From an uncultured bacterium (GTDB lineage Bacteria > Verrucomicrobiota > Verrucomicrobiia > Verrucomicrobiales > DEV007), in assembly GCA_963977015.1 (NCBI GenBank), contig CAXBMO010000003.1, forward strand, positions 414,560 to 478,559: 64,000 bases of DNA, written 5' to 3'. Each line of letters opens with the position of its first letter. The stretch's first letter is position 1. This document shows, piece by piece, positions 1 to 64,000 of this stretch. The notes under the pieces were generated by a model, which did no database searches, was not told the DNA's origin, and saw nothing but the letters and a program-made list of their open reading frames with translations. The position numbers and the translations under genes were made by a program.

Positions 1-477
1 GGAACGCCCAAATGCCTTCCCAAAGTTGAGGGAATCCCCTTTATCGTCCACGACGCGGGAGCCCATGAGCCACTTGCCCCAGGTGTTGGCGCGCAGAAAC
101 GTATTGTAGTTGAACCAGGTGAACCAAACTCCGATAAATCCGAACACCCCTACTGCGATGGCGGGTGCCCACTGCGGGCCTTCAGGAAGTTTGGCGATCA
201 GCCCAATCGATGCCGCGTAAAACACGACGGAACAAATCAGGAGGTCAATCCCTTTGGCGACAAACCGTCGTCCTCTTCCCGCCAGCATCATGCCAGGAAC
301 CTGGACCATCGGCACATTGACCACGTTCTCGTGAATCGGGTTTACCAACTCCATTTGATCGGGAATCGCCTCAGCCTGCGCCCCAAGTTCAAACAAGGGC
401 CGATCCTCCCCTCCGGAGCCTAACTCAAAGAGTGGCCGTTCCTCGGTTTCACCGTAATCTGGATTTGAATCGTTCAT
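1..477 (-). CDS. RDD-family membrane protein (3' end truncated by the window edge)
   Basis: Translated by hand; not in the ORF track. The ATG at 477 abuts the moaD stop. It reads ...LAGRGRRFVAKGIDLLICSVV... and ...TWGKWLMGSRVVDDKGDSLNFGKAFGRS, matching the RDD pattern (RxxAxxID...TxGKxxxxxRVV). Confidence 0.75.
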   Translation of the reverse strand, partial: MNDSNPDYGETEERPLFELGSGGEDRPLFELGAQAEAIPDQMELVNPIHENVVNVPMVQVPGMMLAGRGRRFVAKGIDLLICSVVFYAASIGLIAKLPEGPQWAPAIAVGVFGFIGVWFTWFNYNTFLRANTWGKWLMGSRVVDDKGDSLNFGKAFGRS

Positions 478-729
478 CTATCCACCCTGGACCGGGGGCA
501 TGATCGCGATCTCCTGACCATCTCGAAGTTCAGTTTCGCGATCCACATAATCCATATCGGCAGCCACCAGCAAATTTGTGTCCCAATCGCGAAGTTTCGG
601 ATAATCGGCGTAAAGGCGTTCCAAAAGGCCTCCCACGGTCCACGATTTTTTCGCCGGCAATTCCAACTGGAATTGCTCGCGACCAACGACGTCACGCAAA
701 ATGGAGAAAAACAGGACCTGAAGTTTCAT
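478..729 (-). CDS. moaD: MoaD/ThiS-family sulfur carrier (molybdopterin synthase small subunit)
   Basis: 83 aa from MKLQVLFFSILRDVVG to EIAIMPPVQGG, with the C-terminal GG. The upstream 71 aa of the track ORF do not look like protein. Confidence 0.9.
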   Translation of the reverse strand: MKLQVLFFSILRDVVGREQFQLELPAKKSWTVGGLLERLYADYPKLRDWDTNLLVAADMDYVDRETELRDGQEIAIMPPVQGG

Positions 730-924
730 GGGTTCTTGGCGGGAACTCCACTTTACGCAGGATCCGGATCGGGGCAACTCTCCCCCTCCTCCCTTCAAGC
801 TCCACTGACACGATGCACCAAGCTGAAGAGACCGGGCAAGTGGGCTTGATATCGATTGGAGCATCCCCATTTTCGACGCCCCGTAGCTGGGAATCATTCG
901 CGAAAGGAAGGGGCTTCCGGGTAT

Positions 925-965
925 CAAAAAACCGCTCCCCAATTGAGATCAGAGAGCGGTTTTTG
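925..965. terminator. Intrinsic terminator, possibly bidirectional
   Basis: Inverted repeat AAAAACCGCTC...GAGCGGTTTTT just downstream of the 1004-1504 gene. Confidence 0.75.
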
Positions 966-1003
966 GTTCTGAAATTTTGCGGGGTGAGCCTCGCGCTCCC
1001 GAT

Positions 1004-1504
1004 CTACTTGAGTCCGCTCTTGATCATTTCTGCGAACGGCTCCCGGGCTTCATCTGCGACAGCGGCAGGAGCAGTCATTTTCACAAATACCAAACGCCCA
1101 TCATCGGTCGGCAGGATGGCGCCAAGCATCCGATAGTTCTCTTTGGGCTTTTTGGAAGTGGCTGGGGCCATTGGCGGTCCGTCGAGGTAGACCCCGCTGA
1201 GGATGACAATCACGCCACCACCTTCCAACTTCTCACGTTCCTCTTCCGGTGGAGCCGCGAACTGCCCCTTCCAACGGGCAATATTTTGCTCAAGCGTACC
1301 ACCGAAGACAAAAAACGCAGCCGAGGGATCATCATCGCCTTCGGCATCGAAGAGCAATTCCGCGGACCGCATGGGGCTGCTCGGTTGTTGGGAGGTCCAT
1401 TTTTCGCCAAGATCAAACGTGTATTGAGAGACTTCGATCGTGTCGGCGTTGGAAAGCAACGCAGTGGAAGCAAGAAGTAAGGGGATTATGAAAAGTGACT
1501 TCAT
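1004..1504 (-). CDS. Exported hypothetical protein
   Basis: Signal peptide MKSLFIIPLLLASTALLSNA; conserved-looking GGTLEQNIARWKGQF and FVKMTAP segments. Confidence 0.75.
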   Translation of the reverse strand: MKSLFIIPLLLASTALLSNADTIEVSQYTFDLGEKWTSQQPSSPMRSAELLFDAEGDDDPSAAFFVFGGTLEQNIARWKGQFAAPPEEEREKLEGGGVIVILSGVYLDGPPMAPATSKKPKENYRMLGAILPTDDGRLVFVKMTAPAAVADEAREPFAEMIKSGLK

Positions 1505-1569
1505 GAGGATGGATTTAGTGCTGTCAGGGCCGGAATTCCAGCTTTTTCGGCATTGAATCGACCGGTGCG

Positions 1570-3792
1570 CTAGGCTCGGTCGACCACGATTCGGTCACCG
1601 TAAACCGCACCGACCTTGATCGCGCTCCCTTCTTCGATGAATTCAGAATCGCTGGTCACATCGAGCAACTTCCCGTCGATGACTGCCTTTCCCGAGGGAC
1701 GGAGATCGGTTTTTGCGACACCCGCTTTGCCGAGAAGCGGACTCTTGCCTGTCGCTTGGTCGATTTCATGGTCACCGATGGCGGTTCCGCTAGCTAACGA
1801 TTCCTGAAGCACAAGCCGGGTGGCGGGCGTCAGATGAGGCAGGAATTTCATCAATACGCCGATTAGAACCGCGGCCAGGAAAATGGAGATCATCATCGTG
1901 AAAATCGGCACCCTGGCAATCGATCCAAGTGTCGGGGCAGCTTCCCCTCCTTCCATGAAATCCCCAAGATCGACCCGGTCAACGAGCGCAAAACCAAGCG
2001 ACCCGACCATGAGCAGCGCTCCCACCACGCCTATGATGACCGTGCTCCCTCCCAATATGAGAAGTTCGAGAGCGAGTAGCGCCAAGCCGAGGATGAAGAA
2101 GAAGGCCGTCTCATAACCCGCCATGTTTCCAGCAACATTGTTGCCAAAAAAGAACAGGGTGAAGGATAGCACGGAAACGATACCTGGAATTCCGAACCCC
2201 GGGGAATTCAATTCGAGATAGGCTCCGCCAACACCAAAAGCAATGAGCAGAAACGAGAAGGCCTGCGTCCACTGGGCAAAGGCCTCAAGCGGCGTTGCTT
2301 TAACGTCGAGCACCTCGCCTTCGAGCCCCTCCTGCTCGATAATCTCATCGATCGAATTCACGATCCCCTTCGCCAGAAGAGGCTCTCCATTGTAGACCTC
2401 GACAGCTTCAAGTGCATTGAGATCAAGAACCTCCCCTTTCGCGCAGATCGTGACACCATCGCGAATCACTTCGGTTTCCGTGGTGATGAATGCGACGCAG
2501 AGATCGGGATCGTGACCTTTGGCAATCGCGACGTTGCGAACCGTGGATTCCATATCGGCCTGAACTTTCGCCATCATCGTTTCCGGAATATCTCCACCCG
2601 TGCTCATGACCGGAAGCGCCGCGCCAATGGTGCTGGTGGGCTTCATATAGATGTGATCGGTCGCAATGGCGAGAAGTGCGCCCGCCGACTTGGCTTTCGT
2701 ATTGACGAAGGTGAAGGTTGGGAAGTCCACCTCCTGCAAGGCCCCCATCATCACATCCGTAGTGTACCAGCCAACGCCTCCCGGAGTGTGCATATCGAAA
2801 ATGAGCGCGGCGGCCCGATCATCCCGCGCTTTAACGACGATCCGCTCCATGAACTTGAAACGGGCCTCCGTCGACAAATCCCGAAGACCTACTTTCACAA
2901 TTAGAATTTTCCCGGCATAGCTCGCTTCTGACGCTTTCCCGAAGAGGAACGGCTCCTCTTCGACCTTTTCAGGCCCATCGCCGGGCTTTTTCTTGGACTT
3001 CGATGCTGACAACTTGTCGCGAAAGCCGCTTCGCTGCCATTCCATCACGCTGATCTCGATCAACTCGCCCTTCAGCCCTTCCTTCTTCACGATCTCCGCA
3101 CTGGTCTCCACAATCCCCTTGCTGAAATTCAAGGCGACCGCTTCCTCAGCCGCCAACGTCAACACTTCCCCCTTCTTGGAAATGCGATCATCCTCCGGAC
3201 CGAGTTCGAAATCCGGGTCGATCATCGCTTCCGCCAAATCGGCCTGATGCCCTTTCGCCTTGGCCAAACTGCGAGCCTGAGCCTTCAAAACAGAAACTTT
3301 CTGGCGATCCTGCGAGGACATCTCCTGATCTTTGCCCGTGATCTGAGCAACATCCGGAGTGGCGCCACCGATCACCGAGACCGGACTCATATAGATCCCG
3401 TTGCTTCCCAAAGCCAGCAACGCTCCCATCCCCAGAGCCGAGGATTTTGCGTAGGTGTAGATCGGAACGCTGACTTTGGGCAGGTCACGCAAGAGAAAGT
3501 TCGCCAGTTCCGCCGAATATCCGGCCTCGATGTCGACCTCCAGAATGACGGCCGAGACCTCTTCGCGATCGGCTTCCTGGAGAAGTTTCCGAAGGGAACG
3601 GAGGCGTTCCCCGTTTCTCATGTCCGGCGTGGTCACTCGCACGACGAGAACGTTGTTTTCCAAGCCCTCCTTCTCCTCAGACGTGGGTAAGGTGAGGTCG
3701 GGTTCCGCCTCTTTTAGACCCAATCCCGCAAAACCGAAGGTCATTAATACGAGATAGACCCAAATTCGCATTGCTCTAGGTGTTCCTGACAT
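1570..3792 (-). CDS. nfeD: NfeD-like membrane-bound ClpP-class protease with two tandem protease domains, a TM bundle and a C-terminal NfeD OB fold
   Basis: DMHTPGG, AKSAGALLAIA and YMKPTSTIGAA; ELNSPGFGIPG TM motif; C-terminal G-x-A-x-TDLRPSGKAVIDG...FIEEG...G-x-RIVV. Confidence 0.85.
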   Translation of the reverse strand: MSGTPRAMRIWVYLVLMTFGFAGLGLKEAEPDLTLPTSEEKEGLENNVLVVRVTTPDMRNGERLRSLRKLLQEADREEVSAVILEVDIEAGYSAELANFLLRDLPKVSVPIYTYAKSSALGMGALLALGSNGIYMSPVSVIGGATPDVAQITGKDQEMSSQDRQKVSVLKAQARSLAKAKGHQADLAEAMIDPDFELGPEDDRISKKGEVLTLAAEEAVALNFSKGIVETSAEIVKKEGLKGELIEISVMEWQRSGFRDKLSASKSKKKPGDGPEKVEEEPFLFGKASEASYAGKILIVKVGLRDLSTEARFKFMERIVVKARDDRAAALIFDMHTPGGVGWYTTDVMMGALQEVDFPTFTFVNTKAKSAGALLAIATDHIYMKPTSTIGAALPVMSTGGDIPETMMAKVQADMESTVRNVAIAKGHDPDLCVAFITTETEVIRDGVTICAKGEVLDLNALEAVEVYNGEPLLAKGIVNSIDEIIEQEGLEGEVLDVKATPLEAFAQWTQAFSFLLIAFGVGGAYLELNSPGFGIPGIVSVLSFTLFFFGNNVAGNMAGYETAFFFILGLALLALELLILGGSTVIIGVVGALLMVGSLGFALVDRVDLGDFMEGGEAAPTLGSIARVPIFTMMISIFLAAVLIGVLMKFLPHLTPATRLVLQESLASGTAIGDHEIDQATGKSPLLGKAGVAKTDLRPSGKAVIDGKLLDVTSDSEFIEEGSAIKVGAVYGDRIVVDRA

Positions 3793-3996
3793 GGCTACAA
3801 ATTCGTTGATTCTTGTGGTTGCCTGAACAATCGGTCAGGTAGTTCCAGCTTAGGCTGGTCAGTCGAAAATTCCAAATTCGAAGCATAAAAATCCGGATTC
3901 CAGCTTCCATCGGCGCCCTTCTCTGGTTTTGTCTCGTTCGAGCGTGAAATTCGTCGAATTTGACGGCTCCAGACCAGGAATTCATCGCATTCACCC

Positions 3997-5796
3997 GTGT
4001 ACTCAGAAGAATTCATCCAGAGAGTGGCCGACGCCAACGACATCGTTGATGTCATTGGCGAATACACGGATTTGAAGCGGGCGGGGTCTGAGTTCAAGGG
4101 GCTAAGTCCTTTTACGAATGAAAAGACCCCTTCGTTTGCCGTGAATCCGGGAAAACAGGTCTGGCACTGCTGGTCCTCGGACCGCAAGGGCAACCTGTTC
4201 AAGTTCATCATGGAGGCGGATGGGCTCAATTTTCCGGAATCCGTCAAGAAGATGGCGCAAAGGGCGAATATTCCGCTCGAAGAAGAGGCGGAGTCCCCGG
4301 AAGTCACCGCGCAACGCAAATCCCGGGACCGCCTCAAAGAAGCTCACCGTCAGGCGGCGGAATGGTTTCATGACTTGCTGATGAAAAGCCGCGACCCAGG
4401 CCCTCAGATGGCCCGCGACTATTTGAAACAACGAGGCGTGAGCGGTGACGTGGCGAGGCGATGGAAACTCGGTTACGCGCCCAAATTTGGTAATGCGATG
4501 GTGCAATGGGCCAAGAAGCATGGCTTGCGGGAGAACGATTTGGCTGAGGGCGGGCTTCTCGGGCGCGGCGATCGCGGATTTTACGGTTTCTTTCGGCACC
4601 GGCTCATGTTCCCGATTCTGGACCAGTACGGCAACGTGATCGCCTTCAGCGGACGGGAGCTGGAAAAGAGCAGCGACGGCCGGAAATACGTCAATTCGCC
4701 AGCCACCCCCATTTTTGACAAGTCCTCGACCTTCTTCGGCTTGTTTCAGGCCAAGCGTTCGATCTTGAATTCCCAATACGTCATCATCTGTGAGGGACAA
4801 CTCGATGTGATCGCGGCTTCCGAAGCGGGCGTGGAGAATATCGTGGCTCCGCTTGGCACCGCGTTTAATGAGGCACACGCCCAGGTTCTCCGGAAGGACG
4901 TTCGTGAAGCGGTGCTTTGTCTGGACTCGGACCGCGCCGGGATCAAAGCGACCGACCGCGTGTTTGAGCAATTGGCGAAGACTGGAATTTTCGCAAAAGT
5001 CGCGCGGATGCCGGAAGGCGAAGACCCGGATTCATTGATCAAGAGCGCCGGAGCCGACGCGTTCCGGGACGTGATTCACAACGCGATCGATTACTTTGAT
5101 TTTCAGCTCCAAATCGGCCTCCCCGACCCTCAGGCGGCCTCGCCGCATGACCGATGGACGCTGATGAACAAGATTGCCGAAAAATTGCTTCATGTCGGTG
5201 ATGAAGTGCAGCGTCGAATCGTGACCGAACGCGTGTCGCGCCTTCTGGGGGTCGCGACCGACGATATCGAAGGCGCCACCAGCCAGATGCGGCAACGCGA
5301 GCAAATGCGGGCAACCCGACAGGCTTCCCGCCAGAAAACGGTGGAGGCGGCTCCCGACATTCTGCCTCCCTCGAACGTTCTTCGGATGCTTGCCCGGTTG
5401 ATGGCGAACCATAGCGAAGCCCGGGAATGGATCTTCGAGAACGCCGACCGTTCGGTCCTGGATTTTCTGCCGGGATCTCAACTCCTGGCACTCTTGTGGG
5501 ACGGCGACTTCGACCCGGAGGATCCGCAATCCCAGCATCAGTTTCTGGAAACCCTCCCCGATGAAGCGAAACGCGCCCTCAATTGGCTCAACGATGAAAA
5601 GGCGCCCCCGCCATCCGTCGAACTGGCGGAAGATTGCTGGGTTTCGATTCAACGTGAGGTTCTTGGCCGGCAACTCCGTGAAGCGAAAGCTCGGCTCAAG
5701 GAGCCAGGGCTTCAGTCCGATCAGTTAATTCAGGCTTTGGAACGCGTGAAGCAGGTAGAGTCCGAACTCAAATCCCTGCCACGGCCGCGCGTTTAG
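3997..5796 (+). CDS. dnaG: DNA primase
   Basis: EKTPSF, FRHRLMFPI, AFSGR, KYVNSPAT-IFDKS, TOPRIM EGQLDV, LDSDRAG and DPD. GTG start. Confidence 0.97.
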   Translation: MYSEEFIQRVADANDIVDVIGEYTDLKRAGSEFKGLSPFTNEKTPSFAVNPGKQVWHCWSSDRKGNLFKFIMEADGLNFPESVKKMAQRANIPLEEEAESPEVTAQRKSRDRLKEAHRQAAEWFHDLLMKSRDPGPQMARDYLKQRGVSGDVARRWKLGYAPKFGNAMVQWAKKHGLRENDLAEGGLLGRGDRGFYGFFRHRLMFPILDQYGNVIAFSGRELEKSSDGRKYVNSPATPIFDKSSTFFGLFQAKRSILNSQYVIICEGQLDVIAASEAGVENIVAPLGTAFNEAHAQVLRKDVREAVLCLDSDRAGIKATDRVFEQLAKTGIFAKVARMPEGEDPDSLIKSAGADAFRDVIHNAIDYFDFQLQIGLPDPQAASPHDRWTLMNKIAEKLLHVGDEVQRRIVTERVSRLLGVATDDIEGATSQMRQREQMRATRQASRQKTVEAAPDILPPSNVLRMLARLMANHSEAREWIFENADRSVLDFLPGSQLLALLWDGDFDPEDPQSQHQFLETLPDEAKRALNWLNDEKAPPPSVELAEDCWVSIQREVLGRQLREAKARLKEPGLQSDQLIQALERVKQVESELKSLPRPRV

Positions 5797-6899
5797 AGCT
5801 CATCCAAAGCGCGGCGGAGTTTGGACTCCCGCGCTTCAATGCTCTCACAAAGCCGCATTTGGACGCGGGCCCGATCAAGGTTTTGTTGATCGTGTTTCAC
5901 TTTGAAATACACGTCTCCCGCCAGGTAATCGGTGTAAAAGCGCAACCCCAGCTCAAAGGTGATCAACCGGATCGAATCAAACAGGTATTTGCGGTCAGCC
6001 TCAGTCAAAAATGGTCCGGCCTCGCGCAAATAGCCGCGAACGAGCGCGCCAAAAAGATCCAGATCCAGAAAAACTTCGTCAAGATCGGTCGTCTCTTCAC
6101 CACCGGGATTGCAGGCGCTTCGCACCGCGTCCCCAAAATCGTAGTGGATCAATCCGGGTTTCACCGTATCCAAATCGACAATCGCCGTTCCTTTTCCCGA
6201 GAAGTCATCAATCATGATGTTGGAGATTTTCGGATCCCCGTGAATCGGGCGCAGTTGGAGTTCCCCTTTCTGACAGGCATCCTCCAACACGGGCGCGAAA
6301 TCCCGACGCTCTTGCACAAATTTCACCAAGCGCCGGGCTTCGCTTGAAGCTTCCGCCCGCAACTGACCTTCCTCGGTCGCCAAGACGCGGTCGAACTGCT
6401 TCAGATAGCCGGGAGTGATGTGAAACCCGGGAAGGGTATCTTCCAGTTCATTGACGGGGAAATCGGCAATCAATCGCTGAAAGTGACCGAGCACCTGGCC
6501 GGCTTCCACGGCGTGCTCCACGGAATGAACCCGCTCATAGGACTTGGCGGAGGCAATCAACGAAAGACCTCGCCAAACATCTCCCTTGTCATCCCGCACA
6601 AAATCGCGCCCCCCACTTGCGGGAATGACCTTGGGGAGTTGCCAGATTCGATCGGCCGAGTCGGCCTCACTTCGAATCTTGCCGTGCGCATGCCTCGTAA
6701 TCGCCGAGATGTTCGCCATCACATTTTCCGGAGACGGGAAGACCGCTTGATTGATCTTCTGCAGAATGAACTGTTGCTCGTCGAAGGTCGTCCGAAAAAT
6801 TGCACGATAGGTATCGTTCACGTTTCCGGAATGCAGCGCCTCCACCGTGACCAGCTGTCCCTCCATTTCAAATTGTTTGGCAATCTCCGCGGGGTTCAT
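5793..6899 (-). CDS. APH/phosphotransferase-family kinase (N-acetylhexosamine 1-kinase-like)
   Basis: GNVNDTY, ILQKIN, HGDPKISN, VDLDTVKPG and DFGDAVR. Confidence 0.85.
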   Translation of the reverse strand: MNPAEIAKQFEMEGQLVTVEALHSGNVNDTYRAIFRTTFDEQQFILQKINQAVFPSPENVMANISAITRHAHGKIRSEADSADRIWQLPKVIPASGGRDFVRDDKGDVWRGLSLIASAKSYERVHSVEHAVEAGQVLGHFQRLIADFPVNELEDTLPGFHITPGYLKQFDRVLATEEGQLRAEASSEARRLVKFVQERRDFAPVLEDACQKGELQLRPIHGDPKISNIMIDDFSGKGTAIVDLDTVKPGLIHYDFGDAVRSACNPGGEETTDLDEVFLDLDLFGALVRGYLREAGPFLTEADRKYLFDSIRLITFELGLRFYTDYLAGDVYFKVKHDQQNLDRARVQMRLCESIEARESKLRRALDEL

Positions 6900-7067
6900 A
6901 ATCTTCGCAATCCGGCTTCATACTTGCCTCAACCGGCTTGGGCAACTAGGAACTCGAATCTGGTGAAAGGTCCGGCCCCCGAATAGTCTAACAAACTGTT
7001 GGTCAAATTGGTGGCCAGTCCCGTAGATGCCATGATACGTTTACGTCTAAGTTTTCCGAAGTTCTCG

Positions 7068-8237
7068 ATGATGATGATTTCCTTCCCGAATCTCGCCCGG
7101 TGCTCGATCCTGATCGCACCGGTTTGCTTTTTGTGCGGATGCTTTCCCGGCGATGCAAACCAGGATCAACTGGACCGCCTTTCGAAGCGGCTTCTCGACA
7201 TGGAAGAGGAAATGGACGCGCTGAGAGCGACGGCCGCGGCACCAGCGGACGGAGACCGCCTCTCCGGGCTGCAGCAGCGCATCCTTGAGGTGGAGAAATC
7301 GCAGGGGCAAACTCGCGAAGCGATTATTCAGGAGCTTCGTATCCAGAACGAGAAACTGCAGCGCACCTTTCGCGGGTTCAACCAGATGCAGGACGTCATC
7401 CAAACCGGGCAGACCTGGGCCGCCTTTGGGCTGGACTACCAGGGGCACGCCGTTGCGCGAACCAAGCACGGCTCATTCCTGATCGAGTTGGAGGAACAGG
7501 AGGCGACCGAGAACGGCTATCGCCTCACGCTTCGAATCGGGAATCCCAGCGGGCTCCTCATTCACCAATTCCGACTTTACGGCGATTACGGCTCTCCCCC
7601 GCCGAGCAACACCGATATCACGGATTACGAGACCTATATCCGCAATTTTGACCAGTGGGAAGGCTCGCTGAAGAAGTTTGAAGCCAATTTTGTGACGCCG
7701 CTCGCCACCAATGATTGGACACTGATTGGTTTGGTGATTCCCGCAGAACGCCTTGCGGAACTGCGATTCATCCGCTTCAAAATGGAAGTTGACCGGGCCA
7801 GCTTGGAAAACAACGTGGCCAAGGAAGAGGCGTTTGCTCAAATGAGCATTTCGCAGAAAGGAGCCACAATGTTGGAAACTCCCTATGGAAGCTTCCCGGT
7901 GTCGATCGCCGGACATACTAAAACCCTTTCCGGTCATGAACTCGAACTGCTGATCGGGAACCCTCTGGGAATGACGGTAACTTCCGCTCGACTGATCGGA
8001 CGCCTCGGTCCCAAACCTCCGAAGCTCAAAGAGCAGCAGGATTATGAATCGTTCACTTCAGAACTGGCAAAGTGGGATCGGGAATTGACCCCGTTCGAGG
8101 CCAGGCTCCCGACGTCACTAACACCTTTCCACTGGAATCGGGTCAAAATCCGCGTGCCAGCCGTGGAAGAATCCGACCTCGAACACATTCGCGCCCAATT
8201 GGAGGTTCTGAATGTGAGCCTTCGAAACAAGGATTGA
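7068..8237 (+). CDS. Lipoprotein with a coiled coil and two tandem DUF3251/YajI-like domains
   Basis: Lipobox-like FLCGC; duplicated GSF...G-x-x-L-x-L-x-IGNP-x-G...DYE...W unit. The family name is from memory, not from a search. Confidence 0.65.
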   Translation: MMMISFPNLARCSILIAPVCFLCGCFPGDANQDQLDRLSKRLLDMEEEMDALRATAAAPADGDRLSGLQQRILEVEKSQGQTREAIIQELRIQNEKLQRTFRGFNQMQDVIQTGQTWAAFGLDYQGHAVARTKHGSFLIELEEQEATENGYRLTLRIGNPSGLLIHQFRLYGDYGSPPPSNTDITDYETYIRNFDQWEGSLKKFEANFVTPLATNDWTLIGLVIPAERLAELRFIRFKMEVDRASLENNVAKEEAFAQMSISQKGATMLETPYGSFPVSIAGHTKTLSGHELELLIGNPLGMTVTSARLIGRLGPKPPKLKEQQDYESFTSELAKWDRELTPFEARLPTSLTPFHWNRVKIRVPAVEESDLEHIRAQLEVLNVSLRNKD

Positions 8238-8256
8238 GGCCGATCTGAAGGTCTGG

Positions 8257-8370
8257 GGAAAAGAAGAGAGGGAGCCGATCAGCAATGCTACCTCCCCAGA
8301 AGCATTAACTCATAGACTCCCTCTCATTGGCCGAGGCCAAAAACTCAGGCGCGTTGCCGCGTCCTTGAAT
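8257..8370 (-). ncRNA. Candidate small RNA
   Basis: Three hairpins on the minus strand: CGCG-GCAA-CGCG, TTGGC-CTCG-GCCAA and GAGAGGGAG...CTCCCTCTC followed by TTCTTTT. A sigma70-like promoter lies upstream. Confidence 0.5.
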
Positions 8371-8375
8371 CTACG

Positions 8376-8404
8376 AGTGTTAAAAAGCGTCGCTCAACCG
8401 TCAA
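8376..8404 (-). promoter_or_regulatory. Putative sigma70-type promoter for the candidate sRNA
   Basis: -35 TTGACG (8404-8399), 17-nt spacer, -10 AACACT (8381-8376). The -10 keeps A-11 and T-7 but lacks T-12. Confidence 0.45.
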
Positions 8405-8570
8405 GGTGAAAAGTCTTAGATTACAAAAAGATTGTCACAAAACATCAGGCCTTGAGCTCTCCCGTTCTTCTAAACGTTGGATTTGTGGTTATTTTCGCTC
8501 TTTGAACTGATTATCAGCTCCGGCCCGATCTTGCACGCAACCAATTTGTGGCGGAGGGGTTTCTTCTCCA

Positions 8571-9293
8571 ATGACGAGATTTGTTCGACATTCTCTTTTC
8601 GCCGTCTCACTGCTGATGGGACTTTCAGGTGCGCCTGGCTATGGCCAGGATAATCGCGAAGAACCCCGTTTCCCCAAAGAAAAGGACAAGCCGACGTCCG
8701 AACTAAAACTTTCTTCCGAGGACAGGGAGCGCATTCGAGCGGTATTGGCCGAAGCGTGGAAACGCCCGGAGGTCATTGCCGCCAGGGATGAAGTCCACTC
8801 CGCGACCGAAAACTATAAAAAGGCCCTTGAAAAGGCCGTGTCCGAGATTGATCCAGATGCCGAGGGCTTGATGAAGCGGCTCCATAACGAGAGCAAGATG
8901 GAGGCCATGAGGCATCGGCTTCCTCCTCACCCTCGCGGCACGGGAAGAGGTATGGGTCCGAAAATACCCAAAGAAGTCGTTGAGCGAATCGCATCGTCAG
9001 AACCCGCCTTTCGCGAGATGGATTTTGAGGAGCGAAGACGTTTTCTGGATATCGCGGAAAAGACCTTCCTAAGTGGCGCGCTGGATGAAGCTTTCGAACA
9101 GCTAAAATCCGCTGCAACCCCTGAGGAGAATGGTCGAGCCCGGAACCAAATTCGCGAAAAACTCATCCGAGAGATGGGAGATCGAGATTCCTGGGCCAAG
9201 GAAAAAATCGAGGCAGCACCACCACCTCCCTTTGATGGCGGAAGGCCTCCTCATCCTTCCCGAAAGGACGAGAAGCGTAAGAATATCGACTAG
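8571..9293 (+). CDS. Exported, helical, charged hypothetical protein
   Basis: Signal peptide; E/K/R-rich helices; Pro/Gly-rich linkers. Confidence 0.7.
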   Translation: MTRFVRHSLFAVSLLMGLSGAPGYGQDNREEPRFPKEKDKPTSELKLSSEDRERIRAVLAEAWKRPEVIAARDEVHSATENYKKALEKAVSEIDPDAEGLMKRLHNESKMEAMRHRLPPHPRGTGRGMGPKIPKEVVERIASSEPAFREMDFEERRRFLDIAEKTFLSGALDEAFEQLKSAATPEENGRARNQIREKLIREMGDRDSWAKEKIEAAPPPPFDGGRPPHPSRKDEKRKNID

Positions 9294-9323
9294 AACCGGG
9301 TTCGGCGAACCGCCCGGGATTTT

Positions 9324-10001
9324 CTAGCGCGTTCGACGCTCGCCGGGCGGATGCTTCTTCGCCAACTCGGCGAGAAAGGCGATCAGATCGACTTCTGACC
9401 GCTTCCCGATCGATTTGGCCATTTCGCGCATTTTTGCCCCGTCAACATCCAGCTCGTGCCCACCACGCTGCCCGGATCGAAACTTATCGAACTGCGCCTG
9501 AAGGTACCAATTACTCAGTCCCGTAAGCGGCGGGCTTCGGAACACCTTTTCACCATAGCCATTGTAGCGATGGCAAGCGGCGCAATTCTCCATGTAAATG
9601 CGTTCACCACTAACCACATCTCCCTCATCATCAATCGGTTCGATCGGCTTTGCAGGTAGCGCATTGATATAGCGAGCGACCGCCGAGATCTGCGGTTCTT
9701 TCAGCGCCAAAGCCATGGCGCGCATTTGAATTCCAAAAGGATCGGCCGGATCAACCCCGCGTTTTCCTTCGCGAAACTTTTGCAATTGAATCTCGACATA
9801 CCAATACGGGAGATGGGCGATCGATGGCGCCATCTTGCTCTGGTCTCCATGCCCCTCAGGACCATGACAGATGGCGCAGGTGGTCTGGAAGAGAACTTTG
9901 GCGTCCGGGTCTTCAGCGTGGATCGTTTCCGCAAGAAAGGTGAGCAGACTAAGAAGTAGACGCCACGATCTCACGGGGTTCAGACTTTTCGGCAGCCGCA
10001 T
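9324..10001 (-). CDS. Di-haem cytochrome c4/c553
   Basis: Two CxxCH motifs (CAICH, CAACH), each followed by P-x-L/I...WY...Q..KF+.G.R and a Met ligand; signal peptide present. Start uncertain (ATG 10007, ATG 10001 or GTG 9974). Confidence 0.88.
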   Translation of the reverse strand: MRLPKSLNPVRSWRLLLSLLTFLAETIHAEDPDAKVLFQTTCAICHGPEGHGDQSKMAPSIAHLPYWYVEIQLQKFREGKRGVDPADPFGIQMRAMALALKEPQISAVARYINALPAKPIEPIDDEGDVVSGERIYMENCAACHRYNGYGEKVFRSPPLTGLSNWYLQAQFDKFRSGQRGGHELDVDGAKMREMAKSIGKRSEVDLIAFLAELAKKHPPGERRTR

Positions 10002-11856
10002 TGTCATTCGAAACTGGAGCGTCAACAGCAGTCCCAGTCTCCGCACTTCTTGCGGTATCCTTGGCAACAGCTGGGAGTGTAAACCCGAACGTGGATCCAT
10101 TGTTGACCGAAGAGTCAACCCAGATTGATCCATCATGACGTGCCACAATTCTTTTACAGACGGACAATCCGATCCCGGTTCCCGGAAAAGCCTCCCGCGA
10201 ATGAAGGCGCTGAAAAATGAGAAAGATTCGTTCCTGATGTTTGGGGTCGATCCCAATTCCGTTGTCCCTTACCGCAAAACGCCATTTCCCATCGTGTTCC
10301 TTCACACCGACGTGAATGGTCAGGGGATCCTCACTTCGAAATTTCACGGAGTTGGAAATCAAGTTCTGAAACAACTGGGTGATCTGAACGGGGTCTCCAT
10401 TCACCAAGGGAAGATCATCGTAGGTAATCTCCGCGCCACCACTCTCTTCAATCGCCACTTCCAGGTTCTTCATCGCATTCAGCAGCGCCTCCTTGGTATC
10501 AACCGGCTCAAACTTCTTATCCCGAGTACCGACCCTCGCGTAAAGCAGCAACCCACGAATCAGCGACCTCATCCGCTCGGAACCTTCAATGATGAAGCCA
10601 ATGTATTCATCCGCCTCATCGCTCACCTTACCTTGGAACCTTCGAGAGAATAGCTGAACGTAGCTGCTAACGGTTCGAATCGGCTCCTGCAAATCGTGGG
10701 AAGCAATGTAGGCAAACTGTTCCAACTCCTCGTTGGAACGAAGCAGCTCTTCCTCCGCCTTTTTCCGGTTGGTGATATCCGTAATTGAACCCGCCATACG
10801 GGTCGGGTTCCCATTTTCGTCCCTGACGGCCAACCCACGCCCCCGAAACCATTTAAAGGTGCCATCTGCGCAGCGCAATCGGTACTCAACATCATAAGCC
10901 TGGCCGGTTTCCAAATGGTTTCTCAACGCTTCCAGGGTAGCGGCCTTATCCTGGGGATGAATTCGCCCCTGCCAGTTCTCCCAGTCATTGGCCAGTTCAT
11001 CCGGTTGAAATCCCAGCAATTCCTTAAATCGGGGCGTAAAATAGGCCTGGTTGGTTTCGACATCCAAATCCCAAATTCCCTCGTTACTTCCCGCCACAGC
11101 CAAGGCAAAACGTTCCTCACTTTCGGCCAACGCAGCATGAGCGGCACGACTTTCAGCAATTTGAGCTTCCAAATCCCGTGTTCGCTCATCGGAGGTCTGA
11201 ATTAAAATCGGCCATCGCGCGAGAATGAGAGAAACGAGCACAGCGAACGCCAACGCAGCTGCGGGTGCAATCAGTGCCATTTTGCCCAATCGATTGGCTT
11301 CGGCAAAAGCCTCTTCCTGATCAAGTCTGACCAGGATCGCCAAATTCCCCTTCGGAACATACCGGGTCGCAGCCAGCACCCTTTCTCCCGACGGCCCAAT
11401 CGCTTCCACCGCATTGGTCGGCGAATCATGAACCGCCAAATACATCAGGTCACGATCCAATCCGTCATGAATGGCGATGGCTTGGTCGCTCGCCCCGGCC
11501 GGCATCAAATATTGCAGGCCTCCATCCTTCGTTTTCTGCGCAATAATGGTTTCACCGGTCGTTCCCAGCGCACTGTCACTACGGGTCAGGTGCGCCCATT
11601 CTTCTTCCTTGAACTCCAGAACCCGAACCATTTTCTCATCGCCGAAATTCGTCACCAGCTTCTGTTCCCTCGACTTCTGAGTCAGCAAGTCCTCGACCCG
11701 CTGCGCCTGGATATCCGCAAATGCGTTCATTTGCCGATCGATCCGCTCACGATGCCCACCGAAAACCAGCGGGTAAAGAAGCACGCAAAAAACCGTTACC
11801 GGGATAAACCCCGTCAAAAGCAAGGCGATGATGACCTTGGTTCGCGGTCTAGACAT
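9949..11856 (-). CDS. Membrane sensor histidine kinase (2 TM, periplasmic domain, PAS/PAC, HisKA, HATPase)
   Basis: EGIWD...IHPQD...EYR PAS; FAYIASHDLQEP H-box; QLFQNLISN, DNGIG and GTGIGL. Confidence 0.95.
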   Translation of the reverse strand: MSRPRTKVIIALLLTGFIPVTVFCVLLYPLVFGGHRERIDRQMNAFADIQAQRVEDLLTQKSREQKLVTNFGDEKMVRVLEFKEEEWAHLTRSDSALGTTGETIIAQKTKDGGLQYLMPAGASDQAIAIHDGLDRDLMYLAVHDSPTNAVEAIGPSGERVLAATRYVPKGNLAILVRLDQEEAFAEANRLGKMALIAPAAALAFAVLVSLILARWPILIQTSDERTRDLEAQIAESRAAHAALAESEERFALAVAGSNEGIWDLDVETNQAYFTPRFKELLGFQPDELANDWENWQGRIHPQDKAATLEALRNHLETGQAYDVEYRLRCADGTFKWFRGRGLAVRDENGNPTRMAGSITDITNRKKAEEELLRSNEELEQFAYIASHDLQEPIRTVSSYVQLFSRRFQGKVSDEADEYIGFIIEGSERMRSLIRGLLLYARVGTRDKKFEPVDTKEALLNAMKNLEVAIEESGGAEITYDDLPLVNGDPVQITQLFQNLISNSVKFRSEDPLTIHVGVKEHDGKWRFAVRDNGIGIDPKHQERIFLIFQRLHSREAFPGTGIGLSVCKRIVARHDGSIWVDSSVNNGSTFGFTLPAVAKDTARSAETGTAVDAPVSNDNAAAEKSEPREIVASTS

Positions 11857-11987
11857 GAAAGTAATTTTAGAACGATCTCGAATCAGAATGATCGAATGAT
11901 GTGCAACTCGTCGAGCTTAAAGGCCTTATTCCGTAGTTTCCAGAACAAACGAAGGGGCAGGAACCGAAAAGAATGCCCGGCAGGGCA

Positions 11988-12557
11988 TCATCGCAGCATT
12001 TCGTAGAGGGTCCGGTTCGAATCCGTAAGCCATCGAGCATGTAGATCGAGCAAGGTTTCGTAGCCTTCCAAAGATACGATCGGGTCACCGGCAGCCCAAG
12101 TCGGCCCCGAATCCCCTCTCAACAGCGCCCGCACATTCTTATCGAGAACAAATTGAAGATAGTCACGAACCAGAGGTTCGACGAGAATTCCCTGCTCGAT
12201 CCCGCAGGCGATCCCATCGAAAAAGTTCAAAACCGTGACGACATGAAATCGATCTGGTGGATCCAGAAGCGAGTAGTCGGTTCCCTGGACCGTCTTGTTG
12301 TAAATATGCTTGATGGATTCTCTGAGCTGCGGGTCCGTTTCATAACGGCGAACCGCATCAATCGTGGTCTGCCGGACCCGGGCATCTTGAGCGTCACTCA
12401 AATGGGCAACCGCTTTCTTCATGTTCTTGGCTAATCCCCCGAGACTCGAACCGGTTACGATCGCGAGGATCAAAATCGCAACGGCCAGGATACACGTGGC
12501 GAGCGCACTGATCCCATCGGGAGTCTGGAGCAGTTCAGAAAAGTTCATCCCCGCCAT
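11988..12557 (-). CDS. Single-TM protein, DUF4760-like
   Basis: N-terminal TM; VLNFFDGIACGIEQGIL resembles the DUF4760 core motif. Confidence 0.55.
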   Translation of the reverse strand: MAGMNFSELLQTPDGISALATCILAVAILILAIVTGSSLGGLAKNMKKAVAHLSDAQDARVRQTTIDAVRRYETDPQLRESIKHIYNKTVQGTDYSLLDPPDRFHVVTVLNFFDGIACGIEQGILVEPLVRDYLQFVLDKNVRALLRGDSGPTWAAGDPIVSLEGYETLLDLHARWLTDSNRTLYEMLR

Positions 12558-12647
12558 TTCAAGCTACGTGATGGGCGGTTGCAATGAGAATCAGAACTCA
12601 ATCCACCAACTCAGCCCAAACTTTGGATTGGCAAAAGTCCTCAATGG

Positions 12648-13001
12648 CTACCAGGGCGTGGCGGGCAATGTCGACGCCATGTAGGCAGACAAGGCACCGA
12701 GTGCGACCACGACGATCCAGCCGACCGGTCCTTTGAGAAGCCCTTTTTTGGCCACAACGACCATGGCCCCCATCGCCAGCCAAATCAGAAGCTTGGTAAT
12801 AATGGCTCCGTTGAACGGGATCCCCCCTTTGGCAAGAAGGCCAAAACCACTCACCAAAATCAAGAGCAACCCAATTCCATGAAACATGAGGGCCTGCTTT
12901 TTTCCCTGCCCGTTCTTCCCCATCAGAAAGAGTGCACCAAGGCCGGTAAAAAGGCTCATGATACCGATCAGGTGGAGAAGCTTGTAGAATTGTGGGTCCA
13001 T
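12648..13001 (-). CDS. Small 4-TM membrane protein (SirB2-like)
   Basis: YKLLHLIG...HGIGLLLILVSGFGLL...KLLIW; two His residues in TM helices. Confidence 0.7.
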   Translation of the reverse strand: MDPQFYKLLHLIGIMSLFTGLGALFLMGKNGQGKKQALMFHGIGLLLILVSGFGLLAKGGIPFNGAIITKLLIWLAMGAMVVVAKKGLLKGPVGWIVVVALGALSAYMASTLPATPW

Positions 13002-13035
13002 TTCGCTGGCAGCTTGGATGCGAACCTCGGGGACG

Positions 13036-13611
13036 TCAACTTCCCGCCAACTTCTTTGCTTGAGCCTGACTCTCCTCCGATAGCTGGACCAGTTTTACCC
13101 GCATCGACTTCCCATCTTCCCGCATCAAGTCGATGCTGGTTCCATAAAGCCCGACGAATCTTGCTTTAATCACGCTGCCGGCTGCACTCTTCCATTCCAA
13201 CAGCGGGCGTTCGGCCAAAGGAATGGAGCTCATTGGCTTTGGCGGATAAATCGCGGCGCCCTCCAGCAACCATTGTCTCACCTTCTCGATCTCCCCTTCG
13301 GTCAATCGATCGCCTTTTCCGGGAGGCGGCATCGTGTCGTCGCTGTTCGGATCTGAAACATGGTCGAGCAAGACACTTTCATCCGGATCCCCAGGTCGCA
13401 TGGTCGTGTATTTCCCAACATACGTTTCTTCCATGTCCTTCAAATTGTTAAGGGCGAGACCACCCTTCGCATCCTTGCCGTCTTCGTCCGTATGGCATTT
13501 GTTGCACTTTTCCGCGAAAATCGGGAGGATGTCGGTCTGGTAGTCGAGTGCCGCCAAGTTCGATGCAGCGACTCCCAAAATCGAGAGGGTGAGAAGGGTT
13601 TTGGGGATCAT
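13036..13611 (-). CDS. Exported planctomycete-type cytochrome c domain plus SHD1-like domain
   Basis: Signal peptide; DILPIFAEKCNKCH...GGL..., PGDPDES, MPP...W...GA; C-terminal W+S..G..I+A+F..........+EDG+......QLS..SQ. Confidence 0.8.
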   Translation of the reverse strand: MIPKTLLTLSILGVAASNLAALDYQTDILPIFAEKCNKCHTDEDGKDAKGGLALNNLKDMEETYVGKYTTMRPGDPDESVLLDHVSDPNSDDTMPPPGKGDRLTEGEIEKVRQWLLEGAAIYPPKPMSSIPLAERPLLEWKSAAGSVIKARFVGLYGTSIDLMREDGKSMRVKLVQLSEESQAQAKKLAGS

Positions 13612-13651
13612 GAGCGAAAAATGCCCCATCCTGTTGCCTTTGCAAGTCGAC

Positions 13652-14347
13652 TCACCAGTCCTTCTCCACCGGTTTATACTTCGAGGCTTTCCCTTTTTCG
13701 CGGAGTGCTGAATTCTCCACTTCGTGCTGAAGAATATCCTCCGGCTCCACCATCGGCGGGGGGATGTCCTGGGCATCCAGGTCGATGGAGTTGGACTCGC
13801 CACTTTGGGCGGATGGTTCGTTCGCCCCTTCTTCATCGGACTCCTCGTATTCCCCCTCCCCTTCGTCTTCGCTCGCTTCACTCTCTCCCTCTTCTCCCGA
13901 TTCCTCGGAATTCTGTTCTTCGGACTCCTCTCCTTCCTGATTCATCTCGTCCTCAATTTGCCGCGAAATTTGATCCAGCCGCACCAGGGTCAGTTCCAAG
14001 TTCCAACCAGCATCCCGAAAACCCGGGAACATCTCAAGACAGGCCCGATAAGCCTTCACCGCCTGCCGGTAATAGGTCAGCGAAGATTGAGGATCGAGCG
14101 GCTCATCCGCTTTCGCCTGCAGAAACGATGCATTGGCGGCGTTGTAGATCGTCATACAACGATGCTCGGACGTCTCCAGCGATTCGGAAGCGCCCATAAA
14201 CGAAGCAATCGCCATCGCGTAGTTCTTCGCTTCCAATTGTTCATGTCCACGCTGAAACGCTTTGAAGGGAGATTCAGCTTCGGCGCCGAGGCTTCCCAAC
14301 AGCCAAAGGCAAACCGACAACACGACTCTGCTGGAAACATCCGTCAT
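13652..14347 (-). CDS. BatC-like TPR protein with an acidic linker
   Basis: Signal peptide; TPR-like helices (YNAANA, DAGWNLEL); Glu-rich tract; C-terminal KPVEKDW. Overlaps the upstream VWA gene (ATGA). Confidence 0.75.
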   Translation of the reverse strand: MTDVSSRVVLSVCLWLLGSLGAEAESPFKAFQRGHEQLEAKNYAMAIASFMGASESLETSEHRCMTIYNAANASFLQAKADEPLDPQSSLTYYRQAVKAYRACLEMFPGFRDAGWNLELTLVRLDQISRQIEDEMNQEGEESEEQNSEESGEEGESEASEDEGEGEYEESDEEGANEPSAQSGESNSIDLDAQDIPPPMVEPEDILQHEVENSALREKGKASKYKPVEKDW

Positions 14348-15423
14348 GACCGTGGCTTCAAGAGATTGAACCGGCGCCCGTACTTGGCAAATCGAAGAAT
14401 CGGCGGGGCAAGCAGCAACAACGCCGCGGCGAGAAATGCGGGAAAAGTATCTTCCGGACGCATCATCACTTCAGTCTGTCCGGTTCCTGTGGTGCGGAAA
14501 TGGCGAACCGAGTTTTGATAGATCTCGCCAAGTTGGAGGGCCTGTGTTCCGGCATGGAGAAACACCCCATGACGGCATGCATCCGACAACTCCTTCAAAC
14601 TGGCCGCCTCCAGCTTCGTCCAGATTTCCCGATCCTCATGCACCACAAAACCGGTGAGGTCACCAGCCTCATCGTATTCCGGAATTCTGGCGCCCTGACG
14701 ATCATCGCCGACTCCGGCTACGATGAAATAGACACCCAAGTTTTCGAGCCGCTTCACCGCCTTGGTCGGCTGACTTTCCTGGTCACCGCCATCGCTCACC
14801 AGAATGAGATCCTGCATTCCACGCCGGTTGGTGGTGAGCAACTTGTCACACGTCTTGTGAATCGCGTCACCAATTCGCGTTCCGCCGATTCTGACCTCAC
14901 CCAGAGCGACCGTGTAAGGACCGGCCTCCTCCAGCTTGTCGAAAAAATAGGTGTAATCGGTCGTTAGCGGACAAAGAATCGAGGCGGCCCCCGAAAACAC
15001 GACGAGCGCAACGCGATCTCCATTGAGGCTCTCGACGCAATCTCGAATCGCGATTTTCGCGGCGCCAAGCCGATCCGGAGCGAGGTCCTGAGCCAACATG
15101 CTTCGAGAGACATCGAGGAGAAAAACCACATCCCGCCCTTCGCTGAGAACTTCGACGGGAACCTGTCGCCAGGCAGGGCGCGCCAATGACAGAATAATCA
15201 ATCCTGCCGCCATCAACACACAGGCAAACTCAAGACGCCGATCAAAGATCAGGCCTTGGGATTCACCACGACTCCCGGCAAACTGTGCCAACGCTTCCCG
15301 TCGCTTTTTCTCCGCATGAACGAAGAGAAAGCCCGCGGCAGGCAAGAGCGGAAGCAACAAAAGAGCCACCGGGTTTTGAAACCGCTTGGTGGGTGTAACT
15401 CGTTTTCTGGATCGCCAACGCAT
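14344..15423 (-). CDS. BatB-like VWA-domain membrane protein
   Basis: LARP-x-W; MIDAS DVSRSM; PDRL; DRVALVVFSG; PLTTDY; GT-x-IGDAI; SDG; C-terminal TM. Confidence 0.88.
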   Translation of the reverse strand: MRWRSRKRVTPTKRFQNPVALLLLPLLPAAGFLFVHAEKKRREALAQFAGSRGESQGLIFDRRLEFACVLMAAGLIILSLARPAWRQVPVEVLSEGRDVVFLLDVSRSMLAQDLAPDRLGAAKIAIRDCVESLNGDRVALVVFSGAASILCPLTTDYTYFFDKLEEAGPYTVALGEVRIGGTRIGDAIHKTCDKLLTTNRRGMQDLILVSDGGDQESQPTKAVKRLENLGVYFIVAGVGDDRQGARIPEYDEAGDLTGFVVHEDREIWTKLEAASLKELSDACRHGVFLHAGTQALQLGEIYQNSVRHFRTTGTGQTEVMMRPEDTFPAFLAAALLLLAPPILRFAKYGRRFNLLKPRS

Positions 15424-15429
15424 CGTGCC

Positions 15430-17337
15430 TTAGGTGCCAACTCCCAGTTTGGCGAGAATCGATTCCACATCGTAAACACATCCGCCCCAACTTCCACCGC
15501 TCGCATTTTGAAGCGCCCCCCACAGCCGGGTGTCGTCAGGGACGGCTGGATTGATCTTGAACACCGGATTTCGACTTCGCGACTCCAAGGAATCCTCTCC
15601 CACAAAGTTCAATTCTCCCTTGAGGTTGCGGGTATCAATTCGGATGCGAATCGGATCCCCGTCGCGGAGCTTCCCAATCGGGCCGTCGGCAAGGGCTTCC
15701 GGGCTGACGTGGCCAATGCAGGCACCGGTGGACACCCCCGAGAAACGCGCATCCGTGAGCAAGGCGACATGTTTACCGAACGGCAGATATTTCAGAGCCA
15801 TGGTCAGTTGGGCGGTTTCCGGCATTCCCGCCCCCACGGGACCGATTCCCGCCAACACCAGAACATCGCCCGCTTTGATCTGGTCCGATTTGATCGCAGC
15901 GATGGCTTCGGGCTCATTCCCAAACACTTTGGCCGGCCCTTCGTGAAGAAAAATGCCATTCTCGCCAATCACCGTGGGATCAATCGCCGTGCTTTTGATC
16001 AACGCGCCATCGGTTGCCAAATTGCCAGTGAGAAAGGTCGTCGTGCTCGTCAACCCAGCCTTCTTCGCAGCGGTTGGTGACATGATTACCTCATCCGGAT
16101 CTATCCCATCCAATTCGTGAAGTTTTTCGCGCAATCGCGTGCGACGTTCCGAATTTTCCCACCAATCGAGATTCTCTTCCAGGGACTGGGATGCTGCCGT
16201 TTTCGCATTGAGCCGGAGAAGCCCCGCGGCCCTCAGGTGCAACATGACTTCAGGAACGCCTCCCGCCAAAAAGACCTGAACCGTGGCAAAATGCTGCGGT
16301 CCATTCGGCAAAGCGTCAACCAAACGGGGAATTTCCTGATTCACCTTGGCCCAGTCCTGAACCGTCGGGCGAGGTAATCCCGCCGCGTGAGCGATCGCGG
16401 GAAGGTGCATAATCAAATTGGTCGAACCTCCAAACGCAGCATGGAGAACCATGGCATTGTGGATCGAGTCTTCCGTCAACACATCTCCCATCGTGGTCCC
16501 ACTCTTCCGCATGGCCAGCAAAGCCTGGGCGCTGCGAACGGCCATGTCTTTCCAGATTTCAGCGCCACTTGGGCATAGCGCCGAATGCGGCAAGCTCATC
16601 CCGAGAGCCTCGCCGATCACCTGACTTGATGCGGCGGTTCCCAAAAATTGACATCCGCCACCGGGGGACGAGCACGCTTTGCAACCTTGCTCAGCCGCAT
16701 GCTCCAGAGTCACGTCGCCATGGGCATAGCGCGAACCGATCGTCTGCACTTTTGCCAAGTCCTCCGCATCTTCGCTGACGAGGGAAACTCCACCCGGCAC
16801 CAAAATTCCGGGTAACTTTGAGCTTCCGGCCAACGCCATCATCATGGCCGGCAGCCCCTTGTCACAAGTTGCAACCCCCATGACCCCTTTTGCAGTGGGC
16901 AGAGACCGAATCTGGCGCCGGAAAATCATCGCCGCATCATTGCGATACGGGAGCGAATCAAACATTCCGGTCGTTCCCTGGCTGCGCCCGTCACAAGGGT
17001 CGCTGCAAAACGCCGCAAACGGTATCCCGCCATGGGTCGCCAGTTCTCGCGCCGCTTCCGCCATGAGAATCCCAACTTCCCAATGGCCGGTGTGATACCC
17101 CAATGCGACAGCTGATCCGTCTTCGCGACGAATTCCGCCCTGCGTACTCAAGATGACGTAGTCTTCACCCGTCAATTTCCGCGGATCCCATCCCATCCCG
17201 ACGTTTTGAGTCCACCCAAAGAGGTCACCACTCGGTGCTTTGGCCAGGAATTCGTCCTTGAAAGGGAGAGAACCGGATGGACCTGGAGCGGAGGTCCGAA
17301 TGGAGAAAATCTCTTCGTTGGAGGAATCTAAAATCAT
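15430..17337 (-). CDS. YjhG/YagF-family sugar-acid (D-xylonate) dehydratase, IlvD/Edd superfamily
   Basis: GDLFGWTQNVGMGW, ALGYHTGHWE, DPCDGRSQG, TCDKGLP, GGGCQFLGTA, GGSTN and TDARFSGVSTG. Confidence 0.92.
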   Translation of the reverse strand: MILDSSNEEIFSIRTSAPGPSGSLPFKDEFLAKAPSGDLFGWTQNVGMGWDPRKLTGEDYVILSTQGGIRREDGSAVALGYHTGHWEVGILMAEAARELATHGGIPFAAFCSDPCDGRSQGTTGMFDSLPYRNDAAMIFRRQIRSLPTAKGVMGVATCDKGLPAMMMALAGSSKLPGILVPGGVSLVSEDAEDLAKVQTIGSRYAHGDVTLEHAAEQGCKACSSPGGGCQFLGTAASSQVIGEALGMSLPHSALCPSGAEIWKDMAVRSAQALLAMRKSGTTMGDVLTEDSIHNAMVLHAAFGGSTNLIMHLPAIAHAAGLPRPTVQDWAKVNQEIPRLVDALPNGPQHFATVQVFLAGGVPEVMLHLRAAGLLRLNAKTAASQSLEENLDWWENSERRTRLREKLHELDGIDPDEVIMSPTAAKKAGLTSTTTFLTGNLATDGALIKSTAIDPTVIGENGIFLHEGPAKVFGNEPEAIAAIKSDQIKAGDVLVLAGIGPVGAGMPETAQLTMALKYLPFGKHVALLTDARFSGVSTGACIGHVSPEALADGPIGKLRDGDPIRIRIDTRNLKGELNFVGEDSLESRSRNPVFKINPAVPDDTRLWGALQNASGGSWGGCVYDVESILAKLGVGT

Positions 17338-17394
17338 GGGGGCTTCGATGACGAATCGAAGCCTAGCTTTGTCGATCTTCGTTCGCAAGGACGC

Positions 17395-18633
17395 TTAGGC
17401 CCCAGCATTCGCGGACATCTGCGTCGAAACAACCTGCTCTCCGGTTTCATAGATGTCATTTGCGGACCCGACAACAAGAGGATCCATGTCATCCAACAAG
17501 GCATGATCCTTGCCGTCATAGGGAATATCCTTGAGCATGAACTTGATCGCATTGAGGCGAGCTCGTTTCTTGTCATCGGAACGGACAATCGTCCAAGGAG
17601 CATCGGCGGTGTCAGAGTAAAAAAGCATCGACTCTTTCGCCTGAGTGTAGTCGTCCCACCGGCCGAGGGATTCGACATCCATCGGACTCAGCTTCCATTG
17701 CTTCAACGGATCCTTCGCACGGCCCATAAACCGCCGCAGTTGCTCTTCGCGGCTCACCGAAAACCAGAATTTGAACAATCGAATCCCGCTTCGAGCCAGC
17801 ATTCGCTCGAATTCGGGAGCCTGGCGCATGAACTCCAAATACTCGTTCGGCTTGCAAAATCCCATCACACGTTCAACACCGGCACGGTTGTACCAGGAAC
17901 GATCAAAAAAGACCATTTCGCCGCTGGTTGGCATCTTTTGAACATACCGTTGGAAATACCACTGTCCTTTTTCACTGTCAGAAGGCTTTGCCAGAGCTAC
18001 CACACGAGCCCCCCGAGGGTTCAAATTCTCCACGAACCGCTTGATCGTCCCGCCCTTTCCGGCCGCGTCACGACCTTCAAACACAGCGACAATCCGTTCC
18101 CCCGACTTCCCAACCCACGCCTGCATTTTCACCAACTCAATTTGGAGCAACTCGATCTGACGTTCGTATTCAGCCGACTTCATCACCTTCTTATAGGGAT
18201 AAGCATCGCTGATGATCGTTGACTTCTTCTTTGTACTTTTGACCCGCTCGGTAAGTTCTGGAGGGATGCATTTCTGGACCTTTTCCTCGATCACCGCAAC
18301 CATTGGAAACGCAGCCATCAACGGGTCAGGACTGGCGGGAGCCGTTTCCGGAGGAGCGGGAGCTGGCTCGGGAGGACTCGCCACCGCTTCGGGTTCTGGC
18401 ACAGCCGACTCGGGCATTTCCACCTCGGGCATCATCGCCTCGTCGCCCTCAACTTCCGGCACGTCAGCTTTGGCAACAACGGGTTCTTCAACAACGATTG
18501 GTGCTTCCTCTTGAATCTCGAGCGGCTCGGAGTCTGGCGCTTCGACCAACGGTTCTGGAGAATCTGCAGGAATCTCGCCCTTCATTGGATCGACGGGAGG
18601 TTCAATGACCTTAGGTTTGAAAAAATGGCTCAT
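17395..18633 (-). CDS. ppk2: Polyphosphate kinase 2 (class I-like) with a Pro/Glu-rich N-terminal extension
   Basis: FEGRDAAGKGG, QWYFQRY, FDRSWYNRAGVERVMGF, WKLSPMD and SDDKKRAR. Confidence 0.95.
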   Translation of the reverse strand: MSHFFKPKVIEPPVDPMKGEIPADSPEPLVEAPDSEPLEIQEEAPIVVEEPVVAKADVPEVEGDEAMMPEVEMPESAVPEPEAVASPPEPAPAPPETAPASPDPLMAAFPMVAVIEEKVQKCIPPELTERVKSTKKKSTIISDAYPYKKVMKSAEYERQIELLQIELVKMQAWVGKSGERIVAVFEGRDAAGKGGTIKRFVENLNPRGARVVALAKPSDSEKGQWYFQRYVQKMPTSGEMVFFDRSWYNRAGVERVMGFCKPNEYLEFMRQAPEFERMLARSGIRLFKFWFSVSREEQLRRFMGRAKDPLKQWKLSPMDVESLGRWDDYTQAKESMLFYSDTADAPWTIVRSDDKKRARLNAIKFMLKDIPYDGKDHALLDDMDPLVVGSANDIYETGEQVVSTQMSANAGA

Positions 18634-18753
18634 GGGATATGCGTTAAGACTTGGAGGGAGCGGCTACTGCCTCCCTATCTTCAACACAGCAGGCAACATG
18701 CCACTCCGCTGATCATTTGCGTTATTCCAGTCCAGCGTTTCCCAAAAGGGACC

Positions 18754-19974
18754 TCAACGGATCCCGAAATGCCGGTTCAGCGGTTCCTGATAACTGTCAA
18801 TTGTGCCATTCTCGACCTCAGCCACCTTAACCTGACACTTCGCTTTGTCAGACTCCACCACCGCAAACGCACAGGCGAGATCCTTCAATCCTTCCTCTCC
18901 ACTCGTTTCCGGGTTGCCTCCCTGACGAATCGCCTCAAGCCAATCGTATTGAGCCAAGGCGAAGTCATCGGTTAGCCCAAGAGGCGTTTCAGGATGATGG
19001 GCAGACTCGAGGGACTGCATTTTCCCGTCATCCAAACTCATTGCGTCGCCCGTTAAACGACCACGGCTTCCATAAAAAACGGCTCCTTCTCCCGCCATCG
19101 TTGGCCCACCATGACCGGCCCAACTCCCATAGATCGTTCCTCTGGCTCCGGCGTGCGTTTCAAAGTTGGCAAAGAAGGTATCGTCCGCGTCGCAGTTGAT
19201 TTGCTCAAGCACGGCCCCGCTCAAATCTCGCGTGTAACGAATCGGCTCAATCACAGAGGTCTGGGCAGAGACGCTTTTTACCTCACCTCCCACGTAGCGA
19301 ACCATGTCAAACCAGTGAGGCCCCATGTCGAGAGCGATACCACCGGCTTCTTGCAACCGATGACGCCATGCCGTTTCTGCCACAATTTGATCTGGAGCCC
19401 ACCACGCACCTGCACAGCCGAAAAGCGCCATTTGAAGATCACCAAGCGGCCCTTCCGGACCGAATGCCCACTTCGTTCGCCGGATTCCCAACATGTACCG
19501 AAGATTCTCAAACACTCCGAACGTGACCCCAGCGGCTTCTGCTCGTTCGCACATCTGACGTGCCGCGCGAACCGTCACCGCCAAAGGCTTTTGAGACATC
19601 AAATGTTTCCCATTGGCGAAGGAAACATCGGCAACCTGATGATGAAGACTGTGAATCGTGAAGTCGTTGACTGCATCGATCGAGCCATTTTTGATCATCT
19701 CGCGATAATCCTCAAAAACCTCCACCTTCACTCCTGGCTGAAAGTCGGACAAATACTCATCGTCAATCGCCAACGGATCTCCCTCCATCGTCGAAACCGC
19801 CTTTCGCTGGGCCGGCCCCTCCCCGCGCTGAATGTAGCTGCGAGCGTCCGCTTCTTTTCGGGCGCAAAGAGCGGTGATCTGAAAGTCATCCACGCCAGCT
19901 TCCCGCAAAATCCGATATCCGCGAAGATGAGCCGCGAGGATGCGGCCGCAGCCGACGATGCCAATTCTGATCAT
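18754..19974 (-). CDS. Gfo/Idh/MocA-family oxidoreductase
   Basis: GIVGCG; KHLMSQKPLA; GGIALDMGPH. Confidence 0.9.
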   Translation of the reverse strand: MIRIGIVGCGRILAAHLRGYRILREAGVDDFQITALCARKEADARSYIQRGEGPAQRKAVSTMEGDPLAIDDEYLSDFQPGVKVEVFEDYREMIKNGSIDAVNDFTIHSLHHQVADVSFANGKHLMSQKPLAVTVRAARQMCERAEAAGVTFGVFENLRYMLGIRRTKWAFGPEGPLGDLQMALFGCAGAWWAPDQIVAETAWRHRLQEAGGIALDMGPHWFDMVRYVGGEVKSVSAQTSVIEPIRYTRDLSGAVLEQINCDADDTFFANFETHAGARGTIYGSWAGHGGPTMAGEGAVFYGSRGRLTGDAMSLDDGKMQSLESAHHPETPLGLTDDFALAQYDWLEAIRQGGNPETSGEEGLKDLACAFAVVESDKAKCQVKVAEVENGTIDSYQEPLNRHFGIR

Positions 19975-20019
19975 GATTCGAAATCTGCCGAGCGCCCGCC
20001 TGGCCGCAACGGGAAGTTT

Positions 20020-20481
20020 TTACGAGTCGGATGCGTCCTCGCCCTCAAGGAGTTGCTTCATCTCCACCCACCCCGCAGGTAGGTAGTAAACCTCGCTGAT
20101 CCCGAGATCCCGCAAATCCTCCGCCACCACTCGGCTCCTCCAGCAACTCAGACTATCGCAGTAGACGATAATCGCCTTCTCGGTGGAAGTGAGTGTCTCG
20201 AAGTGTTCGAGCAGGAGATCGTTCCAATTCTCTTTGTTCAGAAGCAGGGCTCCGGGCTGGTGGCCCGCCTCAAATTTCTCCGTGGTTCGCGAATCGAGCC
20301 ATAGAACGTCGTTGTTCCAGCGCGTCGCGACATCTTCCAAGGTAACCTTCCATGGGTCGAACTTTGCCGCTCGCTTCATTTGCCAATCCGGGGCCTTCGG
20401 ATGGACGCACATCGTCATCACCCCGGCGACCAAGGTGAGTCCAATGAGAATCGAAATCTGCCGTAGGAGATCCGTCGTCAC
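20020..20481 (-). CDS. Membrane-anchored rhodanese-like protein
   Basis: WLDSR...FEAGHQPGA, IVYCDSLSC and YLPAGW. Confidence 0.8.
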   Translation of the reverse strand: MTTDLLRQISILIGLTLVAGVMTMCVHPKAPDWQMKRAAKFDPWKVTLEDVATRWNNDVLWLDSRTTEKFEAGHQPGALLLNKENWNDLLLEHFETLTSTEKAIIVYCDSLSCWRSRVVAEDLRDLGISEVYYLPAGWVEMKQLLEGEDASDS

Positions 20482-20487
20482 TGGATA

Positions 20488-21150
20488 TCAATCCTCTTTG
20501 GCGATTCGAAAGAACGTCATTTGACGCTGCTGCTCCGGAATTTCGCAATCCGTCTCAATTCTCACCACACCGAGCATCGTGGAATCGGTGTCCTTTGGCG
20601 TCAGTTCAATCTCATAGAGCCTGCCTTCCTCGATGACATGGAGCTCAGCCGTTACATTCTTTCGCGATGGAACCACCTCCAAAACACGGATCGGTTCAGG
20701 CCGCAGCACCTTAAAGACCACCTTCTTGGGGCCGGGGCTTTCGTTGAGATCCCACATCGCCATTTTCGGCTCAATGGAAAGAATCTCTGGGATCGACACT
20801 CTGACGGCCAACCGCGTGGCGGTTCGACCATCGCCCTTGGAATGAACCGTGATCGCTTTTTCCACGATTCCGGTCAGACCTTTGACAAAAAATTCCGCCT
20901 CGACGATCCCCGCCTCTCCTGGCTTATACACCTTTTTATCGCTCGTCGCCTTGAGGCACCCACAAGTGGAATCGATCAACCCGATTTCCACTGGCGTTTT
21001 CCCCTCGTTGGTGAATTTGAATTCAGCGAGGACTGACGCATCACCAATCTTCGCGTCCCGTTCCAGGATTTCGGCTTCGAAGTTAAGCTTTGCATGGGCC
21101 ACCGCCCCCAAAAATAGGCTCCAGATGGTGCACGCAATCAGGGTTTTCAT
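20488..21150 (-). CDS. Exported DUF1573-domain protein
   Basis: Signal peptide; FKFTNEG..P..I....STCGC.......Y.PGE. Confidence 0.85.
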   Translation of the reverse strand: MKTLIACTIWSLFLGAVAHAKLNFEAEILERDAKIGDASVLAEFKFTNEGKTPVEIGLIDSTCGCLKATSDKKVYKPGEAGIVEAEFFVKGLTGIVEKAITVHSKGDGRTATRLAVRVSIPEILSIEPKMAMWDLNESPGPKKVVFKVLRPEPIRVLEVVPSRKNVTAELHVIEEGRLYEIELTPKDTDSTMLGVVRIETDCEIPEQQRQMTFFRIAKED

Positions 21151-21187
21151 GAGGCTAAACTAGTCCGGTAACCGGTGCATGCAAAGC

Positions 21188-21222
21188 GAAAGAGGAGCGC
21201 CCAAAACGGACACTCCTCTTCG
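21188..21222 (-). terminator. Probable terminator hairpin after mscL
   Basis: Minus strand AAGAGGAGTGTCC...GGGCGCTCCTCTT with a short U-rich tail. Confidence 0.6.
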
Positions 21223-21248
21223 TAAATTCGCAATCTTTTCAGTGCCTG

Positions 21249-21677
21249 TCAGCCTTTCTTCGCCAGCAAATCCCGAATCTCCGTGAGAAGCACTTCCTCT
21301 CTGCCGGGTTCGGGCGCCTTTTCAGGTTCCTCTTCCTTTTTCTTCTCAAACTTGGCCTTCGCCTCGTTGTAGAACTTCACCATCAGGAAGATACAGAAAC
21401 CGATGATAACCAACGAAATGATGTCATTGATGAAGGTTCCGTAATTGATGGCAACCGCTTCCACCGCAGCGGCGTCACCTTCCGCAGGCTTGGCGTCTTG
21501 AAGCGTGATCTTCAAATTGCTGAAGTCGATTCCCCCTAAAACCAGACCAATCGGAGGCATGATCACGTTGTTGACGAGCGATTTGATCACGGTGCCGAAG
21601 GCGGCGCCAATGATGATTCCAACTGCCATGTCGAGCATGTTGCCTTTAAGGATGAAATCTCTAAATTCTTTGAGCAT
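21249..21677 (-). CDS. mscL: Large-conductance mechanosensitive channel
   Basis: MLKEFRDFILKGNMLDMAVGIIIGAAF...LLTEIRDLL. Confidence 0.98.
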   Translation of the reverse strand: MLKEFRDFILKGNMLDMAVGIIIGAAFGTVIKSLVNNVIMPPIGLVLGGIDFSNLKITLQDAKPAEGDAAAVEAVAINYGTFINDIISLVIIGFCIFLMVKFYNEAKAKFEKKKEEEPEKAPEPGREEVLLTEIRDLLAKKG

Positions 21678-21743
21678 AGCGATATTCTGATAAGGTTAGG
21701 GATCTAATTCGACATGAAAGTTTACTTAGGGTCAATGTTAAAG

Positions 21744-22328
21744 TCACGACTTTGGACCGGGCATGTCTTCGCGAGTGTTCACATTGACGAAGTATCGGCG
21801 ATCCTCCTCGGACAAAACACGTTCCCTGACGAAGCCCTTTTGGGCCGCCTCTTTCACCAATCCCTGCAGCGATAAATCGTCGCTGCGGAGGCGCTCATTG
21901 GCAATTTCGCGCACTCCACTTGTTGGATACACTGCGACCAAGGGTTCCCAAAACCCATCCTCCCAACGAGTTACGACGCCACAATCCGGAGTCGATTCGC
22001 CTATTAACCCCGCGAGGAATTCGATTGGCATTTGCGGCAAATCCACGGCCAGAATAACCAACAGTGGATCCTTCGCCTGATTCAAACAGGCACTGACTCC
22101 CCCCAACGGACCTCGCTCTTCCAGCGCGTCGTGAACGCGGAGAAAAGTATGTTCTGCGGGAAAATGTTGATCCTTCCGGCAGGAAACGAGGAGTTCCGAC
22201 GGACTCAAGGCCTCAAGTTTGGCCAGTTGAGAGCGCCAGAGAGGTTTGCCTTCCCATACTGCAAACGCCTTGTCACTGCCAAAGCGCTTCGAGCGGCCTC
22301 CGGCAATCAATGCGGCGGAAAAGCTCAC
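21744..22328 (-). CDS. mobA: Molybdenum cofactor guanylyltransferase
   Basis: AGGRSKRFGSDKA, GPLGG, AVDLP, EPLVAVY and NVNT. Confidence 0.92.
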   Translation of the reverse strand: MSFSAALIAGGRSKRFGSDKAFAVWEGKPLWRSQLAKLEALSPSELLVSCRKDQHFPAEHTFLRVHDALEERGPLGGVSACLNQAKDPLLVILAVDLPQMPIEFLAGLIGESTPDCGVVTRWEDGFWEPLVAVYPTSGVREIANERLRSDDLSLQGLVKEAAQKGFVRERVLSEEDRRYFVNVNTREDMPGPKS

Positions 22329-22783
22329 GATCCACTCCGTAGAACCCCATCGCTGAGAATCCGAGCCCGAAGGCCACCATGTCCCTTCAGAGCTTCATGA
22401 GCTCCGTCGGCAAAGGCCTGATCCATCCAGTAACAAGGCCTGCACTCCTCCGTGCCATGAAACCGAATGCCTTGAATTTCAAAGTCCTCACCGATCAGGG
22501 TATTCAAATCGACATCATCCACGATCACATTGCGGCGGAAGGCTTTTGGGGACTTGTCAGCAACCTGAAACTGATCACAAAGCCGATCGTAGACCGACTT
22601 CGCAAAGAACGTGATTTGCCCTTTGTAATCCGGCTTGTGGTCTAAAAACCGGTCACCTTTGATTCCGCGGTTGGCGATGCACTCCACTTCGTCCACCTCG
22701 ACCATCGGATCGGTGCCCGGCTCCTTGCCGTGGTGTCCGAAATAGGTGTGTGCGTCAGAAATGTAAAGGTGGAGGATCTTCAC
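22325..22783 (-). CDS. MOSC-domain protein
   Basis: GIKGDRF, FRRNV, CRPC and GGLRARI. Confidence 0.88.
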   Translation of the reverse strand: MKILHLYISDAHTYFGHHGKEPGTDPMVEVDEVECIANRGIKGDRFLDHKPDYKGQITFFAKSVYDRLCDQFQVADKSPKAFRRNVIVDDVDLNTLIGEDFEIQGIRFHGTEECRPCYWMDQAFADGAHEALKGHGGLRARILSDGVLRSGS

Positions 22784-23763
22784 TCAAAAATCCGGATATT
22801 CGCATCGCGTCGCAACCGAGCCAACCAGGCGTCCACCTTGCTTTGCCGTTTGTTTTGCAGCACCCGACGATGAACCTCGTCTTCCACTTCGTCCAACGGG
22901 GTGATTTTCCCCAACTCGCGAGCTTCCACGTAAACCAAGGTATAAAAGCTGCCGAGATCGATGATCTCACTGACCGACTGTGGTGCAATGGTGAAGGCTG
23001 CTTCGGCCAACTGGGAATTCAGGTCTGCCTTGGAGAAGGTTCCACGCTCACCGCCATTTGGCGCGCCACTATCAACGCTATGGGTTCTTGCCATGGTCGC
23101 AAAGTCCGCTCCGGAGCGAAGCTTCGACAGAATTTCTTCGACCAATGCCTTTTGCGAAGCGCCGGAATTGGGATCCCCCTCCGCCGTCTTCGGAATTGTA
23201 ATTGTCCGAATTTTGACGAATCCATCCGAGCTGAACAGCGAAGGATTCTCTTTCCAGAATTTCTCTCGCTCAACAGGAGTGACAATCACGTCATCAACCC
23301 CGGCATTTCGACTCCGCATCGCCTGAACGATGATCGTTTCACGCTGCAACTCCCGAAATTGTTTAATGGTTAGACCGCTGCCTGATAGTTCCTTGTAAAA
23401 CTGGTTCCGGTCTCCCCCAAATCGCTCTCGGACGAACCGATCCACCGCTTGGTCAACGTGTTGATCTCGGATCTCAGCGCCGAGTTCCTTAAACTGGCTG
23501 AGGATCAGCTCACGATCGATCAAATCCCGCAGGGCATTTCGCTCAATTTCGCGAACCCGCGCTTCCAAGGCACTCGCACTCAACCGGCGTCCCTCTTGCA
23601 ACACCAACAGGTGAACCTGGGTTTGAGCCGTATTACGAACTTCCGACTTGGTAATAACCTGGTTATTGACGACGGCAGCGATGCCATTTACTTCCGTTGC
23701 AGCATGTGCTTGTAGGATCGCAGCAGCCAATGCTCCTGTGAGGAAGAGAATTCTTTTTTTCAT
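22780..23763 (-). CDS. SurA/PpiC-type peptidyl-prolyl isomerase
   Basis: Signal peptide; IAAVVNNQVIT; GADFATMARTHS-D...GGERG; one parvulin domain. Confidence 0.9.
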   Translation of the reverse strand: MKKRILFLTGALAAAILQAHAATEVNGIAAVVNNQVITKSEVRNTAQTQVHLLVLQEGRRLSASALEARVREIERNALRDLIDRELILSQFKELGAEIRDQHVDQAVDRFVRERFGGDRNQFYKELSGSGLTIKQFRELQRETIIVQAMRSRNAGVDDVIVTPVEREKFWKENPSLFSSDGFVKIRTITIPKTAEGDPNSGASQKALVEEILSKLRSGADFATMARTHSVDSGAPNGGERGTFSKADLNSQLAEAAFTIAPQSVSEIIDLGSFYTLVYVEARELGKITPLDEVEDEVHRRVLQNKRQSKVDAWLARLRRDANIRIFE

Positions 23764-23971
23764 GTGAGGAGGATCTTTATCCGATAAGAAGATGGGGAGC
23801 GATAGAGGCAACGATCCAGCGCCAATTTCCGCATTGTATCGGATAGCTTGGTGCCGTCAATGCGGTATTTCATAAAACCTAACATTTTCCGAAGCGTCCC
23901 AGAATTTCAGCGCTTTGACGGAAAGGCTAGATCTCTTCTTCAGCCGGAATCATGACCTTTTCCTTTCACGG

Positions 23972-24757
23972 CTACTCTAATTGAGCAACTGCTGTCTGCG
24001 GAATTTGGATCAGAATGGGACTCGCTGAGGAATCCAGCCACGAAAGAAGCTCAGTCAGATCCTCCCTGCTCATTGCCGTGCAACCTGCGGTGGGATGGTC
24101 AGGACTTCTCCAAACATGCAGAAAAATCGCACTACCAGCTCCTGGTTTCGACGGATCCATATTGTGCCGGATCACCACTCCGAACTCATAGAGGTGATCG
24201 TCTCGTCGCATCCGCTCAAATGATCCCCATCGGTCTTCAGGCTTCGCTTCGAAGTTTTTTTCCTTGGTTCCGTTCCATTGAACCCAGCGGTTGTAGTCAG
24301 GAGATTCAGGGTTATCCACGAACAAGTCGATCCCGGTGGATTGCCGATACCGCAGTTTTGGGTTTCCAGAGAACTCAGGCGCATAGCCAAAGCCTGTTCC
24401 CAGTTCAAAAATTCCAGCAGGAGCCCGCCCGTCGCCTTCCCGCTTGCCTTGTTCCTTTTCGGTTGGCTCAGGGTGAAGTCCTCGTCCCCAACCAAGCCCC
24501 GCCCGCCCGACGACTACCGGGACCGATGCTTCTACCCTTTTCCAGTTTCCTTCAGCCTCCTTCACGTAGCGCTGCAGCGTCCCCTTGGTCGCAGTCCAGT
24601 GACGAGTCGTCACCAACAAGACCTGTTCGCAAGCATCAGGAAGATGCTTTTCGAATCGTTTGGGAGATGGGTCGGTCATTCCCTTGGGCATAGCCAGTTG
24701 AGCAAGAACCACGCTCATGAGCGCTTGAGCAAGGAAACGGTGATTTCGCGGCAACAA
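23972..24757 (-). CDS. L,D-transpeptidase (YkuD-like) family protein
   Basis: VGRAGLGWG, KREGDGRAPAG and GSAIFLHVW...TAGC (His/Cys catalytic motif). Confidence 0.85.
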   Translation of the reverse strand: MLPRNHRFLAQALMSVVLAQLAMPKGMTDPSPKRFEKHLPDACEQVLLVTTRHWTATKGTLQRYVKEAEGNWKRVEASVPVVVGRAGLGWGRGLHPEPTEKEQGKREGDGRAPAGIFELGTGFGYAPEFSGNPKLRYRQSTGIDLFVDNPESPDYNRWVQWNGTKEKNFEAKPEDRWGSFERMRRDDHLYEFGVVIRHNMDPSKPGAGSAIFLHVWRSPDHPTAGCTAMSREDLTELLSWLDSSASPILIQIPQTAVAQLE

Positions 24758-24775
24758 ACTGATACCTGGAGAAGA

Positions 24776-25849
24776 TTAGGAAAGTAACGGCAGCGCCCGC
24801 TTCTCGATGGCGCTCTGGTAGGCCGTATCGACGATTTGTTGACCAATGCGGCTGACTTCAACGGAAAGGGGGCCTTCAACCGGAAGATCGCGCTCCAAGC
24901 GATCTATCAAATATTGGATCGGATTTTGAAATGGAGCCTCAATTGAGGGAACGGGAATCGGATACCCGGCCGGCTGTTCCCGGGTTTGCACCCAGAGTTC
25001 CTGGGTGTAATCCGGAATCCCGATGGTCCCCTCCGTTCCGACCAGCACGAAACCGCATTTGGGTTGTGGTTGGTGGGTCCAGGGATCCGTGAAGGTTCCC
25101 CAACGCGTTTCGAATTTGGAAAGACCGGACTCGTAGCGGGCAATGGCGATGGCGTGCTCATCAACCTCCAAGGCGTTGGGATCATCCGTCAGGCACATGA
25201 CCTCGATCGGTTTCCGATTATCCAGATACCACGTCCCCAAGGTCGCACCGTAACCCATGTAATCCAGCAGGCTTCCCCCACCCTCGGCTTTGCGGTAGAA
25301 CCAACTCGCGGCCTTTTCTTCCGCCGACGGCTCCTTTTCGGTCTTGTCTGCTCCGTGATACAGTGGACCCCGGTTTCCTCCGTAGGTATGAACCTCTCGG
25401 ATGGTACCGATCAGCCCTTCCTGAACTTTTTGATACGCATGATGATGGGCATCCATCCAGCGGAGTGGCCAGTTGATCGCGAGTTGCTTTCCCGTCGGGG
25501 CCATGGCTTCGATCATTCGGTCCGCTTCAGCCACCGAAGCGGCAAAAGGCTTCTCCATGAGGATGTGAACCCCGTAGCCGGCCACTTTTTCGGTCCATTC
25601 CGCGTGCCGAGCAGCAGCAGGGCAAAGCACCACAATGTCAGGCTCGGTCGCTTCCAGGCACTGTGCGAAATCGGTGAAGACTCGATCCTCTGGAATCGCA
25701 AACTTCACCATCGCTTCTTCCATTCGCGACCGATCTTCATCGCTGATCCCCACCAACTCCGCACTGGGATGCTCATGAACCATCCTCAGCAGATCGCCCA
25801 TGTGGAAATGGTCGAAATTGATCCCAGCAATTTTCCAAATCTTGCTCAT
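24776..25849 (-). CDS. Gfo/Idh/MocA-family oxidoreductase
   Basis: [20 protein letters not shown]. Confidence 0.9.
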
Positions 25850-27180
25850 TCGGTCGCCAATTTATCTTCGTTCTTGGAATTCGGGTTACGGAATACCACG
25901 ACGAAAATGACCAAAATGATCAACGCAAAGATGGCTGGTTTCATCCAGAGCGGCTTCCATTCCAAGGCCGCCAGTTCCTCATGCCGCGCTTCATCCCGCT
26001 GCGCAATCAACTGCTCCGCCGCATCGCCCTCCGCCTCCGCGATTTGATCATTCAAACCGGCCACTTTGGCGGCCAGTTCGATTGCCGCAGGCGGCGTATG
26101 ACTGGCTTCAATTTTCGCGGCGACCTGCGCTCCGACAAACATCCCCAATCCAAGTGTAAACAAGACCAGCATTCCCTGAGCCTGCCCCCGGATTTTTTGA
26201 GGAGCGACTTTGTCCGTATAAATCTGCCCGGTGACGAAGAAGAAGTCATAGCAGATTCCGTGGAGAACGATTCCACCAACAATCATCCAGACAATCTCGG
26301 ATGGGGCGCCAATTGCGAAGAGATAGTAACGCACCACCCATGCCAGCATTCCGACCGCCAACATCCATTTGACGCCCAGCTTCCGGAAAAACAGTGGCAT
26401 CACGACCATGAAGAGAATCTCCGACATCTGACCATACGTCATGGTTCGGCCGATGGGTTCACCAACCAATTCCACAACCCGGCTGGTAATCTGATAGTAG
26501 AACGCGAGAGGGATGCAGATCAGAGTCGACGCCACGATGAAGACCAAATAGGAGGGATTCTTCAACAGGACGAGCGCATCCAATCCGAGAATCTCCCGAA
26601 GCGTCACCTTCGTTCCCTTGTCTGCCGGCGTATCGGGAAGCAAAAAACTGAAAATCCCCAGAATAATGGCTGCGCAAGCCGTGAGATGAAACATGGAGAC
26701 CGTTTTTTCCCACCCGACCTGCGTGAGAACAAGACCAGCGGCAATCCAGCCGATCGTTCCCCAAACCCGAATTTTGGGAAATTCCTTCTCCGGGTCGGTC
26801 ATGTTGCGCATCGCCAAGGTATTGGTGAGGGCGAGCGTTGGGAAGTAGGTCAACATGTATCCAAAAAACAGCAGGTTGATGTGATTTGGAACGGGTGAGT
26901 CTACCACCATGAGCCTGGTGGCCCCAAACATGATGAGACCGCCCAGAATGTGCATCACGCCCAAAACGCGCTGAGCGGCAAAAAACCGATCTGCGATCAT
27001 CCCGACAAAGAAGGGCGAGATCATCCCTGCGATGGGCCCAACCGAGTAGGTCCAGCCGAAGTCCTCGGCTTGGAATCCGATTCCGCTGAGATAGTTGGGT
27101 GCGGTCACATACCAGGATCCCCAGATAAAGAACTGGAAGAACATCATGACCGAAAGGCGTATTAGGATATTGGCGCTCAT
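25846..27180 (-). CDS. MFS nucleoside:H+ symporter family (NupG/YegT-like)
   Basis: [37 protein letters not shown] and [16 protein letters not shown]. Confidence 0.92.
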
Positions 27181-27242
27181 GGGATTTCGTGCGTGGTGGC
27201 CTAGAGTGGAGCCCATCTCGCCCCATTTGTGAACCGAAAAAG

Positions 27243-28085
27243 TTATCGGCTCAAGGTCCACCGCTCCCCACACCGCAAAACCCGGCACGGTTGGCGAAAT
27301 CGCTCACAACTTTCCCGGAAAAGTTCGGGAGTCTCCGTATTGAATTCAAACATCTCGAAATGGTGGGGAATCGCAATTCCCGCGCCACAACCTCTGGCGA
27401 CCGCCGCAGCCTCAAGACCATCCAGATTTCCAGCAACGCGCCGCGACTCCCGAAAGCCGTTGATCGGCACCAACGCGACGTCCGGCTGGAACGGAGCGAT
27501 CTGCCTGACCAAGCCCTCATGCCACATGGTGTCGCCGCTGTGATAGACACAGAACTCCCCAAAACGAACCACGAAGCCCAAATACCGGCACTGGCCAAGC
27601 TCGTCACGATCAACCTCGTTGTGAGCGGCTGCGATCCCGGTGAACTGAAATGGCCCAACCTCCAGGGTTACTCCATCGTTCAGGCCAATCATTTCGATCA
27701 CCGACGTTCCCAATCGGCCTTCGGCAAACCCGATGTTTGCCTTGGGCAGGACCAACCGTGCGCCTGGATTGGCCCTCGCCAACGCCAACAGCGTATCCTT
27801 GTCCAAATGGTCGGTGTGATTGTGGCTCGAGGTGATGACGTCCAAACCTCCGATCTGCGATGGGTCGACGACCAACTCCGTCATCCGAACATGTGGTTTG
27901 TCAGTTTCCGCATATTTCAGCGAGAGCGAATCCGAAAGATACGGGTCGAACAAGAGTCTTCGAGCCCCCCATTTGATCAGAAAGCCGCTCTGCCCTAACC
28001 ACCAGACATGGAGGCATTTCTGGTCTTCGCGACTGGTTTCAATGTCCTCCAACAGCTCATCGTTTTTCTGAAAAGGCCGAATCAT
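27243..28085 (-). CDS. MBL-fold metallo-hydrolase (UlaG-like)
   Basis: [28 protein letters not shown] and IPHH. Confidence 0.9.
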
Positions 28086-28157
28086 GTTCTGCAAGGCTAA
28101 AAATTGTCTAGTAGTGCGTCTTGAATCCCAAAACTTTTCGTGTTCTGTCAGTCCCAA

Positions 28158-29168
28158 ATGGAGACGTTTACAATCGATCGGCCAAATCCCGTCCGCGTTA
28201 GTGACTTATTTCGTCGCTTTGACCGGGTTGCATCTGAAATTGAACCCGCTAACCTGAAAAAGAAGTTGGAGAACGGGTTACTGTTTGCTCAGGGAGGCCG
28301 ATTCCGGGAAATCGACGCCGAAGTGACCTGCAAGGGCAAGAAACACCCGCTCAAGATTACCTTCGGAGAAGCGCGAATCGATGTCGAAGTGCCTGCCGCG
28401 CTCCTGAAAATCGCTTTGAAAGCCGAAGAAAAAGCCGCAGCGGAGGAAGCGGCCCGGGCAGCGGAAGCCGATGCGAACGAGCCCAAAATCGCCAAATTCG
28501 AGAACGATTGTCCAGCCGCATTTGAACTGGCCTTTCAGGATGACTGGAAAGTCGAAGTTGGAAACTCGGTCATGAACTTCGAGAATATCCGGTTGGGCGA
28601 CTTCAATACGGGTTGCGCGCAATTGATCGCCAGCGGACCAAAGACCTACAACGATCAGCCTCCTTTTGCTTACAATTTCCCGGTAGGCAGTGCTGACGTC
28701 GAACTGGCGATCGCCGATTTGTTGACCGAACAGCGGGTCGCCTACGCCCGGCTCAAATTCTCCAGCGCCAAGCCAATTCGCTGGGAATACGCTCGCGTCG
28801 AAAAAGAGCGGGTTCCCACCGACACGAAACTTGGGAAAGGCTTCGTCTATGGCGGCACCTGTTGCTTCATCAGCACCAAGTTGGCAATGCTGCTCGGCAA
28901 GGACAACACGCTGCGAAAGAAGATCGACGCCTCTCAGAAGGAGTTCATGAATGACACCATGACCGAAACCTGGGGCTGGGCTCTAACTGAGCACGAAGGA
29001 GAATCCTACGTGATGTTCAGCAACGGAAGTAGTGGCGAAGGCGACTCCTACAACCCCGATGGCGCATTCCGCAGCTACGTGGGCTACGATGGCGATGGCC
29101 AGATTTGTCGCCTCCTGACCGATTTCGAGGTCCTCCCATTCGAGGACTCGCAAACGATCAAATCCTGA
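28158..29168 (+). CDS. Hypothetical protein with a C-terminal DUF4241-like domain
   Basis: RVAYARLKFS...W; FSNG..GEG.....YVGYDGDGQICRLLTDF. Confidence 0.65.
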   Translation: METFTIDRPNPVRVSDLFRRFDRVASEIEPANLKKKLENGLLFAQGGRFREIDAEVTCKGKKHPLKITFGEARIDVEVPAALLKIALKAEEKAAAEEAARAAEADANEPKIAKFENDCPAAFELAFQDDWKVEVGNSVMNFENIRLGDFNTGCAQLIASGPKTYNDQPPFAYNFPVGSADVELAIADLLTEQRVAYARLKFSSAKPIRWEYARVEKERVPTDTKLGKGFVYGGTCCFISTKLAMLLGKDNTLRKKIDASQKEFMNDTMTETWGWALTEHEGESYVMFSNGSSGEGDSYNPDGAFRSYVGYDGDGQICRLLTDFEVLPFEDSQTIKS

Positions 29169-29172
29169 CGGC

Positions 29173-30633
29173 TCAGGGCTGGGGCCACCCCGGCGCACCC
29201 AACAGCTTCATCACTTCGTCTGAGCTTGGATCCAATCCGGTCCCGAAGGACGCATCGTTCACATCGGCAAGGTCGACTTGGCCATGCCTGATGGTGAACG
29301 CCGAAAAGTCTCGTTCTTTTTGGGAATGATAGAGTCCGGAAGACGTGGTGTTCACCGTTTCCTGAATCGAAACAGGAAACGCGGAGAGCCCCTTGAAGTA
29401 GTGATGGCCATTGCGTTCGACGTGAGAAATTCCCAGTGCAGCCATCACAGCCAGGTCTTGTAGCAAGGTCACCGGGCCAACTGTCGCAAGGTCTTCGCCG
29501 CTCATAAGAAACTGGCAATCCGGTGCTTGGCGTCTCAAGTGAGCCAACAGACAAGCGTTCGCGATTCCCTTGATCACGCCTTTGCAGCTCTTGTAGCTGG
29601 TGCCGGAATAGCCAAGTTCTAGCGCTCGCCGCAAACTGCCCAACTCGCCATCAGATTCATCAATCACCATTGGAGGAGCGTTCCTCCAAGATTTGAGGAC
29701 TTCCGCTACCGGCGCCTCCAACGCTGCATCGCGATGGAGCGGTTGCTCAACAAAAATCAGATGCTTTGAGCTCAGAAATGTCTGCAGCTGCGGGTCTTCC
29801 TGAAATGCCTCCCATGCCGCTCGAAACGCACCGAGGTCTCGATACTGCTCGTTGCCATCGAGGGTGTAACGAAAATCCGGAGAAGTCCTTTTCAGAAGGT
29901 CCGCCAATCGAAAAAGTCGCTCCCGGTCAACTTCGAGATTCCCGCTCAACTTGATCTTGAAGTAGCGAAGATGGTATTCGCGAATGCAATCCTCCAGCGC
30001 TTGCGGCAATCCATCCGCTGCCAAATCTTCCGGCGGAATTTCCGAAGCAATCAAAGCATCCCCGAGTCCAACGGTGTGTCGGATGTTCACCTTTTGGAGC
30101 GGCTCAGCCGGAAGAAAATCTGCCGGGACCGCGTTTGGCAGTTCCGGATGGATCTCTCCGAGGTTGATCCCAAAATCGTTGTGATGAAGCGCCGCCCAAA
30201 AGGGCTTCCCAATGGAACGGCAAAACGCGTCCATCATTCCCCGCTCAATCAGACTTACTCCCAGATTCGCCAATAACGGGGGGATTCCCGACTCTGCTGC
30301 CCATTTGGTTTGACTCTCGTAAAGCCAGTTCCAAAGATCGTAAATCGACTTCGCGGATGAAATGGATTGGGCCTCCGCAGCAGCTTGCTGAATCACTCCG
30401 ACCAAGTCCGGAAGATCTTCTTCGAACGTCGTGTCCGGATTTTTGGTGAACCACTTGGGCGGCAATCCCTCCGAGCAGATTCCCTGCGTTTCCTTACCAT
30501 CAACGCTCAAGGTGACTCGCAGGAACAGGTGAGGCAGCCGCGTCATGCTCGCAATGCCATAGCGAAATGGAAAACGTGTTTCCATCCATCGTGTGAATGG
30601 CTCAACGTCGACGACTCGGAGTTCGTGGCTCAT
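29173..30633 (-). CDS. Enolase/mandelate racemase superfamily protein
   Basis: FKIKL (KxK), LDGNEQ, VEQPL and IDES metal-ligand motifs. Confidence 0.75.
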   Translation of the reverse strand: MSHELRVVDVEPFTRWMETRFPFRYGIASMTRLPHLFLRVTLSVDGKETQGICSEGLPPKWFTKNPDTTFEEDLPDLVGVIQQAAAEAQSISSAKSIYDLWNWLYESQTKWAAESGIPPLLANLGVSLIERGMMDAFCRSIGKPFWAALHHNDFGINLGEIHPELPNAVPADFLPAEPLQKVNIRHTVGLGDALIASEIPPEDLAADGLPQALEDCIREYHLRYFKIKLSGNLEVDRERLFRLADLLKRTSPDFRYTLDGNEQYRDLGAFRAAWEAFQEDPQLQTFLSSKHLIFVEQPLHRDAALEAPVAEVLKSWRNAPPMVIDESDGELGSLRRALELGYSGTSYKSCKGVIKGIANACLLAHLRRQAPDCQFLMSGEDLATVGPVTLLQDLAVMAALGISHVERNGHHYFKGLSAFPVSIQETVNTTSSGLYHSQKERDFSAFTIRHGQVDLADVNDASFGTGLDPSSDEVMKLLGAPGWPQP

Positions 30634-30634
30634 T

Positions 30635-31657
30635 TCAGAGTCCGAGATAACGATCACGCCCCTGGGCCAACGCCTCAATCTTTCGGTCGGCAATCGAACG
30701 TTTGAGCATCCAAAACCCGCAATCCGGATGAACAAATTTCACCCGACCCTCACCCAGTTTTGCCTCGGCTTTCTCAATCGAAGCGGCAATTTCATCAGCC
30801 GTCTCAATCTGATTCACTTTGATATCAACCACACCGAGCCCAACGCCGATTTTGGGATCCAACTCTGCCAAGGCATCCAAATCGCCTTCTGGTCGATGGG
30901 CCAATTCCAACACGAGATGGTCGGCGTGAAGACGGTTGAGAAAATCGATCAACGCTTTCCATTCGCCGGACTGGATGGTCTGGCCTCCATAATTTCCAAA
31001 GCAAAAGTGAACGGCACCAGGCCCTTCAAACGCATCAAGGACCCGGTTGATCGCCTCCGCGGCAAGCGGGCCATCAGCCGGATTGCCCGGAATGTTCGCT
31101 TCATCGACCTGAAGACAACTTGTCGGCAATCCGCGAACCTGATCCGCGAGAAGATCAGCAATTGCCAACGTCAGCTCTTCCAGATTGGGGTAATGATTGT
31201 CCAAGAGCGTTCGAGCCAACATGTAAGGACTCGTAACCGTGAACTTGAAGGCGCCGCCGGCGAGCTCGGCTGCCCTGGCGCAGTCTTCGAACAAATTCAG
31301 CGATCCCTCGGACAACGCCTCCTGAACCACTGCAGCCGGTTTCGCGCGAAATCCCATTTCGGATTTGGCCCGATACTTCTCTGAATCGCTGCGACCGATT
31401 TCGGAAGTGGCACCGCCAAACTTCTTCACGAAGTAATCAATCATTCCATTGGTGTCCGGATGATTGATATCGAACCGATAAAGTTCTCCATCCGTTGGCA
31501 AATCGATTCCGGCCTGCCGCTGGGTATCGAAAATCACTCGGGTCGCGTCCATCACCGCCTGCTCGCTCGGCAATGCCGATAGCCAATCTGGAACCGGGTA
31601 GGAACCGACTGTTGTGGTGAGAATTCTAGGTGAAGTGGGGATTTTTGATAGTGTCAT
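30635..31657 (-). CDS. Single-barrel cobalamin-independent methionine synthase-like (MetE C-terminal family) protein
   Basis: TTTVGSYP, TDGE, QVDE, HFCFGN, GVVDIK and PDCG (Zn-ligand pattern H-x-C...E...C). Confidence 0.88.
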   Translation of the reverse strand: MTLSKIPTSPRILTTTVGSYPVPDWLSALPSEQAVMDATRVIFDTQRQAGIDLPTDGELYRFDINHPDTNGMIDYFVKKFGGATSEIGRSDSEKYRAKSEMGFRAKPAAVVQEALSEGSLNLFEDCARAAELAGGAFKFTVTSPYMLARTLLDNHYPNLEELTLAIADLLADQVRGLPTSCLQVDEANIPGNPADGPLAAEAINRVLDAFEGPGAVHFCFGNYGGQTIQSGEWKALIDFLNRLHADHLVLELAHRPEGDLDALAELDPKIGVGLGVVDIKVNQIETADEIAASIEKAEAKLGEGRVKFVHPDCGFWMLKRSIADRKIEALAQGRDRYLGL

Positions 31658-31684
31658 GACCTAGCTTTCCTTCACACCTCCCCT

Positions 31685-32989
31685 TTACGGCGAGGCGGAA
31701 ATCTCTGCGGTTGGCGAAGGTGCCGGCAAACTCTGTTTCGCAGTTGCCAAGCTATGGGCAACCGACCAGGCAACGATTGCACTCGCAATTAAAAGCCCGA
31801 CACCACCAACCGACCAGCCAATCTGTTTGGGGCGATCATTTTGTTCAAAGGCATTTCTCATTCCACCAAAGGCAAAGACCCCTCCAGCCCCCAGAGCCGC
31901 CACCGGCAGGGCGATTCCAAGCCAGGTCAGCGCCCCCATCCACTCCGGTCCGGAACCAGGGAGAAAATAAAGGAGCCCAAAGGCCAAAACAATCACCAAC
32001 CCAACCACGGACCATTGCAAAACGGTGGTGGCATCGCGACAAAAATTCCGGATTCGAAGCAGCGTTTCCGCCAGATTCCGCTTGGCATGACAGATTCCGT
32101 TTTGCTTCGGAAACGGGTGTTCAAAGGCCCGGATCGCTTCAATGCAGAACGGATCCAATGGTTTACTCTCAAAGATGAGCTGTGTGTTGCGGTAAGCCTC
32201 GACCACCGTTTGGCTAATGGGCAGCTTTCCAATCACATTGAGAACACTCTTTCGGCCCACCCGGTCGCGTTCCGAGTCGAGAACCCGATTGTAAATCACA
32301 CTGACTCCGCCGACATCCCGTCCAACGGCCTGGGCCAGTGAATGGAGGGATTGCACAAAACTGAGATCCTGTTTTCCGGCGACTTCCCCCGGCTCGGTAA
32401 CGATGACCACCGAATCCGCCACTACCGCTGCGACCGAGGCCCGCGTATCAGCGCCCCCACGGCTATCGATCAGGATGAAATCGTATTCCCGCTTAAACCG
32501 ATCCATGAGCTCCTCGTAGTAGGGCAAAAGATTCCGGTCGATAAAGTCTTCGCCTTCCGGATCCGGCTCGATCTCCGGCATTTCATCCTCATTTTGGGAG
32601 GCCAGCGGAGTTTTCCACCACGCGAGGTTATTCAAGAGAACGGCAACCTCGAATTCGCCGACCGCGGGAGCCTCAAACATGAGTCGAAGGGGAGCCACAT
32701 CTGCCGAAGGAATTTTTTGAGAATAGCAATCGTAGAAACAGGTCTGCGGATGAATCAAACCGGCTTCGGCCCCGCTCTTCAGCCGTTCACCTCCCGCGAG
32801 CAAGTAGGAGGCACCACCCGTCGCGTAGTCGTTATCGATCACTAGGACACGATTTTTCCAATCCTTCCCTTCCGGTGATGCGAGATGACGCGCGCTGGCT
32901 AACTCCACGGCAAAGTTAGCGGTCAGGGTCGTCTTGCCTGTTCCGCCCTTGCCGCTAACAAAGGCTACTACAAAGCAGTCGTCACTCAT
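31685..32989 (-). CDS. MinD/ParA-family ATPase with three C-terminal TM helices
   Basis: Deviant Walker A SGKGGTGKTT; VLVIDND; YDFILIDSRGG; IVTEP; YNRV; three hydrophobic C-terminal segments. Confidence 0.85.
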   Translation of the reverse strand: MSDDCFVVAFVSGKGGTGKTTLTANFAVELASARHLASPEGKDWKNRVLVIDNDYATGGASYLLAGGERLKSGAEAGLIHPQTCFYDCYSQKIPSADVAPLRLMFEAPAVGEFEVAVLLNNLAWWKTPLASQNEDEMPEIEPDPEGEDFIDRNLLPYYEELMDRFKREYDFILIDSRGGADTRASVAAVVADSVVIVTEPGEVAGKQDLSFVQSLHSLAQAVGRDVGGVSVIYNRVLDSERDRVGRKSVLNVIGKLPISQTVVEAYRNTQLIFESKPLDPFCIEAIRAFEHPFPKQNGICHAKRNLAETLLRIRNFCRDATTVLQWSVVGLVIVLAFGLLYFLPGSGPEWMGALTWLGIALPVAALGAGGVFAFGGMRNAFEQNDRPKQIGWSVGGVGLLIASAIVAWSVAHSLATAKQSLPAPSPTAEISASP

Positions 32990-33100
32990 GGTGTGTAAAT
33001 CGGGTGCGCGTAATTGGATCGGTGGTTGCGTTAGAATAGGAGGGCGCACCGTTCCACTAGCAAGTGGAAAATCTGCCTCGAACCACCTTTTGCAGTTCCC

Positions 33101-33448
33101 CTAAATCTGGCGGAGCAGCCAGTTCAGGAACATCAAAACCAAAAAATACGTGATCCCAACCACGCTGGCATTTTTGATCCCCACCCGGAAGAAAAAGTGA
33201 GTGATTCCCGCCGTGGCTCCAATCATCACCAGCCACCCGACATAGGTGACCACGTGCTTCAGAGCCATGGACGAAGAATTGAAGAAGACCTGCTCCGTAA
33301 TTTCGGCAATTCCAAGGCTGATGCCGAACACCAGGATTCCCGTGACGACCGTCTTCCAAAACGCATAGTCCTGCTCCTTGCGGGCGGACATGATGAGGGT
33401 TCCGGTCAACGCAACTGCCGCCAGGATGTAAATGAGGTAAATCTCCAT
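33101..33448 (-). CDS. Small 4-TM membrane protein
   Basis: 115 aa with four hydrophobic segments; GGAG about 10 nt upstream of the ATG. Confidence 0.75.
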   Translation of the reverse strand: MEIYLIYILAAVALTGTLIMSARKEQDYAFWKTVVTGILVFGISLGIAEITEQVFFNSSSMALKHVVTYVGWLVMIGATAGITHFFFRVGIKNASVVGITYFLVLMFLNWLLRQI

Positions 33449-33578
33449 TCTTGATTACTCCGATTCGAGCGCCCCGATCAGAGCAGGATGCCCCGAACTT
33501 GTAAAGCGATTGTTCAACTGATGCCTCCGGAATTGGATGGCAATCGACAGCACCGGGAACCGCTTCCTTCCCTCAAAC

Positions 33579-35303
33579 TCAGGAATTCTGGCTAATCGCG
33601 ATTCGCAATTCTCGCGCACGATCTTCCAGTTCGTCTCGCTCTGCCTTGGTGGCCTCAAGTCTTCCGGCGTAAAAGTCGAGCTGATCTTCGGCCTTCTTCG
33701 CCTGAGCCAAAGCTTCGTTGGCAACCTCCTCAGCTTCGGTCTTCTTGGCCAAAGCCGCCTCTGCCTCTTGAAGGTAAACGCTGGTATTTTTCTCCGCCTC
33801 AACAGCAGACGTTTCCAGCTCGGCAATTCGTTGGGTCAGCTCCTTTTCCCGATTCTCCATAATCGGGATATTCTTGTGAGCTTCCTCCATCTCCCGCTGA
33901 ACGGTGAGTTTCTTCTCGTTCAGCTCCTCCACTTCTTTCTTCGCCGCATCTACCGCCGCCTGGCGCTGGTTGAATTCTTCGTTCGTGGTTCGCAGCTTTG
34001 CCTGAACCGCCTCCATTTCTTCACGGAACTTCTGGGCCTTCTCACGAGACGATTCCAAGTCCTTGATCTCGGCAGAAAGTTTCTGGTGCTTCGCATCCAG
34101 CTCCGGCAATTCATTTTTCACCTCTGCAAGATGCTCGGCAGCAGCCTGCCGATCTTTCTCCAACTTGGAAATATCAGATTCCAGATTCGCAACGGTGTCC
34201 CGGTACTTCCACATCTGGTCATTCGTCTCTTTCAGCTCCTTCTTCGCAGTCTCGACATCTTCCTTCGCCGAGTCTGCCTTCGCCTTGGTTTCCTCAAACT
34301 CTGCGATTCGGGATTCCAGTCCGGCTTTGCGCGTCTCCAATTTCGGCAAATCATCACGAAGCCGATCGACACTTTCCTGCATCTCCAGCCGCTTCTCCTT
34401 CAGGGCGCTCAATTCCTTTCTCACCCGTTCCGTCGCGGTTGTTTTCTCCGTGAGATCTGACTCTGCGACTTCCAATTCTCCCTTCAAACGCTGAAGTTGA
34501 GCCTCGACTTCCGCAGTCTTGTCCTTCGCCTTGGAAAACTCTTCGTTCTGAGCACGCAAGACCTTGTTGCGCTCCTGAATCTCGCTGAACTCGCTCTTGG
34601 TCCGTTCCAAATCCTTGCCGACGACGGCTTTTTCTTCCCGGAACTGGTCGACTTCAATGTCGAGCGCTTTCCGCTCGGTCTTGAGTGCATCCATTTCGAG
34701 TTTCCCCTTCTCGAGCTTCGTCTCGATTTCCGAAAGCTCTTTCTTCAATTCCCCGATCGCCTCACGATTGGCCTCCATGCTCCCGATCTCTTCCTCGAGC
34801 GCTTTCTTCCGAATCTCCAGAGACGGAATGGCACGGCGAGTCTGCTCGAGGTCGTTTTCCAATTCATCGTGTTCCTCGCCGAGGCGGGAGACGTCCTGCC
34901 GCAACGCGTCCAAAGAATTGCGCTGGTCATTGACCTCCTCCATCGTCTTTTCCAAGTCTCCCTTGGCGACGTTGATCTGATCGCGAAGCGGACTGAGCGC
35001 TTTCTCTTTTTCTTCTTTCTCTTCTGCCAATTCCGCCATCTGGGCACGAAGGCCCTTGCACTCCTTCTCCAGAACATCGCGGCGCAGTTTAAAGTCGCGG
35101 ATGCATTCCAGCAGCTCCTCGTGCTCGGACTCCAACGCTTCATGGCTGGAAGCTTTGCCGGTTTTCTCTGCCTTGGGGCGCTCCGGAGCGGAATCGGATG
35201 ATTTCATACGGTTGTCCTTGTCATTACCGTGCGAACCATCATCACTCGAAGAAGTTCGGAACGGTAAGGTGATGCGTTGCGTCCGACTGAGATCGTCACT
35301 CAT
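33579..35303 (-). CDS. Long segmented coiled-coil protein with 80-aa repeats
   Basis: About 510 aa of continuous E/K/L/A heptads after a polar head; no ATPase motif and no TM segment. Confidence 0.85.
   Translation of the reverse strand: MSDDLSRTQRITLPFRTSSSDDGSHGNDKDNRMKSSDSAPERPKAEKTGKASSHEALESEHEELLECIRDFKLRRDVLEKECKGLRAQMAELAEEKEEKEKALSPLRDQINVAKGDLEKTMEEVNDQRNSLDALRQDVSRLGEEHDELENDLEQTRRAIPSLEIRKKALEEEIGSMEANREAIGELKKELSEIETKLEKGKLEMDALKTERKALDIEVDQFREEKAVVGKDLERTKSEFSEIQERNKVLRAQNEEFSKAKDKTAEVEAQLQRLKGELEVAESDLTEKTTATERVRKELSALKEKRLEMQESVDRLRDDLPKLETRKAGLESRIAEFEETKAKADSAKEDVETAKKELKETNDQMWKYRDTVANLESDISKLEKDRQAAAEHLAEVKNELPELDAKHQKLSAEIKDLESSREKAQKFREEMEAVQAKLRTTNEEFNQRQAAVDAAKKEVEELNEKKLTVQREMEEAHKNIPIMENREKELTQRIAELETSAVEAEKNTSVYLQEAEAALAKKTEAEEVANEALAQAKKAEDQLDFYAGRLEATKAERDELEDRARELRIAISQNS
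33804..35063 (-). repeat. Intragenic 240-nt (80-aa) degenerate tandem repeat, about 5 copies
   Basis: Pro at residues 160, 320, 400 and 480 (CCG codons at 34826, 34346, 34106 and 33866), Ser at 240; hydrophobic positions align without gaps. Confidence 0.85.
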
Positions 35304-35324
35304 GATAGATGTGGGGAGAAGTTG

Positions 35325-35358
35325 AGAAAAAGCCGTTTAGACAAGGCGCGCCTAAACG
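35325..35358 (-). terminator. Terminator-like hairpin in the 5' leader of the coiled-coil gene
   Basis: Minus strand CGTTTAGGC-GCGCCTT-GTCTAAACG followed by GCTTTTTCT, ending about 20 nt before the ATG at 35303. Confidence 0.4.
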
Positions 35359-35545
35359 TCAGAAGTTTATACGAAGCGTAAACTTTACACGCAATCAGAA
35401 AAATCACCAACCAGGATCTTCAATCCTTATTGGGTTTGGCTTTCACATTCGAGACGAGTCTCACCGTCGACACGGCGGGAACATCCCCCCGGATGCGGAA
35501 TACGACCTCCCAAACGATCGTCGAAAACGACCGCAGAACATTAGC

Positions 35546-36451
35546 TCAAGGCCGAACGGTGTTGGATGGCGGATCGGCTGCGGTCACCGGCTGGATGGCC
35601 ATCACTCGTTGATGGATCTTAAGAATTTCCTGCGAAACCTCAAAGAACGAGTCCAGCGCTTCCGTATTGGCACCTTGTTCATCAATCAATTTGTTGAGTC
35701 CTGCCAAATAGTCGTCGGTCCCCTTTTTCAAACTGGCCATTTGCTTTTGCGCTCGCCCGTAGGCGGAGGCGACTTGCTTTCGCGCTCCATCAACAGCCTC
35801 GATTCGCCCTTGATCGCGATAATACTCCTGCATTTGCTCCTTCCACTCCGTGCTGAACATTCTGCGTAAGAACTTTCCTCGCATTTCGGGTTCAACAGCC
35901 TGCGCTTCCAGTTGTTTCGAAAGGTAGGCCTCCAGTTCCCGAAACTCATGAATCGGCTTTTCGTATTGTTGCTGGAGATAACTTAACCCGTTCGCGACGG
36001 CTTTGAGTTGCTCAACCTCTGCTGCCTGGAGCTTCTTCCCGTCCCGAATCTTCGATTCCAACTGCTCCATGACTTTCAACGTCTGACCGCTTTCATTCAC
36101 GATTTGCGAAATCGTATCGAGGCTCAACTGCAATTGTTGATCTTGCTGCTGCTTCTGCTGTTCAACTTGATTCGTCCATTCCCTGTTGAGGCGATCAATC
36201 TCGGCTTGATGCGTCGCAACCATCGTCGCGAACTGCCGTTGATGATCTTCGGTCTCTTCCTCCAGTTTTTTCGTGAGCTCCGCAACTTCGGCCTCCAACT
36301 CGGCAGCCGCGGTCTTGGCTTTGGATCCGTCCACTCCGAGGTAGCCCGCAGTTCCGATAGCGGCGAGAAGGCCGAGCCCCATTGAGATTGCGGTAACGAG
36401 AAATCCCCGATTCGGCGCATCTGCTCCAGGTTCATTGAGCATGTTTGACAT
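35546..36451 (-). CDS. Single-TM-anchored coiled-coil protein
   Basis: TM at about aa 17-39, then Q/E/K-rich heptads to the C-terminus. Confidence 0.8.
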   Translation of the reverse strand: MSNMLNEPGADAPNRGFLVTAISMGLGLLAAIGTAGYLGVDGSKAKTAAAELEAEVAELTKKLEEETEDHQRQFATMVATHQAEIDRLNREWTNQVEQQKQQQDQQLQLSLDTISQIVNESGQTLKVMEQLESKIRDGKKLQAAEVEQLKAVANGLSYLQQQYEKPIHEFRELEAYLSKQLEAQAVEPEMRGKFLRRMFSTEWKEQMQEYYRDQGRIEAVDGARKQVASAYGRAQKQMASLKKGTDDYLAGLNKLIDEQGANTEALDSFFEVSQEILKIHQRVMAIQPVTAADPPSNTVRP

Positions 36452-36653
36452 GACGTTGTGTTTTGGTGATTCGGAATTCGCCTTGAGCTACGCCTTTGAA
36501 TTGATTAACCACGTTCAAGATTAAAAGGAGGAGTAACATCAAGAAATGCTTAGCTAACAAGTTCTAAATTTGTCGAGAAATCGTCTCACGCAAGCAAGAA
36601 GATCGTTTGCCAAGTTGCTTGCAATCGGACGCCTCACAGTGAACTCAATTCAA

Positions 36654-37094
36654 ATGACCCCAACCACCCTAGAACTTTGCTCAGGATTACCGGTGAAAAC
36701 GTATGCCCAGGGTGCTGAGATTATCCGCGAACATCAGAAGGATGGTGTTCTCTATATTTTGAAGCGGGGAGCTGTCGAAATCTCAAAACGGCACACGGAA
36801 GTCAATCGCGCAGCCTCACCGGGATCGATTTTTGGCGAAGTTTCTGTGCTGCTGGATATCCCCCACACCGCAACCGTCACAGCTCTGGAGCCTTGTGAGT
36901 TCTACCTGGCAGAGGATGGTGCGGCGTTTCTCTTCCAACACCCGGAGCTCAATCTGCGTATCGCCCGCCTCCTCGCACATCGCCTCCATCAAAGCACGGA
37001 AAAGGTCGTGGAACTCAGGGAATTCATTGAGGCGAGCGACGACGCTTATGGCCACGTCAGCGGTGTGCTGAATAGCCTCGTCGAGCAGTGGTGA
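36654..37094 (+). CDS. Stand-alone cyclic-nucleotide-binding domain protein
   Basis: LYILKRGAVEI, PGSIFGEVSVL and HTATVTA; no HTH domain. Confidence 0.85.
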   Translation: MTPTTLELCSGLPVKTYAQGAEIIREHQKDGVLYILKRGAVEISKRHTEVNRAASPGSIFGEVSVLLDIPHTATVTALEPCEFYLAEDGAAFLFQHPELNLRIARLLAHRLHQSTEKVVELREFIEASDDAYGHVSGVLNSLVEQW

Positions 37095-37118
37095 CGAAGC
37101 CGCTCGTCAAATCTGGCT

Positions 37119-39185
37119 TCAGGTTGTGGCGGGCTTTCGCGCGGCGAGAATCCGCTCCAGCCCCCCATTTGCAAGCCAGGTTTCTCCCAGGAGAATTGCG
37201 ACCGCCAGGAGGATGAGCCATTTCCACACCTTCTGCTGAGCTTCCAACTCGATCGTCTCCAAGCGCACTCGATCGGAGTTTTCACCGCTGGCGCTCCTTT
37301 CGCCATTTCCCCCCATCAGAGTGATTCCCTGAGTCACAAAATCTTCCGGCAACAGGACTTCGAGACGGCTTTCCTCGAACGGAATGTTCGCCGCGATGCT
37401 GGAAGTCTGCGCTCCGGTCTTTGCCAGGTAAATCCCGGGGAGTTCCGCCGATTCATTTCTCGCAGCGAGACTACCGTCAGGTCGAAAAAGATTCGTCTCC
37501 TCCTCGAAATTCGGAAGCTGGTCGCCAACATAAAACTGGCGTCGGGCATCGCTATCAAAACCGGAAACACTCAACATCGAATAGATCAGCGGCACAAACT
37601 TGGAGGAAAGCGCAAGCTGGCTTTCTTCGGGAGTCCAATCGGAGGCAAAGAGAAAAACCCGGCCTCGATCCAGTTTGAATTCGACCACCGCAGGGTCTCC
37701 GGAATCGTAGTTCGCCAGGATCGAAATCTGATCCGGATTCACATCGGTCAGATCAAGACTTCGATGCTTCCAGTAGTGGATCTTCGAAAAGTCCCGCAAG
37801 CCTGGTGCGGCAAAAGGACGAAGCACGGGATGTTCGAAATCGAGACCTTCCAGCATCGCATAATCAGAAACCTCAGCTTCACGAACTTTGACGCCGACTG
37901 CCTCGACAAAACGCTGCGCTTTCTCACCTTTCGACAACGCCGAAAACACCACACCACCATTGCGGAGAAACTCGTTCACCCACTCCGATTGCTCAGCGGA
38001 AAGGCGCCCACTCAGGACGACCACGTCAGCCGTTAAACATTGATCGCGCGAGAGATCATTGTCGGTCGAAGTTCGCAATTGGGGAGCCAGGGTCTCGGTT
38101 GGACTCAATGCCCGCTGCAGGTAAAACAGCGGTGAACGTGTATCGGAAGGATCCACGTTTGGCCCAACAAACAGCACATCGACCGGGCGCGCCTCGGGCA
38201 AGGCGACATAGATTCGATTGTCGAACGAATCCGAATCTCCTTTCAGCTCGACAAATCTGGATTCGGGGTTGGGCCGTGGTGGCGCGATGACCACGCGCGT
38301 TGCTCCGGGAGGCACCAGCAAATCAATCGTGGAAGCCGGATCGCCTTCCCATCCCAACGTGAAGCTCTCCCGGGTTGAACTCTCCGAGTTGGTAACGCGA
38401 ACGCGCAAGAGATGCGAATCGGAGGCTTCCTCGTCATCTTCGGTTTGCAGCTTCGCGACCAAGTGAGCCGCCGCATTCTCAGTTTGCGCTGGAACGACGG
38501 GCCGAAGTTGCACTTCTATTTCTTCGGGCCAGGCGAAACTGTCCAGCGCCGATCGCGTTGCGCCTTCCTGAAGGTCGCTGATCAGAACAATCTGCTTGGT
38601 GCCGAGACGACCTTTCGTTTCATCCTCAATCTGCCCGACCGCTTCAATCAGCGCCTGATCCAGCGAGGTTCTCTGCCACGTCACCGATGTGCCCTCCAGC
38701 CTCGCTTTGGCCGCAACCGGTCGCCCTCCAACCGGAAGATTCGTCCAATCTTCGAAACTGAGAAGAGTCTCGGACGCCCCATCAAACGCGATCACTGCAA
38801 TTCGATCTTCGGGTCTGGAGCGATCAAGCACCTCACCCGCAATCTCCCTGACCTGATCCCACATCCCCTCTCTCTGCATCGAGGCGCTGCGATCGACCAA
38901 CAGAACCGAGGTTGAGCCTTGATTGGCGACGGCCAGAGCATCCGGATCCCTGAAAAACGGTCTCGAAAAAAGCAAGGCGAGCAACAGCAACGCCAGGCAT
39001 CGCAGCGCCAGCAAAATCAGGTTCTCAAGTTGGTTTCGCTGCTTCCGTTGCGGCGTCTGCGGATCGAGGAACATCAGCGAACTGAAAATCACGCGGTCCT
39101 TGGGAGGACGCCGCCGCAAATGCAACAGAACGGGAACCGCCAGGGCGAGCGCACCTAAAAGATAGAGTGGAAAAAGAAACCCCAT
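37119..39185 (-). CDS. BatA N-terminal domain + VWA membrane protein
   Basis: FLFP...PVLLHL...FSSLMFL...LLALR...FSRP; MIDAS DRSASM; ISDLQ; C-terminal TM ...ETWL. Confidence 0.88.
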   Translation of the reverse strand: MGFLFPLYLLGALALAVPVLLHLRRRPPKDRVIFSSLMFLDPQTPQRKQRNQLENLILLALRCLALLLLALLFSRPFFRDPDALAVANQGSTSVLLVDRSASMQREGMWDQVREIAGEVLDRSRPEDRIAVIAFDGASETLLSFEDWTNLPVGGRPVAAKARLEGTSVTWQRTSLDQALIEAVGQIEDETKGRLGTKQIVLISDLQEGATRSALDSFAWPEEIEVQLRPVVPAQTENAAAHLVAKLQTEDDEEASDSHLLRVRVTNSESSTRESFTLGWEGDPASTIDLLVPPGATRVVIAPPRPNPESRFVELKGDSDSFDNRIYVALPEARPVDVLFVGPNVDPSDTRSPLFYLQRALSPTETLAPQLRTSTDNDLSRDQCLTADVVVLSGRLSAEQSEWVNEFLRNGGVVFSALSKGEKAQRFVEAVGVKVREAEVSDYAMLEGLDFEHPVLRPFAAPGLRDFSKIHYWKHRSLDLTDVNPDQISILANYDSGDPAVVEFKLDRGRVFLFASDWTPEESQLALSSKFVPLIYSMLSVSGFDSDARRQFYVGDQLPNFEEETNLFRPDGSLAARNESAELPGIYLAKTGAQTSSIAANIPFEESRLEVLLPEDFVTQGITLMGGNGERSASGENSDRVRLETIELEAQQKVWKWLILLAVAILLGETWLANGGLERILAARKPATT

Positions 39186-39209
39186 TCGTCAGCTTCAGAT
39201 TGAAGTGTT

Positions 39210-40025
39210 TCACTCAATGTCCGCGTAATCGGCCGGATCAAAATCAGGCTCTGGATGGTGCATCTCCAGGTTTTCGAGTGCGTTCTTCACGACGTCAGCC
39301 ACGACCAGGTTGCGGTGCCATTTTCGATTGGCGGGAATCACAAACCAAGGCGCGAACTCGCTGTTTGTCTGATTGATCACATCCTCGTAGGCCTGCATGA
39401 TCTCGTTCCAACGCGCCCGATCCTCCAAATCGGCCGGGTTGAATTTCCAGCGCTTGTCGGGCCTGTCGATGCGTTTTCGAAAGCGCGCCAGTTGCTCGTC
39501 CTTGCTGATGCAGAGAAAGAATTTCAGGATCAGCATCCCTTCGTCCGTCAGCATTCGCTCAAAATCGACAAGGTGCTGATAGCGCTTCTCCCAAACGGTT
39601 TTGGGATAGATTCCGCGAACACGCACCGCAACAATGTCCTCGTAGTGACTGCGGTTGAAGACGACGATTTCTCCTTTCCGAGGCATTTCGCGATGAATCC
39701 GCCAGAGGTAATCGTGGCTCAACTCGAGGGAACTCGGTGCCTTGAAGGACGCGACGTGGAAGTGGATGGGATCCAGGGGAGCAAACACCTCGCGAATCGT
39801 CCCATCCTTGCCTCCGGCATCAATCGTTTGAACCACAATGAGAACACGATGCTTCCCCTGGGCATACAACATCCGATGGAGATCAATCAGACGTTCACCC
39901 AGGGAAAGCAGCATCTTTTTCCCCTCCGATTTCGAGACGTTGAATTGCGTTTTGTCGTCCGGATCGACATCGCCGAACCGGAACGGAGTCCCCGGCTTAA
40001 TTTGGTATGGGCTGAGCAAATTCAT
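39210..40025 (-). CDS. PPK2-family polyphosphate:nucleotide phosphotransferase (class III-like)
   Basis: QTIDAGGKDG, FKAPS..EL.HDYLWR, FNRSHYED, WKFNPAD and PANRKW. The ATG overlaps the znuB stop. Confidence 0.92.
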   Translation of the reverse strand: MNLLSPYQIKPGTPFRFGDVDPDDKTQFNVSKSEGKKMLLSLGERLIDLHRMLYAQGKHRVLIVVQTIDAGGKDGTIREVFAPLDPIHFHVASFKAPSSLELSHDYLWRIHREMPRKGEIVVFNRSHYEDIVAVRVRGIYPKTVWEKRYQHLVDFERMLTDEGMLILKFFLCISKDEQLARFRKRIDRPDKRWKFNPADLEDRARWNEIMQAYEDVINQTNSEFAPWFVIPANRKWHRNLVVADVVKNALENLEMHHPEPDFDPADYADIE

Positions 40026-40864
40026 CGTTTCGAAAGTTTCTTCCAGAACAGCACACCAAAATATCCCGTTGCCGCCAATAAGATAATCGAGGGGCCCGCC
40101 GGTAATTCCTTCACGTAACTCAAACCAACTCCACCACTCGTGAACACCATGGCCAACCCGACCGCCACCACCATCGCGTGCCACAGCTTCCTGGTAACCT
40201 GCAATCCGGTGGCCGCTGGCAGAACGATCAGCGCAATGGCAAGGATGATCCCGGCCAATTGAACCAACAGAACCACACTTAACCCCGTCACAATGAGCAA
40301 CATGAAAAAGAACACCGTCACATTGACGCCCCGGAGCCGGGCAAACTCATCGTCAAAACAGACCGCCATGAGTTGATTGTAAAAGAAGATGCTCAATCCA
40401 ACTACAATCGCGCCCAGCAACAACATGATCCAGACGTCCGTGGTCGAGATGTAGAGAATATTGCCGAGAAGAAAGCTTTCAAGATTCCCCTTAAACCCGG
40501 GCGTAAAATAGAGAAAAAGAAAGCCTGAACTCATCCCGACCGACCAAACTGCGCTAATGATCGTGTCCTCGCGCTCTTTCCAGTAAAGACTCACCCATCC
40601 AATCACCAACGCGGAGGCGATCGCGGCGATCACCGCGCCCAACATCGGGTGAAACCACTCCCAGCCCAATTGATGCTGCAGCCAGACAGCGCCGCCGATT
40701 CCCCCCAAAACGCTATGCGCAATCGCCGCCGCAATGTAGCTGATCCTTCGTGCGACCACATAGGTCCCAACCACGCCGAAACTGATGCTCGCGATCATGC
40801 CGGCCAACACCGCCAATTGGACGATCGAACCCGCGGAAAAGAGTTGTTCGAGAAATTCAATCAT
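40022..40864 (-). CDS. znuB: Zn/Mn ABC transporter permease
   Basis: GTYVVARR....AIAHSVLGG, FLLGNI and FDDEFARLRGV. Confidence 0.9.
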   Translation of the reverse strand: MIEFLEQLFSAGSIVQLAVLAGMIASISFGVVGTYVVARRISYIAAAIAHSVLGGIGGAVWLQHQLGWEWFHPMLGAVIAAIASALVIGWVSLYWKEREDTIISAVWSVGMSSGFLFLYFTPGFKGNLESFLLGNILYISTTDVWIMLLLGAIVVGLSIFFYNQLMAVCFDDEFARLRGVNVTVFFFMLLIVTGLSVVLLVQLAGIILAIALIVLPAATGLQVTRKLWHAMVVAVGLAMVFTSGGVGLSYVKELPAGPSIILLAATGYFGVLFWKKLSKR

Positions 40865-41597
40865 CGTCGTGGTGATGTTCGAAATGCTCTTTCCGCAGTT
40901 CTCCGCTGTAGATTTCGCGAAGGGTGTGTCCGTCCAGATCTGAAACCTTGTGATGATGTACGTTTCGATTCACACACAGCACCGCCTCGGTCAATCGCTC
41001 CACCAATCCGAGATCATGAGAAACCATCAAAATCGTCATTTTTTCCGGTAACGACCGCAACGTTTCCAAAAATTGCTCCTCAACACTGAGATCAATGTTG
41101 GCGGTCGGCTCATCGAGCAACAGGAGCCGTGGCTCCGTCGCCAGTGCTCGCGCGATGAGAACACGTTGCTTCTGTCCGCCGGACATTTGCGCAAACGGGC
41201 TGTCACAGCGGTCCTTCAGACCCACTTCCGCCAATGACGCCATCGCAGCGTCCCGATCCTCGTCGCAAAATCGCCCCCACCACGGCAGGCGGTCGAGCCG
41301 CCCCATCAACACCACCTCCAGAGCCGTGACGGGAAATTTCGGGTCAAACTGCATGTGTTGCGGCACATAGCCAATCAGCTTGCAGCCAATGTGCGGCCGG
41401 TGATCAAAAATGCGGATATCCCCGGTTTCCGGCTTCAAAATCCCCAGTGCCAGCTTCAAAAGCGTCGTTTTCCCGCCTCCATTGGGCCCGATGACACAGG
41501 AACAAACCCCTTCTTCGACTCCAAAGCTCACATCGCGCAGGACGTAGTTCTCGGCATACCGAAAATTGACGTTGTTGAAACTGAGTGCGGATGCCAC
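40857..41597 (-). CDS. znuC: Zn/Mn ABC transporter ATPase
   Basis: GPNGGGKTT, GYVPQ, MSGGQKQR, LLLDEP and SHD; His-rich tail. GTG start. Confidence 0.92.
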   Translation of the reverse strand: MASALSFNNVNFRYAENYVLRDVSFGVEEGVCSCVIGPNGGGKTTLLKLALGILKPETGDIRIFDHRPHIGCKLIGYVPQHMQFDPKFPVTALEVVLMGRLDRLPWWGRFCDEDRDAAMASLAEVGLKDRCDSPFAQMSGGQKQRVLIARALATEPRLLLLDEPTANIDLSVEEQFLETLRSLPEKMTILMVSHDLGLVERLTEAVLCVNRNVHHHKVSDLDGHTLREIYSGELRKEHFEHHHDDD

Positions 41598-41684
41598 GTG
41601 AAATCTGAACTTCGGGATTTAAATGCTACGTATCGAATGGTATCGCTCAACAATTGGAAATTCGATAATTCGAAATTCAAGATT

Positions 41685-42416
41685 GTGGACGACGAATACA
41701 AGGTGCGGCTCGACATTTTCGAAGGGCCTCTCGATCTGTTGCTTTACCTCATCAAAAAGGACGAGGTCGATATCTATGATATTTCCATCGAGCGAATCAC
41801 GACCCAGTACATGGCGTATCTGGAGACGTTCAAGCTCCTGAACATCAACCTGGCTGGTGAGTTCATCGTGATGGCCTCCAATCTCATGTACATCAAGAGC
41901 CGATTGATGTTGCCGCGGCACGTTCAACCACCGGATGAAGAAGCCGAAGAAGATGATCCGCGCTGGGATTTGATTCGCCAATTGATCGAATACAAGAAGT
42001 TCAAGGATGCGGCCGCCTATCTCGGGCAGCGCGAGGAACAACAGACCGCCTATTTTCACCATTTGCCGGAAATCCCGGAGATTCCCGAGGATACCAAACC
42101 CCTTGGAGAGGTTGGAATTTTCGATCTGATTCAGGCTTTTCAGAACGTATTGCAACGTTTTGAGGAAAAGAAAGGGAGTTTCGGCGAGATCCAGGACGAC
42201 CACTGGACGGTCAGCGACAAGATTTCGCATCTTCTCGATGCGATTCAGCCTGGCAAGAGCATTTCCTTCTCAAAACTGTTTGCCGCCGCGAGTTCCAAAG
42301 GAGAAGTGATCGTCACCTTCCTTGCCCTGCTTGAACTGATGAAAGTAAACCATTTCAAAGCGATCCAAACCGAAACGCTCGGAGACATCGAGCTTCATCG
42401 GAACGAGGGAAGTTGA
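41685..42416 (+). CDS. scpA: Segregation and condensation protein A
   Basis: FEGPLDLLLYLI, KSRLMLP, L.EYKKFK and VTFLALLEL. Probable GTG start at 41685. Confidence 0.95.
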   Translation: MDDEYKVRLDIFEGPLDLLLYLIKKDEVDIYDISIERITTQYMAYLETFKLLNINLAGEFIVMASNLMYIKSRLMLPRHVQPPDEEAEEDDPRWDLIRQLIEYKKFKDAAAYLGQREEQQTAYFHHLPEIPEIPEDTKPLGEVGIFDLIQAFQNVLQRFEEKKGSFGEIQDDHWTVSDKISHLLDAIQPGKSISFSKLFAAASSKGEVIVTFLALLELMKVNHFKAIQTETLGDIELHRNEGS

Positions 42417-42433
42417 GCGAACGGCGTATCAAG

Positions 42434-45166
42434 ATGTCACAATTCAGCATCGGCATTGATCTCGGGACCACGAATTGCGCGCTCGCGTTTACCCCCTTGG
42501 GCGAAGGTTCCGCCAAAAGCCGGACGCTTCCGATTTCGCAATGGGACAGCGCCTCAACCCTTGTCGAAAGCGACACCCTTCCCTCATTTCTCTTTCTGCC
42601 AAATGAAGCGGAGCAGTCCGAACTTCGAGGAAAAGCCAAGGGCGGAAACTGGATCGTCGGGCGCTTCGCCAAAAATCAAACAACGAGTGCTCCGCTTCGA
42701 GTCGTTCACTCCGCCAAGTCCTGGCTTTCGACGAGTGGCGTCGATCGAGAGTCCGATTTCCTGCCCTGGAGTTCCGATCAGGTTCCGGCCGATGAGAAGA
42801 TCTCTCCCGTTCGGTCCTCGGCGCTGCTCTTAAACTATTTGCGGGACGTTTGGAATGACGCCCATCCCGAGGCACCTTTTGAGCAGCAGGACATCACGGT
42901 TACGGTCCCCGCCTCATTCGACGCGGTGGCCCAACGGCTTACGCTGAACGCAGCCGAGTCGGCCGGTTTCCCCAAAACGATGCGACTTCTGGAGGAGCCT
43001 CAGGCTGCCTTTTACAATTGGCTCGAGGTTCACGAAGAAGGGGGAACGCTCCAATCCATTCTCCCGGAACTTCCGGACCGGCCGCACACGATTCTCGTGG
43101 TCGACGTCGGAGGTGGCACCACCGATTTCAGCCTGTTTGACATCCGCTTGTGGAAAAACCGGAAGCTTCCCGTCATCAAGCGAATCACGGTCAGCAACCA
43201 TATTCTGTTGGGCGGGGATAATATTGACCTGGCCATCGCTCACGCTGCGGAAACGCAACTTGGCGAATCCCTGAATCCGGATCAATGGGGACATCTTGTT
43301 GCGCAGAGTCGACGGCTCAAAGAGGAAATCCTCTCGCAATCCGCGAAGGAAATTCACGACGCCGATCCATCCTTTTCGGTTTCCGTTCCAGGCCGGGGAT
43401 CGGGCTTGTTGGCCGGAACCCTAACCGCAAAACTGGAACGCAAGGATATCGAATCAATTCTCTTCGAAGGCTTTTATCCGGAATGCGCCGCAACCGACCA
43501 ACCGGAGCGAAGCAGCACCGGCTTGCGAGAATTTGGGCTCCCTTACGCGACCGATAGCGCCATCACTCGGCACTTGGCGGAGTTCCTGCAAGGCCAGCCC
43601 TTGGTTGATGGGATTCTGTTCAACGGAGGAAGCCTCAAACCCTCCGCGCTTCGCGAACGCATCACTCTACAGATTGCGAATTGGCAGGACGGCGCCTCTC
43701 CCACCGTTCTCAACAATCAGGAACCGGATTTGGCAGTCGCCCTCGGTGCCGCCAGTTACGGATTTCTTCTCAAGCATCACCATGCGCGAATCGAGGCCGG
43801 AGCCGCGCGATCCATCTACCTTGAAGTTCAACGCGGGGACGAAGCATCGCTGGTTTGTGTGTTGCCGAAAGGAACGCCCCAGGAGAAGGAGATCATTCTC
43901 GACGACCTCAGCCTGAGCCTGATTGTGAATCAACCGGTCCAATTTCGGGCCTTCAGCTCAGTGGCCAGGTCGAAGGAAAAGGCCGGCGACCTGGTCCATT
44001 CTTCAACTAAAAAGTTTCACACCCTTCCGTCGCTGCAGACGATTGCGTCGGCTGATGTAGAAGAGCAGATTCCCGTCTTCTTAAGCTCCAAGCTCAATGC
44101 AATCGGGGTGGTGCAGATCGAATTGGTGGCGAAAAACGCTCCCGAAACGCGTTGGCCGTTGCAATTCAATCTTCGGGAGAACAGCTCGACCGCGACCGGC
44201 GCCAATACCGGCACTGCACCGCCTCTTTCAAATATCGATCCGGAGGCACTCGAGGCCGCCCGGGATCGCATCACCTACCTTTTTGGCCATCCCTACAGCA
44301 AAAAGGACAAGCTGACGCCCAACCGCTTGACGGCCAGTCTGGAGACGATCCTCGAGCTTCCGAAATCGGAGTGGAACGCACCCCTGTTGCGGGAACTCTG
44401 GACGACTCATACCGATTGCTTCGACTGGCGCTACCAATCGGTCGAACACGAGGAAAGCTGGATCACGTTCGCCGGCTTTCTCCTCCGGCCCGGCTATGGG
44501 GTGGTCTTCGACGAAACCCGTATCGACCAACTTTGGCGGCTGCAGGAGGAAGATCTCTGGTTCCCTGGAAAACGGATCGAACAGCAATACTACATTCTGT
44601 GGCGACGGATTTCCGGCGGCCTCAACCGTGACCGGCAAGAAATCTTGATTCAGGAATCCCTCCCGATCCTGAAACGGCAGTCCAAACCCAGCGCGGAGCT
44701 GGTTCGCTTGCTGGGTAGCCTTGAAAGGGCCTCCATCGAGACGAAAACCGAAATCTGCGAACTCCTCATCGCGAAAGGTCGGGATTTGGGTGCTTCGGGA
44801 GGTTACGCGGAACCCTACTGGGTTGCCCTAACCCTCCTTCTCAACCGGGCTCCAACGTATGGAGGACCGGAGACGGCGCTGCCTCCGGACGTCGTTGGCC
44901 AAGCTTTTGATTCGCTTCGAGAGTTTGATTGGAAAAGTCCCGCATTCGCCGCCCTGGCTCCGGCGTTTCTAAGAGCCGCACGGCGGATCGACAACCGGGC
45001 TCTCGATTTGCCGAAACCCATCCAAAAGGAAATCCTTCAAAAGCTCAAAGCTTGCGACGTGTCCCCGGTGAAGCTGGCACCCTTGGAAAACTACGTTCCG
45101 ATTGAAGCGTCTGAGCAGGCAAGCCTGTTTGGCGAAGCTCTCCCCCCCGGACTGGTCCTCGGCTAA
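42434..45166 (+). CDS. Atypical Hsp70-family protein with a C-terminal DUF3731-like domain
   Basis: GIDLGTTN, SAKSWL, TVPASFD, EEPQAA, DVGGGTTD and LGGDNID; C-terminal HEESW...AGFLLRPGYG...WRRISGGL...LFGEALPPGL. Confidence 0.9.
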   Translation: MSQFSIGIDLGTTNCALAFTPLGEGSAKSRTLPISQWDSASTLVESDTLPSFLFLPNEAEQSELRGKAKGGNWIVGRFAKNQTTSAPLRVVHSAKSWLSTSGVDRESDFLPWSSDQVPADEKISPVRSSALLLNYLRDVWNDAHPEAPFEQQDITVTVPASFDAVAQRLTLNAAESAGFPKTMRLLEEPQAAFYNWLEVHEEGGTLQSILPELPDRPHTILVVDVGGGTTDFSLFDIRLWKNRKLPVIKRITVSNHILLGGDNIDLAIAHAAETQLGESLNPDQWGHLVAQSRRLKEEILSQSAKEIHDADPSFSVSVPGRGSGLLAGTLTAKLERKDIESILFEGFYPECAATDQPERSSTGLREFGLPYATDSAITRHLAEFLQGQPLVDGILFNGGSLKPSALRERITLQIANWQDGASPTVLNNQEPDLAVALGAASYGFLLKHHHARIEAGAARSIYLEVQRGDEASLVCVLPKGTPQEKEIILDDLSLSLIVNQPVQFRAFSSVARSKEKAGDLVHSSTKKFHTLPSLQTIASADVEEQIPVFLSSKLNAIGVVQIELVAKNAPETRWPLQFNLRENSSTATGANTGTAPPLSNIDPEALEAARDRITYLFGHPYSKKDKLTPNRLTASLETILELPKSEWNAPLLRELWTTHTDCFDWRYQSVEHEESWITFAGFLLRPGYGVVFDETRIDQLWRLQEEDLWFPGKRIEQQYYILWRRISGGLNRDRQEILIQESLPILKRQSKPSAELVRLLGSLERASIETKTEICELLIAKGRDLGASGGYAEPYWVALTLLLNRAPTYGGPETALPPDVVGQAFDSLREFDWKSPAFAALAPAFLRAARRIDNRALDLPKPIQKEILQKLKACDVSPVKLAPLENYVPIEASEQASLFGEALPPGLVLG

Positions 45167-45901
45167 CTAAGTGACTTGTGCGCGCGGCCGAACCAACACG
45201 TCCGTCACGTCCACATGATCAGGTGCCGTCAGAACATGAAGCACCGTCCTCGCAATGTCATCCGGCTTCAGCATCTCGTAATCCACGGCGGAATAACGAT
45301 CAGCGCCTGAAGTTTGGAAGTAAATATCGAGCAATTCAGTATCGACAAACCCCGGCGAGACCTGGCTAACACGAGTCGAATTGCCGGCAGCGCGCAGTTC
45401 CTGGCGAAGTCCTTCGCTCATGGCCCGTACCGCGAATTTTGTCGCTGCATAAAAACCGCCCTTGCCCGGAACCCGATGGCCTGACATGCTGCAAATATTG
45501 ACAATCTGGCCGCCAGCCTGGGGATCAAAATACCGAAGCGCCTCCCGGTTGGCAATCGCCAGTCCCAGGACATTCACGTCCAACATCTCCCGCCAGTCCT
45601 CCGAGTCTCCATCAGTGAGCTTAGCTTGTTTGGCGAGTCCTGCCGAATTGATGAGAATGTCCAATCGTCCCCAGTGATGGGCTGCAGATTTGATCGCGGC
45701 CCGAATCTGTTCCTCGTCCCGGAAATCCGCCTGCACCGCTTGTGCAGACTCCATTTCTCCCGCGATCGCTTCAAGACGATCAGCGCGGCGGGCCGTCAAT
45801 GTCAGGCTGACGCCCGCATCGCCAAGTGCCCTGGCAATCGCTCGTCCGATCCCGCTCGAGGCCCCTGTGACGATGGCCGCTTTCCCGTCCAGTGATTTCA
45901 T
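45167..45901 (-). CDS. SDR-family oxidoreductase
   Basis: TGASSGIG, INSAG, YAATK and SPGFVDT. Confidence 0.95.
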   Translation of the reverse strand: MKSLDGKAAIVTGASSGIGRAIARALGDAGVSLTLTARRADRLEAIAGEMESAQAVQADFRDEEQIRAAIKSAAHHWGRLDILINSAGLAKQAKLTDGDSEDWREMLDVNVLGLAIANREALRYFDPQAGGQIVNICSMSGHRVPGKGGFYAATKFAVRAMSEGLRQELRAAGNSTRVSQVSPGFVDTELLDIYFQTSGADRYSAVDYEMLKPDDIARTVLHVLTAPDHVDVTDVLVRPRAQVT

Positions 45902-45910
45902 GACGCGAGA

Positions 45911-47809
45911 TTAACCGCCAGCGGCGGCAGCTTCTCCGGTTGAGCCTGACCTTCTCGTCAATTTCTGCCAGAGATAGTCCAACTCCGTCGCCAGAAACGC
46001 ATAGACTTCCCGCTGAGAAAACACACTCTCCGCCTGACCCTGCAGAGCGATCAATTCCTCTGCCGCATAGAGGCCGGACAAAACCTCGTTATCGATTTCG
46101 ATGACATCCAGAATCGGCGTCTCCGTCATGCCGGAATTGGGATTCCACAAGTCCCCGTTCAATTGAAAAGGCTGGCCGTTCGGTGAAAGGATTGCCAGTT
46201 TCACCCAGCTTTGCGCGCTTTCATTCTGGGCTCGCTTGACCGCCAGTTCGCCCAATTCGCTCCAAAACTCGCGGTGCGCGCTGGAGGCAAAACCAATCAG
46301 AATCTCCCGCCCTTCCACTTCCCAACTTAATGAGCCACAATTCGAGTTTTGCCCCAGCCGTAGCTCGGTCTGCGAAATCAGATCAAAGTTTGCTCCGATC
46401 TGTTTCACGACTTCGAAAACCCGGACCGGCTCATAGGCTAACTCGTCCTGCTCAGCAGATCGAGCACGAATCTCCTGGAAGGTTTTTGCCAATGATGGAG
46501 CTTCATCTGGTTGAAGCAAAAACGAGTCCGGCTCATGCCTGACCCGCTGGATTCCCTGCTGACGAAGTGACTCCGCCAGGGCGGCCAGTTTCTCAGATGG
46601 CGACAAACTCTTCGTACTGCTCTTCTCGCTGGCAACCGGCTCCGCAGGAAACGGAACGGTCTTTTCCTGAAGTTGCGGATCGGAGATCACGCTACGGTCA
46701 AACTTCTCCCAACACCTTCTTGCGAATCGAATGATCGTCCGCGGAGTGAACGAATTGGCCTGGACCGAAGCCGTCAACGCTCTCAGGTTGACCAGATTGA
46801 GAAACGCGTTGGCTTCATGGTCTTCCAACCCTTGATCAGCGATCCTCGATAACACCAAATGTTCCGCCTCCGGCAAGTTGAGCGGTTCCAACTCAATGGT
46901 TTCCGCCGATAGCCGATCCGAAAGTGCCGTTGGAACATTCTGAAGAAAAAGCTCGTTCCACGTATCACGATTCACCGAAAGAATCGTAACGCTCTGCGGA
47001 ATGAAATCGGCAACCGAGTTGACGATGTGCGCGAGTTTTCGGCCGGATCCGTGCTCGCTTTCCAGACTATCCAAATGGTCGATCAGGAACAGGAGTGGAG
47101 TCTCGAGCGATGCAAGTTTCCCCAGCGCCATGAAATGTTGTTGCGCCTCGAGTTCCGACTCGCAGGGCAACAGGCTTGGTTTGCAGAAATTCTGGTCGAA
47201 CAGGAATCTCGCCCACTGCTTCAAGACGGAACACTCCAACCCCAAGCGATTTGAGTAGGCCTCGGCGATGTCGTCCAGTAGTCCCTCGAAACGCGGAACA
47301 AACCAAGCTGCCACGCTGATTCCGGATTCCGGGTCGGGATCAAAAACCAAAAATGCGCTATCCCGAAGCAATTCCTCACAAATCTCCTCATCCCGGTTGA
47401 ACACCGTGCCATTCCGGATTCCGAACTGGAGAAAATCGGCAAAAAACCGACGCGCCACACCGATCATCAAGGGTGCCGATTCCCCATCATAAATTTTCTG
47501 CGTCTGCCGAAAGTACCGGATCAAATCCGCACTGAGGCGTTTCCAGGAAAACGAGAGTTCCGGGCGAAAAAGGAGGGGCGCGACAATTGCTTCCGATTCC
47601 ACACTCCGTTGAAGTCTCGCCAAGAGGTGCGTCTTTCCATACCCCGCCCGCGGTGCGAAGAGCGTGAGGTTTCTTCCCCGGACCGGACCGTTATCCGAGT
47701 GCGAACGGACGGCGTTTGCCAACGCATCGAACGCTTTATGATGGATCTCCTCGATATCGACTGAGTTCGCTCGATAAACGTCACTCAGGAAAGGGTCATT
47801 TGAACTCAT
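45911..47809 (-). CDS. Hypothetical P-loop (AAA+-like) NTPase
   Basis: Walker A APRAGYGKTH; Walker B LLFLIDHLD; ALSDRL; TPRTII. Confidence 0.7.
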   Translation of the reverse strand: MSSNDPFLSDVYRANSVDIEEIHHKAFDALANAVRSHSDNGPVRGRNLTLFAPRAGYGKTHLLARLQRSVESEAIVAPLLFRPELSFSWKRLSADLIRYFRQTQKIYDGESAPLMIGVARRFFADFLQFGIRNGTVFNRDEEICEELLRDSAFLVFDPDPESGISVAAWFVPRFEGLLDDIAEAYSNRLGLECSVLKQWARFLFDQNFCKPSLLPCESELEAQQHFMALGKLASLETPLLFLIDHLDSLESEHGSGRKLAHIVNSVADFIPQSVTILSVNRDTWNELFLQNVPTALSDRLSAETIELEPLNLPEAEHLVLSRIADQGLEDHEANAFLNLVNLRALTASVQANSFTPRTIIRFARRCWEKFDRSVISDPQLQEKTVPFPAEPVASEKSSTKSLSPSEKLAALAESLRQQGIQRVRHEPDSFLLQPDEAPSLAKTFQEIRARSAEQDELAYEPVRVFEVVKQIGANFDLISQTELRLGQNSNCGSLSWEVEGREILIGFASSAHREFWSELGELAVKRAQNESAQSWVKLAILSPNGQPFQLNGDLWNPNSGMTETPILDVIEIDNEVLSGLYAAEELIALQGQAESVFSQREVYAFLATELDYLWQKLTRRSGSTGEAAAAGG

Positions 47810-47966
47810 GAACTAAATTATCGTAAATTTTTCTCCCAACTGACGTTCGGAATCAGAAACCGGCAGCGCGGGTTTTATGGGAATGTTTGGTTTTCGAAGA
47901 TGCGCGGCTCGCTTTTTCGGTCAATGCTGGAATGTTACAGAAACTAGCTGGAATACCTCTCAGAAC

Positions 47967-48497
47967 ATGGACTTTTTCGTAAGCATCATCAAAGCCCCGT
48001 TTACCTGGGGACTCCTCTTGGGACTTCTTTTCTTCGGAATGGCTCTCTGGAACCTGTGGAAAACCAAACTGGAGTTTTCGCGTTATCGCAAACATCTCAG
48101 TGATAAACTTGAGCTTGAGGCAGACCAACTCACTCAAATCAAGGAATCGAAAGAAAAGTTGGCCAAAGAGAACGAAAACCTTCGGATCAAGGTCGGCAGC
48201 ACGAAAGATAACCCAGCACGAGAATACGAGCGGGAACTGGAGATTTTTGCCCGCGCCGAGAAAGCGATGATTTTGAATGCCCCGGGGTTTGCCCAAGCGT
48301 GGGAATCCGCAAAATCGGTGGCGATGGACGAGGTTCTCGAAGAGGAGCGAGGCAAAAGTCTGCCCCGCCGCATTTTCAGGAAGTTTCTAAAAGGAGGCTC
48401 TGCCGTCAAGGACACGAGCGGTGAGATGATTTCCGAAGATTCGTCGTTTAGTCAGGATCGCCCCCCTCAGGAAGAGGCGTCAGCAACGGCTTCCTGA
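47967..48497 (+). CDS. Single-TM coiled-coil hypothetical protein
   Basis: N-terminal TM (FTWGLLLGLLFFG), short coiled coil and APGFAQAWE. Confidence 0.75.
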   Translation: MDFFVSIIKAPFTWGLLLGLLFFGMALWNLWKTKLEFSRYRKHLSDKLELEADQLTQIKESKEKLAKENENLRIKVGSTKDNPAREYERELEIFARAEKAMILNAPGFAQAWESAKSVAMDEVLEEERGKSLPRRIFRKFLKGGSAVKDTSGEMISEDSSFSQDRPPQEEASATAS

Positions 48498-48567
48498 GGC
48501 CAACGCAGTCCTGACGGAGCCAAAAGCGCCACTTGACTCAGTCCTAGGCTGGGGTTGTTTGCGGCCC

Positions 48568-49158
48568 ATGACTCTAGACATCCCAGATCGGCAATTCGCC
48601 GGGCACATTTTTGACTGTGACGGAACGGTTGTTGATTCGATGCCGCTTCACTACCGGGCGTGGGTCTCCGCGCTTGAAGCCCATGACGCGCCCTTCGAGT
48701 TTTCAGAAGACTATTTCTACGCCTCTGCCGGAATTGCCGAGGCAGACGTGACCCGCAATCTCAATGCCGAACACGGAAGCTCCCTGGATCCGGAAGAGGT
48801 TGTGCGAACCAAGCAGGAATGGTTCATCACCCACATGCGTGAGCTGAAATCGGTTCCTGCGATCGAACATATCGTTCGCAATCTGGCAATGCAGAAGGCT
48901 CCCATGTCGATCGCGTCAGGCAGCGAGTTACTCATCGTTAAACCCGAGTTGGAGATCGTAGGTCTTTTGGATTTTTTTCCCATTATCGTGACACCAGAAT
49001 TGGTCGACCGCGGAAAGCCCGCCCCTGACATGTTTCTTCTGGCCGCTGAACAAATGGACGTTGCTCCGCAGGACTGCCTGGTCTTTGAAGATGGACAGTC
49101 CGGTCTCGATGCCGCCAAGGCCGCCGGAATGGAAGCCGTCTTCGTTCCAAGGACCTAA
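48568..49158 (+). CDS. HAD-superfamily phosphatase (YqaB/beta-PGM-like)
   Basis: FDCDGTVVDS, GKPAPD and VFEDG...AAGM. Confidence 0.92.
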   Translation: MTLDIPDRQFAGHIFDCDGTVVDSMPLHYRAWVSALEAHDAPFEFSEDYFYASAGIAEADVTRNLNAEHGSSLDPEEVVRTKQEWFITHMRELKSVPAIEHIVRNLAMQKAPMSIASGSELLIVKPELEIVGLLDFFPIIVTPELVDRGKPAPDMFLLAAEQMDVAPQDCLVFEDGQSGLDAAKAAGMEAVFVPRT

Positions 49159-49288
49159 TCGCGTCCACATGAACGGGATTTCTGTTAGGAAAAGTGCGGA
49201 CAAGCGTTTGTAATTTGAATATTTTTCAGTTCTCTAACCCTAAATCAAAGATAGTTCTCTTCTCCTCGTTCACCTTAGATCCATCTCT

Positions 49289-49690
49289 ATGAAAAACTTC
49301 ACCCTCAGAAAACTCCTCAACGGCGGTGTCTGTGCCGTTGCAATTATTGCTTTTAGTACCACCAGTTGCGAAACCAATGCCAAGACGGGCGCCCTTGCCG
49401 GAGCTGCCGCAGGGGCCGCAATTGGAGCGGCACGAGGTGGAGATGGCTCGGTTTGGAAGGGCGCGGCCGCTGGAGCTGCGGTGGGAGCAGCTGCTGGATA
49501 CGCCATCAAAGCTCGTCGTTACAAAAACACCGGAGGCGAGCCCTCCAGTTCCTACCCATACGCGAAGTCAACCAGTGACCCGAACGTGGTCGCGAGTCCC
49601 TATGGAGGACACAAAGTTGACGTAAAAGGTTTTTCCAGCGGAGAGCTGGCAATCGACCCCAAAACCGACAAGATTTTTCGCGTTCCTTGA
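49289..49690 (+). CDS. Glycine-zipper lipoprotein (paralog 1)
   Basis: Lipobox-like TTSC; GAxxGAxxG zipper; C-terminal SPY...DVKGFSSGELAIDP.T..FRVP. Confidence 0.8.
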   Translation: MKNFTLRKLLNGGVCAVAIIAFSTTSCETNAKTGALAGAAAGAAIGAARGGDGSVWKGAAAGAAVGAAAGYAIKARRYKNTGGEPSSSYPYAKSTSDPNVVASPYGGHKVDVKGFSSGELAIDPKTDKIFRVP

Positions 49691-49755
49691 TGCCATCCTG
49701 AATTTTTTCGAAATTTGAGGCGCAAGTTTCAGGTTTCGCCGCGTCCAAAAGGACC

Positions 49756-50184
49756 ATGATTCCCCATTCTATTTCTCGCAGCCTCCGTGTTGTCGGCTCT
49801 CTAGGCGCCGTTCTCCTCATTGCCCTTTCCAGCTCCAGTTGCACTGACATGCAGCCAAATGCCGCAACCGGAGCCGTTGCGGGGGCCATCATCGGCGGGA
49901 TTATTGGCGGGACAGCCGGTAACAACAGCGATGATCTTTACAAGGGAGCCATTATTGGAGCTGCAGCCGGAGCCGCCGCTGGAGGACTCATCAAGGCGAA
50001 GCGCTACAAAGGAACTGGTGGTTCTCCCTACGGGGATCAAAGCTACCCGACCGGTCGGCGAACCAACGACCCGGATTTCGTCCAAAGCCCCTACCCTCCC
50101 AACAACGTGATTGACGTAAAGGGATTTCGAAGCGGCGAACTGGCAATTGATCCCACGACCAATCAAGTCTTTCGGGTTCCCTAA
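49756..50184 (+). CDS. Glycine-zipper lipoprotein (paralog 2)
   Basis: Lipobox-like SSSC; glycine zipper; C-terminal SPY...DVKGFRSGELAIDP.T..FRVP. Confidence 0.8.
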   Translation: MIPHSISRSLRVVGSLGAVLLIALSSSSCTDMQPNAATGAVAGAIIGGIIGGTAGNNSDDLYKGAIIGAAAGAAAGGLIKAKRYKGTGGSPYGDQSYPTGRRTNDPDFVQSPYPPNNVIDVKGFRSGELAIDPTTNQVFRVP

Positions 50185-50212
50185 AGACCAGCAAGGCTAC
50201 CAAATTTGAATC

Positions 50213-50244
50213 GACCGCTCCAGGAACTGGAGCGGTCTTTTTTT
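50213..50244 (+). terminator. Rho-independent terminator
   Basis: GACCGCTCCAG-GAA-CTGGAGCGGTC followed by seven T. Confidence 0.9.
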
Positions 50245-50294
50245 GGTCAGTAAGCTTGCGACGCCCTATCCAACTCGGGTAATCTGGTAGAAAA

Positions 50295-51485
50295 ATGATA
50301 AACCCCTTCTTCTTTCTGCGGTCACGTTTTCGGGCTCGCACTGCGGCTATCGTTTCACTTCTTGCCATCATGTCAGGATCTATTCCAACTGAGAACTCTT
50401 TTGCCTCTGGATCAATCACTTGGAAACCGTTCGGCAAGGTGGATGACCAAGATGTGAAACTCTACACCCTCACGAATAGCAACGGAGTCAGCGTTTCGAT
50501 CACGAACTACGGCGGGATTGTAACTTCGATTCTCGTCCCCGATCAAAACGGGATACTGGGCGATGTTGTCCTTGGCTATCATTCCGTCGAGGAATATGTG
50601 GCTGGAAGTCCCTACTTTGGCTGCATCACGGGACGTTACGCCAACCGGATTGCGAACGGAAAGTTCTCGATCGATGGAAAGGAATACCAACTCGCGATTA
50701 ACAACCCTCCGAATCATCTGCACGGAGGAGAAAAGGGGTTCGACAAACAGATTTGGGAAGCCCGAGCCGTGGCAGGCAAGGAACGCAGTTCCGTGATTTT
50801 GACGCACACCAGTCCCGATGGCGACGAGGGATATCCGGGAAACTTGAAGATGCGAGTCATCTATACGCTCACTCACCAGAATGCTTTACGAATCCAATAC
50901 TATGCAGAATCCGACAAGAAGACCGTTGTCAATCTCACCAACCACACCTACTTCAATTTGGCAGGGGAAGGCAGCGGCGACATCCTGAAGCACAGGATGA
51001 GGATCGTTGCGGGCCGATACACCCCAGTTGATGAAAACCTCATTCCCACGGGCATCGCGCTTCTCGATGGCACTCCATTGGATTTTCGGAAAGCGACGCC
51101 AATCGGCAAGCGGATTGGAGAAGATCACGATCACCTGAAATTCGGTCTGGGCTATGACCACAATTACGTGGTTGGTGACGCACGACAAGAAACGCCCAGT
51201 TTGGTCGCAGTCGTCACGGAACCCAACTCCGGCAGAATGCTCAAAGTTTTTACCACGGAACCCGGCCTCCAGTTCTATAGCGGAAACTTTCTTGATGGTA
51301 GCAATGTCGGGAAGAGCGGCAAAGCTTACGAATACCGGAACGGCTTTTGCCTCGAGGCGCAGATCTTTCCAGACTCTCCGAATCACGAGAACAAAGGTGA
51401 AGGCTATACGACGGCTATTCTGAAGCCTGGAAAGACTTACACGCAAACGACCGTCTACAGGTTTGACGTTGTTAAACCCAAGTAG
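50295..51485 (+). CDS. galM: Aldose 1-epimerase, probably exported
   Basis: GRYANRI, HLHGG, GYPG, NLTNHTYFNL, GYDHN, QFYSGNFL and FCLE; signal-like N-terminus. Confidence 0.95.
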   Translation: MINPFFFLRSRFRARTAAIVSLLAIMSGSIPTENSFASGSITWKPFGKVDDQDVKLYTLTNSNGVSVSITNYGGIVTSILVPDQNGILGDVVLGYHSVEEYVAGSPYFGCITGRYANRIANGKFSIDGKEYQLAINNPPNHLHGGEKGFDKQIWEARAVAGKERSSVILTHTSPDGDEGYPGNLKMRVIYTLTHQNALRIQYYAESDKKTVVNLTNHTYFNLAGEGSGDILKHRMRIVAGRYTPVDENLIPTGIALLDGTPLDFRKATPIGKRIGEDHDHLKFGLGYDHNYVVGDARQETPSLVAVVTEPNSGRMLKVFTTEPGLQFYSGNFLDGSNVGKSGKAYEYRNGFCLEAQIFPDSPNHENKGEGYTTAILKPGKTYTQTTVYRFDVVKPK

Positions 51486-51494
51486 TGTCGGTCC

Positions 51495-52439
51495 TTAGTC
51501 GGAAAACTCAATGCCCAGGCTCCGGCACCAGTTGATCGCTTCCTCATTGCCGGAAAGCGCGGCCTTCCGATACCAAAGTTCTGCATCAGCAGACTTTGGA
51601 TTCCGCTGGTAAAGCCAACCAGCGAGTCTGGCCATGGAATCAACATGCCCGCGTGCCGCAGCCGCTCTCATCCAGACCGCATCCTCGGGCATCTCCTCAG
51701 CCCCCCGGAAAACAAGGTTCATGGTTTCCTGATCAAATCCCCGCTCTGCAAGGATGGCGATGATTTCCTGATCATGAACGGTCGGTGCCTTGCTGGAATC
51801 GAGCCACGCCTTCAGGACAAATTGAATCTCCTGTTTCAACGTATCCTGGGCATTGGGAAATTTTCGTTCCAAACTGAAAAGATAACGGACGGAGTCTCCA
51901 AACTGGCTGTAGTCCAGCAGAGCCTCAATCGGGTCCAGTTGCCTTTTTAACTCAAGCGATGAGACGCTTTTCTGCTCCACCATCGCGGTGGACGAAACCG
52001 GATCTTCGACACCAGCCTCCATTTTGGCGATTACTTCAGTGACGTCCGCTGGTTGCGGAGCTTTTTGTTCCAAATCAGCAAGAGCAACTGCCGCTGTTTC
52101 ACTTTTCGGGACCGAGGTTGCCCCCGCCTCAGCACTTGGGTTTGGCGGGAGTTCAGCGACTTCCGGCGCACCAGATTCGGATCGACTGAGAACAAAAATG
52201 AGATAACAAACCGCCAGCAACAAAACCGCCAATGCCAACATCATCCCAACGGAACTTCCCCGATTGGAGGCGGGTTCAGGCTTCGCGAACTCAACCTTGA
52301 AAGTTGGATCGCTACGGTCGAGTTCGTTTTCTTCGCCAGCCTTCCGGTTCCGTGGAGCTTTCAACGTGCGGAGGGGCTCTCCATCGACATTCGCGGGAGT
52401 TTCCTTCTCAGCCAGGTGACGGTTTTTACCGGAAGCCAT
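51495..52439 (-). CDS. Single-TM protein with C-terminal Sel1-like repeats
   Basis: One TM; WMRAAAARGHVDSMARL and WYRKAALSGNEEA. Confidence 0.7.
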   Translation of the reverse strand: MASGKNRHLAEKETPANVDGEPLRTLKAPRNRKAGEENELDRSDPTFKVEFAKPEPASNRGSSVGMMLALAVLLLAVCYLIFVLSRSESGAPEVAELPPNPSAEAGATSVPKSETAAVALADLEQKAPQPADVTEVIAKMEAGVEDPVSSTAMVEQKSVSSLELKRQLDPIEALLDYSQFGDSVRYLFSLERKFPNAQDTLKQEIQFVLKAWLDSSKAPTVHDQEIIAILAERGFDQETMNLVFRGAEEMPEDAVWMRAAAARGHVDSMARLAGWLYQRNPKSADAELWYRKAALSGNEEAINWCRSLGIEFSD

Positions 52440-52534
52440 TTTCTTTAATGATAGAAAGGAGACGCCAATAATTCAATGCCTCGTTTTGCGTTATCTTATG
52501 TTTCTTCCAGTTAATTTGACCTAAATCTGATAAT

Positions 52535-53734
52535 TCACAGATTTCGATTCACCATCTCGCCCGCCTTCTTTTGACGAAACCACGCAAGGGCCTCCCGGTC
52601 GCCATGCGCCGCTGCTTTCTCATACCAGAAGCGCGCGCCTTCTGGATCAGTTTCCACTCCGATTCCATTCTCTGCACACTTTGCAAATGCCACCATGCAT
52701 GGAACGGATCCGCTTCTGGCTCCGGCGAGGAACACTTCCGCACCTGCCGCCGGATTTTTGCTGAAACCGATGCCTTCCACATAACAGGAGCCGAGAAGGA
52801 AGCGGGCCTCCAGATCGCCTGCCGCTACAGCACTTTGGAACCATTCCGCAGCCAAGACCTCTTCCGGCTCCACCCCCAACCCATCGCGATAACAGATCCC
52901 AAGAAGCGTCATCGCTTTGGCATGCTGATGCGAAGCTGCCATATCGAGAAAGCGCACAGCCTGGGGTTCCGTCACGCTAATCCCATTTCCATAGAGACAG
53001 CATTCCCCAAAGCGATACATCGCCTCGACGGAGCCCATCAACGCACCTTGATAGAACCAATTCGCCGCCAATTCGAGATTCCCCTCTCTGGATTCTCGAA
53101 CGGCCTGAGCCAGGATTGAATCCAGGTGACCAGCCTCTGCCGCCAGCTTCGTTTGATTCGGAAGCCCCGTCGAACCTTGGCACGCCCGAAGCATCAAGGT
53201 GCGAGCGTCAATATTTCCTTCAATTGCCATCCTTTCCAGCAACCCGACCTCATTCCAAGCCGGCTTCTGTTGCGATTCATTCCAGCGGTGCAGGACATCA
53301 CGAACGGATCCCAAAGAATCGCCCGTCAACTGCAATGAGAGTTCCAGGGCCTGAGCATACTCCTGATTGCGACAATGGTCTTCAATCGGGCTCGTCTCCT
53401 GATCGTCAACCTTTTCGTCCCGGAGTAAGGTCAGAACCAAATGGTTCTCTTTTTCCTCCTCGATGGAAGCTTCTGGTGTGAGAAAAGCCAGCGAGGCAAA
53501 GTAGGCGCAGGCGAGACAAAGCAAAAATCCAATACTCAGAATCGTCGACCGAGGAGGGAGCTCATCGTGCTGATCCGCACCCTGTTCGACAAAAACGGGA
53601 CGACTCGCTTCCGAATTCAACTCTCTGAAGCCTGAGGCACTGCGCGACGGGCCCAAAATCACGCCCAAAAGACGGTCGAGAGCTCGATAAAAGATGTGGG
53701 ACAGGTTTCTCAAAAGCAAAATCTCCGTGACCAA
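52535..53734 (-). CDS. Single-TM Sel1-repeat protein
   Basis: Several A...LG.CY..G.GV......A..W...AA..G repeats. Start uncertain. Confidence 0.85.
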   Translation of the reverse strand: MVTEILLLRNLSHIFYRALDRLLGVILGPSRSASGFRELNSEASRPVFVEQGADQHDELPPRSTILSIGFLLCLACAYFASLAFLTPEASIEEEKENHLVLTLLRDEKVDDQETSPIEDHCRNQEYAQALELSLQLTGDSLGSVRDVLHRWNESQQKPAWNEVGLLERMAIEGNIDARTLMLRACQGSTGLPNQTKLAAEAGHLDSILAQAVRESREGNLELAANWFYQGALMGSVEAMYRFGECCLYGNGISVTEPQAVRFLDMAASHQHAKAMTLLGICYRDGLGVEPEEVLAAEWFQSAVAAGDLEARFLLGSCYVEGIGFSKNPAAGAEVFLAGARSGSVPCMVAFAKCAENGIGVETDPEGARFWYEKAAAHGDREALAWFRQKKAGEMVNRNL

Positions 53735-53843
53735 CCTCTGAGGCGAGGCTGATTTGCGTAGATTTTATAGTAATCACGGAATTAATCAAATTTCGCGACT
53801 CTATTTTGAGAAACTTCTCTATTTTGACTCCTGCCTATCCTCT

Positions 53844-54338
53844 CTAATTCCAAGGCATATCACCGACAAAGTGCTCGGTAATTCGGGTAAGAGCCCGTTG
53901 CCGATGGCAGGTTTCCGGGCGCTCCACCGCCTTCAAATACCCGTTCAATGCCGAGCGCATGCCGCGCAACAACTGGTAGGGATCATCGCTGGCCTCATCC
54001 TGATCCACGAAGTCCCAGTCCCAGGTTCCCTGCATTTCTTCCAACAAATCACGACAGGCCCGGCTTCCGAGAATCACGGTTGGGATCCCGGTGCTTCCGA
54101 CCAAACTAAGACCGTCTCGAGTGGGCTCCGGCATGGGATCTTGATGTGTCTCGGAGCGATCACCAAGTGAGACGATTGCCAGATCATGGTAATCCTGCTT
54201 CAACGTCGCCTCGCCACCCTCGACCCAGTCACAACAATAGGGAATCCCGGACTCCTCCAATATTAAGGTTAGCTTTCGTCGATCCCTTCCAACGCAGAGA
54301 ATCGTGATCATGTCGCCATCTACAGTCTTCGGTTTCAT
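53844..54338 (-). CDS. Degenerate (pseudo-)receiver-domain protein
   Basis: TILCVG, DLAIVSL, P..DGL.L, IPTVILG and DFV occur in receiver order; the phospho-Asp and conserved Lys are absent. Confidence 0.5.
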   Translation of the reverse strand: MKPKTVDGDMITILCVGRDRRKLTLILEESGIPYCCDWVEGGEATLKQDYHDLAIVSLGDRSETHQDPMPEPTRDGLSLVGSTGIPTVILGSRACRDLLEEMQGTWDWDFVDQDEASDDPYQLLRGMRSALNGYLKAVERPETCHRQRALTRITEHFVGDMPWN

Positions 54339-54486
54339 TGCTATTTCACTAGATAAGGGCACCCGGAATGAATGACCTTAAGGATGATAGAAAAATCGCG
54401 AATGCCGGTCAAAACAATTCCATGTTTCGACCCGAGTGATGGCGCTCCCCACCCATCAATGCTCCTCAAGATTCTGACCGGAAGAC

Positions 54487-56319
54487 CTATTCGGTCCGCA
54501 CCTTAAAGCTTAGCTGCCAACGCTGATCGGAGCCCGTGTGTTGCATCCAGAGTTCAAGGTTTCCCAATTCGGTTACAACAGCGTGAAGTCGCACCGGAAT
54601 CATCTCTCCCGGAGCATGCCCTTCCAGAACCGGAAGCTCCACCTTCAAGTTGGCGCTCTCCTCCAAAACGTTCTCGGCATCATCCACGATGCTTCCGGGT
54701 TGATCCCCACTTCTCACTTCGGAGGAAAGGAACCGAAACTCCGCCTCCTGGCCGGTTATCAGCCCAAAGTCACGCCCCTCCAACACTTGGTCCGAACCCT
54801 CTTCCATTCCCTGCGGGACAACACACACCGCCTTGAGGGGAGGCTTGAAGCCGGGAATGGCAGGCATGGAAGATTCAAGGCCAATATAATAGCTGCGAGC
54901 GGTTCCCGCTTTGATCCGCAGACCTTTCCCTGTTACCCGATTGCGGGCATAGACCGCAGCACCTCGGGCCACAGCCAAGTCCGGTTGGAAGCCCTGAAGT
55001 TCAACAGGAGCGGTTCCATCGTTCCAACTCGCCAGCAGATCGACAACCCGCTTCCTTACTCCTTCGGCACGAAAGACTCCACCATTAAACAAAATCGTGG
55101 TGGGGTGAAGTAAATCTCCCTTCGAAGAATGGGTATCCAGATCAATCAACTTGGCCAACTCCTCACTTGATCGCACATTCTGGAGACTGCGGCTTAGGAA
55201 CCTGACAATATGCTTGCTGACCACCGGATCATTTGCATAGGGCAATCCGAATTCCTGCAATCCACTGCGCGCCTGATCCTTGGGAAGATCATCCGGCCCA
55301 GTCATGGGAAAAAATCCTTCCAACACGACAGCCTGAAGCGTGGCCCGGTCCAATTTCGTGGAAATTGTTTTCGCGAGCAGACTTGATCCCCGCGACGGAA
55401 TCGAGATCGCAGCTTCGTCGAGATCAGCGGAGGCAAACAGGGCCTCCTTCGCTCGGCGGCACCCTTGAATCAGAGCAAGCATCTGCCAGGAGTCGATTGT
55501 GGTGCCTTCGCTGGCCAGCTTGGCTTGAAGCGTGTAAGCCAAGGCCAAATCCATGTTGTCACCGCCTAACAAAAGGTGTTCGCCGACACTGATTCGCTCA
55601 ATCTCCAGATTGCCGTCCTTATCGGTAATCGCAATCAGGCTAAAATCGGCAGTTCCTCCCCCGACATCACACACCAGAACGATGTCGCCTGCCTTGACCT
55701 GACTCCTCCAGTCGCTTCCGGTCTGAGCCGTCCACGCGTAGAAGGCGGCCTGCGGCTCCTCCAGCAGCACCACATTCTTTAACTCAGCAGCTTCGGCCGC
55801 TTCCAGCGTCAAGCTCCGGGCAACCTCGTCAAATGAAGCGGGAACCGTGACCACAACCTCGCTTTCCTCAAGACTCTCCACCTTTCCGGACGCCAAAACC
55901 GACTCCTTGAGGTGATGGAGGTAGCCTTGGGCTGCATCAAAGGCCGAGACTTTTTCTTCGTCGCCGATTTCGGAATTCCACGGCAGGACGGCTTTCTTGG
56001 GATCGACGTGCGGATTGGAAAGCCACGACTTTGCCGACGTTACCAACCGATCCGGAACCATCGCACCGTGTTCCCGGGCAAATTGGCCACGAAGGATCGA
56101 CTCGCTCCCGTCGTTCCACGGCACTCGGGCGACGTTGTCCGGAAACTCTGCCGCGTTCGGAAGATAGGTCGCACTGGCGAATGTCTCCTTGTCGCCCAGG
56201 GCATTGACTCCCAAGACTTGCGGAATCTCCAAAATTTCAGGACTCTCGGAGGATTCCATATCCGCCAAAGCCAAAGCGCTGTTGCTCGTCCCTAGATCAA
56301 TTCCAATTGAAAATTTCAT
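54487..56319 (-). CDS. Atypical Hsp70-family protein (short form)
   Basis: GIDLGTSN, SAKSWL, TVPASFD, EEPQAA, DVGGGTAD, LGGDNMD and RIKAGTARSYYIG. Confidence 0.9.
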   Translation of the reverse strand: MKFSIGIDLGTSNSALALADMESSESPEILEIPQVLGVNALGDKETFASATYLPNAAEFPDNVARVPWNDGSESILRGQFAREHGAMVPDRLVTSAKSWLSNPHVDPKKAVLPWNSEIGDEEKVSAFDAAQGYLHHLKESVLASGKVESLEESEVVVTVPASFDEVARSLTLEAAEAAELKNVVLLEEPQAAFYAWTAQTGSDWRSQVKAGDIVLVCDVGGGTADFSLIAITDKDGNLEIERISVGEHLLLGGDNMDLALAYTLQAKLASEGTTIDSWQMLALIQGCRRAKEALFASADLDEAAISIPSRGSSLLAKTISTKLDRATLQAVVLEGFFPMTGPDDLPKDQARSGLQEFGLPYANDPVVSKHIVRFLSRSLQNVRSSEELAKLIDLDTHSSKGDLLHPTTILFNGGVFRAEGVRKRVVDLLASWNDGTAPVELQGFQPDLAVARGAAVYARNRVTGKGLRIKAGTARSYYIGLESSMPAIPGFKPPLKAVCVVPQGMEEGSDQVLEGRDFGLITGQEAEFRFLSSEVRSGDQPGSIVDDAENVLEESANLKVELPVLEGHAPGEMIPVRLHAVVTELGNLELWMQHTGSDQRWQLSFKVRTE

Positions 56320-56401
56320 ACTACGTTCTCGATTTTCTGAAGCTGCGCACCCTAGCAGGGCGTTCGACTTCGGAAAGTCCGGATTTCGCCCGAAATCCAA
56401 C

Positions 56402-59400
56402 CTAGACCACGAATAATTTGGTCAATTTCTCGGGTTTGGCGACGGCTTTCGCGATCATGAAGTCCGCGGCGTCCTTTTGACGTTCCTCATCTCCCGCCAG
56501 TTGACCCCAGGCAAAGTTCGCGGCGGCTTGCTGAGTGTAAGCTTCGCCCTCGCCCAAGTCTTTGGCCCCTTGTTCCAAATGTTGAATCGCAGCAGCCTCG
56601 TCCTCGTTCTGCATTTCCAGGCTAGCGAGAATCAGATGCCCCAGTCCCGTCGCCCACTTTCGTGAAGCCTCTTTTTTGACCAGCCGAATCGCGTCGCGAC
56701 GCGCCAAGCGCTGGTGGTGTTTCCGGCCGTCATCCTTGGCTTTAGCTGCCTTCAATGCGTGGGCCCGTCCCCGGCAAAAGAGGGCCTGAACACGAACGTG
56801 TTGAACCAGGTCGATCTTCGACTTCACAAACCGCGGCCAGCCTTCCTCAATCAGATCCAACGCAAGATCGGCATCATCTTGATACAGTGCGGCTTCAATT
56901 TGAGTCACCCAGGCCAGGATATGTTGCGCCTGTTGATGACGTTCGGTGAAATTCTGGTTCTTGCTCCACAAACCGATGAACTCTTTGGCCATCGCTCCCG
57001 CTTCTTTCGGCTGATCGGCAGCGAGGAGCGCCCAGGGTTTCGGATAGCAGTGGAGATTGGTTTCCAGATAGAAATCGCCTCTCACTCTTGCCTCCGGAAT
57101 CTTGGCATCGCAGATTTCTCCCACCTTCCCAAACTCACCCAGGTTCACGAGGGCAAACAGTTTATAGATGAGGCCAGTATCGGGTTCCCAAAAGTGCCCG
57201 GCGACTTCGGACGTATAGATCTTTTCCGCGAGCTCGTTTTGATCGACACTGGATTGAAAATGGCCCAAGAGCCAATCGCTCGCCCCTGTGCCGAGTGCGA
57301 TCATGCCGCGCGAGTAATCATCCTTGAGCTCCTCGTTCAGTTCCCTTGCCTTCGCCAGAAAACGCTGCACCTCAGACTGATTTCTCCGGCCAAACGCTGC
57401 CTGATACCAGGCCTCCATGCAAAGGCTCCGAATCACCGGCTTTGGGCACCTCAATTTCAGGCTCCGGAACAAGCCCACGTTTTGGAACTCTCCCGCCAGC
57501 ATCACCTCACGAAAGCCAAACCCGAGAACCAACGTCCAACACAAATCCAAGCTCTCCCGTTCCAGTTGCTCCTGAACATTCAAGTCGCTTTCCGAACGAG
57601 GCTCAAAGTTCAGGGAACGAAATTTCAACCGAAACAGTCGCCTCGTCACCGTCTTTACAGCGGCTAACCATGGAGGCAACTTCCTCAATCCGGCGGCCTC
57701 AAGAAGATCTTGGAGCCCCTTGATCGCTTCATCCAAATTTCCGGAGATAAGGAACTGCTCCGTGGCCAAATGTTGGAACCGGTCCCGATCCTTGCCCATT
57801 GCGTAGCTGATTGCTTCGCGATATTTGAGCCCAGCCTGCAGACCCTGACCGGAATGCGAACGTGCCTCCGCCTGCTTCCTCAACAAGCGGGAAACCGATG
57901 CGTTGTCCAGTTTGGGACGAAAGCGCTGAGATTTCTCGTAGTGCTCAAACGCTGCATCAAAAGCAAACTGATCCATCGCCTCGTCACCGGCGCCTTCGTA
58001 GTATTTCCCGGCTTTCTCGAGATCCCTTCCGCGTTCAAAATGGACGGCAAGAACAAATTGGGTCGCCAGATCCACATGCTTCTCAAAAGCCGTCGCGAGG
58101 CTCCAATGAAACTCGACTTTCTGGTCATCGCCAAGATGCTCAAGAATGCTTTCGCGAACCTTATCGTGATAGACGTCGATCTGATCTTTCTGATGGGAGC
58201 CGTGACTCTTCGTGAACCGATCCATCATCAACTCCAACTCCGTCAGAGTCTTTTCACCTCTGACAATCCCGGCAGCCCGAAAGGCGACGGTTCGCGGAAC
58301 CGGTTGCCCTGCCACGGCGAGCACGGCCATCAATTCGTTCTTCGGCGACTTCAAACGATGAAAACGTTGCCAGAAAATTTCGAGAACATCCTTTGAGCGG
58401 CATCCTCCGTCTCGCCCGGTTTCGAAGACCAACTCCTCGATCATCTGCGGGTGGCCTCCACTTTCCCGGAAAATCCAGTCGTAGTCGATCTCACGGTTTC
58501 CAGCCAAACGCTTCACCAATTCGTCTGATTCGCCCCGCGAAAAACAGCCTAACTTAATCGGGTGTACAAAAACCTGTGCTCCACGCGCCTCCAGCAAGTT
58601 GCCAAACCCAACAACGGCTTCGCTTTCCGCAGCTTCACTACGTGAGGTCGTGATCAGCAAGATCCCCCTTCCGGGAGGAGTCTTGAGCAACATTCCCAGC
58701 GCTTTCAGACTGTCCTCATCTGCCCATTGCAGATCGTCAACAATCAGAACCAGCGTGTGATGCACGGCCACGCGCTCAAGCAGCAAGGGAATTGCTTCCA
58801 ACGCTTGGTTCCGAAGCTCCTGCGGAGAAAGTGTGGCGCCTTCATTTTCCGCGGTGCGAATTTCCGGAATCAGAGCCAGATCGCGAAACATCTTTGCGAG
58901 CGGCCCTTTGGAGCGAAGTGAACCAAACTGATAACGTTCGCGTTGCCAACCTTCCAACTGGCTGACATAACCCGCCAACTGATCCATCAGGGGTTCGACG
59001 GCGTTGAATTGCGAGGAGCGCTGTTGCTCACATTTGCCTGCCAGAACCAAAGGATGGAGCTTCGGGTTAAGCTGATCCACAAAGCTCTGCACCAGAATCG
59101 ACTTTCCTTGCCCGCTCTCTCCCATCACCGGGCAAACAACGATTTTTCGTTGAGGGGATTCGCCCTGCCCTGCATCTTCCGTGGCCAAGGAGATAGCACG
59201 CTGCAATTGGCGCAACGGCTCTCGGCGCCCCACCATCTCAAGACTCCGATTTGGCAGAAGCGATCCCCGGTCCCCGTCGGAAAGCTCGAGAAAATCGCCA
59301 ACGTCCGAACTCGTAGCCCGGTCCTGTGGCAATGGCTTCAGGAGCCGTTCGCACAGATCAGCTGCATCGTTCATCCACGGATTGGCGAACTCGGGAAAAG

Positions 59401-60436
59401 CCGAATATTTCTCCTCCATTTTGAGGCGAAGCAATTCATCTTTGTTGTCCAATTCCTGAAAGGGCTCCCGCCCCGTCAGCAATCGATACAAGATGACCCC
59501 GACCGAATACCAATCGCTCCGCGGGTCGGGATCTTTGCCCTGGAATTGGTGCTGGACGGGGGCCATGTAAACCCAGGTTCCTCCCGCTTCGCTCCACTTA
59601 TGATCCGGCATGGCGCTGCGAAAGCCGGCCGCACGCGTCACAAGACCAAAGTCGAGAATGTAGAGATGGCCATTGCGATCGACCAGAATATTGCCGGGTT
59701 TCAGATCCTGGTGAACGTGGCCATTCCGGTGCAATTCCGTTAATCCCGCATAAATCTGAACCAGAGCGCTACGAATTCTCGTCGGATCAAACCTTCCAGG
59801 AGCGCCATTCTTTCCCTCCACATAAACCCAACTGGAAACCGGGACACCATCGATCAAGCGCATCGTCATCCCAACTCGCTCGCCATCCTCCAACAGGGAA
59901 AAAGGGGAAACCAAATTGGGATGAATGATCTGATACATCTTGGAAAACTCCTGCTTGAAGAGTCTCCGCGCGCGAGCCAAACGCAGCACTTTCAATGCGG
60001 CATGCTCCTGCCGATCATTGTCGTAGACCGAATAGACGCAACTGGTGGCCCCTTTTCCCAAGACTCCACCTCTGGTCTTACGACCGGGAAGATCGACAAT
60101 TTCGAACCGGTCGGGAAAGGGAATCGCCGGCAGTTCCTCAGGCGCGGCGTAGTCCGCTATCGGAGGCGTTTCGTCCTGATTCTGACCGAGAAAAAAGCTG
60201 TCCAGCTGATTGAGCGTCGATGCAGACTCCATCGCCCTCAAAAAGGCCTCCGGATTCAGATCAAAATCGCCAGGAATCAGCTCGGACGAAGCCTTTTGCT
60301 CGTCGCTCTCCGACGGCTCGTCATTCCCCTCTTTTCCCGACACGTCCTCCTGCAAGGATTCAGGCGAGGAATTTTCGTTCTCATCGCCCTCATCATTGTC
60401 ATCTGGATTTTCGGTGTCTTGGTGGGAGTTGCTCAT
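56402..60436 (-). CDS. Ser/Thr protein kinase - AAA/STAND-type ATPase - helical (TPR-like) multidomain protein
   Basis: Kinase motifs LGKGATSCVY, ALK, HQDLKPGN, DFGL, GTWVYMAP and DWYSVG; ATPase motifs VGR, GESGQGKS, IVDDLQWAD, SGGHP and HDKVRE. Confidence 0.92.
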   Translation of the reverse strand: MSNSHQDTENPDDNDEGDENENSSPESLQEDVSGKEGNDEPSESDEQKASSELIPGDFDLNPEAFLRAMESASTLNQLDSFFLGQNQDETPPIADYAAPEELPAIPFPDRFEIVDLPGRKTRGGVLGKGATSCVYSVYDNDRQEHAALKVLRLARARRLFKQEFSKMYQIIHPNLVSPFSLLEDGERVGMTMRLIDGVPVSSWVYVEGKNGAPGRFDPTRIRSALVQIYAGLTELHRNGHVHQDLKPGNILVDRNGHLYILDFGLVTRAAGFRSAMPDHKWSEAGGTWVYMAPVQHQFQGKDPDPRSDWYSVGVILYRLLTGREPFQELDNKDELLRLKMEEKYSAFPEFANPWMNDAADLCERLLKPLPQDRATSSDVGDFLELSDGDRGSLLPNRSLEMVGRREPLRQLQRAISLATEDAGQGESPQRKIVVCPVMGESGQGKSILVQSFVDQLNPKLHPLVLAGKCEQQRSSQFNAVEPLMDQLAGYVSQLEGWQRERYQFGSLRSKGPLAKMFRDLALIPEIRTAENEGATLSPQELRNQALEAIPLLLERVAVHHTLVLIVDDLQWADEDSLKALGMLLKTPPGRGILLITTSRSEAAESEAVVGFGNLLEARGAQVFVHPIKLGCFSRGESDELVKRLAGNREIDYDWIFRESGGHPQMIEELVFETGRDGGCRSKDVLEIFWQRFHRLKSPKNELMAVLAVAGQPVPRTVAFRAAGIVRGEKTLTELELMMDRFTKSHGSHQKDQIDVYHDKVRESILEHLGDDQKVEFHWSLATAFEKHVDLATQFVLAVHFERGRDLEKAGKYYEGAGDEAMDQFAFDAAFEHYEKSQRFRPKLDNASVSRLLRKQAEARSHSGQGLQAGLKYREAISYAMGKDRDRFQHLATEQFLISGNLDEAIKGLQDLLEAAGLRKLPPWLAAVKTVTRRLFRLKFRSLNFEPRSESDLNVQEQLERESLDLCWTLVLGFGFREVMLAGEFQNVGLFRSLKLRCPKPVIRSLCMEAWYQAAFGRRNQSEVQRFLAKARELNEELKDDYSRGMIALGTGASDWLLGHFQSSVDQNELAEKIYTSEVAGHFWEPDTGLIYKLFALVNLGEFGKVGEICDAKIPEARVRGDFYLETNLHCYPKPWALLAADQPKEAGAMAKEFIGLWSKNQNFTERHQQAQHILAWVTQIEAALYQDDADLALDLIEEGWPRFVKSKIDLVQHVRVQALFCRGRAHALKAAKAKDDGRKHHQRLARRDAIRLVKKEASRKWATGLGHLILASLEMQNEDEAAAIQHLEQGAKDLGEGEAYTQQAAANFAWGQLAGDEERQKDAADFMIAKAVAKPEKLTKLFVV

Positions 60437-60606
60437 AGGCCCCGAGCAACGCCGATTCTACAAGATTGAAACGGTGTGGGAAGCGCTTTTTCGGGATATC
60501 TCGCAAGGGTCACGACGTCTGGAATACTCTCCGAAAAGCCGGAAATGCCACCTCACAGCGGTTGAATAATGAGAAGAGGAGAGCGAAAAGCAGGCCTACC
60601 GATCGA

Positions 60607-61863
60607 ATGGCTCTTCCCGACCCCATCCACCGTCGCAACTTCGTCCTTCATTGCATGGAGGGCGGAATTTACATGGGCGGATTGGCGTTTGTCTCGGCGG
60701 AGACAGTGTTGCCCAAATTGGTCCAGTCTTTGGGTGGCCCGGACTGGGTCATCTCGCTGATGCCGAGCCTGTTGCTGATGTTCATGTTTGCTCCGGGCAT
60801 CATTGCGAGCCCTCTCATTGAACGATTGCCGCGGCTTTTTCCCTTTGTGGCCAGCTTTGGCGTCGTCCAGCGCCTCCCCTATCTCATCGCCGCCCTCATC
60901 CTCTACTTTGGGCATGACTCCCTACCTCATTTGATCCTTTGGGTCGTGATTTTGACTCCCATCATCTCAGGATTTTCCGGGGGATTCGCAATTCCCGCCT
61001 GGATGGAAATGGTGACCCGAATGATTCCTGAGAAACGACGCGCCTCGGGCTGGGCCTTCCGCTTCATCATTGGCAGCCTTCTCGGAATCCTCGCCGGATT
61101 CATGGTCGAGCAGATCCTCAAAACCTGGCCCGGAGCAGAAGGCTATGGTCTTTTGCACGGAGCGGCGTTTGCCCTTCTCATGCTCAGTTTCACGATCTTT
61201 CTGTTCCTTCGCGAAACAGACTATCCAGAACCGGTCCCCCACTCCAAGGACTGGTATGGAAAGCAGATCCGGATTTTTGGCGAGATTTTCAGCTCGCGAT
61301 CGGCTTTTCGCAGAATGCTGATGGTCCGGATTTCAGGTCTGGGCTTCCTCTGTGTAGCCCCCTTCCTTTCCATTACCGCGTTGGAAGTGACAAACCTTCC
61401 GGAGAGCACCCTCGGACGATTTGTAACGGTTCAGATGTTGGGAGGAATCACGGGCAATTTCCTGGCCGGATGGCTGGGGGATCGATTTGGCGGCAAAGCC
61501 GTTCTCCTCACGGCGAAAAGCCTTCAACTGGGACTTTGCACGTTCCTTGTCGTCACCAGCTCCTATTCCGGGTTCATGGTCGCCTTTTTCCTCTTTGGAA
61601 TGGTGTTCTTCATGATTCAGGTCGGCGATCAAACCCTTGGCATAGAGCTCGCGCCACGTTCCCGACGGGCGGCGTTCCTCGCCTCGCTCAACTTCTCCTA
61701 CATCCCAGGTAGCCTGATCGCGAGTTTTCTGGCCTGGTTCATGCATCGTCAATTCGACGCCTTTTACCCGACTGCGATTTCCGCCGCCGTCATGGTGGCC
61801 CTATCACTCCTGTTGTTGTCAGGAATCAGGGAACCACGGTCGCAAATCGCTCAATCCGACTAA
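60607..61863 (+). CDS. MFS transporter
   Basis: About 12 hydrophobic segments; [10 protein letters not shown]. Confidence 0.88.
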
Positions 61864-61907
61864 AGAAACCGGATGCAATCCAGAAGAGACTGGATATAGA
61901 CCCTGAC

Positions 61908-63092
61908 ATGTCCTCCATCGGAACACCGTTTACTTTTACCGCGACGAAAGTCCTGCTTTGCGGCGCTGGCGAACTCGGCAAGGAAGTCGTGATCGAACTC
62001 CAGCGCTATGGCGTTGAAGTTATTGCGATCGATGCCTACGACGACGCCCCCGCCATGCAGGTCGCGGATCGCGCTTATGTCATTCCCATGCTGGATGGCG
62101 ACCTGCTCCGCAAGGTGATCGAAGAGGAGAAGCCCGACTTGGTGGTTCCCGAAGTTGAGGCCATTGCAACCGACACGCTCGAAGCGTTGGAAAACAAAGG
62201 CGTCGTCACCGTCATTCCAACGGCGCGCGCAACCGTCTTGACCATGAACCGGGAGGGAATTCGTCGTCTCGCCGCCGAGGAGTTGAAATTAAAGACTTCT
62301 CCCTACCGATTTGCCGGGACCGAGACAGAGTTTCAAAGTGCGATAGAGGAGATCGGCCTACCTTGTGTGGTCAAGCCGATCATGAGTTCCTCCGGAAAGG
62401 GACAAAGTCTGGTAAAAACCAGGGACCAACTGAAGGAAGCCTGGAAATACGCTCAGGAAGGTGGCCGCGCGGGCGGCGGAAAAGTCATTGTGGAAGGCTT
62501 TGTCGACTTCGATTACGAAATTACGCTCCTAACCGTGCGCCACATTCATGGAACCGCTTTCTGTGCCCCCATCGGTCACGTCCAGGTCGATGGCGATTAC
62601 CGGGAGAGCTGGCAACCGCAGCCCATGAGCGACAAAGCTCTGGCCAACGCCAAGAGCTACGCTCAATCCATCACCGACGCCCTGGGTGGCACCGGCGTGT
62701 TTGGGGTCGAACTGTTCGTCAAGGGTGATGACATTTACTTCAGCGAAGTTTCACCCCGACCTCATGACACCGGCATGGTCACGATGATTTCCCAGGATCT
62801 CAGTCAGTTCGCACTGCACGCCCGGGCCATTTTGGATCTTCCGATTCCCAATATCCAACAACACGGACCATCCGCTTCCTGTGTTCTCCTCGCGGAAGGA
62901 GAATCGGATCGTGTCCGGTTTGGTAATCTGGATGAAGCACTTCGCCAACCCGATACTCAACTCCGCCTGTTTGGGAAACCGAGCGTTTCCGGCAAGCGAC
63001 GAATGGGCGTGGCCCTGGCCCGCGGAAGCTCGATCGACAACGCTCGAGAAAAGGCAAGAGCCGTGTCGGAATCGGTCTCGATCCGCCTTTAA
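61908..63092 (+). CDS. purT: Formate-dependent phosphoribosylglycinamide formyltransferase
   Basis: [48 protein letters not shown] and RRMGVALA. Confidence 0.98.
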
Positions 63093-63602
63093 ATAGATCA
63101 GTTTCAGTGAACTGGTAACCAATGAAGATGACTGGAATCAAGAAAAGGTTCGGCTTCACCGAAGGAAAAGTATCAGCAGAATCTTTGATTACTTGCTGCG
63201 TTCTTGCTTAGTCACAGAGCTTACTCTACTCGTTCACAACGCCTTGCCGGAAGCCAAATCGCCGCACGACATCGGCAACATTTCCTCTGAAAATTCTTTG
63301 GCGCCTTTATAGATAACAATCACTGATTTGAGTTACCTAAGATTTCTCAAAAATTCAGACTATTGATCGGCTAGCCGTTCCCCTCCCAACACTTTCGCAG
63401 CGGTTCCGCTGCCATCTGATTTAGATGATTCGGTAGTTCTGAAACCCCATGATGGTTTCGCCAAATTGCAGGTATCGGCCGAATCCGCCTAGGTAATCGC
63501 GGGAAAAAACTGGACCCCGAGTATCAAGTGAATCCATGGCTGACATTGGACGAAAAATCTTATTGAGCATGACCTCAGTACTTCTGTCACTATCCCACAT
63601 TT

Positions 63603-63992
63603 TTACTCAATCGCTAAATCCGTAACCGATTGCATCTCCACTTCTAATTTAAACCAACCTTCTTTCAGAAGCTTCAACGCCCCTGGCACAGTAGATCTCG
63701 GTGAATTAATGACCGTAGTCTTTAACAGTAAGTCGAGAGATTTACCAAAAGGAGGCTTTTCACCATTCTCGAGCGGAATCAAATCTCCCAAGAATTGCAT
63801 TTCCCATCCATCTACCTTCGCGTGCTTTTTGCTTTCATCAACTAAGCCCTCAAATTGCAGTCGCCCCTTCTTATACCCTCGAACCTTCTTTGATCGAGCT
63901 CCCAGGCCTACTTTCGAAACTTCCGGTCGACCGGCAATCGCGCTATTGACCTGTTTCCCGAAAAATGGACACTTGAAAACTGAAGTTCTGCG
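63603..63992 (-). other. Low-GC open frame; possible gene remnant or short CDS
   Basis: The frame is open from 63992 to 63603 (TAG at 63993-63995), but the first ATG is at 63800. No recognisable motif. Confidence 0.25.
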
Positions 63993-64000
63993 CTACCCTA

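What the first reader, a model, noticed from the sequence alone, without database searches (positions are those of the whole stretch)
33804..35063. Exact 80-residue super-repeat in the 574-aa coiled coil
Seen: Pro recurs at 160, 320, 400 and 480, with Ser at 240. The units align without gaps: AIP-SLEIRKKALEEEI, EFS-EIQERNKVLRAQN, DLP-KLETRKAGLESRI, ELP-ELDAKHQKLSAEI, NIP-IMENREKELTQRI. Leu is invariant at repeat position 37 (residues 117, 197, 277, 357, 437). Known: 80 = 11 heptads + 3, i.e. one stammer per unit. At about 0.15 nm per residue that is about 12 nm per segment and about 75 nm overall. Inference: strict length conservation despite sequence drift suggests staggered filament assembly, a molecular ruler or periodic binding sites.
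Basis: partly seen in the sequence, partly recalled or inferred. Interest (0 to 1): 0.7.

Follow-up and report, generated by a model that had tools for sequence, protein, structure and literature searches.

The report
Coiled-coil rod of exact 80-residue units
A rod-shaped bacterial protein is built from five copies of an exactly 80-amino-acid helical segment, and its relatives gain or lose only whole segments, which suggests that rod length is set in steps of about 12 nanometres.

Summary
The 574-aa ORF (33579..35303, minus strand) has Pro at 160/320/400/480, Ser at 240 and Leu at 117..437. Period 80 is the best super-period; 0 of 1000 heptad-preserving shuffles reach the combined score. Each unit is 11 heptads plus one 3-residue insertion at a fixed site, giving 23 seam turns per 80 residues.

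One same-genus orthologue has a gap-free rod; the other lacks exactly 80 residues. Synonymous sites are saturated.

A second family (Phycisphaeraceae: membrane anchor, rod, AAA_5-like NTPase) also uses 80-aa units. Its rod lengths differ by exactly +80, +160, +400 and +480. Its unit shares our hydrophobic pattern at a 20-residue offset.

No curated family fits. AlphaFold2 shows helices running through every Pro.

Function is inferred: a length-quantised spacer or scaffold presenting a conserved 24-residue box about every 12 nm. Linkage to the adjacent ParA/MinD-like ATPase holds in 2 of 3 species. I rate it a new variant of a known kind, of moderate to high interest.

The parts
33579..35303 (-). 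Whole gene, 574 aa plus stop codon: N-terminal peptide, disordered tail, about 520-residue helical rod
   Evidence: ORF list. Orthologues in G002 and G001. pN 0.29 against saturated pS 0.78. A strain variant in run X2 carries 11 synonymous and 4 conservative changes and no indel in the covered parts.
35262..35303 (-). Residues 1-14, conserved N-terminal peptide (M-S-D-x-L-S/T-R-T-x-R-I/V-T-x-P)
   Evidence: Invariant M1 S2 D3 L5 R7 T8 R10 T12 P14 in 3 of 3 orthologues. AF2 pLDDT below 50. A role as a partner-binding motif is inference.
35142..35261 (-). Residues 15-54, variable disordered tail; the only part of the protein with arbitrary indels
   Evidence: Gaps of 1, 6 and 10 residues among the orthologues lie here. 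pLDDT 32-44.
35055..35141 (-). Residues 55-83, highly conserved start of the rod (EELLECIRDF.LRRDVLEK.CK)
   Evidence: Run of invariant columns 57-86. The helix starts at residue 54 and pLDDT is 86-92.
34827..35066 (-). Unit 0, residues 80-159 (Lys instead of Pro at position 1)
   Evidence: Similar to units 1-4: mean BLOSUM 0.62-0.94, 14-17 identities out of 80.
34587..34826 (-). Unit 1, residues 160-239 (Pro160)
34347..34586 (-). Unit 2, residues 240-319 (Ser240)
   Evidence: The AF2 low-confidence break at 276-301 lies inside this unit.
34107..34346 (-). Unit 3, residues 320-399 (Pro320); its box DDLPKLETRKAGLESR is invariant in the three orthologues
33867..34106 (-). Unit 4, residues 400-479 (Pro400). 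One unit's worth of sequence in the span ~387-486 is absent from G001; the breakpoint cannot be placed more precisely
   Evidence: Offset 5 before the gap and 85 after it. Only a deletion of 80 fits: score 944 against 722 or less for every other size from 70 to 91. Near-equal scores for breakpoints at G001 residues 381-401.
33795..33866 (-). Residues 480-503: box of a sixth, truncated unit (Pro480, PIMENREKELTQRIAELETSAVEA)
Evidence: Unit 480-559 as a whole is only weakly similar to the others (-0.50 to 0.15).
33582..33794 (-). Residues 504-574: conserved C-terminal module (..QLDFY.GRLEATK.ERDELE.RAR.LRIAISQ)
   Evidence: Invariant columns 540-572. The same module occurs in FHA-domain coiled-coil proteins of the same genus and one other.

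Best explanation
The gene encodes a cytoplasmic, almost wholly alpha-helical rod protein of an uncultured Verrucomicrobiales genus. Its rod is assembled from an 80-residue structural module.

Shown:
- There are five full modules and the start of a sixth.
- Each module is 11 heptads plus one 3-residue insertion (a stammer) at a fixed place, which gives 23 turns of the hydrophobic seam per 80 residues.
- Each module opens with a conserved ~24-residue box: Pro, L3, R6, basic residues at 7-8, L10, acidic residues at 11 and 13, I14, F/M17, E18, R21, K23. About 56 fast-evolving heptad residues follow.
- Over a divergence that has saturated synonymous sites, the rod accepted no indel except the loss or gain of one exact module.
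- A second PVC-bacterial family uses the same 80-residue hydrophobic pattern and varies only in whole modules.

Inferred:
- Selection acts on rod length modulo 80, not merely modulo 7.
- 23 seam turns per 80 residues corresponds to about one turn of the supercoil (0.9-1.0 for 3.62-3.64 residues per helical turn). Adding or removing a module would then change length by about 12 nm without rotating one end against the other, and all boxes would face roughly the same side.
- The protein therefore acts as a length-quantised spacer or scaffold (about 77 nm; about 65 nm in G001). It offers an equivalent site every ~12 nm, with the conserved rod ends and N-terminal peptide serving assembly or partner binding.
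- What binds to it is unknown.
For: - Repeat real and in register.
- Length quantum in orthologues: G002 gap-free over residues 66-574; G001 lacks exactly 80 (135/321 identities at offset 5, 55/92 at offset 85, 10/92 with no deletion; only d = 80 fits, 944 against 722 or less).
- Internal control: the 55-residue N-terminal tail of the same protein has gaps of 1, 6 and 10 residues.
- Deep divergence and purifying selection: pS 0.75-0.78 (saturated); pN 0.15 in the boxes and 0.37 in the variable parts.
- No DNA-level repeat that could drive slippage or assembly collapse.
- Conservation peaks in the box: orthologue identity 0.76 in unit positions 1-8 against 0.28 mid-unit; R or K at position 6 in 11 of 11 units, Pro at position 1 in 8 of 11.
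- Helices continuous through all Pro (H54-275, H302-573; mean pLDDT 74).
- Second family: top lags 80/160/240 in P0002, P0151, P0152 and P0153. The anchor-to-Walker distance is 1605, 1685, 1765, 2005 and 2085 residues in five distinct proteins down to 57% identity, so every difference is a multiple of 80.
- Unit-to-unit comparison: gapless over 139 columns at offset 20, hhalign probability 94.9%, score 52.3, against 38.6 +/- 5.0 (maximum 48.1, 0 of 30) for heptad-preserving column shuffles.
- Supercoil arithmetic.
Against: - Only three orthologues exist, so 'no other indel' rests on two comparisons.
- No evidence on oligomer state or orientation. g-e' pairs are 10 opposite, 11 same, of 50, no better than permutation. 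The AF2 monomer folds back at a low-confidence break, 276-301.
- A charge-stagger scan is flat, so lateral staggered assembly has no support.
- The 'one supercoil turn' argument depends on the assumed helical periodicity: 0.78 turn at 3.60 residues per turn.
- The profile similarity to the second family exceeds register-only controls by only about 2.7 sd with 30 controls. The Pro sits 20 residues apart in the two unit types. The shared length could therefore be convergent or inherited.
- In the second family the units are similar enough that unequal recombination alone could generate whole-unit changes.
Confidence: 0.55

Rival explanations
1. The 80-residue quantum is an evolutionary by-product. 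The rod arose by tandem duplication, arrays change by in-register unequal recombination, and small indels are removed only because they break the heptad phase. On this view the number 80 has no functional or geometric meaning.
For: Whole-unit copy-number change is what repeat arrays generally do (general knowledge). In the P0002 family neighbouring units score up to 2.7 BLOSUM per residue, so recombination between units is plausible there. Copy number varies widely, from +1 to +6 units.
Against: In the window gene the units share only 35-46% DNA identity and there is no 240-nt repeat, so recombination between units is unlikely now. Heptad-neutral 7-residue indels are also absent from the rod despite saturated synonymous sites, whereas the tail has gaps of 1, 6 and 10 residues. 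Two families whose boundary Pro lies at different places share the same length and stammer position.
Confidence: 0.25
2. The protein is the coiled-coil partner or scaffold of the adjacent membrane-anchored ParA/MinD-like ATPase, working like PomX or Scy. Its invariant basic N-terminal peptide would contact the ATPase dimer, and the rod would form the positioning matrix.
For: The gene lies two genes upstream of a deviant-Walker-A P-loop ATPase (AAA_31, ParA, CbiA, MipZ above Pfam cut-offs), in the same orientation, in the window and in G002/L021. The N-terminal peptide has invariant R7 and R10. Passages read in PMC3718342 say ParA binds the regular-repeat coiled-coil domain of Scy. That ParA partners use short basic N-terminal peptides is recalled, not tested here.
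Against: In G001 the ATPase, with its 115-aa membrane-protein neighbour, and the coiled-coil gene lie on different contigs with different neighbours. In another genus (L022) the ATPase has no coiled-coil neighbour. The ATPase is 81-85% conserved, the rod protein 46-55%. No binding test could be run.
Confidence: 0.15
3. Each 80-residue unit is a folded helical hairpin or bundle, spectrin-like or like the seryl-tRNA-synthetase arm. Pro and a mid-unit polar patch would mark turns, and the protein would be a string of compact domains and not one long rod.
For: There is a Pro at unit boundaries and a polar or Asn-rich patch at unit positions 40-43. There are weak Pfam similarities to EzrA (E 0.001) and, for P0002, to Seryl_tRNA_N.
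Against: The heptad pattern runs unbroken across the Pro, which sits at a b position. AF2 gives continuous helices through Pro160, Pro320, Pro400 and Pro480 and through every mid-unit patch except one low-confidence stretch. There is no lag-40 signal among the top 25 lags.
Confidence: 0.04
4. The periodicity is a chance or compositional artefact of a Glu/Lys/Leu-rich sequence.
For: Coiled coils give many spurious self-matches and database matches: 437 profile hits at E of 0.001 or less, almost all generic.
Against: 0 of 1000 heptad-preserving shuffles reach the combined score. Pro phasing has P of about 3e-6. The exact 80-residue indel in G001 gives independent confirmation. Only 1 of 15 coiled-coil-like frames, out of 4534 frames of 300 aa or more in the genome, has 80/160 as its top lags.
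Confidence: 0.01

Closest known systems
Scy / FilP class of bacterial coiled-coil cytoskeletal proteins (CC51 repeat)
   Same: Long bacterial rod proteins whose coiled coil follows a regular long-period repeat and not plain heptads. Passages of PMC3718342 describe a 51-residue repeat forming 14 turns and say ParA binds that domain. Passages of PMC6599971 describe FilP forming striated filaments with a repeat of about 60 nm.
   Different: Here the period is 80 residues with 23 turns (3.48 residues per turn, overwound by a stammer), not 51 with 14 turns (3.64). Lag 51 is not among the top 25 lags. No sequence family match. Different phylum. Filament formation is untested.
P0002 family (Phycisphaeraceae): membrane anchor, array of 80-aa units, AAA_5/McrB-like NTPase; not named by any source
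   Same: Exact 80-residue units made of heptads plus one stammer. Same hydrophobic pattern at a 20-residue offset (hhalign 94.9%, gapless over 139 columns). Pro, Ser or Ala at a fixed unit position. Length changes only by whole units.
   Different: About 17 to 23 units instead of 5. An N-terminal transmembrane helix and a C-terminal NTPase, which the window protein lacks. The Pro lies 20 residues away relative to the stammer. Similarity beyond shared register is modest (52.3 against a control maximum of 48.1). The AAA_5 hit of P0002 itself is below Pfam's cut-off (18 against 22 bits).
Crescentin and intermediate-filament proteins
   Same: Head, rod and tail layout with the most conserved motifs at the two rod ends. 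Isolated breaks in the heptad pattern. Atlas neighbours include crescentin clusters at 0.80-0.82, below the 0.9 level at which the tool says a hit is more than a lead.
   Different: Pfam Filament scores 25.6 bits against a cut-off of 40, and Rod_CreS was not reported at E of 0.01 or less. IF rods have non-periodic linkers and one stutter (recalled), not a strictly periodic stammer.
Tropomyosin and axonemal CCDC39/CCDC40 rulers (recalled from general knowledge; no paper read)
   Same: Coiled coils in which a quasi-repeat longer than the heptad sets equally spaced binding sites or a fixed length.
   Different: Eukaryotic, with different periods and known partners. No homology. The comparison is functional analogy only.
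PomX-type activators of ParA/MinD ATPases (recalled; no paper read)
   Same: A coiled-coil-rich protein with a short conserved basic N-terminal peptide, encoded near a ParA/MinD-like ATPase.
   Different: Gene linkage is kept in only 2 of 3 species. No binding or ATPase test. The ATPase here carries C-terminal transmembrane segments.

Membership tests
Alpha-helical coiled coil | a/d hydrophobic heptad pattern over long stretches | tested here: met
   Stable heptad phase within each unit. a positions are L16 I8 V8 R6 K6 and others; d positions are L21 A7 V6 and others. 3.48-residue charge periodicity, z = 9.2.
Alpha-helical coiled coil | Helical secondary structure along the rod | tested here: met
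   AF2: H54-275 and H302-573, mean pLDDT 74.3.
Alpha-helical coiled coil | Two or more strands associate; number and orientation | not testable with these tools
The g-e' charge test is uninformative: 10 opposite, 11 same, of 50.
Scy/FilP CC51 class | 51-residue repeat, 14 turns | tested here: not met
   Lag 51 is absent from the top 25 lags; the period is 80 with 23 turns. The definition comes from passages of PMC3718342.
Intermediate filament / crescentin (Pfam Filament, Rod_CreS) | Family HMM match above the curated cut-off | tested here: not met
   Filament 25.6 bits against 40; Rod_CreS not listed at E of 0.01 or less.
Intermediate filament / crescentin | Self-assembly into filaments | not testable with these tools
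   Needs purified protein.
Pfam CENP-F_leu_zip (PF10473) | HMM score above the gathering cut-off | tested here: inconclusive
   45.4 bits against 34.5, so the formal cut-off is passed. The model is a eukaryotic leucine-zipper repeat and also hits the unrelated P0015 at 62.8 bits. I read it as coiled-coil composition, not kinship.
P0002-type 80-aa unit proteins | Exact 80-residue period with one stammer per unit, in the same place relative to the conserved box | tested here: met
   Hydrophobic profiles correlate at 0.74 at the best circular shift. Gapless alignment over 139 columns at offset 20.
P0002-type 80-aa unit proteins | Sequence similarity of the unit beyond shared register (homology) | tested here: inconclusive
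   hhalign 52.3 against heptad-preserving controls of 38.6 +/- 5.0, maximum 48.1, n = 30. Single-unit frames gave only 43% probability.
P0002-type 80-aa unit proteins | N-terminal membrane anchor and C-terminal AAA_5-like NTPase | tested here: not met
   The window protein has neither.
ParA/MinD partner protein (PomX- or Scy-like) | Conserved genomic linkage to the ATPase | tested here: inconclusive
   Linked in the window and in G002/L021. Unlinked in G001. Absent beside the ATPase in L022.
ParA/MinD partner protein (PomX- or Scy-like) | Direct binding to, or activation of, the ATPase | not testable with these tools
Spectrin-like or helical-hairpin repeat | Each repeat folds back into a bundle with loops | tested here: not met
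   Continuous helices across unit boundaries and mid-unit patches. The heptad pattern is unbroken at the Pro.

The most novel reading that the evidence does not exclude
An 80-residue module with 23 seam turns (about one supercoil turn, about 12 nm) is an inherited structural quantum of PVC-superphylum coiled coils. It lets cells build rods of defined, tunable length, from about 65 nm to more than 250 nm, whose two ends keep a fixed rotational relation and whose conserved boxes line up on one face. The window protein would be a five-step ruler or scaffold that docks a periodic partner, such as the membrane ParA/MinD-like ATPase or the FHA-domain proteins that share its C-terminal module. The Phycisphaeraceae proteins would hold an NTPase at set distances from the membrane.
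Probability: 0.2. Interest if true: 0.8.

Novelty: new variant of a known kind. Interest (0 to 1): 0.6.

Why it matters
Long-period order in coiled coils is what turns a generic rod into a ruler or a periodic docking surface. Tropomyosin, the myosin rod, axonemal rulers and Scy are examples (the first three recalled from general knowledge).

Here the period is exact, unusually long and built around a regularly recurring stammer. Two bacterial families show natural 'length mutants' that differ only by whole units. That offers a clean experimental system for asking how a cell measures distance with a coiled coil, and whether one stammer per 80 residues tunes the supercoil so that units stack without rotation. 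It also offers a designable module for protein engineering: rods adjustable in 12-nm steps.

It also flags a genus-restricted, unannotated protein that may belong to an unstudied cytoskeletal or positioning system in uncultured marine Verrucomicrobiales.

I found no description in print. The phrase search for 80-residue or 80-amino-acid repeats returned 6 papers, none on such a coiled coil judging by title and abstract start. The searches did not surface one either. Subscription journals are not covered.

Tried and rejected
- Word-indexed homologue search at similar lengths: no hit at E of 0.001 or less.
- The search for related loci with the protein: one generic 31% match in a Bacteroidaceae contig.
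- Exhaustive profile search: 437 hits, 150 listed, no true orthologue (best 138 bits). 149 of the 150 lack an 80-residue period.
- Weak hits in other genera of the family (L005-L009, L011): no 80-residue period.
- C-terminal module search in 121 genomes of the family: 5 genomes. Outside the three orthologues, only FHA-domain paralogues.
- Protein atlas: all feature scores 0.86 or less and TM 0.37 or less, so leads only.
- NCBIfam: 16 hits, all far below cut-off.
- Charge-stagger scan, parallel and antiparallel: no outstanding stagger.
- g-e' salt-bridge test: no excess of opposite charges.
- Unit-similarity matrix: no pair of neighbouring units stands out, so there is no sign of a recent duplication.
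- Single-unit hhalign against P0002: 43% probability. Superseded by the two-unit test.
- Complex prediction: the ATPase dimer + ATP + N-terminal peptide job, then two copies of residues 150-410, were never accepted. The queue was full and the tool was then declared unavailable. Nothing was folded.
- Sequencing runs: no RNA holder listed. The four DNA runs laid are fragmentary contigs, and uncovered parts say nothing.
- The search of earlier findings was not open.
Tandem Repeats Finder had been run in the same turn.
- Fold search was not run. A pTM 0.22 hairpin model of a coiled coil would give meaningless matches.
Full report
WHAT IS THERE. The finding lies inside a 574-aa ORF at 33579..35303 on the minus strand. 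Its coordinates cover residues 81-500. The window has about 54% G+C. Relatives of a neighbouring gene come from MAGs labelled Verrucomicrobiales. Runs that hold the gene are labelled marine metagenomes. The protein has no signal peptide or hydrophobic segment (sequence). It has a disordered 54-residue head and then helix to the end (AlphaFold2: H54-275 and H302-573, mean pLDDT 74.3, pTM 0.22).

CHECK OF THE OBSERVATION.
- Four of the five rod prolines share one class mod 80. The chance is about 3e-6, or about 1.2e-3 if any period from 30 to 120 is allowed.
- In a BLOSUM62 self-comparison, lags 160, 80 and 240 rank 1st, 2nd and 5th of 299.
- Against plain shuffles z = 9.6, 8.7 and 6.7 (0 of 1000).
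- I used two heptad-preserving nulls that keep the 80-residue frame. One shuffles residues within heptad classes inside each unit; the other permutes whole heptads inside each unit. Single lags give z = 2.3-3.6. The combined statistic S(P)+S(2P)+S(3P) peaks at P = 80 (1.62 against 0.70 for the runner-up, 94) and is reached by 0 of 1000 shuffles under either null.
- The repeat is therefore positional homology between units, not just a recurring register.
- In 16 of 17 sliding windows the best local lag between 66 and 94 is exactly 80.
- There is no 240-nt DNA repeat, and units share 35-46% DNA identity. The duplications are old.

ANATOMY OF THE UNIT. The best heptad phase steps 4>0>3>6>2, a shift of +3 once per unit. 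I stacked 11 units from three orthologues, counting Pro as position 1. The conserved hydrophobic positions are 3, 10, 14, 17 | 24, 27, 31, 34, 38, 45, 55, 59, 62, 69, 73, 76, 80.
- The 3/4 spacing is regular except for a 7-residue step between 17 and 24. That is one 3-residue insertion, a stammer.
- The register runs unbroken across the Pro, which falls at a b position.
- The strongest periodicity of charged residues is the 23rd harmonic of 80, at 3.478 residues, z = 9.2. So there are 23 turns of the seam per unit, as expected for 11 heptads + 3.
- Conservation is uneven. Orthologue identity is 0.76 in unit positions 1-8 and falls to 0.28 mid-unit. Between-unit similarity is 1.28 per column for positions 1-24 and 0.80 for 25-80. 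Position 6 is Arg in 10 and Lys in 1 of 11 units. Position 1 is Pro in 8, Ser in 2 and Thr in 1.
- Each unit is therefore a ~24-residue box (from the Pro to the stammer) followed by about 56 drifting heptad residues.
- Units 80-159 to 400-479 are all mutually similar. The stretch 480-559 keeps only the box.
- The rod ends (residues 57-86 and 540-572) and the first 14 residues are nearly invariant.

THE PREDICTED TEST: DO HOMOLOGUES DIFFER BY MULTIPLES OF 80? Among 41 related genomes, only two of the same genus hold a clear orthologue. A search with the C-terminal module in 121 genomes of the family added only FHA-domain paralogues.
- G002 (564 aa, 55% identity) differs in length only in the disordered head. 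Its rod is gap-free.
- G001 (488 aa) aligns at offset 5 up to about residue 395 (135 of 321 identical) and at offset 85 afterwards (55 of 92, against 10 of 92 with no deletion).
- Scanning deletion sizes from 70 to 91, only 80 fits (944 against 722 or less).
- As an internal control, the 55-residue head has gaps of 1, 6 and 10 residues.
- Synonymous sites between the species are saturated (pS 0.75-0.78), while pN is 0.29 for the rod, 0.15 for the boxes and 0.37 for the variable parts.
- A strain variant in run X2 shows 11 synonymous and 4 conservative changes and no indel in the covered parts.

A SECOND FAMILY WITH THE SAME QUANTUM. The exhaustive profile search returned 437 hits, and the listed 150 are generic coiled coils. 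Only 1 of the 150, P0002, has 80 and 160 as its top lags.
- P0002 has 1972 aa: an N-terminal hydrophobic helix, roughly 17 units between residues ~100 and ~1480, Pro at 400, 480, 880 and 960, and a C-terminal P-loop domain.
- Pfam scores that domain as AAA_5 at 18 bits, below the cut-off of 22. More distant relatives carry PF07728 in precomputed annotation, and one is named McrB by its source.
- Relatives of the C-terminal domain include P0151, P0152 and P0153 (91-96% identical there), and locus L035 (57% identity over the whole protein). All have top lags 80, 160 and 240, L035 in the order 80, 240, 160.
- The distance from a motif just after the membrane helix to the Walker motif is 1605, 1685, 1765, 2005 and 2085 residues. 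That is +80, +160, +400 and +480, all exact.
- The record titles label these MAGs Phycisphaeraceae.
- Their unit is also heptads plus one stammer.
- I used natural two-unit windows so that any phase could align. The two unit types then align without a gap over 139 columns at an offset of exactly 20 (hhalign 94.9%, score 52.3). Heptad-preserving column shuffles of our profile give 38.6 +/- 5.0, maximum 48.1, with 0 of 30 reaching the observed score. Full shuffles give 10.8.
- Most of the score is therefore the shared hydrophobic pattern, and a modest part goes beyond it.
- The Pro lies 20 residues apart in the two families. Homology of the module is possible but not shown.
- In the window's own genome, 15 of 4534 open frames of 300 aa or more have coiled-coil-like composition. 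Only this one has 80/160 as its top lags.

HOW IT MOST LIKELY WORKS (inference). Twenty-three seam turns per 80 residues is 3.478 residues per turn. For a helix of 3.62-3.64 residues per turn, the supercoil then completes 0.90-1.02 turns per unit, against about 0.8 per 80 residues of plain heptads.
- A unit would thus add about 12 nm (80 x about 0.15 nm, a recalled rise) without rotating one rod end against the other.
- All boxes would lie along roughly one face.
- That would explain why only whole units are tolerated even though 7-residue indels would keep the heptad phase.
- I therefore read the protein as a length-quantised spacer or scaffold, about 77 nm long and about 65 nm in G001. It would offer equally spaced equivalent sites, with conserved ends for assembly or docking.
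- This argument is sensitive to the assumed helical parameter: 0.78 turn at 3.60 residues per turn.

WHAT IS NOT SHOWN. Strand number and orientation are open.
- g-e' pairs are 10 opposite and 11 same, of 50, no better than permutation.
- The AF2 monomer folds back at a low-confidence break (276-301). That break is not at a unit boundary, and judging by eye the orthologue sequences there still look helix-forming.
- The complex predictor was never available.
- A charge-complementarity scan found no preferred stagger, so staggered lateral assembly has no support.

CONTEXT. On the same strand lie a 301-aa membrane-anchored coiled-coil protein (35546..36451), this gene, a 115-aa membrane protein (33101..33448) and a ParA/MinD-type P-loop ATPase with hydrophobic C-terminal segments (31685..33049). 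A cNMP-binding protein gene diverges upstream.
- The arrangement recurs in G002/L021.
- In G001 the coiled-coil gene, the 301-aa gene and the ATPase pair sit on three contigs with other neighbours.
- A more distant ATPase locus, L022, has no coiled-coil neighbour.
- A PomX- or Scy-like partnership is thus possible but weakly supported.
- The C-terminal module recurs in FHA-domain coiled-coil proteins (Pfam FHA, E 1.9e-18 for L004).
- The invariant N-terminal T-x-x-I/V could, from recalled FHA specificity, be a phospho-threonine docking site. This is untested.

COMPARISON AND NOVELTY. No curated family fits. Pfam Filament is below its cut-off. CENP-F_leu_zip is formally above its cut-off, but I read it as compositional. 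All NCBIfam hits are far below their cut-offs.
- The nearest known kind is the regular long-period coiled coil of bacterial cytoskeletal proteins: Scy CC51, 51 residues with 14 turns, bound by ParA (passages of PMC3718342), and FilP striated filaments (passages of PMC6599971). The period, the helical arithmetic and the sequence all differ here.
- Searches for 80-residue repeat phrases returned 6 papers, none relevant judging by title and abstract start. Searches for stammer or super-repeat coiled coils found no description. Subscription journals are not covered.
- Verdict: real, statistically solid, and a new variant of a known kind. Function is inferred only.

Noticed in passing
P0002, P0151-P0153; loci L032-L035 (outside the window): Phycisphaeraceae proteins of 1972-2453 aa: an N-terminal membrane helix, about 17-23 exact 80-aa coiled-coil units (200-270 nm if extended) and a C-terminal AAA_5/McrB-like P-loop domain. 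Rod length varies only in whole units (+80, +160, +400, +480). No source names them.
   Followed up: yes
P0002 family, residues about 201-281 of each member: One unit near the N-terminus prefers lag 87 (80 + one heptad) in every member examined. This is a heptad insertion that is fixed, not variable.
   Followed up: no
window 31685-33049 (-) and 33101-33448 (-): A ParA/MinD-type deviant-Walker-A ATPase with hydrophobic C-terminal segments is always paired with a 115-aa membrane protein of no known family. The pair is adjacent in the window, G001 and G002, and the ATPase is 81-85% conserved. The true start of the ATPase is probably Met21. This is an unusual membrane-anchored architecture.
   Followed up: partly
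window 33582-33794 (-); L004, L011/L030, L027, L028, L029, L031: The C-terminal module of the rod protein (QLDF.x.RL.x.TK.ER...) recurs at the end of the coiled coil of several FHA-domain proteins in the same genus and in genus g8, including one elsewhere on the window's own contig (L031). A shared dimerisation or docking module is possible.
   Followed up: partly
window 35262-35303 (-): The invariant N-terminal peptide contains T8-x-x-I/V11 and T12-x-P14. From recalled FHA specificity this could be a phospho-threonine motif read by the FHA paralogues. Alternatively it could be a ParA-contact peptide.
   Followed up: no
window 35546-36451 (-): A 301-aa protein with an N-terminal membrane helix and a coiled coil, with no Pfam or NCBIfam family, lies 243 nt upstream in the same orientation. 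It is 64-74% conserved in the genus but unlinked in G001.
   Followed up: partly
P0015 (outside the window): A 1025-aa protein with an AAA_5 domain above the Pfam cut-off and a coiled coil whose dominant lag is 100 residues instead of 80. It may be a related architecture with a different quantum.
   Followed up: no
P0001, P0004 (outside the window): Giant proteins with near-identical 74- and 81-residue repeats (155 combined), which topped the profile search through repeated matches. They look like recent tandem arrays, unlike the old diverged units here.
   Followed up: no
L016 (G010:C89): The ATPase orthologue in genus g8 is read through one in-frame TGA, and the frame continues in a second piece. 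This could be a frameshift, a pseudogene or an assembly error.
   Followed up: no
window 42413-45166 (+): A 917-aa protein combining an Hsp70-like N-terminal part with DUF3731 ('DNA-K related protein').
   Followed up: no
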